Source: Planctomycetota bacterium (GTDB lineage: Bacteria > Planctomycetota > J058). Taken from it: a stretch of 64,000 bases of DNA. The translations under genes and the position numbers were made by a program. Numbering within the stretch: position 1 is the stretch's first letter; the number at the start of each line of letters is the position of its first letter. Shown piece after piece: positions 1 through 64,000 of this stretch. The notes below the pieces were generated by a model. That model was not told the DNA's origin. It was given only the letters and a program-made list of their open reading frames with translations, and did not search any database. The DNA lies in the NCBI GenBank assembly GCA_023954375.1, contig JAMLIC010000006.1, positions 18,972 to 82,971 of the forward strand, read 5' to 3'.

Positions 1-378
1 GTCCCGCACCAGCTCTCCGCGGGCGAGCGGCGCGCCGTGGCCCTGGCGGCCGTCCTCGCCATGCGGCCCGACCTGGTGCTCCTCGACGAGCCCACGAGCG
101 ACCTCGACCCGCGCGGGCGGCGCGCGCTGCTGGCGCTCCTGCGCGGGCTCGGCCGCCCCCTGCTCGTGGCCAGCCACGACCTCGAGCTGGTGCTGGCCCT
201 GTGCACGCGCGTGCTGGTGCTCGACGGCGGGCGGCTGGTCGCCGACGGCGAGCCCGCGCGCGTCCTCGGCGACGAGCCCCTGATGCTCGCGCACGGGCTC
301 GAGCGGCCGCACTCCCTCGCCCCGCACGCGCCGCCGGGCGATCACCGCCACCTGGGCGGCGCGCCGCTGCAGCCCTGA
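1..378 (+). CDS. ABC transporter ATP-binding protein, C-terminal part (5' end lies outside the window)
   Basis: Frame 1 reads ...LSAGERRAVALAAVLAMRPDLVLLDEPTSDLD...SHDLEL: ABC signature-like LSGGE motif, Walker B LLLDEPT, D-loop and H-loop (SHD). Stop at 376-378. No start codon within the window. Confidence 0.8.
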   Translation, partial: VPHQLSAGERRAVALAAVLAMRPDLVLLDEPTSDLDPRGRRALLALLRGLGRPLLVASHDLELVLALCTRVLVLDGGRLVADGEPARVLGDEPLMLAHGLERPHSLAPHAPPGDHRHLGGAPLQP

Positions 379-381
379 CGA

Positions 382-2334
382 TCAGGGCAGGTCGCGCTCG
401 TAGCGGCGCAGGACCGCGCCGTCGTCGAGGACCACCAGGCCGCGGCCGTCGGGGGTGACGTCGAGCGCCTCGATGACGACCCCCTCGAGCGAGAGCGGGG
501 GGCAGGCCTCGGCGAGGTCGCGCGGGTCGAGCGTGAGCACGACCCCGCCGCGGGACGCGACGAGCACCGCCCCGTCGTCCGCGGCGCGCAGGCTCCAGCC
601 GTCGCCGAGCGGGCGGGCCCCGAGCGCGAGGCCATCCAGGCCCCACAGGCGCAGGGCGCCGTCGGCGCCGAGGCTCGCGAAGCGCCCGCGGCCCGCGGGC
701 AGGAGGCGGCGCACGCCCTCGTGCGCGCGCCCGACGCGGTGGCGCCGGCTCCCCGGCTCGAAGAGGACGAGTCGGTCATCGGGGCCGTCCAGGACGGTCC
801 ACGGCTGCCCCTCGACCGTACGCGCGACCGTCATGGCGCTCCGCCCGGGCAGCGGCCCGCCGCCCTGGGCGAGGCGCAGGCCCGTCACCAGGTGGAGCTC
901 GCCCCGGTTCGGGGGGGCGGCGAGGTCCCACAGGGCCAGCGTGCCGACCGCGTCAGCGGTGATGATCCTCGACCCGTCGAGGGGATGGGCCGAGTGGATG
1001 CGGGTCGGATGGTCCGCGTTGCGGCGCGGCGGGCGCGAGAGGTCGTCGAGCGACCAGACGGTCAGCTCGTCATCGACCGCCGCGAACAGGTGACGACCAT
1101 CCGCGCTGCGTCCGAGGGCGTGGAGGGCGCCGCCGGGCAGCACGTCGAGGACCGCGAGCGCGTCATCGAGGCGCTCGATGCCGGCCCCTCGCGACACCCA
1201 CACGGTCCCGTCGTCCTCGGCGCGGACCTCCCGCAGGGTCGACAGGCCGGGCGGCGCGCCGGCGAGGGGCCGCTCGGCCACCAGCCGCCAGCCGGGGGCG
1301 CGCGTGGGCGGCGGCTCGGCCGGGGCCGGCTCGACCCGGGTCGGCGCCGCGTCCTGGGTCGGCTCGACGGGCGCCGGCGCGGCGACGTCGGGACCGGTCG
1401 CGGCGGGGCGCCCGCGACGGGCCGCGGCGACGAGCGCCCCGGCCACGCCGGCCGCGAGGACCAGCCCGAGCGCCGCGAGCAGGGGACCGCGCCCGCGGCG
1501 GCGCCGCCTCCGCTCGGGCCGACCGCGCCGCTGGCGCTCGAGCGCCGCCCGGAGGGCGTCGAGGGTGGGCCGCTCCTCGGGGCGCTTCGCCAGGCACGCC
1601 AGGACCAGCCCCTCGAGCCCGGGAGGCACCCCGGGCCGCAGCGACGAGGGCGGCGCCGGCGCGCGCTGCGCGGTGGCGACGACCACCTCGACGAAGCCCT
1701 CCCCCGTGATCGGCGGCTCCCCGGTCAGGGCGGCGTAGAGCGTCGCCCCCAGGCCGTAGACGTCGGTCGCCGGCGTGGTCTCCGCGCCGCGGGCCTGCTC
1801 CGGCGCCAGGAAGCCCGGGGTGCCGAGGACCATCCCCGTCATCGAGAGGCGCGACGCCTCGGCGACCTCGGCGTCCTTGACCAGCCCGAAGTCGGTGAGC
1901 AGGTAGCGACCGTCGCCGCCGCAGAGGACGTTGGCGGGCTTGAGGTCCCGGTGGAGCGCGCCCGCCGCGTGGACCGCCGCGAGCGCCTCGACCAGCTGCA
2001 GGCCGAGGTCGACGACCGCCGCCCACGGCAGGGGCCCCTCGCGCGCCAGGCGCTCGTCGAGCGAGCCCGCCGCCACGAGGGGCAGGGCCAGCCACGGCCG
2101 CCCCTCCACGTCGCCCGCGTCGAGGAGCCCGACCACGCCCGGATGCCGCAGGCGACGGAGCAGGCCCACCTCGCGCTCGAACCGCTGCCGACGGCGCGGG
2201 TCGCTGGTGACCTGGAGCACCTTCAGCGCCACGCGCTCGCCCGCGGGCCCGACCGCCGCGTGGACGTGGGCGAAGGCGCCGCGCCCGAGGCTCCCAGTGA
2301 GCGTGTAGGGCCCGATCGTCAGGCGCGGCGGCAT
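382..2334 (-). CDS. Serine/threonine protein kinase with transmembrane segment and C-terminal WD40-like repeat region
   Basis: 650-aa ORF. Hanks kinase motifs: GxGxxG-like GRGAFAHV, VALK, HRDLKPANVL, DFGL, APE. Hydrophobic helix PLLAALGLVLAAGVAGALVAAA. C-terminal repeats ending in WD/LW (LALWDLAAPP, LRLWGLDGL). Convergent with the ABC gene, 3-nt gap. Confidence 0.85.
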   Translation of the reverse strand: MPPRLTIGPYTLTGSLGRGAFAHVHAAVGPAGERVALKVLQVTSDPRRRQRFEREVGLLRRLRHPGVVGLLDAGDVEGRPWLALPLVAAGSLDERLAREGPLPWAAVVDLGLQLVEALAAVHAAGALHRDLKPANVLCGGDGRYLLTDFGLVKDAEVAEASRLSMTGMVLGTPGFLAPEQARGAETTPATDVYGLGATLYAALTGEPPITGEGFVEVVVATAQRAPAPPSSLRPGVPPGLEGLVLACLAKRPEERPTLDALRAALERQRRGRPERRRRRRGRGPLLAALGLVLAAGVAGALVAAARRGRPAATGPDVAAPAPVEPTQDAAPTRVEPAPAEPPPTRAPGWRLVAERPLAGAPPGLSTLREVRAEDDGTVWVSRGAGIERLDDALAVLDVLPGGALHALGRSADGRHLFAAVDDELTVWSLDDLSRPPRRNADHPTRIHSAHPLDGSRIITADAVGTLALWDLAAPPNRGELHLVTGLRLAQGGGPLPGRSAMTVARTVEGQPWTVLDGPDDRLVLFEPGSRRHRVGRAHEGVRRLLPAGRGRFASLGADGALRLWGLDGLALGARPLGDGWSLRAADDGAVLVASRGGVVLTLDPRDLAEACPPLSLEGVVIEALDVTPDGRGLVVLDDGAVLRRYERDLP

Positions 2335-2380
2335 CAGCCCGAGTATCGACGGCGCCGACGCCCCCGTTCAAGCGGTCGCG

Positions 2381-2638
2381 TCACCCCCGCGCGGCGCGGA
2401 GCGCGGCGAACGGGTCGGGGAGCCGCGGGCGCCGCGGCGCCTCGGGACGGGTGCGGCCGAGGATCGCCTCGCACTCGTCGACGAGGGTGAGCACGTCGTT
2501 CATGAGGCCGACGCGCTGCGCGTCGGTCATGGCGTTGACCCGCTCGCCCACGTCGCGCTCGCCCAGCTGCTCGCGCAGGCGCAGCGTCGTCGCCCGCAGC
2601 TCCTCGAGGGCGCGGGGGCTCAGCGTGAACCACTGCAT
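2381..2638 (-). CDS. hypothetical small alpha-helical protein (85 aa)
   Basis: ORF lies between two co-directional genes (197-aa ORF upstream, kinase downstream) with short gaps. Non-repetitive composition. No recognisable motif. Confidence 0.4.
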   Translation of the reverse strand: MQWFTLSPRALEELRATTLRLREQLGERDVGERVNAMTDAQRVGLMNDVLTLVDECEAILGRTRPEAPRRPRLPDPFAALRAARG

Positions 2639-2695
2639 GACCCGACCTCCTCCCGAACAGGGGACGCGGATCGTAGCGGGCCGCGAGCGGGTCGC

Positions 2696-3289
2696 CTACC
2701 CAGGACGCAGCAGCGGGAAGCGGGCCAGGTCGTCGCGCGTCCACACCGACAGCCCGGCGCGGCCGTCGATCATCTCGATCGCCACGACGCGGTCGGGGTC
2801 GTCGTAGCGGATGCTGGCCGGGGCGCCGCGCGCCGCGGCGGCCTCGAGCAGGGCCTGCCCGAGGAGGCGCTCGCGCGTCAGGCGCTCGAAGTCGCGCTTG
2901 AACCCGCGGCGGTGGATCCGCACGAAGAACGCCTGGCCGAGCAGCGCGTCGAGGTGGGCGAGGGCCGCCTCGCGCGCCCGCTCGTCGAACCCCGCCGGGT
3001 CCTGGAAGGCGAACGTCTCCTCGCAGGGGCCGACGCGCACGAGGAGGTCGGCGCGGGCCGGGTCGCGCTCGAGCTCGGCGGCGAGCGCCTCGAGGAAGGC
3101 GCGCGGCGGGTCGGCCGTGCGCAGCGCCAGCACGTTGAGGTAGGCCGTGCGCTGCACGGCGCCGAACGCCTGCAGGAAGCGCCGCGCCTCGCCGAAGCAG
3201 CGCTCGCCCGGGATCGCCACCGTGTTCCAGTCCACGCCCCGACCGTAGCACGAGTCACGGTCGCGTGAACGCGCCTGCCCGCCCGTCAC
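2696..3289 (-). CDS. hypothetical protein (start uncertain: GTG at 3289 or GTG at 3235)
   Basis: 197-aa ORF with balanced, non-low-complexity composition (…FFVRIHRRGFKRDFERLTRERL…). Co-directional with the small ORF and the kinase. No family recognised. Confidence 0.4.
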   Translation of the reverse strand: MTGGQARSRDRDSCYGRGVDWNTVAIPGERCFGEARRFLQAFGAVQRTAYLNVLALRTADPPRAFLEALAAELERDPARADLLVRVGPCEETFAFQDPAGFDERAREAALAHLDALLGQAFFVRIHRRGFKRDFERLTRERLLGQALLEAAAARGAPASIRYDDPDRVVAIEMIDGRAGLSVWTRDDLARFPLLRPG

Positions 3290-3385
3290 GGGCCGCGGAC
3301 GGCGGCCCCCCGAACCCTCGATCGGGCCGGGCCTCGCGGCCGGGCCCTTCGCTTGCGACGGTGGGCCGCAGAGGGAGGAGTCCCG

Positions 3386-4032
3386 TGAAGACGACGTGTC
3401 AGGAAGTCCCGGCCAAGGCCGCCGAGCTGCGGGTCGCGGTCGGCCCGGCCTTGCTGCCCGCGACGCTCCTCGCGCCGCGGCGGGCCCGCGGCCTCGTCCT
3501 GCTCGTCCAGGCAGAGGGCGGGCGCGGCCCGGCGCACGGCACGGCCGACCTCGCGTCCGCCCTGGCTGCCGACGGCTGGGGGATGCTCGCGATCGACCTC
3601 CTCACCCCGGCCGAGCGCGCGGCGCGCGCCGACGTGGCGCTGCTCGCCGCGCGGCTGGGGCAGGTGACCGCGTGGGTCGACCGGCAGGAGGAGATCGCCG
3701 GCGCGCCCGTCGTGTACGTCGGGGTCGGCCCGGCGGCGGCCGCCGCGCTCGTCGCCGCCGCCTTCCTGGGCGAGCGCGTGCGCGCGGTGATCACGCTCGA
3801 CGGCCGGCCCGACCTGGCGGGGCCGTTCCTCGGCCACGTGCGCGCCCCCACCCTGCTCCTCGTCGGGTCGGGCGCCGACGCGACGACGCGCCAGCTCCAC
3901 CGCCAGGCGGTGACCCTCCTGGGCGGACGGGTCGAGCTCGTGGCCCTCCCGGAGGTCGCGCCGGCGCAGGAGGTGGTCCGGAGGGCGACCGGGTGGCTGC
4001 GGGAGGTTCAAGTCACGGGCTCCCAAGCCTGA
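3386..4032 (+). CDS. alpha/beta hydrolase, dienelactone-hydrolase-like
   Basis: GTG start at 3386 preceded by GGAGG (3375-3381). The product has alpha/beta-fold hydrolase-like features (…VVYVGVGPAAAAALVAAAF…LLLVGSGAD…). The six-frame ORF extends upstream to 3265 but has no SD there. Confidence 0.55.
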
Positions 4033-4239
4033 CCGTTATTGGACATCCGGAGACCGTGTCCGAACTGCGACAGTCCTTTCGCCGAAAGCAGGAGAGGTGC
4101 CGCGCAGAATGCCATAAGTCATTAAATGACAACTGCATCTTGCGACGCAGTGTTCACAGGACGGTGACAATCCGTGGCGGTCGTGAGGCGATCCTCGTGA
4201 TGTCGGGAGCCCTCAGCCTTAGCCCAAGGAGACGGCCTC

Positions 4240-5157
4240 GTGAGCGCAGCCTCGCTTCGTCGCGCCTCGCTGCTCGCCCCCGCGCTGGTCCTGGCCCTGA
4301 CGGGCCTGGCCCAGGCGCAGACCTTCGCGGTGGAGGTCACGGCGGACGTCCTCAACGTCCGGGCGGCCGCCATGGGGACGGTCCTCGGGCAGGTCCGCCG
4401 CGGCGACCGGTTCGCCGCGAACACGCAGCAGAACGGTTGGCTGCGGATCGACTGGCAGGGCCGGTCGGCGTGGATCTCCGGGTCCTACGCGCGCCGGATC
4501 TCCGCCGACATGGTCCAGACCACCGCGAACGTGAACGTCCGCGCCGGGGCGAGCACCTCGCACCAGGTCCTCGGCGTGGCGGCCCGCGGCCAGACCTATG
4601 TCAAGGTCGGCGGGACGAGCGGCTGGCACCAGATCCAGTTCGACGCCCGGCGCGGCTACTGCGTCGACTGGGCGACGACCTCCCGCAGCGGCGCCTCGAC
4701 GACCTCGTCGCCGCCCGCGACCACCTCGACGCGCACGACGACCGCGACCCCGACCTCCGGCCGGCGCTACAACGCGACCGCCGCGGAGATCGAGATCATG
4801 GCGCGGATCATCAAGGGCGAGGCGCTCCAGTGCTCGTTCGAGGGCAAGGTCGCCGTCGGCGCCGTGATCCTCAACCGCGTGCGCGACCGCCGCTGGCCCA
4901 ACACGATCCGCGGCGTGGCCCACCAGCCCTACCAGTTCTCCTGCTACAACGCGAACGTGCGCAACCGCCTCTACTGGGGCCCGGTCCCGCAGTCGTGCTT
5001 CGACGCGGCGCGCGCGGCCCTCGCCGGGCAGGACCCGTCGCTCGGCGCGACGCACTACTTCAACCCCTACCTCGTGCGGCCGAGCTGGGCGCGGTCGCTC
5101 CGCTTCATCAAGCGGATCGGCACGAACCGCACCAACACGCACGACTTCTACCGCTAG
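4240..5157 (+). CDS. secreted cell-wall hydrolase: signal peptide + two SH3b-like domains + Thr/Ser-rich linker + SleB/Hydrolase_2 domain
   Basis: GTG start with AAGGAG 7 nt upstream. N-terminal signal peptide (LLAPALVLALTGLAQAQT). Two repeats of the VNVRAG…GW…I bacterial SH3 type. TTSTRTTTATPTS linker. C-terminal ARIIKGEALQCSFEGKVAVGAVILNRV…QPYQFSCY, typical of SleB/CwlJ-type hydrolases. Confidence 0.8.
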   Translation: MSAASLRRASLLAPALVLALTGLAQAQTFAVEVTADVLNVRAAAMGTVLGQVRRGDRFAANTQQNGWLRIDWQGRSAWISGSYARRISADMVQTTANVNVRAGASTSHQVLGVAARGQTYVKVGGTSGWHQIQFDARRGYCVDWATTSRSGASTTSSPPATTSTRTTTATPTSGRRYNATAAEIEIMARIIKGEALQCSFEGKVAVGAVILNRVRDRRWPNTIRGVAHQPYQFSCYNANVRNRLYWGPVPQSCFDAARAALAGQDPSLGATHYFNPYLVRPSWARSLRFIKRIGTNRTNTHDFYR

Positions 5158-5292
5158 CCTCGCCCGGGGTCACGCGCGCCCGGGGATGGGCGCGCCGGTC
5201 CCGGCCGGAGCGCCGCCTCGCGGCCCTCGCGCGTCTCCCCCTCCCGCTCGGCCGCGGCGCCGCGCTTGCTCCTTCGCCGAGCGGAGGAGCCA

Positions 5293-6203
5293 TGGTCGCG
5301 GTCGCCATCACCCGGGACGAGGCGTCGATCGAGCGCGCCATCGAGGAGGCGCTCGGCCACGTCCCGCTGGCCGAGGTCGTCCGGGGCAAGCGGGTCGCCG
5401 TCAAGCCGAACGAGACCTACGCCGACGAGCACGACGCGAGCGGCGTCACGCAGCCGGACACGCTGCGGGCGGTCCTCCGGGCCGTGAAGCGCCACGCCCC
5501 GCGGGAGCTCGTCGTGACCGGCGGCTCCGGCGCCGCGCCCACGACCAAGGTGCTCCGCGCGGCCGGGCTCGACCGGGTCCTCGATGACGAGGGGGTCGAG
5601 CTCGTCGACCACAACCAGCCGCCCTTCGTCGAGGTGTCGCTGGAGTACGGCCCCGACCCCGAGGTCCACGGCCCGCAGCGGCGAGTGATGATCAACCCGC
5701 GGGTGCTCGAGTACGAGGCGCTGATCGTCGTCAGCCAGCTCAAGCTGCACGAGACGGCGACCGTCACCCTGGCGCTCAAGAACGTCGCCATGTCGTTCCC
5801 GGCGGCCGGCTTCTACGGCTACCCGCGCTCGACGAAGGAGCACGACAACAGCTTCTTCGACGACATGCACTCGTTCATCGCGGCCATGCATCGGCGGTTC
5901 CCGATCCACCTCGCGGTCACGGTCGGGCACCCGGCCATGCTCGCCACGGGCCCGCTCGGCGGCCACACGGTCGAGACCGGCCTCGTGATCGCCAGCACCG
6001 ACGCGCTCGCGGCCGACGTCGTCGGGGCGCGGCTCCTGGGCTTCGAGGTCCAGGCGGTGCGGCACCTGTGGGAAGCCCAGAAGCTCGGCCTGGGCGAGAC
6101 CGACACCGACCGCATGGAGTTCCCGGCCATGGGCCTGAAGGATGCGATCAAGGCGTTCACCCGCGCGGCCTACGGGGTGGAGCTCACGTTCGAGCACGAG
6201 TGA
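5293..6203 (+). CDS. DUF362 domain-containing protein
   Basis: ATG at 5293 with GGAGGAG SD; 303 aa. RVAVKPNETY… and the overall pattern resemble DUF362 proteins. The remainder of the long six-frame ORF 3396..6203 upstream is Arg/Gly/Pro garbage overlapping other genes. Confidence 0.6.
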
Positions 6204-7349
6204 TCAGCGCACCCCCACCTCGCCGGCCACCGGCGGCAGGACCATGAGCGCCGTGCCGACCGCCGCGCCCTGGTCGTCGCCCTCGTCGCCGTTCAGGACG
6301 CGCCCGCCGGCCCAGAAGGTGGACGACGGCCCGCCGTCGAGGTTCACGGCGTCCGTGCAGCCGAGCGCCGCCAGGGCCCGGGCGAGGTCGACGAGCGACA
6401 GCCCGTGCCGCGGGAGCTGGTAGGTCGTGGCCAGGACGACGTGCGTGGGCGTGAGGCCGACGGCCGTGCGCGCCACGCGCGCCGTCCACCCGGTCGACTC
6501 GGGCGCCCCGAGGACGGCGGCCACCTCGCCCGCCTCGAGGAGCCGCGGGCCGGTGCCGAGGGCGAGCCACACCCGGTCGGCGTCGGCGCCGGTGCGCTGG
6601 AGGGTCAGCGTGGCGCCCGCGGGCGCGTCGTCGAGGAGGGCCGCGTCGAGCCCGCCGCGCCGCAGGAGCGCGGGCCCGCGGAGGTCGGTCGCGGGCGGGC
6701 CGGCGACCCGGAAGGCGGCCGGGCCCGTCCGCTCGAGCGGCAGGGCGGCGAACCCGTCGGCGCGCCAGGCGCCGACGGGCGGCCGCGTGATCAGCAGGTC
6801 GTCGCCAGTCTCCACGTCGACCTGCACCGGCAGCGTCCTCCCCGAGGGCAGGCGCAACGCCGCGCCGAGGTCGAAGCGGCCGATCCTGGGCGCGCCGTCG
6901 CGGTCGAGCCACAGGGCGCACGCGTAGCTGAAGGGCGCCCCGACCACGCGCGGCTCACCACCGTCGACGAGCGTGGAGAAGGGCGCCCCGAGGCAGAACG
7001 AGCCCGTGAGCCGGTGGTAGTCGCCGTTGATCGCCACGAGCGCGCCGGCGCGGCGCGCGGCGGGCCCGACGAGGTCGAGGTCGGCGCGGTCGGACGAGAG
7101 CAGGACGGCGCGCAGGCGCAGGCCCGCGCCGCGCGGCACGCGCGCCACGAGGAGCGTCACCGGCGGGGCGAGCGTGCTCACGCGCTCCACCACGACCCCG
7201 TGCGCGAGCTCCCACCGGCCCTCGAAGGGCGTGCGCCCGAGGACGGGCTCGAGGCGCTCCCACAGGGCGTAGCCGGCGACGCCGGCGAGCGCGGCGAGGA
7301 GGACCGCCAGGCGCGCCCGGCGTGTGCGCTCGAGGAGCGACGAGGTCAC
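6204..7349 (-). CDS. phosphodiester glycosidase family protein (DUF2233/NAGPA-like), N-terminal membrane anchor
   Basis: GTG start at 7349 overlaps the TGA stop of the upstream helicase gene (GTGA, translational coupling). N-terminal hydrophobic segment. C-terminal CTDAVNLDGGPSSTFW, characteristic of DUF2233 phosphodiester glycosidases. Confidence 0.6.
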   Translation of the reverse strand: MTSSLLERTRRARLAVLLAALAGVAGYALWERLEPVLGRTPFEGRWELAHGVVVERVSTLAPPVTLLVARVPRGAGLRLRAVLLSSDRADLDLVGPAARRAGALVAINGDYHRLTGSFCLGAPFSTLVDGGEPRVVGAPFSYACALWLDRDGAPRIGRFDLGAALRLPSGRTLPVQVDVETGDDLLITRPPVGAWRADGFAALPLERTGPAAFRVAGPPATDLRGPALLRRGGLDAALLDDAPAGATLTLQRTGADADRVWLALGTGPRLLEAGEVAAVLGAPESTGWTARVARTAVGLTPTHVVLATTYQLPRHGLSLVDLARALAALGCTDAVNLDGGPSSTFWAGGRVLNGDEGDDQGAAVGTALMVLPPVAGEVGVR

Positions 7350-9523
7350 GGCGCCGCCAGGGCGGCCTCGATGCGCGCCGCGAGGTGGCTGACGCGCTGC
7401 CGCGGCCGGTCGTTCTGCACGGCCATCTCCAGCGCGCGCCGCTGCCCGACGAGGATCGCCAGGCGCCGGGCGCGCGTGAGCGCGGTGTAGATCAGGTTGC
7501 GCTCGAGCATGACGAAGTGCTCGGTGAGCACGGGCACGACGACGGCCGGGTACTCCGACCCCTGCGCCTTGTGGATCGTGGCGCAGTAGGAGAGCGCCAG
7601 CCGCGCCGCCTCGCCGCGGGTGTAGCGCACCTCGCGGCCGTCGAAGGCCACGATCACCTCGCCCGTCTCCTCGCGGCGGACGACGCGGCCGATGTCGCCG
7701 TTGAACACGTCGTGCTCGTAGTCGTTGCGCAGCTGCATGACCTTGTCGCCCGCGTCGAGGCGCCCGAGGTCGGCCGGCTCCCCCTGGCGGCCGAGGAGCG
7801 CCGCGCGCAGGGCCGCGTTGAGGGCGTCGGTGCCGCAGGCGCCGCGGCGCATGGGCGAGAGCACCTGCACGGCCTCGAACGGGTCGAGGCCGAACTTGCC
7901 CGGGATCCGCTCGGTCACGAGCTTGACGATCGCCTTCTGCGCCTCGGCCGGGTCGTCGCGGGCGACGAAGAAGAAGTCGGTCTCCTCGGCCGGGTCGTGC
8001 TCGAGCGGCGGGACCTCGCCGCGGTTGATCGCGTGCGCGGCGCCGACGATCCGCGAGCGGGCGGCCTGGCGGAAGACCTCCGTGAGCCGCACGACGCGGG
8101 CGGCGCCGCTGGCGATCAGGTCCTTGAGCACCGACCCGGGCCCGACCGACGGGAGCTGGTCGACGTCGCCGGTGAGCACGAGCGTGGCCCCCGCCGGCAG
8201 GGCGCGGACGACGGCGTGGTAGAGGCGCACGTCGACCATGGAGGCCTCGTCGATCACCAGGAGGTCGACGTCGAGCGGGTCGTCCTGCCCGTGGACGAAG
8301 CCGCCCTCCTGCGGGTCCCAGCCGAGCAGCCGGTGGAGCGTCTGCGCCCGCGCGCCCGTGGCCTCCTCCATGCGCTTGGCGGCGCGCCCGGTCGGCGCGG
8401 CCAGGGCGAGCTTGGCCCGCTTGGCCTCGAGGACGCGCACGAGGGCGCGGAGGACCGTCGTCTTGCCCACGCCCGGACCGCCCGTGATCACCACGAGCGG
8501 CGCCTCGAGGCAGGCCTGCACGGCGTCGGCCTGCGCGTCGGTCAGGGCCAGGCCGTGCTCGCGCGCCAGCCACTCGACCGCCGCGCGCACGTCGCCCACG
8601 GGCGCGCGGCGGCGCTGCGGCTGGACGAGGCGCGCCGTGCGCTGCGCCGCGCCGCGCTCGGCGCGGAGGACCTGCGGCAGGTAGACCAGTTCGTCGCCCT
8701 CGGCGCCGGGCGGCCGGTCGAGCTCCAGGTCCAGCCCCTCGCGGGCCGCCCGCAGCCCCGCCTCGAGCGCCGCCGCGTCGAAGGCGTGCAGGAGCCGCCC
8801 GGCCTCCTCGAGGAGCGCCGGCGCCGCCACGGCCACGTGCCCCTGGCCGAGCGCCTCGTTCACGACGTGCAGGAGCCCCGCGCGCACGCGGCGCGGGTCG
8901 TCGGGCTTCATCCCGATCGCCCGCGCCAGGCGGTCGGCCGTGAGGAAGCCGACGCCGTCGACCTCGCGCGCGAGCTGGAAGGGGTCCTCCTCGAGCACGC
9001 CGCGCGTCGCCGCGCCGTACTTGGCGTGGATCTTCTCGGCCAGCGCCGGCCCGATCCCGTGCCCGCGCAGGAAGAGCATCACCTCGCGCGTCGAGCGCTG
9101 GGCCGCCCAGCCCGCCTCGATCTGCTTCAGGCGCTTCTTGCCGATCCCCTTCACCTCCCGCAGCCGGGCGGGGTCGTCGTCGAGGACGCGCAGGGTCTCC
9201 GCGCCGAAGCGCTCGACGATCCGCCGCGCCGTCTCGGGCCCCACGCCGTGGAGCGCGCCCGAGCCCAGGTAGCGCTCGATCGCCGCGACCGAGTCGGGCG
9301 GCGCGACCTTCGCTTCCCGGGCGCGGAACTGCCGGCCGAAGCGGGGGTCCATGACCCACTCGCCCTTGGCCTCGAGCACCTCGCCCGGGTGGGCCACGGG
9401 CAGGGGGCCGGTGACGCTCACGACGCCCGCGTCGCTCTCGAGCATGAGCACGGCGAACCCGCCGTCCTCACGGCGGAACACCTCGCCCCGCACGGTGCCC
9501 TGGAGCACGTCGTCCTGCGTCAT
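7346..9523 (-). CDS. recD2: RecD2-like ATP-dependent DNA helicase (RecD/TraA superfamily 1)
   Basis: 726 aa from ATG at 9523 (MTQDDVLQGTVRGEVF…). Walker A GGPGVGKTT. Helix-hairpin-helix-like N-terminal region. VLTGDVDQLPSVGPG (motif III) and C-terminal SF1 motifs. The longer 803-aa ORF extension upstream is Arg/Pro-rich and is not called. Confidence 0.85.
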   Translation of the reverse strand: MTQDDVLQGTVRGEVFRREDGGFAVLMLESDAGVVSVTGPLPVAHPGEVLEAKGEWVMDPRFGRQFRAREAKVAPPDSVAAIERYLGSGALHGVGPETARRIVERFGAETLRVLDDDPARLREVKGIGKKRLKQIEAGWAAQRSTREVMLFLRGHGIGPALAEKIHAKYGAATRGVLEEDPFQLAREVDGVGFLTADRLARAIGMKPDDPRRVRAGLLHVVNEALGQGHVAVAAPALLEEAGRLLHAFDAAALEAGLRAAREGLDLELDRPPGAEGDELVYLPQVLRAERGAAQRTARLVQPQRRRAPVGDVRAAVEWLAREHGLALTDAQADAVQACLEAPLVVITGGPGVGKTTVLRALVRVLEAKRAKLALAAPTGRAAKRMEEATGARAQTLHRLLGWDPQEGGFVHGQDDPLDVDLLVIDEASMVDVRLYHAVVRALPAGATLVLTGDVDQLPSVGPGSVLKDLIASGAARVVRLTEVFRQAARSRIVGAAHAINRGEVPPLEHDPAEETDFFFVARDDPAEAQKAIVKLVTERIPGKFGLDPFEAVQVLSPMRRGACGTDALNAALRAALLGRQGEPADLGRLDAGDKVMQLRNDYEHDVFNGDIGRVVRREETGEVIVAFDGREVRYTRGEAARLALSYCATIHKAQGSEYPAVVVPVLTEHFVMLERNLIYTALTRARRLAILVGQRRALEMAVQNDRPRQRVSHLAARIEAALAAP

Positions 9524-9534
9524 CGTCGACGAGT

Positions 9535-11307
9535 CTACCGCTCGCCGGCGACGGGCAGCGGCGCGGCCCACAGGCGGCCGGCGAAGCCGGCCGTGGCCGC
9601 CTCGACCGGCTGGCCGGCCCGGACCGCCTCGAACGCGGCCAGGGCGTCGTCGAGCGGGGGCAGGTCGTCGTCGAGCGGCCCCTCGCTCGTGAGGCGCACG
9701 AGCCGGCCGGGATGAGCGCGGGCGAGGTGGCAGGCCCAGCAGCCCGCCAGGAGGCACGGCTTCTGGAGCCCGGGGTCGATGAGGATCATGGACTCGAGCC
9801 GGCCCCGGTCGACGCGCAGGAGGAGGCGGTCGGAGCGCAGGCAGCGGATGGTCGTGCGGCCGTCGAGCGCGTCGCGGACGACGGGGTCGTCGCGGGTGCC
9901 GCCCCAGCCGGTGATGACGTCGAGGCCTTCGCTCACGACGACGACCTCGTCAGGCGGGGGGAGGACGGCGCCGTGCGGCAGGCCCTCGATCACCGTGCCG
10001 GGGCGAGCGACGAAGAACGGCTCGCCGAGGAGGCGGGTCGACCAGCGCACCTCGCCCGGCCCCACGTGGACCACGGTCGCGTGGCGGGGCACCTCGTGCT
10101 CACGCCCCCCTGCGCGCACCCGCCCGGCGCGCAGGTCGACCTCGATGCCGCCCGGCTCGCCGAAGGCGCGCGACAGCCAGCCGCCCGCCCGCAGCGAGAC
10201 GGGCTCCGCCGGCGGGTCGACGATGAGCAGGAGGCGCGGCGCGCGCCCGCGGTGCACCAGCCACGCCCGGAGGCCGTGGTGGTCCTCGAGCGTCCCCAGG
10301 CACCCCTCGCGCGTGAGGGTCCGCACCGGCCCCAGCCAGACGCCGGCGAGCGCGAGGGCCGCGGCGGCCGCCCGGAGCCGGCGGCGCCGCACCCGCGCCC
10401 ACGCGGGGACGCCCTCGCCCACGCGCTCGGCCGGCAGCCGCGCGCGGGCGACCTCGAGCAGCCGCCCCACGGCCTCGGCGCCCGGCCGCGCGACGCGGCG
10501 GCGGCCGGAGGCGAGCTCCAGGTAGAGCGCGCCGGCATCCCCGGACAGGCGGGCGACGTCGGACCAGGGCGCCCGGACGGCGCCCACCGCCAGGCCCGTC
10601 CGGCCGAAGTGGACCCGCAGGCGCCGCGGGAGCAGGAGGACGAGGCCGAGCAGGGCTCCGACGAAGAGGAGCGCGCCGCCCGCGACGGGGTCGCCCCCTC
10701 CCACATCGACCAGCACGAGGGAGACGCCGACGACGATGCCGAGCCCGCAGGCGACGACGAGGAGGAGGCCCGCCGTGAGGCCCCGCCCGCCGCTGGCCGT
10801 CCGCCGGTCGCCGTCGAGTCCCACCAGGACCGCGTCGAGGAGGGCGTGGATGCGGGCGCGCTCGGCCGCATCCCGGGCCGGCACCAGCGGCGGGAAGAGC
10901 AGGCGCGAGAGGCGGTCGTAGGTCGCCGGCGCGTCGAGGAGCACGCCCGCCGGCGAGTCCGCGCGCCCGACGATGTCGTCGACGGCGATGACCACCGCGC
11001 CGCGGCGGACGAGCCCGAGCAGCTCGATCACGACCTGGTCGCGGAGCACGGTCGCCCGCGAGAAGCGCCGCGAGGCCCAGGCGAGCAGCGTCACGCTCAC
11101 CCCCAGGGGGGCGAGCCACAGGGCGAGATCGACGAGCTCGGAGACGACCGCCGGCGACGTGAACGCCAGCGCCTCCGCCACCCGCCCCGCGGCCGCGCTC
11201 ACGGGGGAGGCCATGAGCGGCCCGAGGCACGAGCTCAGGAGGAGCGCCGCGAGGGCGAGCCCGGTCGCGCGGTCCAGCCGTCGCTCGAACACCACCCCCT
11301 CGGCCAT
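9535..11307 (-). CDS. hypothetical polytopic membrane protein, first gene of the membrane-protein/recD2/DUF2233 operon
   Basis: 590-aa ORF. Several hydrophobic helices in the N-terminal half, then a soluble region. Stop 11 nt upstream of the recD2 start on the same strand. Confidence 0.5.
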   Translation of the reverse strand: MAEGVVFERRLDRATGLALAALLLSSCLGPLMASPVSAAAGRVAEALAFTSPAVVSELVDLALWLAPLGVSVTLLAWASRRFSRATVLRDQVVIELLGLVRRGAVVIAVDDIVGRADSPAGVLLDAPATYDRLSRLLFPPLVPARDAAERARIHALLDAVLVGLDGDRRTASGGRGLTAGLLLVVACGLGIVVGVSLVLVDVGGGDPVAGGALLFVGALLGLVLLLPRRLRVHFGRTGLAVGAVRAPWSDVARLSGDAGALYLELASGRRRVARPGAEAVGRLLEVARARLPAERVGEGVPAWARVRRRRLRAAAAALALAGVWLGPVRTLTREGCLGTLEDHHGLRAWLVHRGRAPRLLLIVDPPAEPVSLRAGGWLSRAFGEPGGIEVDLRAGRVRAGGREHEVPRHATVVHVGPGEVRWSTRLLGEPFFVARPGTVIEGLPHGAVLPPPDEVVVVSEGLDVITGWGGTRDDPVVRDALDGRTTIRCLRSDRLLLRVDRGRLESMILIDPGLQKPCLLAGCWACHLARAHPGRLVRLTSEGPLDDDLPPLDDALAAFEAVRAGQPVEAATAGFAGRLWAAPLPVAGER

Positions 11308-11492
11308 GCACGGAGCGTAGCGGGCCCGGGCGCGCGCCGCCGGGTCGCCGCGGCGCCCTCGCCCGGCTGCGGCCTCAAGGCGATCGGTCCGGCGCGGCTC
11401 CCGGCCGCTCGCAGGCTGCGTGCGCGCCCGGACGGGATGGCGGAGGATAGGGGGCGCGCCGCGGGCGCGCCGGGCGCGGGCGAGGGGAGCGG

Positions 11493-14236
11493 ATGGCGCG
11501 GCGGGTCGGACCCTACGAGCTCGAGCGCCGCCTGGGCCGGGGCGGCATGGGCGAGGTGTGGGCGGCCGCCCACGTCGAGACCGGCGCGCGGCACGCCCTC
11601 AAGCTGATCGCCCTGTCCGACGCCGACGCGGCGCTGCGCGCCGCGCGCGAGGCCGAGGCGCTGGCCCGCCTCGACGGCCATCCCGGGGTCCTGCGCGTGC
11701 ACAGCGCCTTCGTCGACGGGCCGCGCGTGGTGCTGGCGATGGAGCTGGTCGAGGGGGGCGAGGACCTGCAGGCCCGTCTCGCGCGCGAGGGGCCGCTCGC
11801 GCCGGAGGCGGCCGCGCGCCTGGTGCGCGACGTGGCGCTGGCGGTGCAGCACGCCCACGACCGCGGCGTCCTCCACCGCGACCTCAAGCCGGGCAACGTG
11901 CTCCTCGACCCCGCCGGCGCGGCGCGCCTGATCGACCTCGGGTTGGCGCGGCTGCTCGACGGGCGCTCGCTGACGCGGACGGGCGACGTCCTGGGGACCC
12001 CGGCCTTCATGGCCCCCGAGCAGGCGCTCGGGCGCCCCTGCAATGCGCGGACCGACGTGTTCGGCCTCGGGGCGGTCCTCTTCGCCGCGCTCACGGGGCG
12101 CGCGCCGCGGCAGGGCGCGCGCACGCCGCTCGAGGCCCTGGCCCGGGCGGCCGAGGAGCCGCCGCCGCGGGCGGACGTCGTCCGACCGGGGGTGCCGCCC
12201 GCCCTGGCGGAGGTCGTCGCGCGGGCCACGGCCCTCGACCCGGCGCGCCGGCACGCCTCGGCCGGCGACCTGGCGCGTGACCTGGACGGCTGGCTCCGCG
12301 CGCCCTCGCTCAGCGGCCGGCGCCTGCGGCCCGGGACGGGGCTCGTCGTCCTCGCCGCGGCCGCGGTGACCCTCGCCGGCGCCGCCGCAGGGCTCGCCGT
12401 CCGACGGGTGGCCGGCGCGCGGGACGCCGCCGCGCGGGACGTCGCCGCCGCGGCCGCCTTCGAGCGCGATGTCGTCGCGCCCTGGGAGCTGGGCCTCCGC
12501 GGCCCGCCGCCCGCCCCGGCGGCGCTCCCCGCCCACGTGGCGGCCGCCGCGCGCGGCGCCGCCGCGCTGACGGCCGGAGAGGGGGCGTCGACGCGCGCGC
12601 TGGCGGGCCGGCTGCGGGCGCTCGCGCCGCTCGTCGGGGGCGCGGCGCCGGACGGCCCGGTCGACCCGCCGCTCGCGGCCCTCGTCGAGGCCGTCCTGGC
12701 CGCGGAGCGGGAGGGGGACGCGACCGGCGCGCGGGCCGCGGCGGTCCTGGCGGCGGGCGCCGCCGGCCCCGACGCGGGCGGCGGCGCTGCGCGTGGCGCT
12801 CGCCGCGCTCCGGCGCGCCGGCGACGCGCCGGGGCGGCGGGCGGCGGGCGCCGCGCTGACCCGGCTCCTCGACTCCCTCCCGTCCGGCGACCCGCTCCGC
12901 CCGGAGCGTCGTGGCGGCCGCGGCCGCCGACGGCTGCCAGCTCGCGGGGTCCATCCGCGACAACATCCGGATCGGTCGTCCCGACGCCACCGACGACGAG
13001 GTCGCCGCCGCCCTGGCCCTCGATGCCGTGGCCGCCGCCCTCGGGGACGTGGCCGTCGAGGCGGTCGCGACGGGCCGCGAGGCGGCGCTCACGACGAACG
13101 CGGCGGTCGCGGCGGGGCGGCTGGTCGCCGCCGCGGGCCGCGCCGGCGCGCCCGACGAGGTGCTGGAGCTGGCGCGCGCGCTCGCCGCCGCTGGCCTGGG
13201 TCCCCTCGGCCGCCCCCCGCCCGCCCTGCAGGAGGCCGCGGAGGCCGCCGCCGCCGCGCTGACGCCGGTCGAGGTCCCGAGGCTGCTCAGGCTCGATGTG
13301 GCGTGGAGCCTCGTCCTCGGCGGGGCGCCGCTCGCGGCGCTCGCGCCCCACACCGGCGCTTCGGTCCCGCCCCAGGCGGACCCGACGGTCGACACGCTCA
13401 GGCACCTCGCCCTCACGCGTCGTATGGGCCTCGCCGACCTGCCCGTCGTCGGCGTCAGCACGCTGGAGCGGAGCGCGGCGATGCCGGCGACCCTGCGCCG
13501 ACCGCCCGTGCGCAGCCGGCTCCTGGCGAGCGTCATCCTGACCCAGCACGCGTGGGCCCTCGCGGACGACGAGGCCCTGGACCTCGCCCGGGTCGCGCTC
13601 GGGGAGGCGGCGGGCGCCCACGACGACCTGAGCGCGAGCGACGACGGGGCCGCGCGCCTCGGCGCCGACGGCGAGGTCTCCGCCCGCGTCCTCCAGGCCC
13701 TCGCCCGGCGCGCGCCGCGCGCGCAGGGCCCGCCGGACCTCGCCCGGGCCGTGCTCGCGCGCTGGGAGCGTCCCGATGCAGGGCTCGCGGCGCCGGTCGT
13801 GGGGGCCGCCCTGAACCTCCTGCGGGACCGGGGAGAGGACGTGTGCGCGCGTCGCGCGCGCCTCATCGCCCGGCTGCACGCGGAGGAGGGCGCAAGACCG
13901 CCGGGGGTCCGTGACGACCTCGCGGCCAGCCAGGAGGCCGAGGCGGTGGAGGACCTGCGGGGCGCGGGGCGGCTGGCGGAGGCGATCGCGGCCGCGGAGG
14001 CCCTCCGTCCGAACGCGGCGCCGGAGCCGACCGCGCGCGCGCACGTGGCGGCGGCCGGCGCCTGCCTCGACCAGGGCGGCGCGGACGCGGTCGCGCGGGC
14101 GGAGGGGTGGCTCGAGCGGGCCCGGGCGGTCGGGCCGAGCGAGGGGCGCGGTCCGGAGGAGAACGAGGTGTGGCTCGAGGACGTGACGGGTGGGGCCTAC
14201 AAGCGCCTCGAGCGCCGGCTCGAGGAGGCGCGCTGA
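11493..14236 (+). pseudogene. Ser/Thr protein kinase, paralog A, with C-terminal helical-repeat domain; reading frame disrupted (~12785 and ~12895), so either a pseudogene or sequence errors
   Basis: N-terminal Hanks kinase in frame 0 (11493..~12780: GRGGMGEVW, HRDLKPGNVLL, DLGLA, APE), then a TM helix. Protein similarity to paralog B continues in frame +1 (12793..) and then frame +2 (12911..14236). No single ORF spans the gene. The C-terminal 440 aa align to the paralog B C-terminus. Confidence 0.55.
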
Positions 14237-14275
14237 CCTCGGGAGGTGACCCTCCGCCTCGATGAGGCCGCGCGG

Positions 14276-17206
14276 TCAGCCCCTCCGCCGTCGCCCCTTG
14301 CCGCTCTTCGCCGGCCCACCCGCCCCCGCGAGCGCCGGCTCGGGCGGCGACCAGGCCTCCTCGGGCAGCGGCTCCAGCCCCAGCAGCGGGGCCAGGAACC
14401 GCCCGGTGTGCGAGCCCGGCGTGCGGGCCACGTCCTCGGGCGTGCCGGCGACGAGGAGCTTGCCGCCGCGCTCGCCGCCCTCGGGGCCGAGGTCCACGAC
14501 CCAGTCGGCGGTCTTCACGATGTCCAGGTTGTGCTCGATCACGACGACGGTGTTGCCGGCGTCGACGAGGCGCGAGAGCACGCCCAGGAGCTTCTTGATG
14601 TCGTCGAAGTGGAGCCCGGTCGACGGCTCGTCGAGCACGTAGAGCGTGCGCCCCGTCGAGCGCTTGCCCAGCTCGCGCGCGAGCTTCACCCGCTGCGCCT
14701 CGCCGCCCGAGAGCGTCGGGCTGGGCTGGCCGAGCGGCATGTAGCCCAGGCCCACGTCGACGAGCGTCTCCAGCAGCCGCGCGATCTTCGGGTGGTTCCG
14801 GAACAGCTCGAGCCCCTCGGCCACCGTCATGTCGAGGACCTGCGCGATCGACTTGCCGCGGTAGGTCACGCGCAGGGTGGCGTCGTTGAAGCGCTTGCCG
14901 TCGCACTCCGAGCACGTCACGTAGACGTCGGCCAGGAAGTGCATCTCGATCTTCTTCACCCCCGAGCCCTCGCAGCCCTCGCAGCGGCCGCCCTTCACGT
15001 TGAAGGAGAAGCGGCCCGGCTTGAAGCCGAACGCGAGCGCCTCCGGCAGCCCGGCGTAGAAGTCGCGGACCTCGTCGAAGACCTTCACGTAGGTGGCCGG
15101 GTTGCTGCGCGGCGTGCGCCCGATCGGCTGCTGGTCGATCGCGATCACGCGGTCGATGTGCTCGACGCCGTCGAGCCGGTCGTGCGCGGCCACGTGGACG
15201 GCCTTGTCGGTGAGCTGGCGCTCGAGGCCGGGCAGGAGGATCTGGTTGACGAGCGTCGACTTCCCCGCGCCCGAGCAGCCCGTGACGCACAGGAACACGC
15301 CCAGCGGGAAGGCCGCGTCGACGCCCTGCAGGTTGTTGGCGCGCGCGCCGACGATCCGGAGCTCGCGCCGGGGGTCGACCGGGCGGCGCCGCGGCGGGGT
15401 CGCGATCTCCAGGTCGCCCGACAGGTACCTGCCCGTGAGCGAGCGCGGGTCGGCCTGGAGCTGCGTCGGCGTGCCGGCGGCCATGACCTGCCCGCCGTCG
15501 CGGCCGGCGCCGGGGCCGAAGTCGATGATCCAGTCCGCGCGCTCGATCGTCTCGCGGTCGTGCTCGACGACGATGATCGTGTTGCCCTTGTCGCGCAGGT
15601 GCTCGAGCGTGTTGATCAGCCGCGACGCGTCGCGCGCGTGGAGCCCGATCGACGGCTCGTCGAGCACGTAGACGACGCCCGACAGCTCCGAGCCGATCTG
15701 CGAGGCGAGCTGGATGCGCTGCGACTCGCCGCCCGAGAGCGACGGCCCCGGCCGCGAGAGCGACAGGTAGTCGAGGCCCACGTCCTCGAGGAAGCGCAGG
15801 CGCGCGCGGATCTCCTTGATGAGCTCGGCCGCGATCTGCCGCTGCTCCTTGCCCAGCCCGTCGTGCAGCCCCTCGACCCAGCGAGACGCGTCGCGCACGC
15901 ACATCTCGCAGATCGCGCCCATGGTCTGCCCGCCCAGGCGCACGGCCGCGCTCTCCGGCCGAAGGCGGCTGCCGCCGCAGGCCCCGCAGGGGCGGTAGCT
16001 GTGGAACGAGGCGTAGTACTTCTGCGCGTCCTCGGACTTGGTCTCGAGCAGCCGGCGCTTGAGCTGCGCCAGCACGCCCTCCCACTTCATGCGGTAGGGG
16101 CGCGAGCCGTTCCAGTGGACGCTGATCGACTGCCTGCCCGCGCCGTGGAGGATCACCTCCTGCGCGCGCGCGGGCAGCTTGCGCCACGGCGCGTCGAGGT
16201 CGATCGAGAACTCCTTCGCGATCGCCGCCACGAGCTTCCCGGTCCAGGTGCCGTCGGCCTCGAGCGACTCCCGCGGCCACACGGCCACGGCGCCCTCGCG
16301 GATCGACTTGCTCGCGTCGGGCACGACGAGCGCCGGGTCCATGTCGAGGCTGTGGCCCAGGCCGTTGCACGAGACGCACATGCCCTGCGGCGAGTTGAAC
16401 GAGAACGACTGCGGCGTCAGGTCGGGGAACGACAGCCCGCAGGCGTCGCACGCCATGCGCTCGGAGTGGATCGCCTCGGTCTTCTGGTCGACGTCGACGA
16501 GGATCAGCCGCCCCTGGCCCAGGCGCAGGGCGGTCTCGACGGAGTCGACGATGCGGTTGCGCAGGCTGTCCTTGACGACGAGGCGGTCGACGACCGCCTC
16601 GAGCGTGTGCTTCTCCTTCTTGTTCAGCGCCGCGAGGCCCTCGAGCTCCTTCACCTCGCCGTCGACGCGCACGCGCACGATGCCCTCGCGGCGCAGGACG
16701 GCCAGCTCCTCCCTGTGCTCGCCCTTCCTGTTCTCGATGCGCGGGGCGAGGACGATGAGCTTCTTGCCGGCCGGCAGCGAGGCGATGCGCCGGCTGATCT
16801 GCTGCGCGCTCTGCGACTCGACGAGCTTGCCGCAGGTCGGGCAGTGCTGGACGCCGACGCGCGCGAAGAGCACGCGCAGGTAGTCGTGGATCTCGGTGAT
16901 CGTGCCCACGGTCGAGCGCGGGTTGACCGACGCCGCCTTCTGCTCGACGGCGATGCTCGGCGAGAGCCCCTGGATCTTGTCGTACTTCGGCTTCTCCTTC
17001 TGGCCCAGGAACTGCCGGGCGTAAGCGGAGAGGCTCTCGACGAAGCGGCGGCGGCCCTCGGCGTAGATCGTGTCGATCGCGAGCGTGGACTTGCCCGAGC
17101 CCGACGGCCCGGTGAAGACCACCAGCTTCTTCTTGGGGATCGAGACGTCGATCCCCTTGAGGTTGTGCTCCCTCGCCCCGAGGACGAGGATCTCCTGCGG
17201 CTCCAC
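14276..17206 (-). CDS. uvrA: excinuclease ABC subunit A (UvrA)
   Basis: 976-aa ORF. Two ABC ATPase modules (GPSGSGKSTL, GCSGAGKSTL; LSGGESQR and LSGGEAQR signatures; DEPSIGLH, DEPSTGLH). Zinc-finger cysteines CPTCGK, CDACG, CEGCEG, CSECDG. Convergent with kinase A (39-bp gap containing a GGAGG-TGAC-CCTCC palindrome). Divergent from kinase B (101 bp). Confidence 0.95.
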   Translation of the reverse strand: MEPQEILVLGAREHNLKGIDVSIPKKKLVVFTGPSGSGKSTLAIDTIYAEGRRRFVESLSAYARQFLGQKEKPKYDKIQGLSPSIAVEQKAASVNPRSTVGTITEIHDYLRVLFARVGVQHCPTCGKLVESQSAQQISRRIASLPAGKKLIVLAPRIENRKGEHREELAVLRREGIVRVRVDGEVKELEGLAALNKKEKHTLEAVVDRLVVKDSLRNRIVDSVETALRLGQGRLILVDVDQKTEAIHSERMACDACGLSFPDLTPQSFSFNSPQGMCVSCNGLGHSLDMDPALVVPDASKSIREGAVAVWPRESLEADGTWTGKLVAAIAKEFSIDLDAPWRKLPARAQEVILHGAGRQSISVHWNGSRPYRMKWEGVLAQLKRRLLETKSEDAQKYYASFHSYRPCGACGGSRLRPESAAVRLGGQTMGAICEMCVRDASRWVEGLHDGLGKEQRQIAAELIKEIRARLRFLEDVGLDYLSLSRPGPSLSGGESQRIQLASQIGSELSGVVYVLDEPSIGLHARDASRLINTLEHLRDKGNTIIVVEHDRETIERADWIIDFGPGAGRDGGQVMAAGTPTQLQADPRSLTGRYLSGDLEIATPPRRRPVDPRRELRIVGARANNLQGVDAAFPLGVFLCVTGCSGAGKSTLVNQILLPGLERQLTDKAVHVAAHDRLDGVEHIDRVIAIDQQPIGRTPRSNPATYVKVFDEVRDFYAGLPEALAFGFKPGRFSFNVKGGRCEGCEGSGVKKIEMHFLADVYVTCSECDGKRFNDATLRVTYRGKSIAQVLDMTVAEGLELFRNHPKIARLLETLVDVGLGYMPLGQPSPTLSGGEAQRVKLARELGKRSTGRTLYVLDEPSTGLHFDDIKKLLGVLSRLVDAGNTVVVIEHNLDIVKTADWVVDLGPEGGERGGKLLVAGTPEDVARTPGSHTGRFLAPLLGLEPLPEEAWSPPEPALAGAGGPAKSGKGRRRRG

Positions 17207-17307
17207 GCCGACCCCCTGCTGTGCGGCTCGATCTCGGCGGCGCGGCCGGCCGAGATGGCGGAAGATAGCACGGGCCGTCGCGAGCGCGACGGGCGCGGAC
17301 GGGGCGG

Positions 17308-20070
17308 ATGGCGCGGCGGGTCGGACCGTACGAGCTCGAGCGCCGCCTGGGCAAGGGCGGCATGGGCGAGGTGTGGGCGGCCGCCCACGTCGAGACCGGC
17401 GCGCGGCACGCCCTCAAGCTGATCGCCCTCACCGACGCCGCCGCGGCGCTGCGCGCCGCGCGCGAGGCCGAGGCGCTGGCGCGCCTCGACGGCCACCCGG
17501 GGGTCCTACGCGTGTTCAGCGCCTTCGTCGACGGGCCGCGCATGGTCCTGGCGATGGAGCTGGTCGAGGGCGGCGAGGACCTCGAGGCGCGCCTGGCGCG
17601 CGAGGGCCCGCTCGAGCCGGCGGCCGCCGCGCGCCTCGTCCGCGACGTGGCGCTCGCGGTGCAGCACGCGCACGACCGCGGCGTCCTCCATCGCGACCTC
17701 AAGCCGGGCAACGTGCTCCTCGACGCCGCCGGCGCGCCGCGCCTCGTCGACCTGGGCCTGGCGCGGCTGCTCGACGGGCGCTCGCTGACGCGGACCGGCG
17801 ACGTCCTGGGCACGCCCGCGTTCCTCGCGCCCGAGCAGGCGCTCGGGCGCGCGAGCGACGCGCGGACCGACGTCTTCGGGCTCGGGGCGCTCCTGTTCGC
17901 CGCGCTCACCGGGCGCGCGCCGCGGCAGGGCGCGCTGCTCGAGGCGCTCGCCCGCGCGGCCGACCAGCCGCTGCCCCGGACGGACGTCGTCCGACCGGGG
18001 CGTGCCCGCGGCGCTCGCCGACGTCGTCGCCCGGGCGACGGCGCTCGAGCCGGCGCGCACGCCACGGCCGGCGACCTGGCGCGCGACCTCGAGGCCTGGC
18101 TGGCCGGCGCCGGCCTGCCCGGGCGGGCGGTGGCGCGGCGCGGCCCTCGGGGTCGGGACGCTGCTCGCGCTGGCCGCGGCCGGCGGCGCGGCCTGGATCG
18201 CCGTCGCCCGCCGCGAGGCGGCGCGCGGCCGCCGCCGCCGCGACCTTCGAGCTCGAGGTCGTGGCGCCGTGGGCCCGGGCTCGGCGAGCCGGCCGCCCCG
18301 AGGCGCTCGCCGCGCACACGGCGGCGGCGGCGCGCGCGGCCGCCGCCCTCGCCGGTGAGGAGCGCGCCAGGCCCGCGCCGTCGCCGCGCGCCTGGCCGCG
18401 CTCGGGCCGCTTCGTCGGCGCGGCCGCGCCGGCCGTGGCGCCCGACCCGGCGGTCGGCGCGCTGGTCGAGGCGGTCCTCGCCGCGGAGCGGGGCGGCGAC
18501 CCCGACGGCGCCCACGCGGGCCGGGTCGCCGCCGCGGTCGAGGCGGGCGCGCCGCCCGCGCTCGCCCGGGCGGCCGCGGCGCGCGTGGACTTCGCGGCGC
18601 TGCGCGCGGCTCCCGACCGCGCGGCGCTCGCGCGCGGCCGCGGCGCTGACCCGCCACCTCCGCGCCCTCGCGGCCGACGGGCGCCCCCTCCCGGGCCTCG
18701 AGGCGGCGGCCACCCGGGAGCTGCTCGCGGCCGCCCGGGCCGACGTCGCCCGCCTGGTCGGCCTCCAGCCGCACGCCCGCGCGAGCGGGGCCGACGCCGA
18801 GGTCGCCGCGGCGCAGGCGCTCGACGCCCTCGCCGGCGCGCTCGGGCCGGCCGCCGTCGCGGCGGTGGGCTCGACCCGGCTGGCCGCGCTCGCGGACCAC
18901 GCGGAGGAGGCCGCGCGGCTGCTGGTCGAGCGGACGCGCCGCGGCGGGCGGCACGAGGCGCTGGAGCACACGCGCGCGCTCTCGGCCGCGGCCCTCGGCC
19001 CGACCGCTCGCCCGCCGCCAGCCATGCGCAAGGCCCTGGAGCGCGCCGCCGCCTCGCTGGCAGGGGCCGGGCCCGACCGGCGCCCGACCGAGCTGGCGGC
19101 GCTGCTGACGCTCGACGCCGCCTGGTGCCTGGTGCTCGGCGGCGAGCGGCTGGAGGCGCTCGAGCACCACTTCGAGGCGGGCGGCTGGCGCCTCCCGGGT
19201 CAGGACGACGAGGAGCTCGAGGCCCTCCGCCACCTCTCCCTGGCCCACCGGTTCGGCCACACCGACCTGGCGCTCGTCGACTGGGAGGCGTCGCCCGCGC
19301 TGCGCCGGTCGGCGGCCATGCCGGCCTCCATGCGACGCCCGCCGCTCCGCAGCCGGCTCGTGGCGGTCGCGCTCGTCCTCAACCCGCCGGGCGACCTGAG
19401 CGACGCCGAGCTGGACCTGGCGCGCGTCGCCCTGGGGCTGGCGCCCGGGGCCCGCGACGACTTCCTCGTGACGGTCAACGAGGCGACGCGGCTCGCCGCC
19501 GACGGCGAGCTCTGCGCGCACGTCCTGCGCGCCCTCCGGGCGCGCGCGGCGGGGTCCTCGGCGGTCGCGGAGGCCCTGCCCGACCTGGCCCGGGCGGTCC
19601 TCGCCCGCTGGGAGGAGGGCCGGGACGCCGGCCTGGCGGCGCCGGTCGTCGGGTTCGCCCTGAACCTCCTGCGCGAGCGCGGCGAGGACGTGGCCGCGCG
19701 CCGCGAGCGGCTGATCGCGCGGCTCGTCGCCGAGGAGAGCGAGCGGCCGTCGGGGCTCCGCCAGGACATGGCGACGATCCAGCGGGCCGAGCGTGTCGAC
19801 GACCTGCGCCGCGCCGGCCCTGGCAGCGAGGCGCTCGAGCGGCCCGACGCGCTGCCCGAGGACATGGCCGCGCGCGCGTTCGTGGCGGCCGGGCACGCGT
19901 CCCTGAACCTCGGCGGCCGGGGCGCGGCCGACCGGGCGCGCGCGTGGGCGGAGCGCGCCGAGGAGCTGGCGCGGGCGGTCGGCGATGGGGACTGGACGGT
20001 GTGGCTCGAGCACGCGTCCAGGCGGGCGTACGGCCGCCTCACGCGTCGGCTGAAGGAGGCGGCGCGCTGA
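17308..20070 (+). CDS. Ser/Thr protein kinase, paralog B, with C-terminal helical-repeat domain (single 920-aa ORF, but the central ~650 nt appears frame-shifted relative to the homologous segments)
   Basis: Kinase domain ~90% nucleotide-identical to paralog A. Segments homologous to A's TM helix and linker are encoded in the other two frames between ~18000 and ~18650 (ORFs 18002..18358 and part of 17070..20102). The called frame there is Arg/Pro/Ser-rich and lacks the TM helix. The C-terminal 470 aa are in frame and homologous to A. Confidence 0.6.
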   Translation: MARRVGPYELERRLGKGGMGEVWAAAHVETGARHALKLIALTDAAAALRAAREAEALARLDGHPGVLRVFSAFVDGPRMVLAMELVEGGEDLEARLAREGPLEPAAAARLVRDVALAVQHAHDRGVLHRDLKPGNVLLDAAGAPRLVDLGLARLLDGRSLTRTGDVLGTPAFLAPEQALGRASDARTDVFGLGALLFAALTGRAPRQGALLEALARAADQPLPRTDVVRPGRARGARRRRRPGDGARAGAHATAGDLARDLEAWLAGAGLPGRAVARRGPRGRDAARAGRGRRRGLDRRRPPRGGARPPPPRPSSSRSWRRGPGLGEPAAPRRSPRTRRRRRARPPPSPVRSAPGPRRRRAPGRARAASSARPRRPWRPTRRSARWSRRSSPRSGAATPTAPTRAGSPPRSRRARRPRSPGRPRRAWTSRRCARLPTARRSRAAAALTRHLRALAADGRPLPGLEAAATRELLAAARADVARLVGLQPHARASGADAEVAAAQALDALAGALGPAAVAAVGSTRLAALADHAEEAARLLVERTRRGGRHEALEHTRALSAAALGPTARPPPAMRKALERAAASLAGAGPDRRPTELAALLTLDAAWCLVLGGERLEALEHHFEAGGWRLPGQDDEELEALRHLSLAHRFGHTDLALVDWEASPALRRSAAMPASMRRPPLRSRLVAVALVLNPPGDLSDAELDLARVALGLAPGARDDFLVTVNEATRLAADGELCAHVLRALRARAAGSSAVAEALPDLARAVLARWEEGRDAGLAAPVVGFALNLLRERGEDVAARRERLIARLVAEESERPSGLRQDMATIQRAERVDDLRRAGPGSEALERPDALPEDMAARAFVAAGHASLNLGGRGAADRARAWAERAEELARAVGDGDWTVWLEHASRRAYGRLTRRLKEAAR

Positions 20071-20806
20071 CCGGGCGGCGCGCCGGGCGCGGCGCCCGGT
20101 AGCGCCGGTGCGCCTTCGCGACCAGCCGGCGGTCGGCGCCGAGGAGCGCGCGCGCGATCGCCGGGCGCAGCCCGGCCGCCTCGAGGTGGCGCAGGACCGC
20201 CTCGCGCTCGCGGACCTTGGCGGCGAGCTGCGTCAGGCGCAGCGTCTCGGGCGACGGCGCCAGCGACGTGAAGCCGGCCCGGTCGAGGCGCGCCCCCCAG
20301 CCGTCCAGCCACGGCTCGAGGCCAAGGACGAGCGCCTGGTCGAGGTCCTCGCGGTCGCGCAGGTCGGCGCGCCCGCGGCCGCGGACGGCCTCCTGGGCGA
20401 CCATGGCCGCGACGGTGGTGATGGCCTTCGCCAGGGCGTCGACCTCCACCAGCGCCTTGATCGGGTCCTGGATCGTGTAGACGACGTTCACGTCGAGGTC
20501 GTAGACGAACCCGTCGGCGGTGGTCGCCCGCTGCTTCGGCACGTCGATCGTGTGGCTGCGGGTGTGGACCTTCTTCACCTGGTGGATGTAGGGGATCAGC
20601 GGGTGGAACCCCGGCTCCAGCACGCGCCGCACGCGCCCCAGCCGGAAGAGCACGCCCCGGTGGCCGGAGTCGATCACCACGCCCATGAGGCCGACGAAGG
20701 CGGCGACGATGATGATCGCCTCCTTCGGGTTCTCCTTCGCCCACGCCCACAGGACGCCCCCCACGGCGCGGCCGGTGTCGAGGGCCGACTGGAGCCACGC
20801 GTCCAC
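20039..20806 (-). CDS. SPFH/band-7 domain protein (HflK/HflC-like), membrane-anchored
   Basis: N-terminal TM helix (AIIIVAAFVGLMGVVI), then a band-7 core (…VYDLDVNVVYTIQDP…). ATG overlaps the stop of the upstream SPFH gene (ATGA). 3' end overlaps kinase B convergently by ~30 nt. Confidence 0.7.
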   Translation of the reverse strand: MDAWLQSALDTGRAVGGVLWAWAKENPKEAIIIVAAFVGLMGVVIDSGHRGVLFRLGRVRRVLEPGFHPLIPYIHQVKKVHTRSHTIDVPKQRATTADGFVYDLDVNVVYTIQDPIKALVEVDALAKAITTVAAMVAQEAVRGRGRADLRDREDLDQALVLGLEPWLDGWGARLDRAGFTSLAPSPETLRLTQLAAKVREREAVLRHLEAAGLRPAIARALLGADRRLVAKAHRRYRAPRPARRPVSAPPPSADA

Positions 20807-21504
20807 TAGGCCACCGGCGCCAGCTCGGCGTCACCGACCTCGGGCGGCGCCGACGGCGGGGGCGGGGCGGGGCGCTCGCGCGGCTCGCGCTCGCCCTCGC
20901 GCACGGCCATGACCGCGCCCGAGATGAGCGCCACGGCGGCGTCCTCCGACAGCCCCTCGCCGCGCGTGAAGCGGTGGTAGAGGCCCAGCTTCTCCTCGGC
21001 CAGGAGGCGGAGCTGCGTGATCTCGAGCGTCGGCGGCGTGGGCGAGAGGTTCGAGAAGCCGAACTCGCGGATGCGGATCCCCCACTGCTCCTCGACGGGC
21101 TTCAGCTCCTCCTTCACGGCCGCGATCATGGCCGGGAGGTCGCGGATCGACTCGCGCGTCTGCGCCTTGACCACGCGCTGCACGGCCAGCGTCAGGCGGT
21201 TCTTCAGGCCCTCGACCAGGTCGTCGACCTCGATGAGCGCCTTGCGCAGGTCGACCACCTGGTAGACGACCTTCGCGCCGACGTCGTAGACCAGGTCGTC
21301 CTGGAGCTGGATCACCTGCGGCTCGAGGTCGAGCGTGGTGTGCTTCGTGTCCTGCACCCGGAAGCGCTGGACGACCGGCCACTTGAAGTGGATCCCCGGG
21401 CCCACGACCAGGCGGGCCCGCCCGAGCGTGTACTTGAGGGCGTGCTGGCCGTCGTAGACGACCACGAAGATGCCCGTGAACACCTGGAGGATCTCGAGGA
21501 GCAT
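20806..21504 (-). CDS. SPFH/band-7 domain protein (HflK/HflC-like), membrane-anchored
   Basis: Start chosen at the internal ATG (21504; MLLEILQVFTGIFVVVYDG…), which gives an N-terminal TM helix directly followed by the band-7 core. The longer ORF starting at 21594 is also possible. Pro-rich C-terminal tail. Confidence 0.65.
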   Translation of the reverse strand: MLLEILQVFTGIFVVVYDGQHALKYTLGRARLVVGPGIHFKWPVVQRFRVQDTKHTTLDLEPQVIQLQDDLVYDVGAKVVYQVVDLRKALIEVDDLVEGLKNRLTLAVQRVVKAQTRESIRDLPAMIAAVKEELKPVEEQWGIRIREFGFSNLSPTPPTLEITQLRLLAEEKLGLYHRFTRGEGLSEDAAVALISGAVMAVREGEREPRERPAPPPPSAPPEVGDAELAPVA

Positions 21505-21592
21505 GGGGGCGCCATTCTGCCGCACGGATGGCGCCCCTGCACACCGGAGGTGTGTGGCCGGCATCGCGCCCTGGCGTGGCATAGTCCTGCCC

Positions 21593-22003
21593 ATGGCGCG
21601 GCGTGACAGGCTCGGGCTCGGGGTGCTGGTGGCCGCGGCGCTGGGCGGGGCGGCCGTCGGCGGCGACGCCGCGCTCTCGCTGGCGCTCCAGGGCGGGCGC
21701 TGGCGCAGGGGGCTCGCCGGGGTCGACCTCGTGTCGCTCGCCGACGAGGAGATGGCGCTCGCGCGCGCGCTGATCCCGCCCGACGCCGCGGTCGGCTACC
21801 TGGGCAGCCCCGACGTGGCCGCCCCCGGCGACCACGCCCGCTTCTCGCTCCTGCGCTACACGCTCGCCCCGCGGCAGGTGCTGCTGGACGCGGCCGACGC
21901 GCCCTACGTGATCCTCGCGGGCCCCGCCCCGCCGGGGCTGGGCGCCCGCCACCGGCCCCTGGCGCGGCTCGGCCCGTCCACCCTCCTCCTGGGCCCGAAG
22001 TGA
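21593..22003 (+). CDS. hypothetical secreted protein (136 aa)
   Basis: ATG at 21593 followed by a signal-peptide-like LGLGVLVAAALGGAAVGG. Stop overlaps the GTG start of the next gene (GTGA). Confidence 0.4.
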   Translation: MARRDRLGLGVLVAAALGGAAVGGDAALSLALQGGRWRRGLAGVDLVSLADEEMALARALIPPDAAVGYLGSPDVAAPGDHARFSLLRYTLAPRQVLLDAADAPYVILAGPAPPGLGARHRPLARLGPSTLLLGPK

Positions 22004-23367
22004 CCGCGCTCGCGTGGGTGGTCGCGCTGGGGCTGCCCGTGGCGCTCGCGTGGGCGCTCGTCCGCTGCCTCGACCCGGGCTGCCCGCGCTGGCTGGCGGT
22101 GGGCCTCGCGGCGGCCCTCGGGCCCGCCGCCGGCTCGCTCCTGCACGTCGGCTGGCTGGCGGCGTTCGGCGCCCCGGGCGCCGGGGCCCTGGCGGTCGAG
22201 GTGGCGCTCCTCGGCGGCGCGCTGGCCCTCGCCCGGCGGCGGAGCGCGCCCGGCGGCGACGACGACCAGGGCGCCCGGCCGGGCTGGAGCGCGCTCGACC
22301 GCGGCCTCGCGGCCGTCGTCGCGGCCGCGGCGCTCATGGCCGTCGTCCACCTCGCCGCCCTGACCGCCGCGGCGCCGCACGGCAACCGCGACGCCTGGGC
22401 GGTGTGGAACCAGCGCGCGCGGGCGCTCGCCCGCTCGGACGGCGACTGGGCGCGGGTGCTCGTCGGCCCGCCGCGCCCCGACCTGCACCTCGACTACCCG
22501 CTGGCCGTGCCCGGCGCCGTGGCGCGGGTGTGGTGGCTCACGGGCGAGTCGACGCTCGCCCCGGCGCTGCTCGCGCTGCAGGCCGCCCTGGCGGGCGCGG
22601 CGGTCGTGGGGCTCGGCCTGGCGAGCGCTCGCCCGCGCGCCGTCGGGCTGCTCGGGGCGGCGCTGGTGCTCTCCGCGCCCCTGTGGGCGCGCGAGGCGGC
22701 GAGCCAGTGCGCCGACGTGCCCCTCGCCGCGCTGCTCGGGGCGACCGCGGCGCTCCTGGTGCGGGTCGAGCGCGCGCCGCGGCCCGGGGCGTTCGCCGCG
22801 CTCGGAGCGGCGGCGGGCCTGGCCGCCTGGACGAAGAACGAGGGGCTCGTGGCGCTCGCCGGCGTCGTGCCCGCCGCCGCGCTGCTCGCCGGCGCGGGGG
22901 GGCGCGCGCGGGCCGCCGGGCTCGCGCTCCTGGGCGCCGCCCCGGCGCTCCTCGCCCTGGGGCTGCACAAGGCGGTGGCCCCGACCAACGACCTCGTGGG
23001 CGCGCAGGGGGCCGACACGCCGGCGCGCCTCCTCGACCCGGGGCGCTGGGGGGCCGTCGTGACCGGCCTCGGCGGCGCCGCGCTGCACCTGTGGCCCGCG
23101 GCGGCGCTCGTCGGGTGGGCGGCCCTGGTCGGCCTGCGCCCGCCGCCGCGCCCGCGCGCGGCGCGGGCGCTCGGCGCGCTCCTCGTCCTGCAGGTCGCGG
23201 CCTACGTCCTCGCCTACGTCACCACGCCCTGGGACCTGGCGTGGCACCTCCAGACCTCGCGCGCGCGCGTGCTGCTGCACCTCTGGCCGGCGGGCGTCCT
23301 CCTGGCGCTGCTCGCCGCCGGGGCGGCCGAGCGCGATGCGCCGCCCTCGCCCGCGGAGGCCCGGTAG
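22000..23367 (+). CDS. polytopic integral membrane protein, possibly a GT-C-fold (ArnT/PMT-like) glycosyltransferase
   Basis: 455 aa, about 10-12 hydrophobic helices with an Ala/Leu/Gly-rich composition. The GT-C assignment is only a guess from topology and size. Confidence 0.45.
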   Translation: MTALAWVVALGLPVALAWALVRCLDPGCPRWLAVGLAAALGPAAGSLLHVGWLAAFGAPGAGALAVEVALLGGALALARRRSAPGGDDDQGARPGWSALDRGLAAVVAAAALMAVVHLAALTAAAPHGNRDAWAVWNQRARALARSDGDWARVLVGPPRPDLHLDYPLAVPGAVARVWWLTGESTLAPALLALQAALAGAAVVGLGLASARPRAVGLLGAALVLSAPLWAREAASQCADVPLAALLGATAALLVRVERAPRPGAFAALGAAAGLAAWTKNEGLVALAGVVPAAALLAGAGGRARAAGLALLGAAPALLALGLHKAVAPTNDLVGAQGADTPARLLDPGRWGAVVTGLGGAALHLWPAAALVGWAALVGLRPPPRPRAARALGALLVLQVAAYVLAYVTTPWDLAWHLQTSRARVLLHLWPAGVLLALLAAGAAERDAPPSPAEAR

Positions 23368-23449
23368 CAGCTCACGCCCACGCGCCACGCCGCGCCGGGC
23401 GCGCGTACGATGATCCGGCGAGGGGGGCCCCGCCAGCGCGAGGTGCGCC

Positions 23450-24829
23450 TTGTCACGCGTCACCCGTCCACGCCGCCGCGCGCTCGCCTTGGCGCTCGTC
23501 GCCCTCGGAGGGGTCGGGCTCTCCCTCCGGGCCGTCCCGACGGCGGCGGCTGCGCCGGCCCCGCGCGGGGCCGTGGTCGTCCTCGAGGTCGAGGGGGTGA
23601 TCAACCCGATCACCGCCCGCTACCTCGAGCGCGAGCTCCGGGCGGCCGGCGACGCGGCGCTGGTCGTGGTGCGCCTCGACACGCCCGGCGGGCTCGACAC
23701 GGCCATGCGCGACATGATCCAGGCGATCCTCGGCGCCCCGGCGCCGGTGGCCGTGCACGTGGCCCCCCCGGGCGCGCGCGCCGCGTCGGCGGGCATGTTC
23801 GTGACGCTCGCCGGCCACGTGGCGGCCATGGCCCCCGAGACGGCGATCGGCGCGGCGCACCCGGTCGCGCTCGGCGGCGCCGCCGACGACGTCGCCATGA
23901 GCAAGGTCGTCAACGACGCGGCGGCCATGGCGCGCGCCCTCGCCGAGGCGCGCGGCCGCGACGCCGGGTGGGCGGAGCAGGCCGTGCGCGAGAGCCTGTC
24001 GCTCACCGCCGGCGAGGCGGCCGCCCGCGGGGTGGTCGACCTCGTGGCGCGCGACCTCGACGAGCTCCTCGACGCGGTCCACGGGCGCGTCGTCGAGACC
24101 GCCGCCGGCGCGCGCCGGATCCAGGTCGTGCGGGCGGAGGTGGTCGAGCGGCCCATGCCGCTGGTCGAGCGGGCGCTCCAGCGCCTCGCGCACCCCGACC
24201 TCGCGTTCCTGCTGCTCACGCTCGGCGCGCTCGGCCTCCTGGCCGAGCTGTTCAACCCGGGCGCGCTCGTTCCGGGCGTCGCCGGCGCGATCGCCCTCCT
24301 GGTCGGGTTCGTCGCCCTCGGCAACCTTCCGGTCGGCGGCGCGGGCCTCCTCCTCCTCGGCCTGGGCCTCCTCCTGATCGCGGGCGAGGCGCTGACGCCC
24401 GGGGTGGGCGTCCTGGCGGTCGGCGGCGGGGTCGCCTTCGTCCTCGGCGCGCTCCTCCTCTACCGGCCGCTCGGGCCGGTCTCGCCGGCGCTCCCCGACC
24501 TGCGCCCGAGCCCGTGGCTCGTCGGCCTCGGCGCCGGCGGGGTCGGCGCGTTCACGCTCCTCGTCGTCCGCGCCGCCCTGCGCTCGCGCCACGAGCCGGT
24601 GGCCACGGGGGTCGAGGCGCTGCTCGGGCGCCGCGGCGTGGCCACCACGGACCTCGCGCCGCACGGGACCGTGCGCATCGACCTCGAGGCCTGGCTGGGC
24701 GAGGCGGCGGGCGGGGGGACGATCTACGCTGGCGAGGACGTGGTCGTCGTCGCCGTGGAGGGGGTCACGGTCAAGGTGCAGCGGGCGCCGGCGCGCGTCG
24801 CGCTGGGCGGGGGGCCTCGGAGCGGATGA
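23450..24829 (+). CDS. NfeD family membrane-bound ClpP-class serine protease
   Basis: Signal/anchor, then a ClpP-like fold (…VRLDTPGG…SAGMFV…), then multiple TM helices and a C-terminal OB-like beta domain (…TVRIDLEAW…VVVVAVEG…). Stop overlaps the ATG of the stomatin-like gene (ATGATGA). Confidence 0.8.
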   Translation: MSRVTRPRRRALALALVALGGVGLSLRAVPTAAAAPAPRGAVVVLEVEGVINPITARYLERELRAAGDAALVVVRLDTPGGLDTAMRDMIQAILGAPAPVAVHVAPPGARAASAGMFVTLAGHVAAMAPETAIGAAHPVALGGAADDVAMSKVVNDAAAMARALAEARGRDAGWAEQAVRESLSLTAGEAAARGVVDLVARDLDELLDAVHGRVVETAAGARRIQVVRAEVVERPMPLVERALQRLAHPDLAFLLLTLGALGLLAELFNPGALVPGVAGAIALLVGFVALGNLPVGGAGLLLLGLGLLLIAGEALTPGVGVLAVGGGVAFVLGALLLYRPLGPVSPALPDLRPSPWLVGLGAGGVGAFTLLVVRAALRSRHEPVATGVEALLGRRGVATTDLAPHGTVRIDLEAWLGEAAGGGTIYAGEDVVVVAVEGVTVKVQRAPARVALGGGPRSG

Positions 24830-25782
24830 TGACGGAGTTCGGCGACCTCCTCGGCTGGCTGTTCCTCGTGGCCATCGTGGCCCTCGTGCTCGGGGTCCTG
24901 CTCTCGGCCCTGCGGATCGTCCCCGAGTACCAGCGGCTGGTCGTGCTCCGGCTCGGGCGGGTGATCGGCGCGCGCGGCCCCGGCCTGGTGATCCTGATCC
25001 CGATCATCGACCGCGGCGTGCGGGTCGACCTGCGCGAGCGCTACTTCGACATCCCGCCGCAGACGACGATCACGGCCGACAACGCCTACGTGTCGATCGA
25101 CCTCCTCGTCTACAGCAAGATCGTGGACGCGCTCCCCAGCGTGCTGAACGTCCAGGACCACCAGGGGGCGTCGCGCGGGATCGCGATCACCACCCTTCGC
25201 GCGATCGTCGGCAGCATGCTCCTCGACGACGTCCTCTCGAAGCGCGAGGACATCAACGAGGGGCTGCGCGGGAAGCTGGACGAGGTCACGAACCGCTGGG
25301 GCATCAAGGTCACGGCGGTCGAGATCCGCGAGATCTCGCCCCCGCGCGAGATCCTCGAGGCCATGGCCAAGCAGATGACCGCCGAGCGCACCCGCCGCGC
25401 CATCGTCCTCGAGGCCGACGGCCGGCGCGACGCCACGATCCGCGTGGCCGAGGGCGACAAGCGGGGTGCGATCCTCAAGGCCGAGGGCGCGCGCCAGGCG
25501 GCGGTCCTCGAGGCCGAGGGCTACGCGCTGGCGCTCGAGAAGATCCTGGCCGTGGCGCGGCACCTCGACAGCAAGACCATGTCGCTGCAGTACCTCGACG
25601 CGCTGAAGGTGCTGGGCGCCAGCCCCGCCACCAAGCTCCTCGTGCCCGCCGAGCTGACGGAGTTCCTGCGCCCGCTCACGGAGCACGCCCTGAGGGCGAC
25701 GAACGGCGGCGGCGGGCCGACGGAGCACCTCGTCGCCGAGCCGCTCCGGAGCGAGGGGCGAGGGGCCGAGCGGGCTGGTTGA
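24826..25782 (+). CDS. stomatin-like SPFH/band-7 protein (QmcA/YbbK-like), partner of NfeD
   Basis: N-terminal TM helix (LGWLFLVAIVALVLGVLLSAL). Stomatin core (…RVDLRERYFDIPPQTTITADNAYVSIDLLVYSKIVD…NRWGIKVTAVEIREISPP…). Classic nfeD-stomatin operon arrangement. Confidence 0.85.
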   Translation: MMTEFGDLLGWLFLVAIVALVLGVLLSALRIVPEYQRLVVLRLGRVIGARGPGLVILIPIIDRGVRVDLRERYFDIPPQTTITADNAYVSIDLLVYSKIVDALPSVLNVQDHQGASRGIAITTLRAIVGSMLLDDVLSKREDINEGLRGKLDEVTNRWGIKVTAVEIREISPPREILEAMAKQMTAERTRRAIVLEADGRRDATIRVAEGDKRGAILKAEGARQAAVLEAEGYALALEKILAVARHLDSKTMSLQYLDALKVLGASPATKLLVPAELTEFLRPLTEHALRATNGGGGPTEHLVAEPLRSEGRGAERAG

Positions 25783-25790
25783 CCCTGCCG

Positions 25791-25930
25791 TCAGTTCAAC
25801 GAGGCGACCTGCTCGATCGCCGCCAGCAGCGCGCGCGCGTCGGCGGACAGGGCGTGCTCGAGCGCGGCGGCGGTGTCGTGCTCGACGGCGGCGGCGTAAC
25901 GGAGCAGGTCGAGCAGCGCGGCGATCTCCA
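25791..25930 (-). CDS. hypothetical small protein (46 aa)
   Basis: ATG at 25930 with GGGAGG SD 5-6 nt upstream. Lies in the convergent gap after the stomatin gene and antisense to the ltaE upstream region. No similarity recognised. Confidence 0.3.
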
Positions 25931-26010
25931 TGGCGGTCCTCCCCCCGCCGGCGCGGTGCAGGCCGTGGGCCATCGGAAGTCGTTTCGGCGTCACGCGCGT
26001 CCGTCGCCCC

Positions 26011-26060
26011 CGCGGGCAGGACCTGCCCGTCGGGCCCGGCGCGGGCAGGTCCTGCCCACG
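26011..26060. promoter_or_regulatory. pair of 15-bp perfect palindromes (GGGCAGGACCTGCCC / GGGCAGGTCCTGCCC) upstream of the threonine aldolase gene, putative operator
   Basis: Two copies of CGCGGGCAGGWCCTGCCC spaced 29 bp centre to centre at 26014-26028 and 26043-26057, 65-110 bp upstream of the ltaE start. Typical geometry for a dimeric-regulator binding site. Confidence 0.35.
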
Positions 26061-26121
26061 AAGGGGCCCGGCGGCTTGCGCCACGGCGGGTCCTCCCCGA
26101 CCATCGGCGGCGGAGGCGCGC

Positions 26122-34655: not shown

Positions 34656-34800
34656 CGCTGTTCAGCTTTTAGCTGTTAGCTGTTAGCTTTTGGCTCTTGG
34701 CCTTTAGCTCTCATTGGCCTCTCCTACTCTCAGGAGGCATGCAGCCGTCAAAGGCCAAGAGCTAACAGCTAACAGCTAAAAGCTAACAGCTAAAAGCTAC
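34656..34800. repeat. low-GC composite palindrome: inverted arrays of ~7 heptamer repeats (AGCTGTT/AGCTTTT...) flanking a ~35-bp spacer that itself contains CTCCT..AGGAG
   Basis: Left array 34664-34710 (agctttt agctgtt agctgtt agctttt ggctctt ggccttt agctctc). Right array 34747-34800 is its approximate reverse complement (gctaaca gctaaca gctaaaa gctaaca gctaaaa gct). GC is about 45% against ~74% around it. Directly abuts the IS91-family element. Confidence 0.85.
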
Positions 34801-35174
34801 AAGCTCCCACAGCACTTCGCATCGCCCTAACCAAGAGGCGATTGAGAGTCGCTCGCGGCGAGCACGGCCTCGCCCGGCCGGGCGCCTGCCCCGCGAGCGG
34901 CGAGCAATCGACGGGTTGAACTATGCCGCTGCGCGGCGGCGGTCGTTCGCGTGAGCCGCCCGGCTATGTGCAGATTGGCGGTCAGCGGGAGGGGCGAGGC
35001 TGTCTTGGCACGGGTCGCGAGCGAGGATCTTCGACGAGTCGGCACGCGACGGGGAGCGGGGCGGCCGACGCAAGTCCTTGGGCGGAGGTGCCGAGGACGT
35101 GGACCGCCGAGACCGGCGGCCCGAGGAAGGACGCGGCGGGGGAGTGGGCGGGGTCGTGGCGAGGCGCTGCGTCG

Positions 35175-36395
35175 TCACGTGTCCGGCTCCGGAAGGGGCG
35201 CCGACGCGATCTCGCCGGTGGCGGCGTTGATGGCGAAGCGGCGCAGGAAGCCCACCTTGCACGCGGGACAGCGACGCGGGTCGGTGCCGGTGAGGCGCTC
35301 GAGGAGCTCGCGCACCGTCGAGGGCACGGGTTCGGGGTTGGTCGTCTCGCCCTCGGCTGCGAGGACGGCGCGAGCCTGTTCGAGCTTGGTGTTGACGTTG
35401 CTCGGGGCGTGCACCCCGTAGTGCCGGATCTTCACGAAGCGGGCCGGCAGGATGTGCTGGAGGAAGCGGCGGATGAACTCGACGCCGGAGATCGTCGCCG
35501 TCTCGCCGTTCTTGGTGCTGAAGGTGACGTCCTCGGCGTCCATTTCGAGCAGGCGGTGGTTGGACATGCCCACGCGGTGGGTGTAGAGGCCGAGGTAGCG
35601 GAAGACCTGCTTGGGGCCGGCGAAGGGGCGCTTGGCGTAGACGACCCACTTCTTGCGATGGAGGCGGTCCTTGAGCTCGGCGAAGGCGTGGCGCTCGACC
35701 TCGACGTCGTCGCCGAGGTCGAGCTGGCCGTCGTCGACGAGCTGCGTGAGCCTGGCGAGGAACTTGCCCCGGAAGAGCGCGGAGAGCACCTTCACGGGGA
35801 AGAGGAACCGGCTGCGGCCGCCCGCGCTCACCCAGCGCGAGCCGTCCGGCGAGAGGCCGCCGCCGGTCACGATGCAGTGGGCGTGGGGGTGGTAGCCGAG
35901 GTCGCGCCGCCAGGTGTGGAGCACGGCGGTGATGCCGGGCGTGGCGCCGAGCCACTTCGGATCGGCGGCGAGGTCGAGGAGCGTGCGCGAGGCCGTGTCG
36001 AAGAGGAGCTTGTAGAAGACCCGCTGGTTGCGCCGCGCGAGCTGCTGGAGCTCGCTCGGTAGGGTGAAGACGACGTGGAAGTAGGGGACCGGCAGGACGC
36101 GCCGCATGCGCTCGAGGACCCACTTCGCCTGCCGGAGGCTCTGGCACTTCATGCAGTGCCGGTCCAGGCACGAGTTGTAGGCGGGCACCTCGTGTCCGCA
36201 GTGGTCGCAGACATCGAGGTGCCCGCCCTTGGCCGCCGTGCGGCACGCCACGATGGCGTCGAACGCGCGCTGCTGGCCGAACGTGGGTACGTAGCGAGAG
36301 CGGTACGCCTCGCCGAAGGCGCGGAACACGTCCGCCACCTCGAAGCGAGGGCGTTGCCGTTCGAGCTCGAGGGTGCAGCGCGCGTCGCGCTGCAC
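35175..36395 (-). CDS. IS91 family transposase (HUH Y2 rolling-circle transposase)
   Basis: 406 aa. N-terminal zinc-binding cysteines (CDHCGHE…CLDRHCMKC). HUH motif VLHTWRRDLGYHPHAH. Paired catalytic tyrosines FRYLGLYTHRV (Y-x3-Y). C-terminal CPACK. Confidence 0.9.
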   Translation of the reverse strand: MQRDARCTLELERQRPRFEVADVFRAFGEAYRSRYVPTFGQQRAFDAIVACRTAAKGGHLDVCDHCGHEVPAYNSCLDRHCMKCQSLRQAKWVLERMRRVLPVPYFHVVFTLPSELQQLARRNQRVFYKLLFDTASRTLLDLAADPKWLGATPGITAVLHTWRRDLGYHPHAHCIVTGGGLSPDGSRWVSAGGRSRFLFPVKVLSALFRGKFLARLTQLVDDGQLDLGDDVEVERHAFAELKDRLHRKKWVVYAKRPFAGPKQVFRYLGLYTHRVGMSNHRLLEMDAEDVTFSTKNGETATISGVEFIRRFLQHILPARFVKIRHYGVHAPSNVNTKLEQARAVLAAEGETTNPEPVPSTVRELLERLTGTDPRRCPACKVGFLRRFAINAATGEIASAPLPEPDT

Positions 36396-36401
36396 CGAGC
36401 G

Positions 36402-37328
36402 CTACCCGAGGACTCCGCCGGCTGCCGTGCCGATCAGGTCGAGCGGGCTCTTGCTCGCAGCGATGTGGCGCGTGCTGACGTGCGTGTAGCGCACCGTCGT
36501 GCGGATCGACGCATGGCCGAGGACCGCCTGCACGGTGCGCAGGTCCGCGCCTGACTCAAGGAGATGCGTGGCGAAGGAGTGCCGCAGGACGTGGGGCGTG
36601 ACCCGCTTCGTGAGCCCGCACGCCTCCACCGCGCGCCGGAGCGCGTGGCGGACGGCGCCATAGCTCACGAACCCGTCCGCGCCGTCGCCGGGGAAGAGGC
36701 GCTCGCGCCCCGGCTTGGCCGCCTTCCAGTACTCGCGCAGGAGCAGCAGGAGCCGCTCGCTGAGCATGATGTAGCGGTCCTTCTTTCCCTTACCCTCGCG
36801 GACGCGGAGAACCATGCGCTTGCTGTCGAGGTCCGCGCACGTGAGGCGGCACGCCTCGCTGATCCGGAGGCCGCCGCCGTACGCCGTCGAGAGGATCGCG
36901 CGATGGCGGAGCGACTCGATGGCCGCGAGCAGCTGCTCCACTTCGGTGCCGCTGAGGACGACCGGGAGCGACTTGGGCACCCGTGGCCACGGAATCGTCT
37001 CCACGACCTCGGGGCGCTGGAGCGTCCGCGCGTAGAGGAACTTCAGCGCCGCCACGAACATCTTCAAGCTCTCGGGCCCCACCCCGCGAATCTTGTGCAG
37101 GTGGAGCAGGAAGCAACGGACCTCCGTCTCGCCCAACTCAGCGGGAACGCGCATGTAATGCGCCACGAACGTGTCGGCGCACCGCGTGTACTCCTTGATT
37201 GTCCTGGCCGAGTAGTTCGCGAGCTCGAGGTCCGATACCATGCGGGCGCGGGTCGACTCAGAAAGCATGAGGCACTCCTGGAGCCTCGGGGAGCGGATCT
37301 CCTCGGGACCCCAGGGGCCGACTCGCAC
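36402..37328 (-). CDS. tyrosine site-specific recombinase (phage-integrase/XerD-like) associated with the IS91-family element
   Basis: Catalytic residues in canonical order (R…, HVLRHSFATHLL, GHASIRTTVRYTHV with the nucleophilic Tyr). Start is GTG 37328 or ATG 37268. Six nt downstream of it is the transposase start. Confidence 0.85.
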   Translation of the reverse strand: MRVGPWGPEEIRSPRLQECLMLSESTRARMVSDLELANYSARTIKEYTRCADTFVAHYMRVPAELGETEVRCFLLHLHKIRGVGPESLKMFVAALKFLYARTLQRPEVVETIPWPRVPKSLPVVLSGTEVEQLLAAIESLRHRAILSTAYGGGLRISEACRLTCADLDSKRMVLRVREGKGKKDRYIMLSERLLLLLREYWKAAKPGRERLFPGDGADGFVSYGAVRHALRRAVEACGLTKRVTPHVLRHSFATHLLESGADLRTVQAVLGHASIRTTVRYTHVSTRHIAASKSPLDLIGTAAGGVLG

Positions 37329-37459
37329 TTACGGTCAGTGACCACCTCCTGCGGCCCCGGGGATAGCGCCCCCGGGGTCGCAGGAGCGTCTCCGCTCACC
37401 CCGCGCTGCGCGACAGGCCTTCGTGGGCCAGCCCGCCAGCTGCCGCGCAGCGGCTTAGT

Positions 37460-38599
37460 TCAACGCCCCAGGAACGCCTCGACCTGCCCGCGGACGTCCA
37501 TGCCGTCCTTGTAGCCCAGCTCGAGCAGGCGCGTCGTGTAGGTCTCCTCGAACGACAGGTAGCTGAGCACCTCGGACGCCTCCTCGGGGCTGCCCATGCC
37601 GCGCAGCAGGTAGCGCAGGACGCGCGGGAGGTGCCAGGCCTCGTCGCTGGCGATGTGCCCCAGGTCCTCCGAGGGCTGGATCGAGAGGAGCTCGATCGGC
37701 CGCGCCGGGGCGCCGGCCGGGACCATCCCGGTGACCTCGAGCATGCGGTTGACGCCGTTCAGGCGCTCGACGTCGTAGTCGACGGCGTCGAAGAACACGG
37801 CGTTGAGGAGCACGCCGAGGATCCGCGCGATCGTCGGCTGCACCGGCCAGGCCGCGTCGTCGTGCGGCCCCGGCCGGCGCCGCACGCCGACGACGATCAG
37901 CCGGTCCGCGCCCAGGTGGATCGCGGGCGAGAGCGGCGCCGTGTTGCGCAGGCAGCCGTCGCCGTAGAACGCGCCGTCCACCTCGACCGGCTCGAAGAAG
38001 ATCGGGATCGCCGACGACGCCATGACGTGCTCGACGCCGAGGGTCACCTCGCGGCTGAGCCGCCGCCGTCGCCGCCAGGGCCGGACCCGCCCGGCCGACT
38101 CGTAGAAGGTGGTCGTGTGGGCCGAGGCGTAGTCGGTCGCCGTCAGGGCCACCCCCGAGAGCACCCCCTGCTCGACGTTGCGCCGCAGGCTGGTGAACGG
38201 CACGGTCTCGGCGAGCAGCCGCCGCAGGGGGCGGGTGTCGAGGAGCGCCGTCGCCGGCGCGCCGCCGACGACCGGGCTCACGGTCAGCGTCCGCATCCAG
38301 CGCGCGCCGATGCGCCCGAGCGCGAGCGGGCTCGTGTCGTAGACCATCTCGGGCCGGAGCCGCCCCCACAGCTCGCACAGCCGGCGCGCCCCGCCGAGGA
38401 AGTCGTGGCCGAACGCGCCCAGGAAGGCGGCGTTGATCGCCCCCGCGCTCACCCCGGCGATCGCCCTGAACGGCGCCGCGATCCCCAGGTCGGCGGCGAT
38501 CTCGGCGAGCGCCCGCGCCACCCCCGCCTGGTACGCCCCCCGCGCGCCGCCGCCGGAGAGGACGAGGCCCATCGGCACGACCGACCGCGAGAGGACCAC
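37460..38599 (-). CDS. patatin-like phospholipase
   Basis: GGGxRG oxyanion motif (LSGGGARGAYQAG), nucleophile elbow GVSAG, catalytic DG (FYGDG). Likely start ATG 38572. Stop codon TAA lies inside the IS right inverted repeat. Confidence 0.85.
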   Translation of the reverse strand: MVLSRSVVPMGLVLSGGGARGAYQAGVARALAEIAADLGIAAPFRAIAGVSAGAINAAFLGAFGHDFLGGARRLCELWGRLRPEMVYDTSPLALGRIGARWMRTLTVSPVVGGAPATALLDTRPLRRLLAETVPFTSLRRNVEQGVLSGVALTATDYASAHTTTFYESAGRVRPWRRRRRLSREVTLGVEHVMASSAIPIFFEPVEVDGAFYGDGCLRNTAPLSPAIHLGADRLIVVGVRRRPGPHDDAAWPVQPTIARILGVLLNAVFFDAVDYDVERLNGVNRMLEVTGMVPAGAPARPIELLSIQPSEDLGHIASDEAWHLPRVLRYLLRGMGSPEEASEVLSYLSFEETYTTRLLELGYKDGMDVRGQVEAFLGR

Positions 38600-38696
38600 C
38601 CGGCGTCACCTCCGGGCTGGACCATAGCACGTCAGCTGTCCGAAGACGTAAGCGCTCCACCCGCCGCCGTCACGGTCGCCGTCCCGCCCCCGGTAG

Positions 38697-40079
38697 TCAC
38701 TGCGCCGACGGCGTCGACCTCGGTCCGGAGCGCTGCGCGCCTGACGATGGCGTGAGGCGAGGAGGGCGGTGCTCGATCCGAGCGCCGAGCTGGCGAGCGC
38801 GCCCATGGAGCCATGCGTCGAGGCTGCCGCCCATGTCGCCCTGCTGGGCCGCCGCGCGCAGGTGCTCGCGCTCTGACCGCTGGTCACGATGCGCGTCGGC
38901 CGCGAGCGCCAGGAGGGCGTGCGCCTCATGGAGCTGGACGGACCGATTGCGAGGACCCGCCGCGTCCTGGGCGCACCTCAGGAAGTCGTCGTCCGAGAGT
39001 CGCCCCAGCAGCCACGTGTACACGGCGCGCGCCCAGGGAGAGCTCGTGACCGGCGGCTCCGACGACGGGGGCCCGCCAAGGAGCGCGGCCCAGGTCCAGT
39101 CGAAGCCGTCGCCCGGTGCGACCTCGCCGAACGCCTGCCGCGCGCGTGCCCTGTCTCCGTCGAGCAGCGCCTGGAGGGCCTGCGCCAGACGCAGGCCGCC
39201 GTCTCGCTGGCCTGGCTCCCCGGCCAGACCGAGGTCATCGGCGGCGAGCGGATCTCCTCGGATCACGCGCGCGCCCCACCGCGCCACGAGCAGAGCGCTC
39301 GAGGCCTTCCTGTCCTTCGCCCTGGCGATGGCCTCCGTCAGCGACACGATCGCGCCCTCGAGCTCGCCTCGCTGACGCAGCAGCGTCGCGCGGAAGAGCG
39401 CCACCTCGGGTTCGTCCCCCGCCCCCTCGAGGGCGGTGAGCGCGCCGTCGACGTCCCATCGCTCGGCGAGCGCCTCGGCGTGCAGCACGTGGAGCACGTC
39501 GCCGCGCCGCCCCTGAGCGCGGACGATGTGCCCCACCTCCTCGAACGCGGCGTCCGCGGCGGGCTCATCGTCGATCGCGTCGGCGGTCTGACCCATCAGG
39601 AGCCACGCCCGCGCCCGCCACTCCGGAGCGCCGTAGCCGCTGCCGACTCGCTGCTCCCTCTCCGTGAGCTCCAGCACCTTGCAGGCATCCGAGTGCGCCT
39701 GCCGGCGCGCGCCACGCCGCTGGTGAGCGGACGCCCGCAGGTAGTAGGCGAACGCGTCGTCCGGGGCGCACGCGAGCGCATCGTCGGTCAGCGAGACGAC
39801 GGCCTCGAGATCCCCCGCCGCGAGACGGGCCGACGCACGCTCGAGGAGCTCCGGCGTCGGGTCCGGGATCCCGTCCCAGGTGAGGTTGAACACCCATCCC
39901 CAGCCCCAGGCGACGAACCGGCGCCACCACCCGAGCGACGGCGCGGCCGACTCGCAGCCGAGGGTCGGGCAGCGACGGGCCTGGTCCCAGCACGCGGCGT
40001 GGAGCCACGTTCGACATCGCGGACACGCGACCTCGGGCGCGCCATCGTGGCAGAAGGCGCAGCGCTGCGGGCCGTTCAT
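38697..40079 (-). CDS. hypothetical protein with N-terminal Cys-rich zinc-ribbon-like region and TPR-like helical body
   Basis: N-terminus CAFCHD…CPRCRTWLHAACW…CPTLGC. The remainder is Ala/Leu/Asp-rich helical repeats. Start is 7 nt downstream of the giant TPR gene stop, same strand. Confidence 0.55.
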   Translation of the reverse strand: MNGPQRCAFCHDGAPEVACPRCRTWLHAACWDQARRCPTLGCESAAPSLGWWRRFVAWGWGWVFNLTWDGIPDPTPELLERASARLAAGDLEAVVSLTDDALACAPDDAFAYYLRASAHQRRGARRQAHSDACKVLELTEREQRVGSGYGAPEWRARAWLLMGQTADAIDDEPAADAAFEEVGHIVRAQGRRGDVLHVLHAEALAERWDVDGALTALEGAGDEPEVALFRATLLRQRGELEGAIVSLTEAIARAKDRKASSALLVARWGARVIRGDPLAADDLGLAGEPGQRDGGLRLAQALQALLDGDRARARQAFGEVAPGDGFDWTWAALLGGPPSSEPPVTSSPWARAVYTWLLGRLSDDDFLRCAQDAAGPRNRSVQLHEAHALLALAADAHRDQRSEREHLRAAAQQGDMGGSLDAWLHGRARQLGARIEHRPPRLTPSSGAQRSGPRSTPSAQ

Positions 40080-40086
40080 GGTCTGG

Positions 40087-43000
40087 CTACCCCCGCGCCA
40101 GCTTCTTCCTCAGCTCCAGGTACCCCGGCGACACCGAGAACGCGAGCAGGTCGCGCAGCTCGGGGACGTCGCGGAACGCCTTGACCACGCCCTCGGTCTT
40201 CGTCGGCACGCGGCCGCGCAGCGACACGTTCGTGGCCAGGATCGCCTTCACGGCGGGCAGGGGGCCGCCGGCGGCGAGGAGGCCGGCGCGGCTGGCGGCG
40301 AGGAGGACGCCCTGGCGGAAGCCCTCGAGGTCGAGCTGGTCGCGCCCGCGCCAGAGCGCCTCGTGGACCGGCGCCAGCTCGCGCAGGACCTCGGAGGCCT
40401 TGCCCGCGGCCTTGACCATGGCGCGCACGGCCTTGTCGTCGTCGCCCTTGAACGCGCGCCCCGCCTCGCACGCCTTGAGGAGGCCCAGGAGGAGGCCGCG
40501 CACCTGCTCGAGCGGCAGGGCGCGGAAGACCTCGAGGCCGAGCTTGAGCGGGGCCACGGCGCGGGCGATCACGAAGGCCTTCTCGGGCTCGGAGAGCCCG
40601 GCGAACACCTCGGGGCAGAGGATGAGCGACGGCGTCTTCGAGTGGCCGAGGACCGGCTCGGGGCGGCGCCAGTCGGGCATCCAGTAGATGTCGAGCTGCG
40701 AGATGTCGAGCAGGTCGCACACCCGCTTGACCAGCCGGTGCTCGGGGAAGAGGTCGCCCTCGAGCGTGAGGCGCGCGCTCAGCCAGCCGATCCCGTGGCT
40801 CTTGAGGTCGTCGGGCACCTGCCGGAGGAGGAGCCCGCCGGCCGCGCGGACGAGGTCGCCGAGCGGCCCCTTGCAGGCGTCGGGCAGGAGCCGGGCGGCG
40901 AAGGCCTCGTCCTTCAGCCGCCCGCGCAGCGACGGGAGCTGACCGGCGGCGGCCGCGACCGCCCCCTCCTCCTCGGCCGTCGTCGCGCGCAGGACCGACA
41001 GCGCCTGCAAGGCCTGCCCCAGCGGGTCGGCCCTGCCGCCGGCGCGCCAGCCGTCGGCGAGGGCGCGGTAGGACTCGACCAGCAGCGGGTCCTCGGCCAG
41101 GAGCTCGCGCTGGACGCGCTCGATCCCGGCCACGTCCTTCAGCTCCAGGTAGAGCCGCGACAGCGCCGCCCGCGCGCCCGAGTGCCCGGGCTCGAGCTCG
41201 AGGACCCGCTCGTACTCCGCGGCCGCCTCGGGGGCGAGCCGCTGCTGGGCCAGGAGGTCCGCGCGGCGCAGGCGCAGCGCCGCCTCGTCGCCCTTGCCCC
41301 GCAGGGCGTCGGCCGCGACCCCGAGGGCGCGCGCCTGCGCCTCGAGGTCGCCCTCCGCCTCGAGCAGCCGCAGGAGCGAGTCGAGGGTGTGCCGCTCGCG
41401 CGGGTCGAGCACGAAGGCCTGGTGGAAGCAGCGGCGGGCGAGCTTGCGCTGCTTGAGGCGGTCGCGCACGACGCGCGCCAGGTTGGCGTAGAGCTCCGCG
41501 CGCTTGCGCCGGTCGGTCTCCAGCTCGATCGCCCGCGTCAGCTGCCGGACGGCGGCGCTCCAGCGCTCGGCGCGCCCGTGGATCTCTGCCAGGCGCCGCG
41601 CCGTGCGCGCCCGGTGCTCGCCGTCGATCGCGAGCGTCGCCTGGAGGTGCGCCGCGGCGGCGTCCGCGTCGCCGAGCGCGAGCTCGCAGACGTCGGCGAG
41701 CGCGAGCCGCGCCTGCACCTCGACCTGCGGCGGCGCCCCCGCGAGCGCGTACTCCAGGTGCCGCCGCGCCTCGCGCGGGTCCTTGCTCTCCAGCAGCTTG
41801 CCCAGCTCGAGCTGCGCCTGGGGGCTCCGCGGCGCCACGCGCAGGCCGCTCCGGTAGAGCTCGAGCGCCCGGTCGGTCTCCTTGAGCTTCGACAGCACGC
41901 GCGCGAGCACGAGCTGATGCTCGGCCCGGGCCACCGGCGGCCGCGTCTGGGCCACCAGCTCCTCGTAGACGCCGCGCGCCGCCGCCCAGCCGCCGCCCTG
42001 GACGCACAGCCGGCCCAGGTCCTCGAGCGCCGCGAGGTGGTCGGGGACGAGCTCGAGCGCCTGCCGATAGCTCTGGGCGGCCCCCTCGGCCCGGCCGGCG
42101 CGCTCGAGGAGCTGGCCCCGGGCCCACAGGAGCTCGGCCCCGCGCTGGGGGTCCTTCGGCAGCTCCGGCGAGCTGGCGACCCGCTCGAGGCAGGAGAGCG
42201 CGGCCGCCGCGTCGTCGGCGGCCCACGCCAGCTCGGCGAGCGCCGCGAGCGCCGGGAACAGGGTCGGCGAGCGCTGCAGCGCCTGCTCGTAGCGCTGGCG
42301 CGCGGCGGGGAACTGCCCGAGCGCCTCCCGCCGCACGTCGCCCGCGCGCACGAGCGCCTGCGCGGCGTCGCGCGGGTCCTGCTCGAGGTCGGCGACCTGG
42401 TCCTCGAGGCGCGCCAGCGCGTCCGCCGCCGACTCGTCGGCGCCGAGCGCGCCGGCGCCGCGGGCGTGCAGCGCGCGCGCCAGGCCCTTGAGCGCCGGCA
42501 GGTGCGTCGGCGCCAGGCCGATCGCCTCGCGGTAGCGCGCCTCCGCGCCCGCCACGTCGCCTCGCCGCTCGAGGAGCCCGGCGATCCTGGCGAGCAGGTC
42601 GCCGCGCTTGAACTCGGTCCGCGCGTGGGCGACGGCCTGCTCGTAGGTGCCGAGGAGGTCGTCCCACAGCCCGGCCGCCTCCTGCGCCGCCCCGAGCTGC
42701 GCGAGCGCCGCCTCGTGCGCCGGGTCGGCCTTGAAGGCCTCCGCCAGGGCCTCGAGCGCCTGCGCCTCCTTGCCCTTGCCCGGGCGGCGCCGCAGGACCT
42801 CGACCACCTCGACGAGGGCGTCCGCCCGCTCGGTCCCCTCGCGCAGCCCGGCGAGCCGCTTGAGCGCCCGGACCAGCGCCGCCTCGCCCTTGGCGTCGCG
42901 CGCCGTCCGCCGCAGGACCGTCACCGCGAGCAGCGCCGCCTCGATGCAGCGCGCGTCCTGCCCCAGCGCCTCCTCCGCGGCCTTCAGCGCCTCCTCCGGC

Positions 43001-46000
43001 CGGCCCAGCCGCTCGGCGTTGACCCGCGCCAGCTCGAGGCGCAGCCCGACCGTCTCCGGCCCGCGCGCCCGCGCCAGCCGCCGGTCGATGATCTGCGCCA
43101 GCTCGTCCCACTCGCCCAGGTCGCGCAGGAGGTCGGTGAGCGCCGCCAGCGCCTCCTCGTCCTGCGGCGCGAGCTCGAGCGCCGCGCGGTAGGCGGCCAG
43201 CGCGTCCTGCTTGCGGTAGAGCTTCGACGAGAAGACGGCGCCCAGGCGCTTGTGCAGGCGCACGGCCTCGCCGGCGTCGCCGCACAGCGGCAGGTCGCGC
43301 CGCAGCGTGTCGACGAGCCCCGACCAGTCGCCGCGCGCCTCCTGCACGCGCGCGAGGTCGCCCAGGAGGTTCCGGTCCTTCGGCGCGAGGTGGCTCGCCT
43401 CGCCGAAGAAGCGCGCGGCCGTGAGCAGGTCGCCCAGCTTCTCCTCGGCGAGGTGGCCGGCCCGGCGCAGGCGCGCCTCGCGCTGGCGCGTCCCCTTCAC
43501 CAGCCCGATCTCGAGGCGGAGCGTGTCGAGGAGCTCCGGCCAGCGCTCCGTCTTCTGGTACAGGTCGCGCAGGGCCTCGACCGCCTCCAGGCCGGCGGGG
43601 TTCAGCGTGACCGCGCGCTGGAGCGCCCGGGCCGCCTTCTCGGCGTCATCGAGGCGGTCGCGCAGGACCCGCCCGAGGAGCACGAGCGCGTCGTAGGCCC
43701 GCGGCCCGCGGCGCCCCGCCTGGCCCTCGTAGAAGGTCACCAGCTCGGCCCACCGCGCCTGCCCCGAGAGGAGGCGCTCGAGCTCCGAGGCCACCCGCGC
43801 GTCGTCGGGGACGAGCTGGTGCAGCCGCTGCAGGACCTCGATCGCCTGGTCGTGGCGCCCCAGCTTCTCCTCGAGCAGCGCGGCGCGCTCGAGGAGCAGG
43901 TCGCGCGCGTGCGGGGCGCGGCCGTCGGCCGCGCGCTGCTCGAGCACGTGCGCCAGCTCGGCGTGGCGCCCGGCGAGCCGGTAGGCCGCCTCGAGCGCCT
44001 CGAGCGCCTGCGCCAGGAGCGGGCCGCGCCCGAGCTCGCGGGCCGTGACGAAGGCGTCGATGGCCTCCGACAGCCGGCCGAGCTTCATCTGGTGCCGCCC
44101 GAGCTTGAGCGCGGCCTGGGCCCGCTGCGCGTCCTTGCGCGCCAGCGCCAGGAGCCGCTCGAGGACGACCAGCAGGAGGGCGTCGTCCTCGACCTCGGCG
44201 CACAGCGGCTCGAGCGCCTCCCAGGCCTCCTGGTCGGCCGGGTTCGTCGCCGCCGCCTCGCGGTAGGCGGCGATCGCGCCCGGCGCGTCGGCGAGGCGCA
44301 GGGCGCGGATCTTCGCCGCCCGCCGGAGCATCCAGCCGGCGCGCGCCGGGTCGTCGACGGCCCGGGCCAGGAGCACCGTCGCGTCGGCGAGCTCGCCCCA
44401 CTGGCTGAGCTTCTCGGCCACGCGCGCGTAGGTGCCCAGCGCGTCCGCGTCGGACGGCATGAGCTCGCACGCGGTGCGCGCCAGCCCCAGCGCCCGCTGG
44501 AGCGACGCCTGGCGCGCGTCGCCGGCCGCCTTCTCTGCCAGCGCCTCGCGCAGGCGCGCCGCCTCCAGCGCGAGCAGCCGTCGCCGCTCGGCCTCGGTGA
44601 CGAGCCCCAGCTCCTGCTCGAGCGTCTCGGCCAGCCCCTCGTCGTCGCCGAGCGCGCGCAGGCCCCGGGCCAGCCCGCGGACCGCCTCGAGGTCGTCGGG
44701 CGCGTCGGCCAGGACCTTGCGGAAGCAGGCCACCGCCCGGCGCAGGTCGGAGAGCGCCTCCTCGTACAGGTGCGCCAGCTCGCGGCGCGCCTCGAGGCGG
44801 TCGACCGGCGACGGGGTGTGCTCGGCCAGCGCCTCGAGCGCCTGCGCCAGGGCGCGGAAGTCGAGCAGCTCGCGGGCGACGTCGGCCATCCCGCGCAGGG
44901 CGACGAGCGACACGGCGTCGAGGTGCAGGGCCTCGCCGTAGGCCTTCGCCGCGCCCTCGAGGTCGCGCAGCTCGTGGCGGAGCTGGCCCACGTGGGTCTT
45001 CAGCCACACGAGCCGCCCGCGGTCGACCTTCGCCGTCGCCTCGAGCTCGCAGACGCGGACGACCTCGGCCAGGCGGCCGGCCTGCCGGTGGATCGCCGCG
45101 AGCGCCCGGGCCGCGGGCACGCTCTGCGGGTCGAGCGCGAGCGCCCGCTCGAACGCCCGCGCCGCCTCCTCCTCCTGGCGCAGCTCGCGCTGGAGCAGGT
45201 GCCCCAGCTCGGTCTCCGCCGCGGCGCGGTCGAGCGCGCCGAGGTCCTCGCGGCCGGCCAGCGCGGACAGCGCCTGCGCCAGGTCGGCGTGGCGCCCCGC
45301 CTGGCGGTAGAGGCGGACGAGCGCCCGCAGGACGCGCACGAGGAGCTCGCCCGGCACCCCGGCGCGCCCGGCCCGCTCGCGCGCGGCCTCGAGCCGGGCG
45401 GTCGCCGCATCGGGCGCGCCCTGCTCCTCGTGGACGGCGGCCTCCTCGGCGAGCGCCTGGACCGCCTCGAGCTCGGTCGTGGCCCGGGCCGCCCGCTCGG
45501 CGAGCAGCCGCGCCAGCTCGGGCAGTCGCCGCCCGGCGCGGTAGAGCGCCTCGAGCCCCGCCCGCGCGGCGTCGTCGCCCGCGTCCGCCTCGAGCGCCTC
45601 GAGCCAGCAGCCCTCGGCCGCCGCCGGGTCGCCGAGCGAGCCGCGGTGCAGCTCGGCCATGCGGTGGCGCAGGCGCTGCACCTCGGCCGCGGCGCCCTCC
45701 TTGCCCAGCCGGCGCGCCTCGCCCTCGAGGTAGCCGAGGAGCTCCCGGTGCCGGGCCTCGCGCAGGTAGAGCCCCTCGAGCGCCTGGCGCACGAGCCCGT
45801 CCTGCGGGTCGCGCCGGTGGAGCTCGGCGTAGACCTCGATCGCCCGCCCGGGCGTGTAGACCGGTCCGCTCGCCAGCTCGCCCACGCCCTTGAGGAGGAG
45901 CGCCTCGTCGCCCGGGTCGCGGGCGTGCTTCAGCGCGCGCTCGGTGGCGTCGAGGAGCGCCGACGCGTCGCCGGCCGCCTTGGCCAGGCGCATGAGCAGC

Positions 46001-49000
46001 CCGGCCAGGACGCGCGCCTCGTCGGGCTTGGTCCGCTCGACGAGCTCGAGCGCCGCGCGCACGCACACGGCCGCCGCCGCCGGCCGCCGCAGCTTCGTCT
46101 CCAGGATCCGCGCCTGCTCGAGGAGGAGGCGCGCCCGCTCGCCGTCGTCGGCGGTGACCTCGGCCAGCCGGCCGAGCACCTCCTGGTGCGCCGCGTGCTC
46201 GCCGAGCGCGCCGCGCAGGCGCGCCAGCTCGGCCAGCGTCTCGGGGTCGCGGGGCGCCTGCTGGAGGAGGAGCTCGAGCGTCGCCGCGGCCAGCGCCTGC
46301 TGGCCGAGCCGCTGCTCCTCGACCTGGGCGGCGCGGCGGAGGAACGCCGGCGCCTCCTCGCTCAGCGCCCGGGCCAGGCCGGCGCGGCGGTGCAGCGTGC
46401 GCGCCAGCTCCTGCCAGGCCTCGCGGCGGGCGTAGATCCGCTCGAGCGCGTCGAGCGGCCCCGCCCGCAGCGGGTCGCGGCGCGCCGCGCGCTCGTGGGC
46501 GCGCGCGGCCGCCTCGGGGTCGGCCTCCTCGAGCAGCGCCCCGGCGCGCTCGTAGAGGTCGGACGCGGCCCGGTCGTCCTCCTCGACGACGGCCAGCGAC
46601 TGGAGCACGTCGGCCAGCTTCGCCGCGGCGCCGGCAGCCTCGTACAGCTGCGCCAGCTGCCCGAGCGCCGCCTTGTCCTGCGGGGCCAGCGCGCGGGCGC
46701 GCTCGAGCTCCTCGGTCGCCGCGGCGGCGTCGCCCAGCCGGTCGCGCAGGACGGCCGCGCGCTCGAGGCGCCGCGCCAGCTGCGCGGCCCGCTCGCGGGC
46801 CACGTCGGCCTCCCGCGCGAGCAGGTCGGCCGCCTCCGCCCAGCGCTCCGCCTCGAGCAGGTAGCGGCGCAGGAGCGCCAGCACCGAGGCGTTGTCGGGC
46901 ACCTCCTCCAGCGCCTCGCGCAGGGCCTGGATCGCCTCGTCGCGCCGGCCCAGCCGCTCGTGCGCGTCGGCCACCTTGAGCGCCCACTGGGCGCGCTTGC
47001 GCGGGTCGACCTCCTGGTCGCGCAGGCGCTGGCGCACGCGCACGAGGTCGGTCCAGGCGCCGGCCGCCTGGTGGACGCGCTCGAGGCCGACGAGCGGGCG
47101 CGGGTCGTCGGGCGCCCGGGCGGCGGCCTCGGCGTAAGCCGTCGCCGCCTCGGCGCCGCGGCCGAGGTGCCGCTCGAGGACCTCGCCCAGCTCGACGTAC
47201 AGCGCGGCGAGCGCGCGGGCATCGGCCTCCCCCGATGCTGCGTGGCGCGCCGCCATCGCGGCGGCCTCCGCCCGGAGGACGCGCGCCAGCTCCTCCCACG
47301 CGTGGGCGGCGGCGTAGAGGCGGCGCAGCCCCTCGGTCGCGGCCGGGTCACCCGGGCGCAGGGCCAGGACCTGCTCCCAGTGGCCGCGCGCCTCCTGCGC
47401 GCTCTTCAGCTCGTCCTCGGCCAGGCGCGCCATGCGCTCGTGCAGGGCGGCGCGCTCGTCCGCCGAGGGGGCGTGCGCGGCGAAGCGGCGCAGGAGGTCG
47501 TAGAGCCGCGCCGGCTCGCCGGCCTGCACGAGCAGGCGCTCGAGGGCCTCGAAGGCCGGCCGGCAGCGCGGGTCGCGCGCCAGCGCCGCCTCGAGGAGCG
47601 CCTCGGCGCGCGGGCGCAGGTCGAGCGCGGCGTAGCGCTCGGCGCCGGCGAGGGCCCGGGCGACGAGGCGCTCGCCCGCCTGGGCGCCCTCCTCCTGCGC
47701 GAGGTGGTCGACCTCGCGCGCCAGCGCGTCGGCCAGGCGCCGGTCGTCCTTCACGCGCGCGCACAGCGCCTGGAGCGCCTCGAACGCGGCGGGGTCCGGG
47801 GCGGCGTCGAGCGCCCGCCCCCAGGCCTGGATCGCGTCGTCCGGGCGGCGAAGCCGCTCGTCGAGGGCGCGGGCGGCGCGCTGCAGGAGCGCGGCCTTCT
47901 CGCCCTTCGCGCGGGCGAAGGCGGCGCGCTCCTCGAGCGCCGGGACCAGCTCGTCCCACAGCTCCTCCTGCTCGTAGAGCTCGAGGAGCGGGTCGAGGAG
48001 CTCGGGGGAGGGCTTGCGCCGCAGGGCGGCGCGGTAGCTGTCGATCGCCTGGCGGGGCAGGCGGAGCTGCTCGCGCTCGACGCGCGCCCGCTCGTCGAGG
48101 AGGCGCGCCGCCTTGTGCGGGTCCTTGGTGAGGTCGGCCAGCGCCCCGAGCGCCGGCGCGAGCTCCTGCCACCACTCGCAGCGGCGGCAGAGCGAGGTCA
48201 GCCGCTCGAGGACGTCCGCGCGCCGCGGGGCGGCCTGCGCGGCCGCGCGCAGCTCGTCGGCCGCGGCCGGCAGGTCGCGCAGCTCCTCCTCGAGGAGCTT
48301 CGCCCGCTGCAGGCGCAGCTCGACCGCCTGGGCCTCGTCGGTCACCGCCCGGCGCTTGCGGTCGAGCGCCGCGGCCAGCCGGGGCCAGTCGCGCGCCGCC
48401 TCGTGCAGGGCGGCGAGCCCGTCGAGCGCCTCGAGGGCGTCCGGATCCTCCTCGAGCGCGGCCTCGAAGTGCTGCGCCGCCGCCTCGCCCTCGCCGCGCG
48501 CCGCCTTGCGCCGGGCCAGCTCGATGAGGCTCCGCGCCGCGCTGCGCGTCCGGGGCACGACCTCCCGCACCCGGAGGAGGAGCGCCTCGTAGGCCTGCTC
48601 GCGCTTCAGCTCGAGGAGGAGCTTGGGCAGCTCGCCCAGGGCGACGCACTGCGGGTCGCCGAGCGCGAGCACCTCCTGGTAGAGGTCGGCGGCGCGGGCG
48701 GCGTCGCGCAGGTGGTGATGGACGATCAGCGCCGCTTGCCGCAGGCGCTCCTCGCGCCGGGCGGGCTCCGCCGAGCGGCGCGCCTGGCACTCGTACGCGC
48801 CGGCGAGCGCCGCCCAGTCGCGCGCCTCGAGGTGCAGGTCGCGCAGGCGGCGCCAGGCGTCCTCGTCGTCGGGGGCCAGGCGCAGGACCTCCTCGAGCGC
48901 GGCGACGGCGCCGGCCGGGTCCCCCAGGCGCTCCTGCCGCAGGGCGGCGAGGTGCTTGCCCAGCGCCACGCGATGGTCGGCCGCGGGCGTCGCCTCGAGC

Positions 49001-52000
49001 TGGCGCGCGAGCGTCTCCACCAGCGCCGCCGCGTCGGTCTTCGGGTCGAGCGTGCGGGCGCGGCCGCGGAGCGCCCGCAGGTCGGCGGGCGCGAGCGCCA
49101 GGGCCGCGTCGAAGGCCTCCCGCGCCGCGGGGGGCTGCTTCAGGTGCTCGAGGCGCACCTCGCCCAGGGCCACGAGGCGCTCGACGCGCTGCCGCCGGTC
49201 GGCCTCGAGCTCGCCGAGCCGGGCGAGCGCCGCCGCCAGCTCCGCCCAGGCGCGCTGACCGCGGAGGAGCGGGGCCAGCCCGCGCAGGGCCTCAACGCTG
49301 TCGGGGTCGTGCTTCAGGGCCTGCTCGTAGGTGGCGCGGCCGCCGCCCTTGTCCTTGCGCTGCCCGGCGGCGAGGCGGACCAGCAGCGCGGCCTTCCGCT
49401 TCGGGTCCGGCTCGAGCTCGGCCTCGCGCGCGGTCCAGCGCGCCAGGGCGGCCCGGTCGTTGGCCTCGCGGGCGAGGGTCGCCAGCCAGCGCACGGCCTC
49501 GAGGCGCGCCGGGTCGGCCTCGAGGGCGCGCTCGAACAGCTGGCGGGCGCGCAGGGCGTCGTCCTCGCGCTGGCGCCGCACGCGCCCGGCCTCGACCAGG
49601 AGGTCCGCCCGGCGCGCGCCGTCCTGCTCGAGGCCGCCGGCGGCCTCGAGGTGGTCGGCGAGCGGCGCGCCCAGGCTCATGCGGCGCTCGATGCGGAGCA
49701 GGCAGCGCAGCGCCTCGCGCTCGTCCGGGCCCCAGGCGCTCGGCGCGCCGGCCCCCAGCGCCTCGAGCAGGAGGGCGCGGGCGGCCGGCAGGTCGCCGAG
49801 CTGGAGGCCGCGCAGCTCGGCCTCCTCGCGGAGGACGGCGAGGCGCTCCGGGCGGTCGAGCTCGGCCGGCTCGGCGCCGCGGCGGGCGGCCAGGGCGTCT
49901 GCGAGCGGCCCCGGGCGGTTGGCGGGCCGCAGGGCGCGGACGCGCGCCTCGCGGCACCGCGCCCAGCGCGGGCGCGCCGCCTCGGCCTGGTCGAACGCGG
50001 CCAGCGCATCGTCGAGGCGGCCGAGCCGGGCGAGCATCTCGCCGCGGCGCACGAGCAGCGCGGCCCGCTCGCCCTGCGGCAGGGCCTCCGCCGCCGCGGC
50101 GAGGGCCACCTCGAGGCGGTCGAGCCGCCCGAGGCGCGACAGGAGGGCGAGCAGGGCCTCGTGGCCGGGCGCGTGGGTCGGCGAGGCGGCGATCGCGGCG
50201 CGGTAGGCGTCCTCCGCGCTGGTCGGGTCGCCCGCCTGCTCCTGCACCTGCCCGCGCTCGACCTGGAGGGCGGCGGCGCCGGCGGCGTCGCCCTCGGCCG
50301 CCGCGGCCTCGGCCGCGTCGCCGAGGACGCCGAACGCGCGCGGGAGGGCGTCGGCGCGCACGAGCACGCGCCCGAGGCGCGTGAGCAGGTCGCGCGAGCG
50401 CGGCAGCACCGCCAGCGCCTCGTCGAGGGTCACGGCCGCCTCGACGGGCGCGCCGAGGTCGCGCTCCTGCACCTCGGCCGCCTCGACGAGCCGCTTCACC
50501 CGCACGGCCGGGGGGCCGCCCAGGGCGGCCGCCTGGCGCAGGACGCGCACCAGCTCGTCGTGGCGCCCGAGCCGGCGCTCGACCCCGGCGAGCTGCTCCC
50601 ACGCCGGGTCGTCCGGGTCGCGCAGCCCGGCGGTGAGCGCCTCGAGGGCGCGCCCGGCGCGCGGGAGGTCGTCGAGCTCCTCGTCGCACACGGCCGCGAG
50701 CTCGCGGCGGCAGCCCGCCGGGTCGAGGTCCGGCGCGGGGGGCGCGGGGAGGGCGGCCGCCTCCTCGAGGAGCCGCGCGAGGTCGCCCCAGCGCTGCGTG
50801 CGTCGGTAGAGGCGGCGGAGGCCCTGGAGGGCGGCCGCGTCGGTCGGGTCCTGGGCGAGGACGCGCTCGAGCGCGGCGACCGCCGCCGGCGGCAGGGCCA
50901 GCGGGCCCTCGGCGAGCGTCGCCTGGTGGCGCCACATGTCGGCGCGCAGGGCGGGGTCGGCCGCCTCCGCGGCGACCTGCTCGACCGCGTGCAGGAGCTC
51001 GCGCTGGGCCGGCAGGCCCGCCTCGGCGGCGAGGGCCGCGAGCCGCTCGAACGCCTCGCGGTGGTCGGGGACGGCGCGCAGCGCCCGGTGCCAGGCCGCG
51101 CGCGCGCGGGCGGGGTCCTGCAGCCGCGCCTCGCACAGCCGCGCCAGGTCGGCCGCGAGCGCGCCCGTGCGCGGGCGGTCGCCCTCGACGGCGACGAGCG
51201 CGGCGTCGAGCCGCTGCGCGGCGTCGGCCGCGCGGTCGGCGTCGAGCAGGAGCCGCACGGCCCCCTCCAGCGCGCCCGCGTCGGCCGGCTCCTCGGCGAG
51301 GACCTCCTCGTAGGCGGCCAGCGCGCCGGCCGCGTTGCCGCGCCGCTCCTCGAGGCCGGCCAGCTCGAAGCGGATCCGGCGCTGCGCGGTCGGCTCGGGC
51401 TCGAGGCGCGTCCAGGTCGCCAGCGCCTTCGCCAGGCCGGCGTCGTCGCCGAGGGCGCGGGCCGCGTCGACCCGCAGGCGGACGGCCTCGAGCGCGCCGT
51501 CGCCGTCGGGGACGAGGGCGAGCGCGGCGTCGAGCGCCTCGACCGCGGCCGGGGCCTGGTCGAGGCGCTCGAGGCGCACGGCGCCGAGCTGGCGCAGGGC
51601 GGCGGCCCGCGCCGCGGGGTCGCGCTCGAGCTCCGCCAGGCGCGAGAGCGCGTCGGCCAGCGGCTGCCAGCGCTCCTCGGCGCGCAGGAGCGGGGCGAGG
51701 TCGCGCAGGGCGGGCGTGGGGTCGGCGGGCCCGAGCGCGAGGAGCTGCTCGAGCGCCCGGGCGGCGGCGGGGCCGTCCTTCAGCTGGTCGCGGCGCACGA
51801 GGGCCAGCTCGCGCAGCCAGACCTTCTGGTTGTTGTCGCCGCGGGCGGCGCCGGCCACGCGCCGCTCGAGCACGCGGGCCACCTCGGCCCAGTCGCCCGC
51901 GCGGCGCGCGATCAGCTCGAGGCGCTCGAGCGCCTGGCCGTCCTTCGGGTCGAGCGCCACGACCTGCGCCAGCGCCTCGGCGGCGCGGGCGTCGTCCTTG

Positions 52001-53277
52001 AGCCGGAGCTCGAACACCTCCGCCAGGCGCTTGCCGAGCGCCACGGCGACCCGGCGCTCCTGCTCCGAGCGCCGCGGGTCGACGATCAGCTCGCGCTCCA
52101 GCTCGAGCGCGCGCGCGTGCTCGGGCCAGTCGCCGAGCTTGCGCGTGATCGTCTCCATGAGCTTGAGGGCGCCCACGTGGCGCGGCCGCAGCTCGACCGC
52201 GCGCTTGACGGCTCGCAGGGCCGCGCGCCCCTCGCGCGCCCGGTCGCGCTGCTCGGCCGCGCGCTCCCAGCGCTCGGCCCGCTCGGCGTCCTTGAGCCCG
52301 GGCAGCTCCGCCTCGAGCTCGAGCGCGTGGGCCACCACCCGCGGGTCCTTGAGCTTCTCGCCGAGCCCCATGAGCTGCTTGACGGCGAGCGCGTCCTTCG
52401 GCTCGAGCTCGAGCGCCCGCTGCAGGTGCTTGACCGCCTGCTGCGGCGCGTTGAGCGAGGTGTCGTGGATCGTGGCCAGCCGCTTGAGGAGGCGCACGCG
52501 CTCCTTCGGGTCGTCCTGGGCCACCTCGAGGTGCTGGAAGAGGCCCCGCGCGGCCAGGGCCCACTCACCGCGGCGCTCGAAGAAGCGGGTGATCGTGCCG
52601 AGGATGCGCGCGTCCTTCGGGCCGGCGTCGAGGGCGGCGGCGAACGCCCGCGTCGCCTCCTCGGGGTCCTTGGCGCTCTCGTCGAGGATCGTCCCGGCGA
52701 GGAAGTGGTAGATCGCGGCCTGCTTGTCCTGCGCCGCGCCGGCGAGCGCCCGGTAGGCCTGCACGAGCGCGTCCCAGCGCTGGTGCTTCTTGGCCAGCTG
52801 CTCGAGGTCGTCGAGCGGCAGGCGGCTCTTCGGGTTGGCCTCGATCGCCTGCAGGAGGGCCGCGAGCGCCTCCTGCGGCTTGCCCTCCTCGCGCAGGAGC
52901 CGGCCGAGCTCGTGGTGGAGCTGCCCCAGGCGTCGCGCGTCCTTCGTGACCCCGACCTCGAGCGCCAGGACCCGCCGCGCCCCCGCGCGGTCCTTGCGGT
53001 CGAGGTGCATGGCCTTGAGCGCGCCGAGCGCCGGCAGGTAGGTGCGCCGCACCTCGAACGCGCGCAGGAAGAAGCCCTCGGCCTGCTCGGCGCGCGAGAG
53101 ATGGTCGAGCGAGACCTCGCCCGCGCGGTAGAGCATGCGCTCGCGGAGGCCGTCGTCGTCGACGGCGTCGGCGCGCGCCGCGTAGAGGGAGACCAGGTCG
53201 GCCCACCGCTGGGCGCCCTGGAGCCGCTGCTCCTCATCCTGGAAGAGCTTCGCGCTGCGGACGACGCTCTCGTTCAT
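40087..53277 (-). CDS. giant tetratricopeptide-repeat (TPR) protein, 4396 aa, with a distinct non-repeat C-terminal domain (~270 aa)
   Basis: Single 13.2-kb ORF. ATG at 53277. Continuous TPR-like periodicity (…AxxxYxxALxxxPxxxxAL…) over about 4100 aa. The last ~270 aa (…DIYWMPDWRRPEPVLGHSKTPSLILCPEVF…) are non-repetitive. The equally long antisense ORF 39880..54201 is R/G/E/A low-complexity and judged spurious. Confidence 0.8.
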   Translation of the reverse strand: MNESVVRSAKLFQDEEQRLQGAQRWADLVSLYAARADAVDDDGLRERMLYRAGEVSLDHLSRAEQAEGFFLRAFEVRRTYLPALGALKAMHLDRKDRAGARRVLALEVGVTKDARRLGQLHHELGRLLREEGKPQEALAALLQAIEANPKSRLPLDDLEQLAKKHQRWDALVQAYRALAGAAQDKQAAIYHFLAGTILDESAKDPEEATRAFAAALDAGPKDARILGTITRFFERRGEWALAARGLFQHLEVAQDDPKERVRLLKRLATIHDTSLNAPQQAVKHLQRALELEPKDALAVKQLMGLGEKLKDPRVVAHALELEAELPGLKDAERAERWERAAEQRDRAREGRAALRAVKRAVELRPRHVGALKLMETITRKLGDWPEHARALELERELIVDPRRSEQERRVAVALGKRLAEVFELRLKDDARAAEALAQVVALDPKDGQALERLELIARRAGDWAEVARVLERRVAGAARGDNNQKVWLRELALVRRDQLKDGPAAARALEQLLALGPADPTPALRDLAPLLRAEERWQPLADALSRLAELERDPAARAAALRQLGAVRLERLDQAPAAVEALDAALALVPDGDGALEAVRLRVDAARALGDDAGLAKALATWTRLEPEPTAQRRIRFELAGLEERRGNAAGALAAYEEVLAEEPADAGALEGAVRLLLDADRAADAAQRLDAALVAVEGDRPRTGALAADLARLCEARLQDPARARAAWHRALRAVPDHREAFERLAALAAEAGLPAQRELLHAVEQVAAEAADPALRADMWRHQATLAEGPLALPPAAVAALERVLAQDPTDAAALQGLRRLYRRTQRWGDLARLLEEAAALPAPPAPDLDPAGCRRELAAVCDEELDDLPRAGRALEALTAGLRDPDDPAWEQLAGVERRLGRHDELVRVLRQAAALGGPPAVRVKRLVEAAEVQERDLGAPVEAAVTLDEALAVLPRSRDLLTRLGRVLVRADALPRAFGVLGDAAEAAAAEGDAAGAAALQVERGQVQEQAGDPTSAEDAYRAAIAASPTHAPGHEALLALLSRLGRLDRLEVALAAAAEALPQGERAALLVRRGEMLARLGRLDDALAAFDQAEAARPRWARCREARVRALRPANRPGPLADALAARRGAEPAELDRPERLAVLREEAELRGLQLGDLPAARALLLEALGAGAPSAWGPDEREALRCLLRIERRMSLGAPLADHLEAAGGLEQDGARRADLLVEAGRVRRQREDDALRARQLFERALEADPARLEAVRWLATLAREANDRAALARWTAREAELEPDPKRKAALLVRLAAGQRKDKGGGRATYEQALKHDPDSVEALRGLAPLLRGQRAWAELAAALARLGELEADRRQRVERLVALGEVRLEHLKQPPAAREAFDAALALAPADLRALRGRARTLDPKTDAAALVETLARQLEATPAADHRVALGKHLAALRQERLGDPAGAVAALEEVLRLAPDDEDAWRRLRDLHLEARDWAALAGAYECQARRSAEPARREERLRQAALIVHHHLRDAARAADLYQEVLALGDPQCVALGELPKLLLELKREQAYEALLLRVREVVPRTRSAARSLIELARRKAARGEGEAAAQHFEAALEEDPDALEALDGLAALHEAARDWPRLAAALDRKRRAVTDEAQAVELRLQRAKLLEEELRDLPAAADELRAAAQAAPRRADVLERLTSLCRRCEWWQELAPALGALADLTKDPHKAARLLDERARVEREQLRLPRQAIDSYRAALRRKPSPELLDPLLELYEQEELWDELVPALEERAAFARAKGEKAALLQRAARALDERLRRPDDAIQAWGRALDAAPDPAAFEALQALCARVKDDRRLADALAREVDHLAQEEGAQAGERLVARALAGAERYAALDLRPRAEALLEAALARDPRCRPAFEALERLLVQAGEPARLYDLLRRFAAHAPSADERAALHERMARLAEDELKSAQEARGHWEQVLALRPGDPAATEGLRRLYAAAHAWEELARVLRAEAAAMAARHAASGEADARALAALYVELGEVLERHLGRGAEAATAYAEAAARAPDDPRPLVGLERVHQAAGAWTDLVRVRQRLRDQEVDPRKRAQWALKVADAHERLGRRDEAIQALREALEEVPDNASVLALLRRYLLEAERWAEAADLLAREADVARERAAQLARRLERAAVLRDRLGDAAAATEELERARALAPQDKAALGQLAQLYEAAGAAAKLADVLQSLAVVEEDDRAASDLYERAGALLEEADPEAAARAHERAARRDPLRAGPLDALERIYARREAWQELARTLHRRAGLARALSEEAPAFLRRAAQVEEQRLGQQALAAATLELLLQQAPRDPETLAELARLRGALGEHAAHQEVLGRLAEVTADDGERARLLLEQARILETKLRRPAAAAVCVRAALELVERTKPDEARVLAGLLMRLAKAAGDASALLDATERALKHARDPGDEALLLKGVGELASGPVYTPGRAIEVYAELHRRDPQDGLVRQALEGLYLREARHRELLGYLEGEARRLGKEGAAAEVQRLRHRMAELHRGSLGDPAAAEGCWLEALEADAGDDAARAGLEALYRAGRRLPELARLLAERAARATTELEAVQALAEEAAVHEEQGAPDAATARLEAARERAGRAGVPGELLVRVLRALVRLYRQAGRHADLAQALSALAGREDLGALDRAAAETELGHLLQRELRQEEEAARAFERALALDPQSVPAARALAAIHRQAGRLAEVVRVCELEATAKVDRGRLVWLKTHVGQLRHELRDLEGAAKAYGEALHLDAVSLVALRGMADVARELLDFRALAQALEALAEHTPSPVDRLEARRELAHLYEEALSDLRRAVACFRKVLADAPDDLEAVRGLARGLRALGDDEGLAETLEQELGLVTEAERRRLLALEAARLREALAEKAAGDARQASLQRALGLARTACELMPSDADALGTYARVAEKLSQWGELADATVLLARAVDDPARAGWMLRRAAKIRALRLADAPGAIAAYREAAATNPADQEAWEALEPLCAEVEDDALLLVVLERLLALARKDAQRAQAALKLGRHQMKLGRLSEAIDAFVTARELGRGPLLAQALEALEAAYRLAGRHAELAHVLEQRAADGRAPHARDLLLERAALLEEKLGRHDQAIEVLQRLHQLVPDDARVASELERLLSGQARWAELVTFYEGQAGRRGPRAYDALVLLGRVLRDRLDDAEKAARALQRAVTLNPAGLEAVEALRDLYQKTERWPELLDTLRLEIGLVKGTRQREARLRRAGHLAEEKLGDLLTAARFFGEASHLAPKDRNLLGDLARVQEARGDWSGLVDTLRRDLPLCGDAGEAVRLHKRLGAVFSSKLYRKQDALAAYRAALELAPQDEEALAALTDLLRDLGEWDELAQIIDRRLARARGPETVGLRLELARVNAERLGRPEEALKAAEEALGQDARCIEAALLAVTVLRRTARDAKGEAALVRALKRLAGLREGTERADALVEVVEVLRRRPGKGKEAQALEALAEAFKADPAHEAALAQLGAAQEAAGLWDDLLGTYEQAVAHARTEFKRGDLLARIAGLLERRGDVAGAEARYREAIGLAPTHLPALKGLARALHARGAGALGADESAADALARLEDQVADLEQDPRDAAQALVRAGDVRREALGQFPAARQRYEQALQRSPTLFPALAALAELAWAADDAAAALSCLERVASSPELPKDPQRGAELLWARGQLLERAGRAEGAAQSYRQALELVPDHLAALEDLGRLCVQGGGWAAARGVYEELVAQTRPPVARAEHQLVLARVLSKLKETDRALELYRSGLRVAPRSPQAQLELGKLLESKDPREARRHLEYALAGAPPQVEVQARLALADVCELALGDADAAAAHLQATLAIDGEHRARTARRLAEIHGRAERWSAAVRQLTRAIELETDRRKRAELYANLARVVRDRLKQRKLARRCFHQAFVLDPRERHTLDSLLRLLEAEGDLEAQARALGVAADALRGKGDEAALRLRRADLLAQQRLAPEAAAEYERVLELEPGHSGARAALSRLYLELKDVAGIERVQRELLAEDPLLVESYRALADGWRAGGRADPLGQALQALSVLRATTAEEEGAVAAAAGQLPSLRGRLKDEAFAARLLPDACKGPLGDLVRAAGGLLLRQVPDDLKSHGIGWLSARLTLEGDLFPEHRLVKRVCDLLDISQLDIYWMPDWRRPEPVLGHSKTPSLILCPEVFAGLSEPEKAFVIARAVAPLKLGLEVFRALPLEQVRGLLLGLLKACEAGRAFKGDDDKAVRAMVKAAGKASEVLRELAPVHEALWRGRDQLDLEGFRQGVLLAASRAGLLAAGGPLPAVKAILATNVSLRGRVPTKTEGVVKAFRDVPELRDLLAFSVSPGYLELRKKLARG

Positions 53278-53397
53278 GCCCCGCCTGTCGTTGTCGAGGA
53301 AGCGCCGCTAGTCGTAACTCTTGCGGAGGTAACAGCTAGGAGCGTCGACAGGCTAGCACCGCGGCCGAGGGCGGGCAACGCCGCCCGGACGGGGGGC

Positions 53398-54006
53398 TCA
53401 GACGGGGCCCTGGGATGGCCGCAGGGCCGCGAGCCGCCGGAGGTTGAGCCAGTTGATGAGGAAGTGGGCCACGATCGGGGCCAGGAGCGAGCCCGACCAG
53501 GCGGCCAGCAGGCCGAAGAGGAGCCCGGCCACGACGGCGAAGGCCGTCCACGGGCGCAGCTCGGGGACCAGCGGCACGTGGAGGAGGCCGAAGACGAGGC
53601 TCGCGGCGACGATCCCGGCCGCCGCGGCGGCGGGGCCCTCGCCCAGGGGGCCCGTGAACGCGCCGATGAGGACCGGCTGGAGCCACCCGCGGAAGAAGGC
53701 CTCCTCGCCGATGCTCGAGTAGACGGCCACGACGAGCGCCTTCTCCCGGTCGAGCGACGGACCCAGGAGGTCGGGGCTGGTGAGGACGTTGCGGAGGTAC
53801 TCGGCCATGCGGCGGTACCAGCCGACGCCCTCGAGGAGGCGGCCGGCCTGCACGACGCCGAGCGCCAGGGCCACGGCCGCGGCGAGCGGGCCCCACAGGA
53901 GGGCGGGCGTGTCGGGGGCGCGGAAGAGCGACGGCGCGCCGCTCACGCGCACGAGGACGGCCGCGACCACGAGCATGCCGGCGTAGATGAAGAGGAAGCG
54001 GTTCAT
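53398..54006 (-). CDS. CPBP family intramembrane glutamic endopeptidase (CAAX protease-like)
   Basis: Multi-TM 202-aa protein with motif 1 EEAFFRGWLQ, motif 2 FGLLH and motif 3 HFLINWLN. Confidence 0.8.
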   Translation of the reverse strand: MNRFLFIYAGMLVVAAVLVRVSGAPSLFRAPDTPALLWGPLAAAVALALGVVQAGRLLEGVGWYRRMAEYLRNVLTSPDLLGPSLDREKALVVAVYSSIGEEAFFRGWLQPVLIGAFTGPLGEGPAAAAAGIVAASLVFGLLHVPLVPELRPWTAFAVVAGLLFGLLAAWSGSLLAPIVAHFLINWLNLRRLAALRPSQGPV

Positions 54007-54049
54007 CGCGGGGGGGCCAGGGTAGCAGCCTCCGCGCCCCGGCCGGCGG

Positions 54050-54484
54050 TCATCGGGACAGCAGCGCCTCGAGGCGCGGCCGCGGGAGCGCGCCGCTCTC
54101 GACGGCGGCGAGCGCGCCGCCGCGGAACACGGCGAAGGTGGGGACGCCCCGCACGCCGACCTGCGCCGCGTGGCGCGTGTGGCGGTCGGTGTCGACCTTG
54201 ACCACGATCAGCCGACCGGCGTGGGCGCGCGCGAGGTCGGCGACGACGGGCGCGACCATCCGGCAGGGGCCGCACCAGGTGGCGTGGAAGTCGACGAGCA
54301 CCGGCACGGGCGCGCCGCGGATGAGGCGCTCGAGCGCGTCGTCATCGACGTCGACGGGGGTGCCCGCGAGGTCGAGCGCCGCGCGGCAGCGCCCGCACAC
54401 GGGTCGGTCCTCCGCCCGCTCGGCCGCGACGCGGTTGATCCCGCCGCAGGCGGGGCAGCGGTAGACCAGCGACGCCGTCGTCAT
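54050..54484 (-). CDS. trxC: thioredoxin with N-terminal zinc-finger extension (thioredoxin-2 type)
   Basis: N-terminal CPACG…CGRC zinc ribbon, then a thioredoxin fold with WCGPC active site. Confidence 0.85.
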   Translation of the reverse strand: MTTASLVYRCPACGGINRVAAERAEDRPVCGRCRAALDLAGTPVDVDDDALERLIRGAPVPVLVDFHATWCGPCRMVAPVVADLARAHAGRLIVVKVDTDRHTRHAAQVGVRGVPTFAVFRGGALAAVESGALPRPRLEALLSR

Positions 54485-54763
54485 GTCCGTGCTCTCGGCT
54501 CCGCGAGGTCCCCCGGTCGGGCCGCCGGGGCGAGCGGGAGGGCCGCGGACGCGGACCCACGCCCATCCACGCGCACCCCCATCGTCGCGCCGGCACGCGC
54601 CCTGTCGAGGTCCTCTCGGCGTGAGACGGATGAGCCGATCAGGATCCGGCGATACGTCTCACGCCTGCATCCGGGGGGAGAAGCCTCCAAGGAGCTCGCG
54701 CCACGCAATTTCAAGAGCTTGAGTCGTCCGCGATTCGGTCCGAGGTGTGCTTCGTCGCAGCAC

Positions 54764-55786
54764 GTGACTCGATCCCCCCTCCTGGGCGCGCTGCTCGGCC
54801 TCCTCCTCGTCGCCTCCGGCGCCCGGGCGGAGGGCGTCCGCTTCCGGATCGATGGCGCGGGCCCGGAGGGCCCTTGTGACGGGACGGCGCTCCTGGCTGC
54901 CGAGCCGGGCGGGGCGCTCGTCGTGACGCTGAAGACGGTGGGCCACGACGGCGCGGAGCGCCGCGGGCGCGCCGAGGTCGCCCGCGCCGGCGGGCTCCTG
55001 TCGTTCACCCTCCGGGCCGCGCGGGGCGTCGTCCTCGAGCCTGCGCTGTCTGCGCGCTGCCGCCGCCTCGAGTCCGGCGCGCTCGAGGTCGTCTACCGCG
55101 ACGAGCGCGGCGCGGTGGTCCGGCGCGAGACCTGGACCCGCGACGAGGAGGTCACGATCCCGGTGCTCGTGGTCGCCCTCACCGGCGAGCCGTTCCGCTT
55201 CCCCGACGTCACGCCCGAGGAGGCCCTGCAGGCACAGGCGAGCGCGCTGGCGCAGCTCAACCGCGTCTACGCGCCCGGCCGCCTGCGCTTCGTGGCGATC
55301 TCGGCGCCTGAGCTCATCGCCGGCGCGCCGTTCGACACGGACGGCGACGGCCGCCTCTCGCGCGACGAGGGGGCGGCCCTGCGGGCCGACCTCGAGGCGC
55401 GCGAGCTGAAGCGCCCCGGGCGGGTGGTGCTCGTGCTGACCGCGGCCCCGATCATCGGGCGCGGCTGCCGCGGCTGGACGCTGGGCGACGCCCGCGCCAC
55501 CCCGCACTCGCTCGGCGACGTGAACGACAACTTCTCGCTCGTGAGCCTGCGCTTCGTCGCCAACGGCCGCACCGTCCCCCACGAGGTCGGCCACCAGCTC
55601 GGCCTCGACGACCTGACCCCGCACAACCGCGACCTGCTCGACCGCCGCGACCGCGCCGACCATCTGATGGAGAGCGGCGGCGGGGGCGCGTTCCTCGACC
55701 CCGCGCTCATGCGCGTCCTGCGCCGGACGGTGCGCTGGCCCGACCACGGGCTCGAGGGGCGGCGGCCGCTCGAGGGGAAGAAGTAG
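54764..55786 (+). CDS. secreted putative zinc metalloprotease (HExxH) with DxDxDG calcium-binding-like loop
   Basis: GTG at 54764. Signal peptide LLGALLGLLLVASGARAEG. HEVGHQLGLDD zincin motif near the C-terminus. DTDGDGRLSRDE EF-hand-like loop. The upstream part of the 538-aa six-frame ORF overlaps trxC antisense and is not coding. Confidence 0.6.
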   Translation: MTRSPLLGALLGLLLVASGARAEGVRFRIDGAGPEGPCDGTALLAAEPGGALVVTLKTVGHDGAERRGRAEVARAGGLLSFTLRAARGVVLEPALSARCRRLESGALEVVYRDERGAVVRRETWTRDEEVTIPVLVVALTGEPFRFPDVTPEEALQAQASALAQLNRVYAPGRLRFVAISAPELIAGAPFDTDGDGRLSRDEGAALRADLEARELKRPGRVVLVLTAAPIIGRGCRGWTLGDARATPHSLGDVNDNFSLVSLRFVANGRTVPHEVGHQLGLDDLTPHNRDLLDRRDRADHLMESGGGGAFLDPALMRVLRRTVRWPDHGLEGRRPLEGKK

Positions 55787-55805
55787 GCGCTCTCAGCCAT
55801 CGATT

Positions 55806-55896
55806 GGACACGGAGGCAACGAAGGACCACGGAGGCCACGGAGGGGAGTAAGGACAGCCTCCGTGACCTCCGTGGTCCTTCGTCGCCTCCGTGTCC
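55806..55896. repeat. long near-perfect palindrome (~39-bp arms, 2 mismatches, 13-nt loop) built from CACGGAGG units; putative bidirectional terminator / REP-like element
   Basis: Arms 55806-55844 and 55858-55896. Lies in the 138-bp gap between the convergent metalloprotease and receiver-kinase genes. Shares the CCACGGAGG(A/C)CACGGAGG core with the hairpin at 30547-30593. Confidence 0.8.
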
Positions 55897-55924
55897 CATG
55901 TGAGCCCACACGGTCGGCCCTCGA

Positions 55925-57175
55925 TCACATCCCCAGCCGCAGCATCGCCTCCAGCTTCGACCCGAGGACGATCGGGTCCTGCGGGCGGCGGGCGGGTTCG
56001 GGGTCGAGCAGATCCGCGACGAGCCCCACCAGCTCCGGCGGGCAGTCGCGGCGGCGCTCGTCGACCCGCGGCGCGATCCAGTCGTTCAGGATGTTGTTGA
56101 AGATCTCGGTGGGGTTGCGGCCGGGCGTCGGGCGCTCGTCGGTGAGCAGCTCGTAGAGGGTCGCGCCGAGCGAGTAGAGGTCGCTCACCACGTCGGGCAC
56201 CTGCCCCTTCACCACCTCGGGGGCCATGTACTCGGCGGTGCCGAGGATCTCGCTCGTCGAGGTGAGCGCCTCCTCGGTGCGCGACTTCGCCAGGCCGAAG
56301 TCGATGAGCACCGCCCGGCGGTCGTCGCCGATCACGACGTTGCCGGGCTTGATGTCGCGGTGGACGAGCCCCTTCTCCAGCAGGGCGTCGATCGCCCGGC
56401 ACAGGTCGGCCCCGACCTGCAGGACGTCGGGCACACGCAGGGGGCCCTGGTCGCGGAGGAGCTGCAGGGCGGTGCGGCCGGGGACGAGCTCCATGCACAG
56501 GAAGTAGCGGCCGACGGAGAAGCCGGCGTCGACGATGCGCACCACGTGCGGGCACTCGACCCACGTGAGGGTGGCGATCTCGCGGAAGTAGCGGGCGAGC
56601 TGCACGCGGTCCTCGGCGAGCTCGACCGAGAGGAGCTTCAGGGCGACGCTCCGCGCCTCGCCGTCCTTCCTCGCCTCGTAGACGGCGCCCATGCCGCCCT
56701 CGCCGATGCGGCGCAGGAGGGTGTAGGCGTCGAAGCGCGCCGGGAAGCGGTCGACCCCGCCCCCGCCCCCGACAAGCGGGAGGGCCCCCTTCGCGCCTCC
56801 GGACGTGGGCCGCTCGTGCAGGAGCTGGGCCACCTTCGCCTGGAGGACGCTCGGCCGGAACGGCTTGACCAGGTACTCGTTCGCGCCGGCCTCGTAGCCG
56901 CGGAGGATGTCGTCCTCCTCGTCGAGCACGGAGCAGAGGATCAGCGGCAGCTCGGCCTTGTCGAAGCGCGCGCGGAGGCCGCGGCACAGCTCGATCCCGT
57001 CGAGCCGCGGCATCTTGACGTCGGAGATCACCAGGTCGAACCCGCCCCGGGTGACCACCTCGAGCGCCTCGGCGCCGTTGGAGAAGGCCACCACCTCGTG
57101 GCCACGGCGGCCGAGGGCAAGGGTGACCAGCTGGCGGAGATGCGGATCGTCCTCGGCGACGGCGATGCGCGGCAC
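55925..57175 (-). CDS. response-regulator receiver domain fused to a Ser/Thr protein kinase
   Basis: GTG 57175 (VPRIAVAEDDPHL…). Receiver with phospho-acceptor context DLVISDVKMPRLDG and LVKPF. Then kinase motifs (GEGGMGAVY, ALK, HRDIKPGNVVI, DFGLA, APE). The longer ORF reaching 57292 is possible. Confidence 0.8.
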   Translation of the reverse strand: MPRIAVAEDDPHLRQLVTLALGRRGHEVVAFSNGAEALEVVTRGGFDLVISDVKMPRLDGIELCRGLRARFDKAELPLILCSVLDEEDDILRGYEAGANEYLVKPFRPSVLQAKVAQLLHERPTSGGAKGALPLVGGGGGVDRFPARFDAYTLLRRIGEGGMGAVYEARKDGEARSVALKLLSVELAEDRVQLARYFREIATLTWVECPHVVRIVDAGFSVGRYFLCMELVPGRTALQLLRDQGPLRVPDVLQVGADLCRAIDALLEKGLVHRDIKPGNVVIGDDRRAVLIDFGLAKSRTEEALTSTSEILGTAEYMAPEVVKGQVPDVVSDLYSLGATLYELLTDERPTPGRNPTEIFNNILNDWIAPRVDERRRDCPPELVGLVADLLDPEPARRPQDPIVLGSKLEAMLRLGM

Positions 57176-57399
57176 GGGCTCACGACCTCGATGGCCGGGT
57201 GTTGCGCCGGACCGCCCCCCACCTTCGCGGAGGACGTTGCCACACGCAAGCGTTCCCTGCGTCGATCGGGAAGTCCTTGGTGAGTAACGCATTGGACGGC
57301 GAGGCGCACCGCTAGGTTGGGTGGTGCCTGGTTGAAAGATCGAAGCCCCCCCGGGGATGGCCTCTGCTTTGCATTCGGCGCCGGCGTCAGGGGCGACCC

Positions 57400-59109
57400 G
57401 TGGGAAGAGTGGCCGAACTGATCGCAGCGCTTCGAGGGCGTCTCGCCGCCGTGACCGGAGCTCGCGGCGACGAGACGCTGCCCGCGGAGGGCCTCGACGT
57501 GCTCGAGCTGCTCGTGGCCGAGCTGGAGGCGGTCGACGAGGATGCGGAGCGGGGGCGCGAGCTGCGGGCGCTGGAGGCCGCCTGCCGCGTCGCCCTCACC
57601 GCCTTCACGACCCTGGCCTCCGGAGCCGGGACCGAGGCCGTCCTGCGGGTCATCGCCGCGGGCGCGCGCGAGATCACGGGGGCGGACATGGCGGCCCTGG
57701 GCGTCGCGGTCTGCACCGAGACCCCGTTCACCCCCTGGGTGGCCGTCGGGGCGCTCCCGGAGGGGCTGTCCCCTCCGCGGCCGCGGGCCTCGCTCGCCCT
57801 CGGCGTCGGCGCCGAGCGGCCCGTGCGCCTCGAGGACGTCCGCGCGCACCGGGCCTTCCAGGGCTTCCCCGCCGGCCACCCGGCCCTCGGGCCGCTGCTC
57901 GCCGTGCCGGTGACCTTCGAGGGGCGGCGGCTGGCGACGTTGTTCCTCGGCAGGCGGCCCGGCGGCCTCGCCTTCGACGAGGCGGATGAGCGCACGGTCA
58001 CGCTGCTGGCCGAGCGCGCCGGCGTCGCGGTCGAGCTCGCTCAGGTGAGCGACGCCGCCGAGGGCGAGCGGTCCCTCCTGGAGGCGGTCGTGCAGCAGCT
58101 CCCGCTGGGCGTGGTGCTGCTCGACGGCGAGGCCCGGCCGCGGGCCGTGAACGAGGAGGCGCTCGCCCTCGCCGCGCACGACCGGGCCGCGGCCGACCCG
58201 CTCCACGGCTTCGCCCCGTGCTCCCCCGACGGGGAGCCGCTGGCCTCGGCGCGCCTGCCCCTGAGCCGAGCGCTCGTCGACGACGAGGTCGTCCGCAACG
58301 AGGCCCTCGACCTCCGCCGGGCCGACGGCGAGGTCGTGCCGGTGCTGGCGAGCGCCTCGCCGCTGCGCGGGGGCGGCGGCGCGCCCGCCGGGTTCGTGGC
58401 GACCTTCCAGGAGGTCGCGGCGCAGCGAGAGCGCGAGCGCCTGCGCGACGAGTGGGCGGCCGTCGTGGCGCACGACCTCCGCGCCGCCGCGGGCACGATC
58501 GCTCTCTCGGCCGAGGTCCTCGCCAGGACCTGCGCCGCCGCGACCCCGCAGGCGCGCGCGGTCGAGCTCATCGTGAGTGCCGCGCGCCGGCTCTGCCGGA
58601 TGATCGACGACCTCTCCGACGTGTCCCGCCTCGAGGCGCGCCGCATGGACGTGCGCCCGGCGCCGCTCGACCTCGCGCCCCTCGCGCGCGACGTGGCGGA
58701 GCGCGTGGTCGCGCTCACCCCGGGGCTGCGCGTCGAGGTCCGCGCGCCCGGGCCCGTGCTCGGCCTCGCCGACGCGCAGCGGCTGGAGCAGGTGCTGACG
58801 AACCTGCTCTCGAACGCGGCCAAGTACGGCGCCCGCGGCGAGCCCGTCCTCCTGGAGGCTGCGGCGGTCACGGGCGGCAATGCGCGGCTCTCCGTGACGA
58901 ACCGGGGGGGCGGCATCCCGGCCGACGAGCTGCCGCGAGTGTTCGATCGGTTCATGCGCGCGCGCGCGGCGACTGGCTCAGAGGGCCTCGGGCTCGGCCT
59001 CTACATCAGCAAGGGCCTCGTCGAGGCGCAGGGCGGGCGCATCTGGGTCGAGAGCGCGCCGGGCGAGGCGACGACCTTCCACGTGGAGGTCCCGAGCGCT
59101 GGCTCGTGA
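57400..59109 (+). CDS. sensor histidine kinase with GAF and PAS-like domains (cytoplasmic)
   Basis: GTG 57400. GAF-like region, then a PAS-like region. HisKA with H-box AVVAHDLRAAAG. HATPase_c N, G1 and G2 boxes (NLLSNAAKYG, GLGLGLYISKGL). No TM helices. Confidence 0.85.
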   Translation: MGRVAELIAALRGRLAAVTGARGDETLPAEGLDVLELLVAELEAVDEDAERGRELRALEAACRVALTAFTTLASGAGTEAVLRVIAAGAREITGADMAALGVAVCTETPFTPWVAVGALPEGLSPPRPRASLALGVGAERPVRLEDVRAHRAFQGFPAGHPALGPLLAVPVTFEGRRLATLFLGRRPGGLAFDEADERTVTLLAERAGVAVELAQVSDAAEGERSLLEAVVQQLPLGVVLLDGEARPRAVNEEALALAAHDRAAADPLHGFAPCSPDGEPLASARLPLSRALVDDEVVRNEALDLRRADGEVVPVLASASPLRGGGGAPAGFVATFQEVAAQRERERLRDEWAAVVAHDLRAAAGTIALSAEVLARTCAAATPQARAVELIVSAARRLCRMIDDLSDVSRLEARRMDVRPAPLDLAPLARDVAERVVALTPGLRVEVRAPGPVLGLADAQRLEQVLTNLLSNAAKYGARGEPVLLEAAAVTGGNARLSVTNRGGGIPADELPRVFDRFMRARAATGSEGLGLGLYISKGLVEAQGGRIWVESAPGEATTFHVEVPSAGS

Positions 59110-59144
59110 CCCGCGCCCCGGTCACGATCCGGACGAGGTGAGCG

Positions 59145-60287
59145 GTGGCGCAGCGCGAGCCGACGCGTCCGATGCGACCCACTCCGGGCGGCTGCGGCCA
59201 TCTCGTCGCCATCCACCTGCTCCTGGGCGCCTCGGTCGCCGCGTCGGTCCTGGCCGCGGTGACGGTCGTCTGCCTCCTCGCCCGGGCCTGGTCCCTCGCG
59301 GCCGCCTGCGCCCTCGGGCTGTCGGCGGCCGTCAGCGCCGGCGCGCTGGGCTGGTCCCTCGGCTGGCCCCTCCGCCCGGCGCGCCGCCGCGCCGCGCGGG
59401 TCGTCCTGGCCGTCTCGCTGGCGAGCGGCGCCGGCCTGGTCGGCCCGTGGCCCGTGGGCGCCCGCCCCGACGGTGGGTCGGCGCTGACCCGCTCGGTCGG
59501 CCTCGACGGGCGGGACACCGGCGCCCCCTGGTTCGGTGCGCTCCCGGAGCGGCACCTCGTCCGCCTCGGCGCCTGGCTCGACCTGAGGGGCGAGGAGCGG
59601 CGCTGGCTCGACCGGGGCCTGTTCGAGGCCGCCTACGACCGCGTCGCGGCGGGCGGCGCGGTCGACGCCACGCGCTCGCTCGTCCTCGACGCCTGGCTCC
59701 GCGATCGGGGCCATCTGTGGCTCGCGGTCCCCGACGTCCCTGGCCCCTGGCCGCTCGTCGTGTTCCTCCACGGCAACGGGGGGCCGTTCCAGCTCTATCC
59801 CGAGGTGCTCGCGCGGGCGGCGGTGTCGCGCGGGTTCGCCTTCGTCGCGCCGACGTGGGGCTTCGGCCACTGGGTCACGGGCGCCGGCCGCGCCCGGATC
59901 GCGGCGGCGGTCGAGGCCGTCGAGCGCCTCCACCCGGTCGATCGCCGGCGCGTGCTCCTCGTCGGGCTCTCCGCGGGCGGGATCGGCGCCGTGGAGGCCC
60001 TCGCCCGCGACCCCGGACGCTTCCGCGCCTGCGTCGCGCTCTCGGGCGCGCCGGCCGCGGTCTCCGGCGGTGACCCGGCGCTGGGCGGTCGCCCGCTGCT
60101 GCTCGTCCACGGGGCGCGGGACCCGCGCGTCCCGGTCGCCCACGCGCGCGCGCTCGCCGCGACCACGCGGGAGCGCGGGGGACGTGTGGCGCTGCACGAG
60201 GTCGAGGACGGCGACCACTTCATCCTGCTCTCGCACGAGGCGCAGGTCGTCCGGCTGCTGCTCGACTGGCTCTCCGCGCAGGGCTGA
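59145..60287 (+). CDS. membrane-anchored alpha/beta hydrolase (esterase/lipase-like)
   Basis: GTG with GAGGTGAG SD. Two N-terminal TM helices. VVFLHGNGG, nucleophile elbow GLSAGG and HGARDPRVP in canonical alpha/beta hydrolase order. 36 nt downstream of the histidine kinase. Confidence 0.75.
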   Translation: MAQREPTRPMRPTPGGCGHLVAIHLLLGASVAASVLAAVTVVCLLARAWSLAAACALGLSAAVSAGALGWSLGWPLRPARRRAARVVLAVSLASGAGLVGPWPVGARPDGGSALTRSVGLDGRDTGAPWFGALPERHLVRLGAWLDLRGEERRWLDRGLFEAAYDRVAAGGAVDATRSLVLDAWLRDRGHLWLAVPDVPGPWPLVVFLHGNGGPFQLYPEVLARAAVSRGFAFVAPTWGFGHWVTGAGRARIAAAVEAVERLHPVDRRRVLLVGLSAGGIGAVEALARDPGRFRACVALSGAPAAVSGGDPALGGRPLLLVHGARDPRVPVAHARALAATTRERGGRVALHEVEDGDHFILLSHEAQVVRLLLDWLSAQG

Positions 60288-60382
60288 GCGCGCGCGAGGG
60301 TGACGCCGGAAGGCGCTCCAACTGCGTCCGACGTCTGTTCATGCACGTCGATCCCTTCACGAGCCGACGGCCCCACGATTAG

Positions 60383-60832
60383 ATGAAGTCCATGGGTCCT
60401 CAATGCCCCCACTGCGGCGCGGTGTATGAGTGGACCTGCGGTGAGCTCGAGGAGCAGGTCACCGCGCCCAAGGTCTACTTCTGCCAGGAGTGCCGCGGCC
60501 TGTTCATCCTCGCGCCCGACGAGGTGGAGGCCCTGCAGGACCGGTTCCGCCCGGCGCTGGAGGAGGCCACCTCCACCGACGAGCCCGACCTCGGCGAGAT
60601 CGAGCTCGAGGACGCGCCCGAGCTGTCGCCGCAGCCCTCGCCCGTGCAGGCGCAGGCGCGCCCCATGGCCGAGGGGCCGCTGATGCTGCGTGACCGGGTG
60701 ATGGTCATGAGCGGCCCGCACCAGGGCGTCGTCGGCACGGTCGTGGTGATCGAGGGTGAGCGGGTGACCCTGCGCGTCGACGGCAGCAACGCGCGCGTGC
60801 GCGTCACCCTCTGCCAGCTGCAGCGGGTGTGA
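60383..60832 (+). CDS. small protein with N-terminal zinc ribbon and C-terminal KOW-like motif
   Basis: CPHCG…CQEC (4 Cys). Acidic linker. VMVMSGPHQGVVGTVVVIEGERVTLRVDG resembles the KOW motif of NusG/uL24. Preceded by an unusually low-GC leader (60290-60382). Confidence 0.5.
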   Translation: MKSMGPQCPHCGAVYEWTCGELEEQVTAPKVYFCQECRGLFILAPDEVEALQDRFRPALEEATSTDEPDLGEIELEDAPELSPQPSPVQAQARPMAEGPLMLRDRVMVMSGPHQGVVGTVVVIEGERVTLRVDGSNARVRVTLCQLQRV

Positions 60833-61745
60833 CGTCGGCCTCCTGCGGCGCGCGCCGCATGAGGCCGAGGCCGGTCCAGGCCAGGCCCACGCCGAGCGAC
60901 ATGACCGAGAGCGTGAGGGCGAACGTCGCCGGGCGCACCTTCCAGGGCCACGTCGTGGCCGGGAGCGCGGCGCCGTAGCTGGAGACGGCCACGGCCGTCA
61001 CGCCTGCGTAGTAGAGGAGCGCCAGGGCGCCGGCCGCCAGGCAGGCGCGGCGCAGGACGTCGACCGCCGGACGCCCGCGGCCCGCGCGGACGACGAGCGC
61101 CCCGACCACGCCGAGGACGCCCAGCACGAGCACGGGTCCGATCTCGTGCCACACCCACGCGTGGTACTTGACCGTCAGCGCCCCCACGTCGCCCCACCCG
61201 AGCGCGCCCGCGCGCACCTTGTCGACGAAGGCGGCCGTCGTGCGTCGGACCACGGGGAAGGTGCGCAGCGTCACGACGAGGTACGCCAGCACGCCGACGA
61301 TGCCCGGTCCGATGATGATTCGCCCGAGGTCCCACATGGCGCGGCCGCGCTCCGCCTGCGAGCCGGTCCCCAGCTTCGCGCGGAGCCCCCAGCCGAGGAG
61401 GACGAAGCCCAGCGCGGCCGTGCAGAGGACCACGTACTCCTGCAGGGTGTCGGGGACGAGCGCCAGCGCGGCGGCCTTCCAGGCGCCCACCTGCGCGCCC
61501 GCGCGCTCGAGGTCGTCGACGAGCTGCCCCTGGCCCGAGTCGCGCGCGATCCCGACCACGGCCTTGTGGACGTCCTCGCCGTGGGTGAAGTAGTCGAGCC
61601 CGCCCGCGAAGCACACGAGCGCCAGCCCGAGCGCCACGAGGCGCGTCGCCAGGACCGAGCGCACGCGCTCCTTGGTGACTGCCTGCGCGGCGATCGCCTT
61701 CAGCCGCTGCGATGCCGTGTGGCGCACCGACTCGTCCGACGACAC
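60804..61745 (-). CDS. hypothetical integral membrane protein
   Basis: GTG at 61745 with GGAGGGGAGAGG SD. 313 aa with about 7 hydrophobic helices. Overlaps the 3' end of the KOW protein gene convergently by 29 nt. The longer six-frame ORFs here (60475..62988, 60804..62225) are judged to be extensions. Confidence 0.5.
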   Translation of the reverse strand: MSSDESVRHTASQRLKAIAAQAVTKERVRSVLATRLVALGLALVCFAGGLDYFTHGEDVHKAVVGIARDSGQGQLVDDLERAGAQVGAWKAAALALVPDTLQEYVVLCTAALGFVLLGWGLRAKLGTGSQAERGRAMWDLGRIIIGPGIVGVLAYLVVTLRTFPVVRRTTAAFVDKVRAGALGWGDVGALTVKYHAWVWHEIGPVLVLGVLGVVGALVVRAGRGRPAVDVLRRACLAAGALALLYYAGVTAVAVSSYGAALPATTWPWKVRPATFALTLSVMSLGVGLAWTGLGLMRRAPQEADVTPAAAGRG

Positions 61746-61869
61746 GGCGCGACCTCTCCCCTCCGCCTCGCCGCAACGTAGCGGGGCCGACCGCTCCGGG
61801 CAAACCCGTTGGCGCCACCGGGGCCCGCCCCGTATCGTCTCTCCGGGCAGACCCGATACGGGAGGGCGC

Positions 61870-63465
61870 ATGGCCTCGGGCTGGAGCAAGCTGTTCAAGC
61901 GGGCCGACCTCACCGGCGGCGAGCCCGACCTGGTCGTGCGCCTGCTCGACGCCGTGGCGAGCATCCTCCAGGGCGCCCAGGAGGAGGAGACGTTCCGGGA
62001 GATCCGCGCGCAGATCAAGGAGGTCTTCGCCTGCGACGACGTGTCGCTGTTCTTCCTCAGCGACGAGAAGCCCTCGCCCGACGAGGGCGAGTGGGTCCTG
62101 CGCGTGCGCGCCGGCTTCGGCGAGGGCAACCGCGTCACGCAGGCCGACGCGCGGGCGGTCCCGGCGCTCGTCTCGGGGAAGCGCCTCGTGGCGAGCGACT
62201 TCCTCACCGAGAAGGCCGTCCTCAAGGCCGTGGCGCTGGCGTTCGACGAGGACTGCTTCTACGGCTGCGACATCGAGAACAAGAAGGTGGTGCTGCTCAA
62301 GAACCCGACCCCCGAGGACGACATGGGCTCGGGCGACCTGTCGGTGCTGGCGATCCCGCTGCGCCACCAGGCCAAGGTCGGGCGCGTCGTGGAGAAGACG
62401 CGCGTGGGCGTCCTCGTCCTCTACAAGACGCCCGTGCGGCGCGACCTCGCCGAGCTGGAGCGGCCGCTGCGCTCGGTGCTGGCCCACGCGGTGGTGTCGT
62501 CGCGCTGCCAGCTGCGCGACCCGGTGACGGGCCTGTTCACCGAGTCCTTCCTGAAGGAAGAGCTGGGGCGGCAGGTGAACCTGTTCGACCTCACGAGCGG
62601 CAAGCTCATGGGCGGGCTCGTCGTCGGGCACATCGACACGCTCCACCTCTACCGGCAGACGCTCGAGTCGGCGGCCAAGGTCGACCCGGCCGAGGTCTCG
62701 CAGCGCGTCTCCGACGTGCTCCGCGGCGTGAGCCTGTGCGTGCAGCGGCGCGCCAGCGACCACGCCCTCGGCGCGGGCGCGGACTACAAGTGCGGCTACG
62801 TGGGCCGGATCGGCCACGACGACTTCGGCGTGATCCTGCCCAGGCTGTCGGCCTTCGAGCTGTGCATGTGGGGCGGGCGCCTGGCCAAGGAGGTGATCGC
62901 CCATCCGTTCCAGGGCGAGGAGATGCTCCCGCAGGGGGAGGTGACGGTCACGCTGCGCGTGATCCCGTTCGGCGCGCACGGCGCGCACGCGCCCGAGGCG
63001 ATCTGGAAGCTGGGCAAGGACGCGCTGGAGGAGGTCGCGCGCGAGCAGAACCGGCTGCGCAACGACGCGGCCCAGCTGCGCACCGTCGTCAACACGCTCC
63101 TGGCGCTCGGCCCCGAGGGGCGCTGGGTCGCGCCGTCGGAGCTGTCGAAGGAGCAGGGCGCGCCGGCGGCGCCGGCCGCGCCGGCCGCGCCGGTGGTCAC
63201 GAAGGTCGCGGGGCTGGACCTGGTCGACGACGTCACCGCGGCCACGCCGCCGCCGCGCCCGCCGCGGAAGGGGCCGCCGTCAGGGGCGGGGCCTGTCCGC
63301 CCGCCTGCGCCGGGGCCGGGGGCCCGGCGGCCAGGGCCGGCGCCGACGGGGCCGACGAGGCGGCCTGCCGGGGCGCCACCTCCCGCAGGGCCGGGGCCGG
63401 CGTCGGGTCCGGTCAAGCGGCCCGGGCCGGGGCCGCGTCCGGGTCAGCCGCAGCGCAAGGGATGA
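61870..63465 (+). CDS. GAF domain + degenerate GGDEF (diguanylate-cyclase-like) domain protein with Pro-rich C-terminal tail
   Basis: ATG 61870 with GGAGGG SD. GAF-like N-terminal half. DPVTGLFTESFLKEELGRQ…GRIGHDDFGVILP matches the GGDEF fold with the GG(D/E)EF signature replaced by GHDDF, so likely inactive or a c-di-GMP receptor. The last ~120 aa are a PAPxP-type proline-rich tail. Confidence 0.75.
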   Translation: MASGWSKLFKRADLTGGEPDLVVRLLDAVASILQGAQEEETFREIRAQIKEVFACDDVSLFFLSDEKPSPDEGEWVLRVRAGFGEGNRVTQADARAVPALVSGKRLVASDFLTEKAVLKAVALAFDEDCFYGCDIENKKVVLLKNPTPEDDMGSGDLSVLAIPLRHQAKVGRVVEKTRVGVLVLYKTPVRRDLAELERPLRSVLAHAVVSSRCQLRDPVTGLFTESFLKEELGRQVNLFDLTSGKLMGGLVVGHIDTLHLYRQTLESAAKVDPAEVSQRVSDVLRGVSLCVQRRASDHALGAGADYKCGYVGRIGHDDFGVILPRLSAFELCMWGGRLAKEVIAHPFQGEEMLPQGEVTVTLRVIPFGAHGAHAPEAIWKLGKDALEEVAREQNRLRNDAAQLRTVVNTLLALGPEGRWVAPSELSKEQGAPAAPAAPAAPVVTKVAGLDLVDDVTAATPPPRPPRKGPPSGAGPVRPPAPGPGARRPGPAPTGPTRRPAGAPPPAGPGPASGPVKRPGPGPRPGQPQRKG

Positions 63466-63556
63466 CCGCCGCCGCGGCGCCGGCGCGGACCATCCGCGAC
63501 CTCCCGGTGCGACGCCGCGGCGGCGTGGCCCGGGCCGACGCAAGCGGCGGCCCGCG

Positions 63557-63985
63557 TCAGGGGCCCGCGGCGACCACGAGCATCCAGACGACGCCGAGCA
63601 GGCCGGACGCGAAGCCGGCCGCCGGCAGGAGGCGCTGCTCGGCGCGCCCGAGCCCGGGCGCGGGCGCGGCCCGGCGGACCGAGAGCCCGGCGATCACGGC
63701 GAAGGCGGCCAGGAAGATCGTCCCCGCGACCATCGCCCGCGCGTGGAGCGGGGTGACGTCGAACGGCACCAGGCCGTCGACGAGGTGCGTCACCCCGCCG
63801 CGGCCGAAGCTCAGGAGGAGGACGATCGTCGGCAGGGCGGAGAGGGTGAAGGCGTAGAGGGCCGAGACGACGAGGCGCAGGCGCAGGGCCTCGCCCTGGG
63901 GGGCCGCGGCGGGCTTGCGGCCGAAGCGCCAGCGCGGGCCGAGCGCGCGGACGACGCCGATCGGGCCGCCGAAGCCCAGGCCCAT
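63557..63985 (-). CDS. hypothetical membrane protein (may extend beyond the window edge)
   Basis: 142-aa ORF with 3-4 hydrophobic helices. The in-frame sequence continues to the window end, so the start is unresolved. Confidence 0.3.
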   Translation of the reverse strand: MGLGFGGPIGVVRALGPRWRFGRKPAAAPQGEALRLRLVVSALYAFTLSALPTIVLLLSFGRGGVTHLVDGLVPFDVTPLHARAMVAGTIFLAAFAVIAGLSVRRAAPAPGLGRAEQRLLPAAGFASGLLGVVWMLVVAAGP

Positions 63986-64000
63986 GACGCCGGCGCAGAT

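Follow-up and report, generated by a model that had tools for sequence, protein, structure and literature searches.

Canonical terminators usually have a stem of 5-14 bp, and hairpins that lack a U-tract are found in high-GC bacteria, of which the mycobacterial TRIT motif is an example. REP, BIME and REPIN elements are multi-copy, imperfect intergenic palindromes situated after gene ends or between convergent genes, where they are reported to attenuate transcription and protect the upstream mRNA (in part after Cozzuto et al. 2008). It has been demonstrated that one heptamer, TAACTGA, is repeated in distant phyla with 'no mechanism evident' (MacGregor 2015, PMC4679880), and inverted pairs of uptake sequences in Neisseria and Pasteurellaceae have been described as forming terminator-like hairpins after genes (Kingsford et al. 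2007, as summarized in a paper that cites it).

The palindrome at 55806-55896 of the window, i.e. the whole 64-kb stretch of DNA analysed here (76.7% GC), is regarded with high confidence as a diverged member of a family of dispersed palindromes made of short tandem repeats, one that is kin in kind to REP/BIME and STRR. The first-pass annotation missed the main point, namely that this palindrome belongs to a repeat family that crosses phyla and whose unit core is CACRGAG. Like REP, BIME and REPIN elements, it is a multi-copy palindrome enriched after gene ends, with unconserved flanks and fast turnover between relatives. The arms of the CACRGAG family are made of tandem short units, whereas those of REP are not; its head, as read from 234 half-elements, is T(T/C)(C/A)AC instead of the GT[AG]G of REP; and while each REP family is confined to a genus and associated with RAYT transposases, the CACRGAG unit occurs in about nine phyla with no partner gene seen among 96 neighbour genes.

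The STRR heptamers of heterocystous cyanobacteria are likewise intergenic arrays of very short tandem units, although the STRR unit has 7 nt and that of the CACRGAG family 8+1 nt; units of 7 nt are present in another element of the window (34661-34805). CACRGAG arrays are inverted pairs after gene ends, whereas the TAACTGA arrays run in one direction and immediately precede start codons (PMC4679880). Uptake-sequence terminators, as far as the citing paper describes them, share with this family a short genome-wide oligonucleotide placed as inverted pairs after genes, but they have one unit per arm and are species-specific and tied to competence, as opposed to 2-5 units per arm, a cross-phylum distribution and no known function in uptake. 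With canonical terminators and U-tract-less hairpins the family has in common a GC-rich hairpin shortly after the stop, and copy 1 in the window even has a U-rich tail; copy 2, the palindrome at 55806-55896, differs from the canonical type in its stem of 39-42 bp with a 13-nt loop and no U-tract. A hairpin between convergent genes is ordinary in itself, and what is less ordinary is a 7-nt core found in about nine phyla, the replacement of resident terminators, and the lack of a visible vehicle or reader.

Anatomy and setting of the hairpins in the window

The locus of copy 2 comprises the following features:

54170-55786, + strand: upstream convergent gene, secreted-looking protein with HEVGHQLGLDD (HExxHxxGxxD), TAG stop at 55784-55786
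55806-55844: 5' arm of copy 2, GGA-CACGGAGG-C-AACGAAGG-AC-CACGGAGG-C-CACGGAGG, the palindrome extending to 55803
55845-55857: loop of copy 2, 13 nt, GGAGTAAGGACAG
55858-55896: 3' arm of copy 2, CCTCCGTG-A-CCTCCGTG-GT-CCTTCGTC-G-CCTCCGTG-TCC, the palindrome extending to 55899
55925-57175, - strand: convergent gene, receiver and Ser/Thr protein kinase of 416 aa, stop at 55925-55927

The first-pass annotation had quoted the sequence of 55806-55896 correctly, and its description of a palindrome with arms of about 39 bp and two mismatches is confirmed, as is its placement between convergent genes, labelled there metalloprotease and receiver-kinase, the stops of which lie 19 nt (HEVGH gene) and 28 nt (receiver-kinase gene) from the hairpin. 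The core arms (55806-55844 / 55858-55896) are 39 nt long with two mismatches, and a repeat search gave arms of 42 nt (55803-55844 / 55858-55899) that are 93% complementary. Both mismatches are A/C on the + strand and hence G.U on the - strand. In both arms the CACGGAGG unit is present three times in exact form and once as a variant (AACGAAGG / GACGAAGG), with a spacing of 9-10 nt, so that the arms are tandem 9-nt units of the form CACGGAGG+N, and the repeat search detected direct repeats at 9- and 19-nt spacing within each arm.

The CACGGAGG 8-mer occurs 11 times in the 64-kb window, against 5.3 expected, and ten of these occurrences are inside the two hairpins. The two-unit pattern was counted 8 times against 0.61 expected, all within the two hairpins, and none of 100 shuffles reached 8; a chance origin of the unit-built palindrome is therefore excluded. 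In a scan of the 64 kb, the copy 2 hairpin and a palindrome of different units at 34.66-34.81 kb were by far the strongest intergenic inverted repeats. The RNA folding that had been proposed as a check bears out the structure: for a 126-nt stretch around copy 2 the predicted energies are -83.7 kcal/mol (+ strand; z -10.05) and -94.9 kcal/mol (- strand; z -11.3), and as a single-strand DNA hairpin copy 2 reaches -50.3 kcal/mol (z -9.9), with no shuffle as stable in any of the three cases.

A stable GC-rich hairpin shortly after the stop is a trait that copy 2 shares with canonical terminators. No U-tract follows its stem, the T fraction being only 0.125 and 0.19 in the following 16 nt, and a terminator scan made no call there. 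Given the missing U-tract and the 39-42-bp stem, copy 2 is not a canonical intrinsic terminator. The REP-type GT[AG]G foot is absent from copy 2, and so is the head motif T(T/C)(C/A)AC, the element starting ...cgattGGA-CACGG with flanks that are neither A- nor T-rich. In view of the absent head and A/T flanks, copy 2 looks like a diverged member of the CACRGAG-unit family.

A Pfam search of the + strand HEVGH protein gave no match, and the metalloprotease label is plausible for this metzincin-like protein. A 346-aa orthologue (69% identity) aligns from residue 218, which probably puts the true start close to 54.8 kb. The - strand protein matches Response_reg and Pkinase in Pfam and is 100% identical to 'MAG: protein kinase [Planctomycetes bacterium]'; a cluster of fuzzy units within the kinase coding region (56899-56971) is due to chance. 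Most gene ends of the window are without such a hairpin. The window also has a giant - strand ORF (40087-53307, about 4,400 aa) with a strong GC3 signal of 0.99, syntenic with a very large gene in two relatives (L122 and L123).

The number in the name 'copy 2' was given rightly, as a first copy lies behind a gene for a protein like the major vault protein (MVP):

30527-30542, - strand: U-rich tail after copy 1, ...GGUGAAUCUUCUUGUACUUACG
30543-30606, - strand: copy 1, CCAAC-(CACGGAGG)x3, loop, (CCTCCGTG)x2, then GTGAA
30621-33380, - strand: MVP-like gene, its stop 14 nt upstream of copy 1

Copy 1 has the typical head motif and the A-rich and T-rich outer flanks, with unequal unit numbers of 3 vs 2; on the - strand it is followed by UGAAUCUUCUUGUACUU, and the tail contains UGAAUCUUCUUGUACU. 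The MVP-like protein (919 aa) matches MVP_shoulder (E = 1e-19) and Vault_3 in Pfam, and hundreds of homologues with about 60% identity are present in Polyangia/Myxococcota and Planctomycetes MAGs. Upstream of this gene, 50-100 nt from its start, the decamer CGCCCGGACC forms a perfect 5.1-copy tandem repeat (33430-33480).

The palindrome of different units has a mobile-element gene for a neighbour:

34661-34805: heptamer palindrome, arms of 42-48 nt and centre of 44 nt, AGCTGTT / AGCTTTT vs AGCTAAC / AGCTAAA
35175-36395, - strand: IS91-family transposase gene (Y2_Tnp, E = 3e-53)

This heptamer palindrome lies just past an ORF stop at 34634 and about 370 nt from the transposase gene, and may be either part of an IS91-family element or an independent STRR-like hairpin.

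A family of CACRGAG-unit hairpins across phyla

The refuting condition attached to the original description was an element unique in its genome, and copy 2 is not unique: the 64 kb contain two such hairpins, and at least 115 further loci have them. Species-representative genomes were scanned for two units, a 3-33-nt gap and one complementary unit, and unit-built hairpins of the CACRGAG type were found at at least 115 genome loci in about nine phyla. With phyla assigned by record title, the matches listed include about 40 loci in Acidobacteriota, about 34 in Gemmatimonadota, about 20 in Proteobacteria, five each in Planctomycetota, Myxococcota/'Deltaproteobacteria' and Chloroflexota, three in Treponema (Spirochaetota), two in Verrucomicrobiota and one in an archaeal Thermoplasmatota bin. 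All records listed are MAGs, their host or locus GC ranges from about 40 to 76%, and several carry 3-7 copies. Longimicrobium, Vicinamibacteria, Pyrinomonadaceae, Asaia and Telmatospirillum are among the lineages with matches. The absence of Actinobacteria, Bacteroidota, Cyanobacteria and Firmicutes among the matches listed is only suggestive.

An alignment of 234 half-elements revealed a polar module consisting of the head T(T/C)(C/A)AC, tandem units and A-rich DNA 8-14 nt outside; two such halves placed tail-to-tail give a long hairpin with 2-5 tandem units per arm. Copy 2 conforms to this plan in having at least two tandem CACRGAG+NN units per arm, the purine arm first and complementary arms. 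An HMM built from 200 foreign half-elements matched only the two hairpins when run against the window, with E = 7e-7 and 1.7e-6 for the arms of copy 1 and E = 1.6e-3 and 1.3e-2 for those of copy 2. In 232 variant units, positions 1, 3, 5 and 7 are conserved at 96-97% and positions 4 and 8 are kept in 53-56%, which defines the unit as a CACRGAG core plus two variable bases. The core is retained across hosts of 40-76% GC, while the spacers differ by lineage.

The pattern of unit variation bears on the idea that the arrays are binding sites of a conserved RNA-binding factor (RsmE/CsrA-like, or the 30S subunit via GGAGG, the Shine-Dalgarno sequence), which would control hairpin formation by binding the purine arm as it is transcribed. 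We consider this highly improbable. The unit ACACGGAGGA does fit the RsmE/CsrA consensus (A/U)CANGGANG(U/A), as quoted in PMC6849547, at every specified position, a second hairpin family in one carrier locus (L074) has CAGGATGA units like those of CsrB, and Actinobacteria, Bacteroidota and Cyanobacteria are missing from the at least 115 loci listed. This striking match to the consensus is contradicted by the way the units vary: only 56% of the 232 variant units retain the first G of GGA, at position 4, which is one of the two most variable positions, CACAGAGG is common, and the consensus 'N' positions 3 and 7 are those conserved at 96-97%, the opposite of a CsrA constraint. Moreover, the GGA motifs are base-paired in the stem and not exposed in loops, and many carriers are alpha- or betaproteobacteria, in which CsrA has been reported to be rare (PMC12247646). 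A CsrA sponge or CsrA-controlled hairpin was rejected on the strength of the variation pattern.

Arms are frequently unequal in unit number, for example 3 vs at least 6 at locus L080, and an inverse, head-to-head arrangement, with the CCTCCGTG arm first and a GGTGAA...TTCACC centre, occurs in at least 120 metagenome contigs. A strict polarity with the purine arm always first was rejected, since the inverse arrangement is also common. Inverse hairpins are less tied to gene 3' ends and often lie upstream of unrelated genes.

Some composite forms were also observed. Peat and bog metagenome contigs from several samples (L125, L127, L136-L138, L145, L150, L152, L162, L168 and L183) share a conserved element of ~170 nt in which an inverse CACGGAGG hairpin surrounds a direct hairpin ...CCTCCGTGTCCTCCGTGGCCAGAAGAGCTTCAACACGGAGGTCACTGAGA...TCTCAGTG...GTGTTGAG...GGAGGCTCGGAGAACACGGAG...; this composite, which has no Rfam match, may represent either a structured RNA or some longer repeat. 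In L013 and L095 (Planctomycetaceae MAG), GCGCAAAGG-like units make up an outer inverted repeat that encloses CACGGAGG hairpins.

When the carrier loci were scanned for tandem-unit hairpins in general, 25 more came to light, with arms composed of 7-9-nt units that have other sequences and belong to unit families such as AGTGCGTG, ATCGGGTA, AATGGTG, GTTGGTC, GGATGAACA and CGCAGAG+NN. The GTTGGTC unit resembles STRR2. An Acidobacteriota MAG (L079, 391-5113) is unusually dense, with about four CGCAGAG+NN hairpins and one CACGGAGG hairpin in 8 kb. In the closest relative found, with an MVP-like protein 90% identical (L245, 15189-15416), another tandem-unit inverted repeat, with arms CACAACAGAGGAGCAGAGGGAGCAGAG and a centre of 174 nt, lies between two convergent genes.

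At the gathering score, Rfam 15 had no match in the window or in 16 carrier loci except one tRNA, and an E-value search of 55700-56000 returned only sub-threshold miRNA-precursor matches, i.e. generic long hairpins. No description of CACRGAG-unit hairpins or unit strings was found in the open-access literature; a match to the unit string in the DIVE paper is an unrelated anchor sequence. An artefact of SMRTbell or other adapters was discarded, as the hairpins are inside gene-flanked contigs from several assemblers.

Gene ends and orthologous slots

Among the matches listed, 98 hairpins were classified with crude, GC3-based gene calls: convergent genes flank 29 of them and divergent genes 6, another 47 have a gene 3' end on one side, and 16 could not be assigned. 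Thus 76 of the 98 face at least one gene 3' end, and the excess of convergent over divergent sites (29 vs 6) is significant (p = 1.2e-4). At the loci listed, the median distance from stop to hairpin is 27 nt, and 81% of distances are within 60 nt. Family-wide, the 5' flanks of the hairpins are A-rich, and T is enriched on either side in the 16 nt that follow the stem (0.31 against a background of 0.166; A 0.175), a strong T-run being present in only 15% of the flanks. The neighbours are diverse housekeeping genes: no recurrent gene family or transposase was found among 96 upstream genes, which match 118 Pfam families, and the genes beside inverse hairpins are mutually unrelated, so that no partner or cargo gene emerged.

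Two slots could be followed in relatives. In that of copy 1, three relatives with MVP-like proteins 90, 83 and 83% identical have an ordinary 12-bp GC hairpin with a U-rich tail, and the sequence further downstream is alignable, so the CACGGAGG hairpin occupies the exact terminator position in the window. Ordinary hairpins with U-rich tails in exactly this slot indicate that the repeat-built hairpin is positionally interchangeable with conventional terminators.

The slot of copy 2 is set in a syntenic array of the kinase, the convergent HEVGH gene, a thioredoxin, an Rce1-like protein and the giant protein, with a different downstream neighbour gene in L119. Relatives with 86% identical kinases have a decayed hairpin of the CACGGAGG type, an 84% relative has a CAGTTNT-heptamer hairpin around a plain GC hairpin, and a 63% relative (L124) has a plain 17-bp GC hairpin and hexamer arrays; in two 82% relatives (L122 and L123) the convergent stops are 10 nt apart and there is no hairpin. 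The hexamer arrays of L124 (5254-5542) consist of purine-rich GAAGAGGG runs and perfect (GGGCAA)x6 and (CGGGAA)x6 before the plain GC hairpin. As judged from these relatives, a hairpin in the copy 2 slot is usual, its sequence turns over fast, and it is dispensable, since L122 and L123 do without it.

Such turnover is what would be expected if the hairpins were selfish or neutral repeat DNA without host function, spread by slippage, template switching or other copying and tolerated after gene ends, an explanation that we regard as possible though on balance unlikely. It would accommodate orthologous sites at which the element is present, replaced by other units or absent, the unequal unit numbers of the arms (3 vs 2 in copy 1; 3 vs at least 6 in L080), the many other unit families of the same architecture in the same genomes, and a ratio of 112 uncompensated to 19 compensated unit variants, even if the compensated ones, most of them CACAGAGG/CCTCTGTG, are far above the expectation for independent decay. 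Against it, no transposase or other recurrent neighbour accompanies the hairpins, and flanking direct repeats are no commoner than in shuffled left/right pairings, an absence of target-site duplication on which a MITE was rejected as well. Within a genome, flank conservation ends at about 10-20 nt, Longimicrobium copies sharing a longer A-rich flank. Phage carriage is nearly absent, with 3 and 0 matches in 2.9 million viral contigs. Pure drift likewise fails to explain why hosts of 40-76% GC share the CACRGAG core when their spacers differ by lineage. Copy 1, with its U-rich tail, also occupies precisely the slot of a terminator. The dispensability in L122 and L123, the lack of an RNA mismatch bias and the existence of the inverse arrangement nevertheless keep this rival substantial, and leave a role at the DNA level open.

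A proposed role at transcript ends, and other possible roles

We somewhat favour the reading that copy 2 is a REP/STRR-like dispersed repeat serving as a bidirectional transcript-end hairpin, that is, as a barrier and as 3'-end protection. Its function as such is proposed with moderate confidence from its position, the gene-end bias, the terminator-like flanks of the family and the slot equivalence of copy 1. Either convergent transcript would fold the same 39-42-bp hairpin 19 or 28 nt past its own stop; in this way transcription would be impeded from running on into the gene opposite, 3'-5' exonucleases would be stopped, and the base of the hairpin would become the end of both mRNAs. As copy 2 has no U-tract, polymerase release would probably need Rho or another factor and not proceed by classical intrinsic termination, and the stem of 39-42 bp may be an RNase III substrate or cleavage site. 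The arms may have arisen and changed by unit slippage, with copies that turn over quickly between related genomes.

Of the roles put forward in the first-pass annotation, that of a bidirectional terminator stands as regards the transcript-end position (19 and 28 nt from the stops, a family median of 27 nt, 29 convergent vs 6 divergent sites, and the slot of copy 1) and falls as regards canonical intrinsic termination, copy 2 being without a U-tract. A role in RNase action or mRNA stability, as barrier or 3'-end protection, is inferred, whereas a recombination hot spot is supported no further than by the fast turnover of copies and the slippage in unit number, a weak sense of the term.

The mismatches in the arms bear no signature of selection on RNA. 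On the sense strand of the upstream gene, G.U pairs are no more frequent than A.C pairs (26 vs 33), and given this family-wide absence of a G.U bias the two - strand G.U mismatches of copy 2 are probably a coincidence. T-richness is also equal on the 'needed' and 'unneeded' sides of the hairpins (0.297 vs 0.318), so that neither the mismatch pattern nor T-richness by side reveals RNA-level selection. Spacer bases mismatch at a rate of 27% compared with about 6% at unit positions, meaning that the unit sequence is kept more strictly than pairing requires. The missing wobble bias was counted above for selfish or neutral DNA, and it would equally suit an element that acts as DNA, either a cruciform or an array for a DNA-binding protein, which might manage supercoils between convergent genes or be a hot spot of recombination or rearrangement. 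Gyrase and IHF bind the BIMEs of E. coli. The stable single-strand DNA hairpin (-50.3 kcal/mol, z -9.9), flanks that are symmetric regardless of gene orientation, unit conservation beyond pairing needs and the different downstream neighbour gene in L119 agree with a DNA-level element. We still hold it to be improbable: we know of no candidate binding protein, no loop site is conserved across lineages, ordinary RNA terminator hairpins take the place of copy 1 in relatives, and the short distances to stop codons fit a role at the transcript level.

Several other candidates were considered by eye and dropped, among them a sigma-54 promoter, an IHF site in the loop and an elemental pause motif. 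An integron attC site was discarded because R''/R' cores and an integrase are lacking and the context is convergent, and a retron because no reverse transcriptase is nearby.

A wider proposal, which we put forward tentatively and with considerable doubt, is that the direct and inverse TTCAC-(CACRGAG+NN)n arrays are undescribed, portable hairpin modules that cross phyla and replace resident terminators, their core being kept either by a conserved reader or by hairpin-templated copying that requires no transposase and leaves no duplication. One 7-nt core occurs in about nine phyla with no visible vehicle, since neither a transposase nor target-site duplication was found and carriage by phages is nearly absent. 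The puzzle is the same as for the cyanobacterial STRR and the TAACTGA repeats: by what means such short tandem units originate, are maintained and spread. The CACRGAG family is a tractable case for this question, because its orthologous sites display gain, loss and replacement. Assembly breaks and variation in unit number are also likely to occur at palindromes of this type. If copy 2 and its kin do act as two-way transcript ends, they would provide compact bidirectional insulator parts usable across hosts of 40-77% GC, and such hairpins would mark the 3' ends of genes in poorly studied, high-GC uncultured phyla in which U-tract terminators are scarce.
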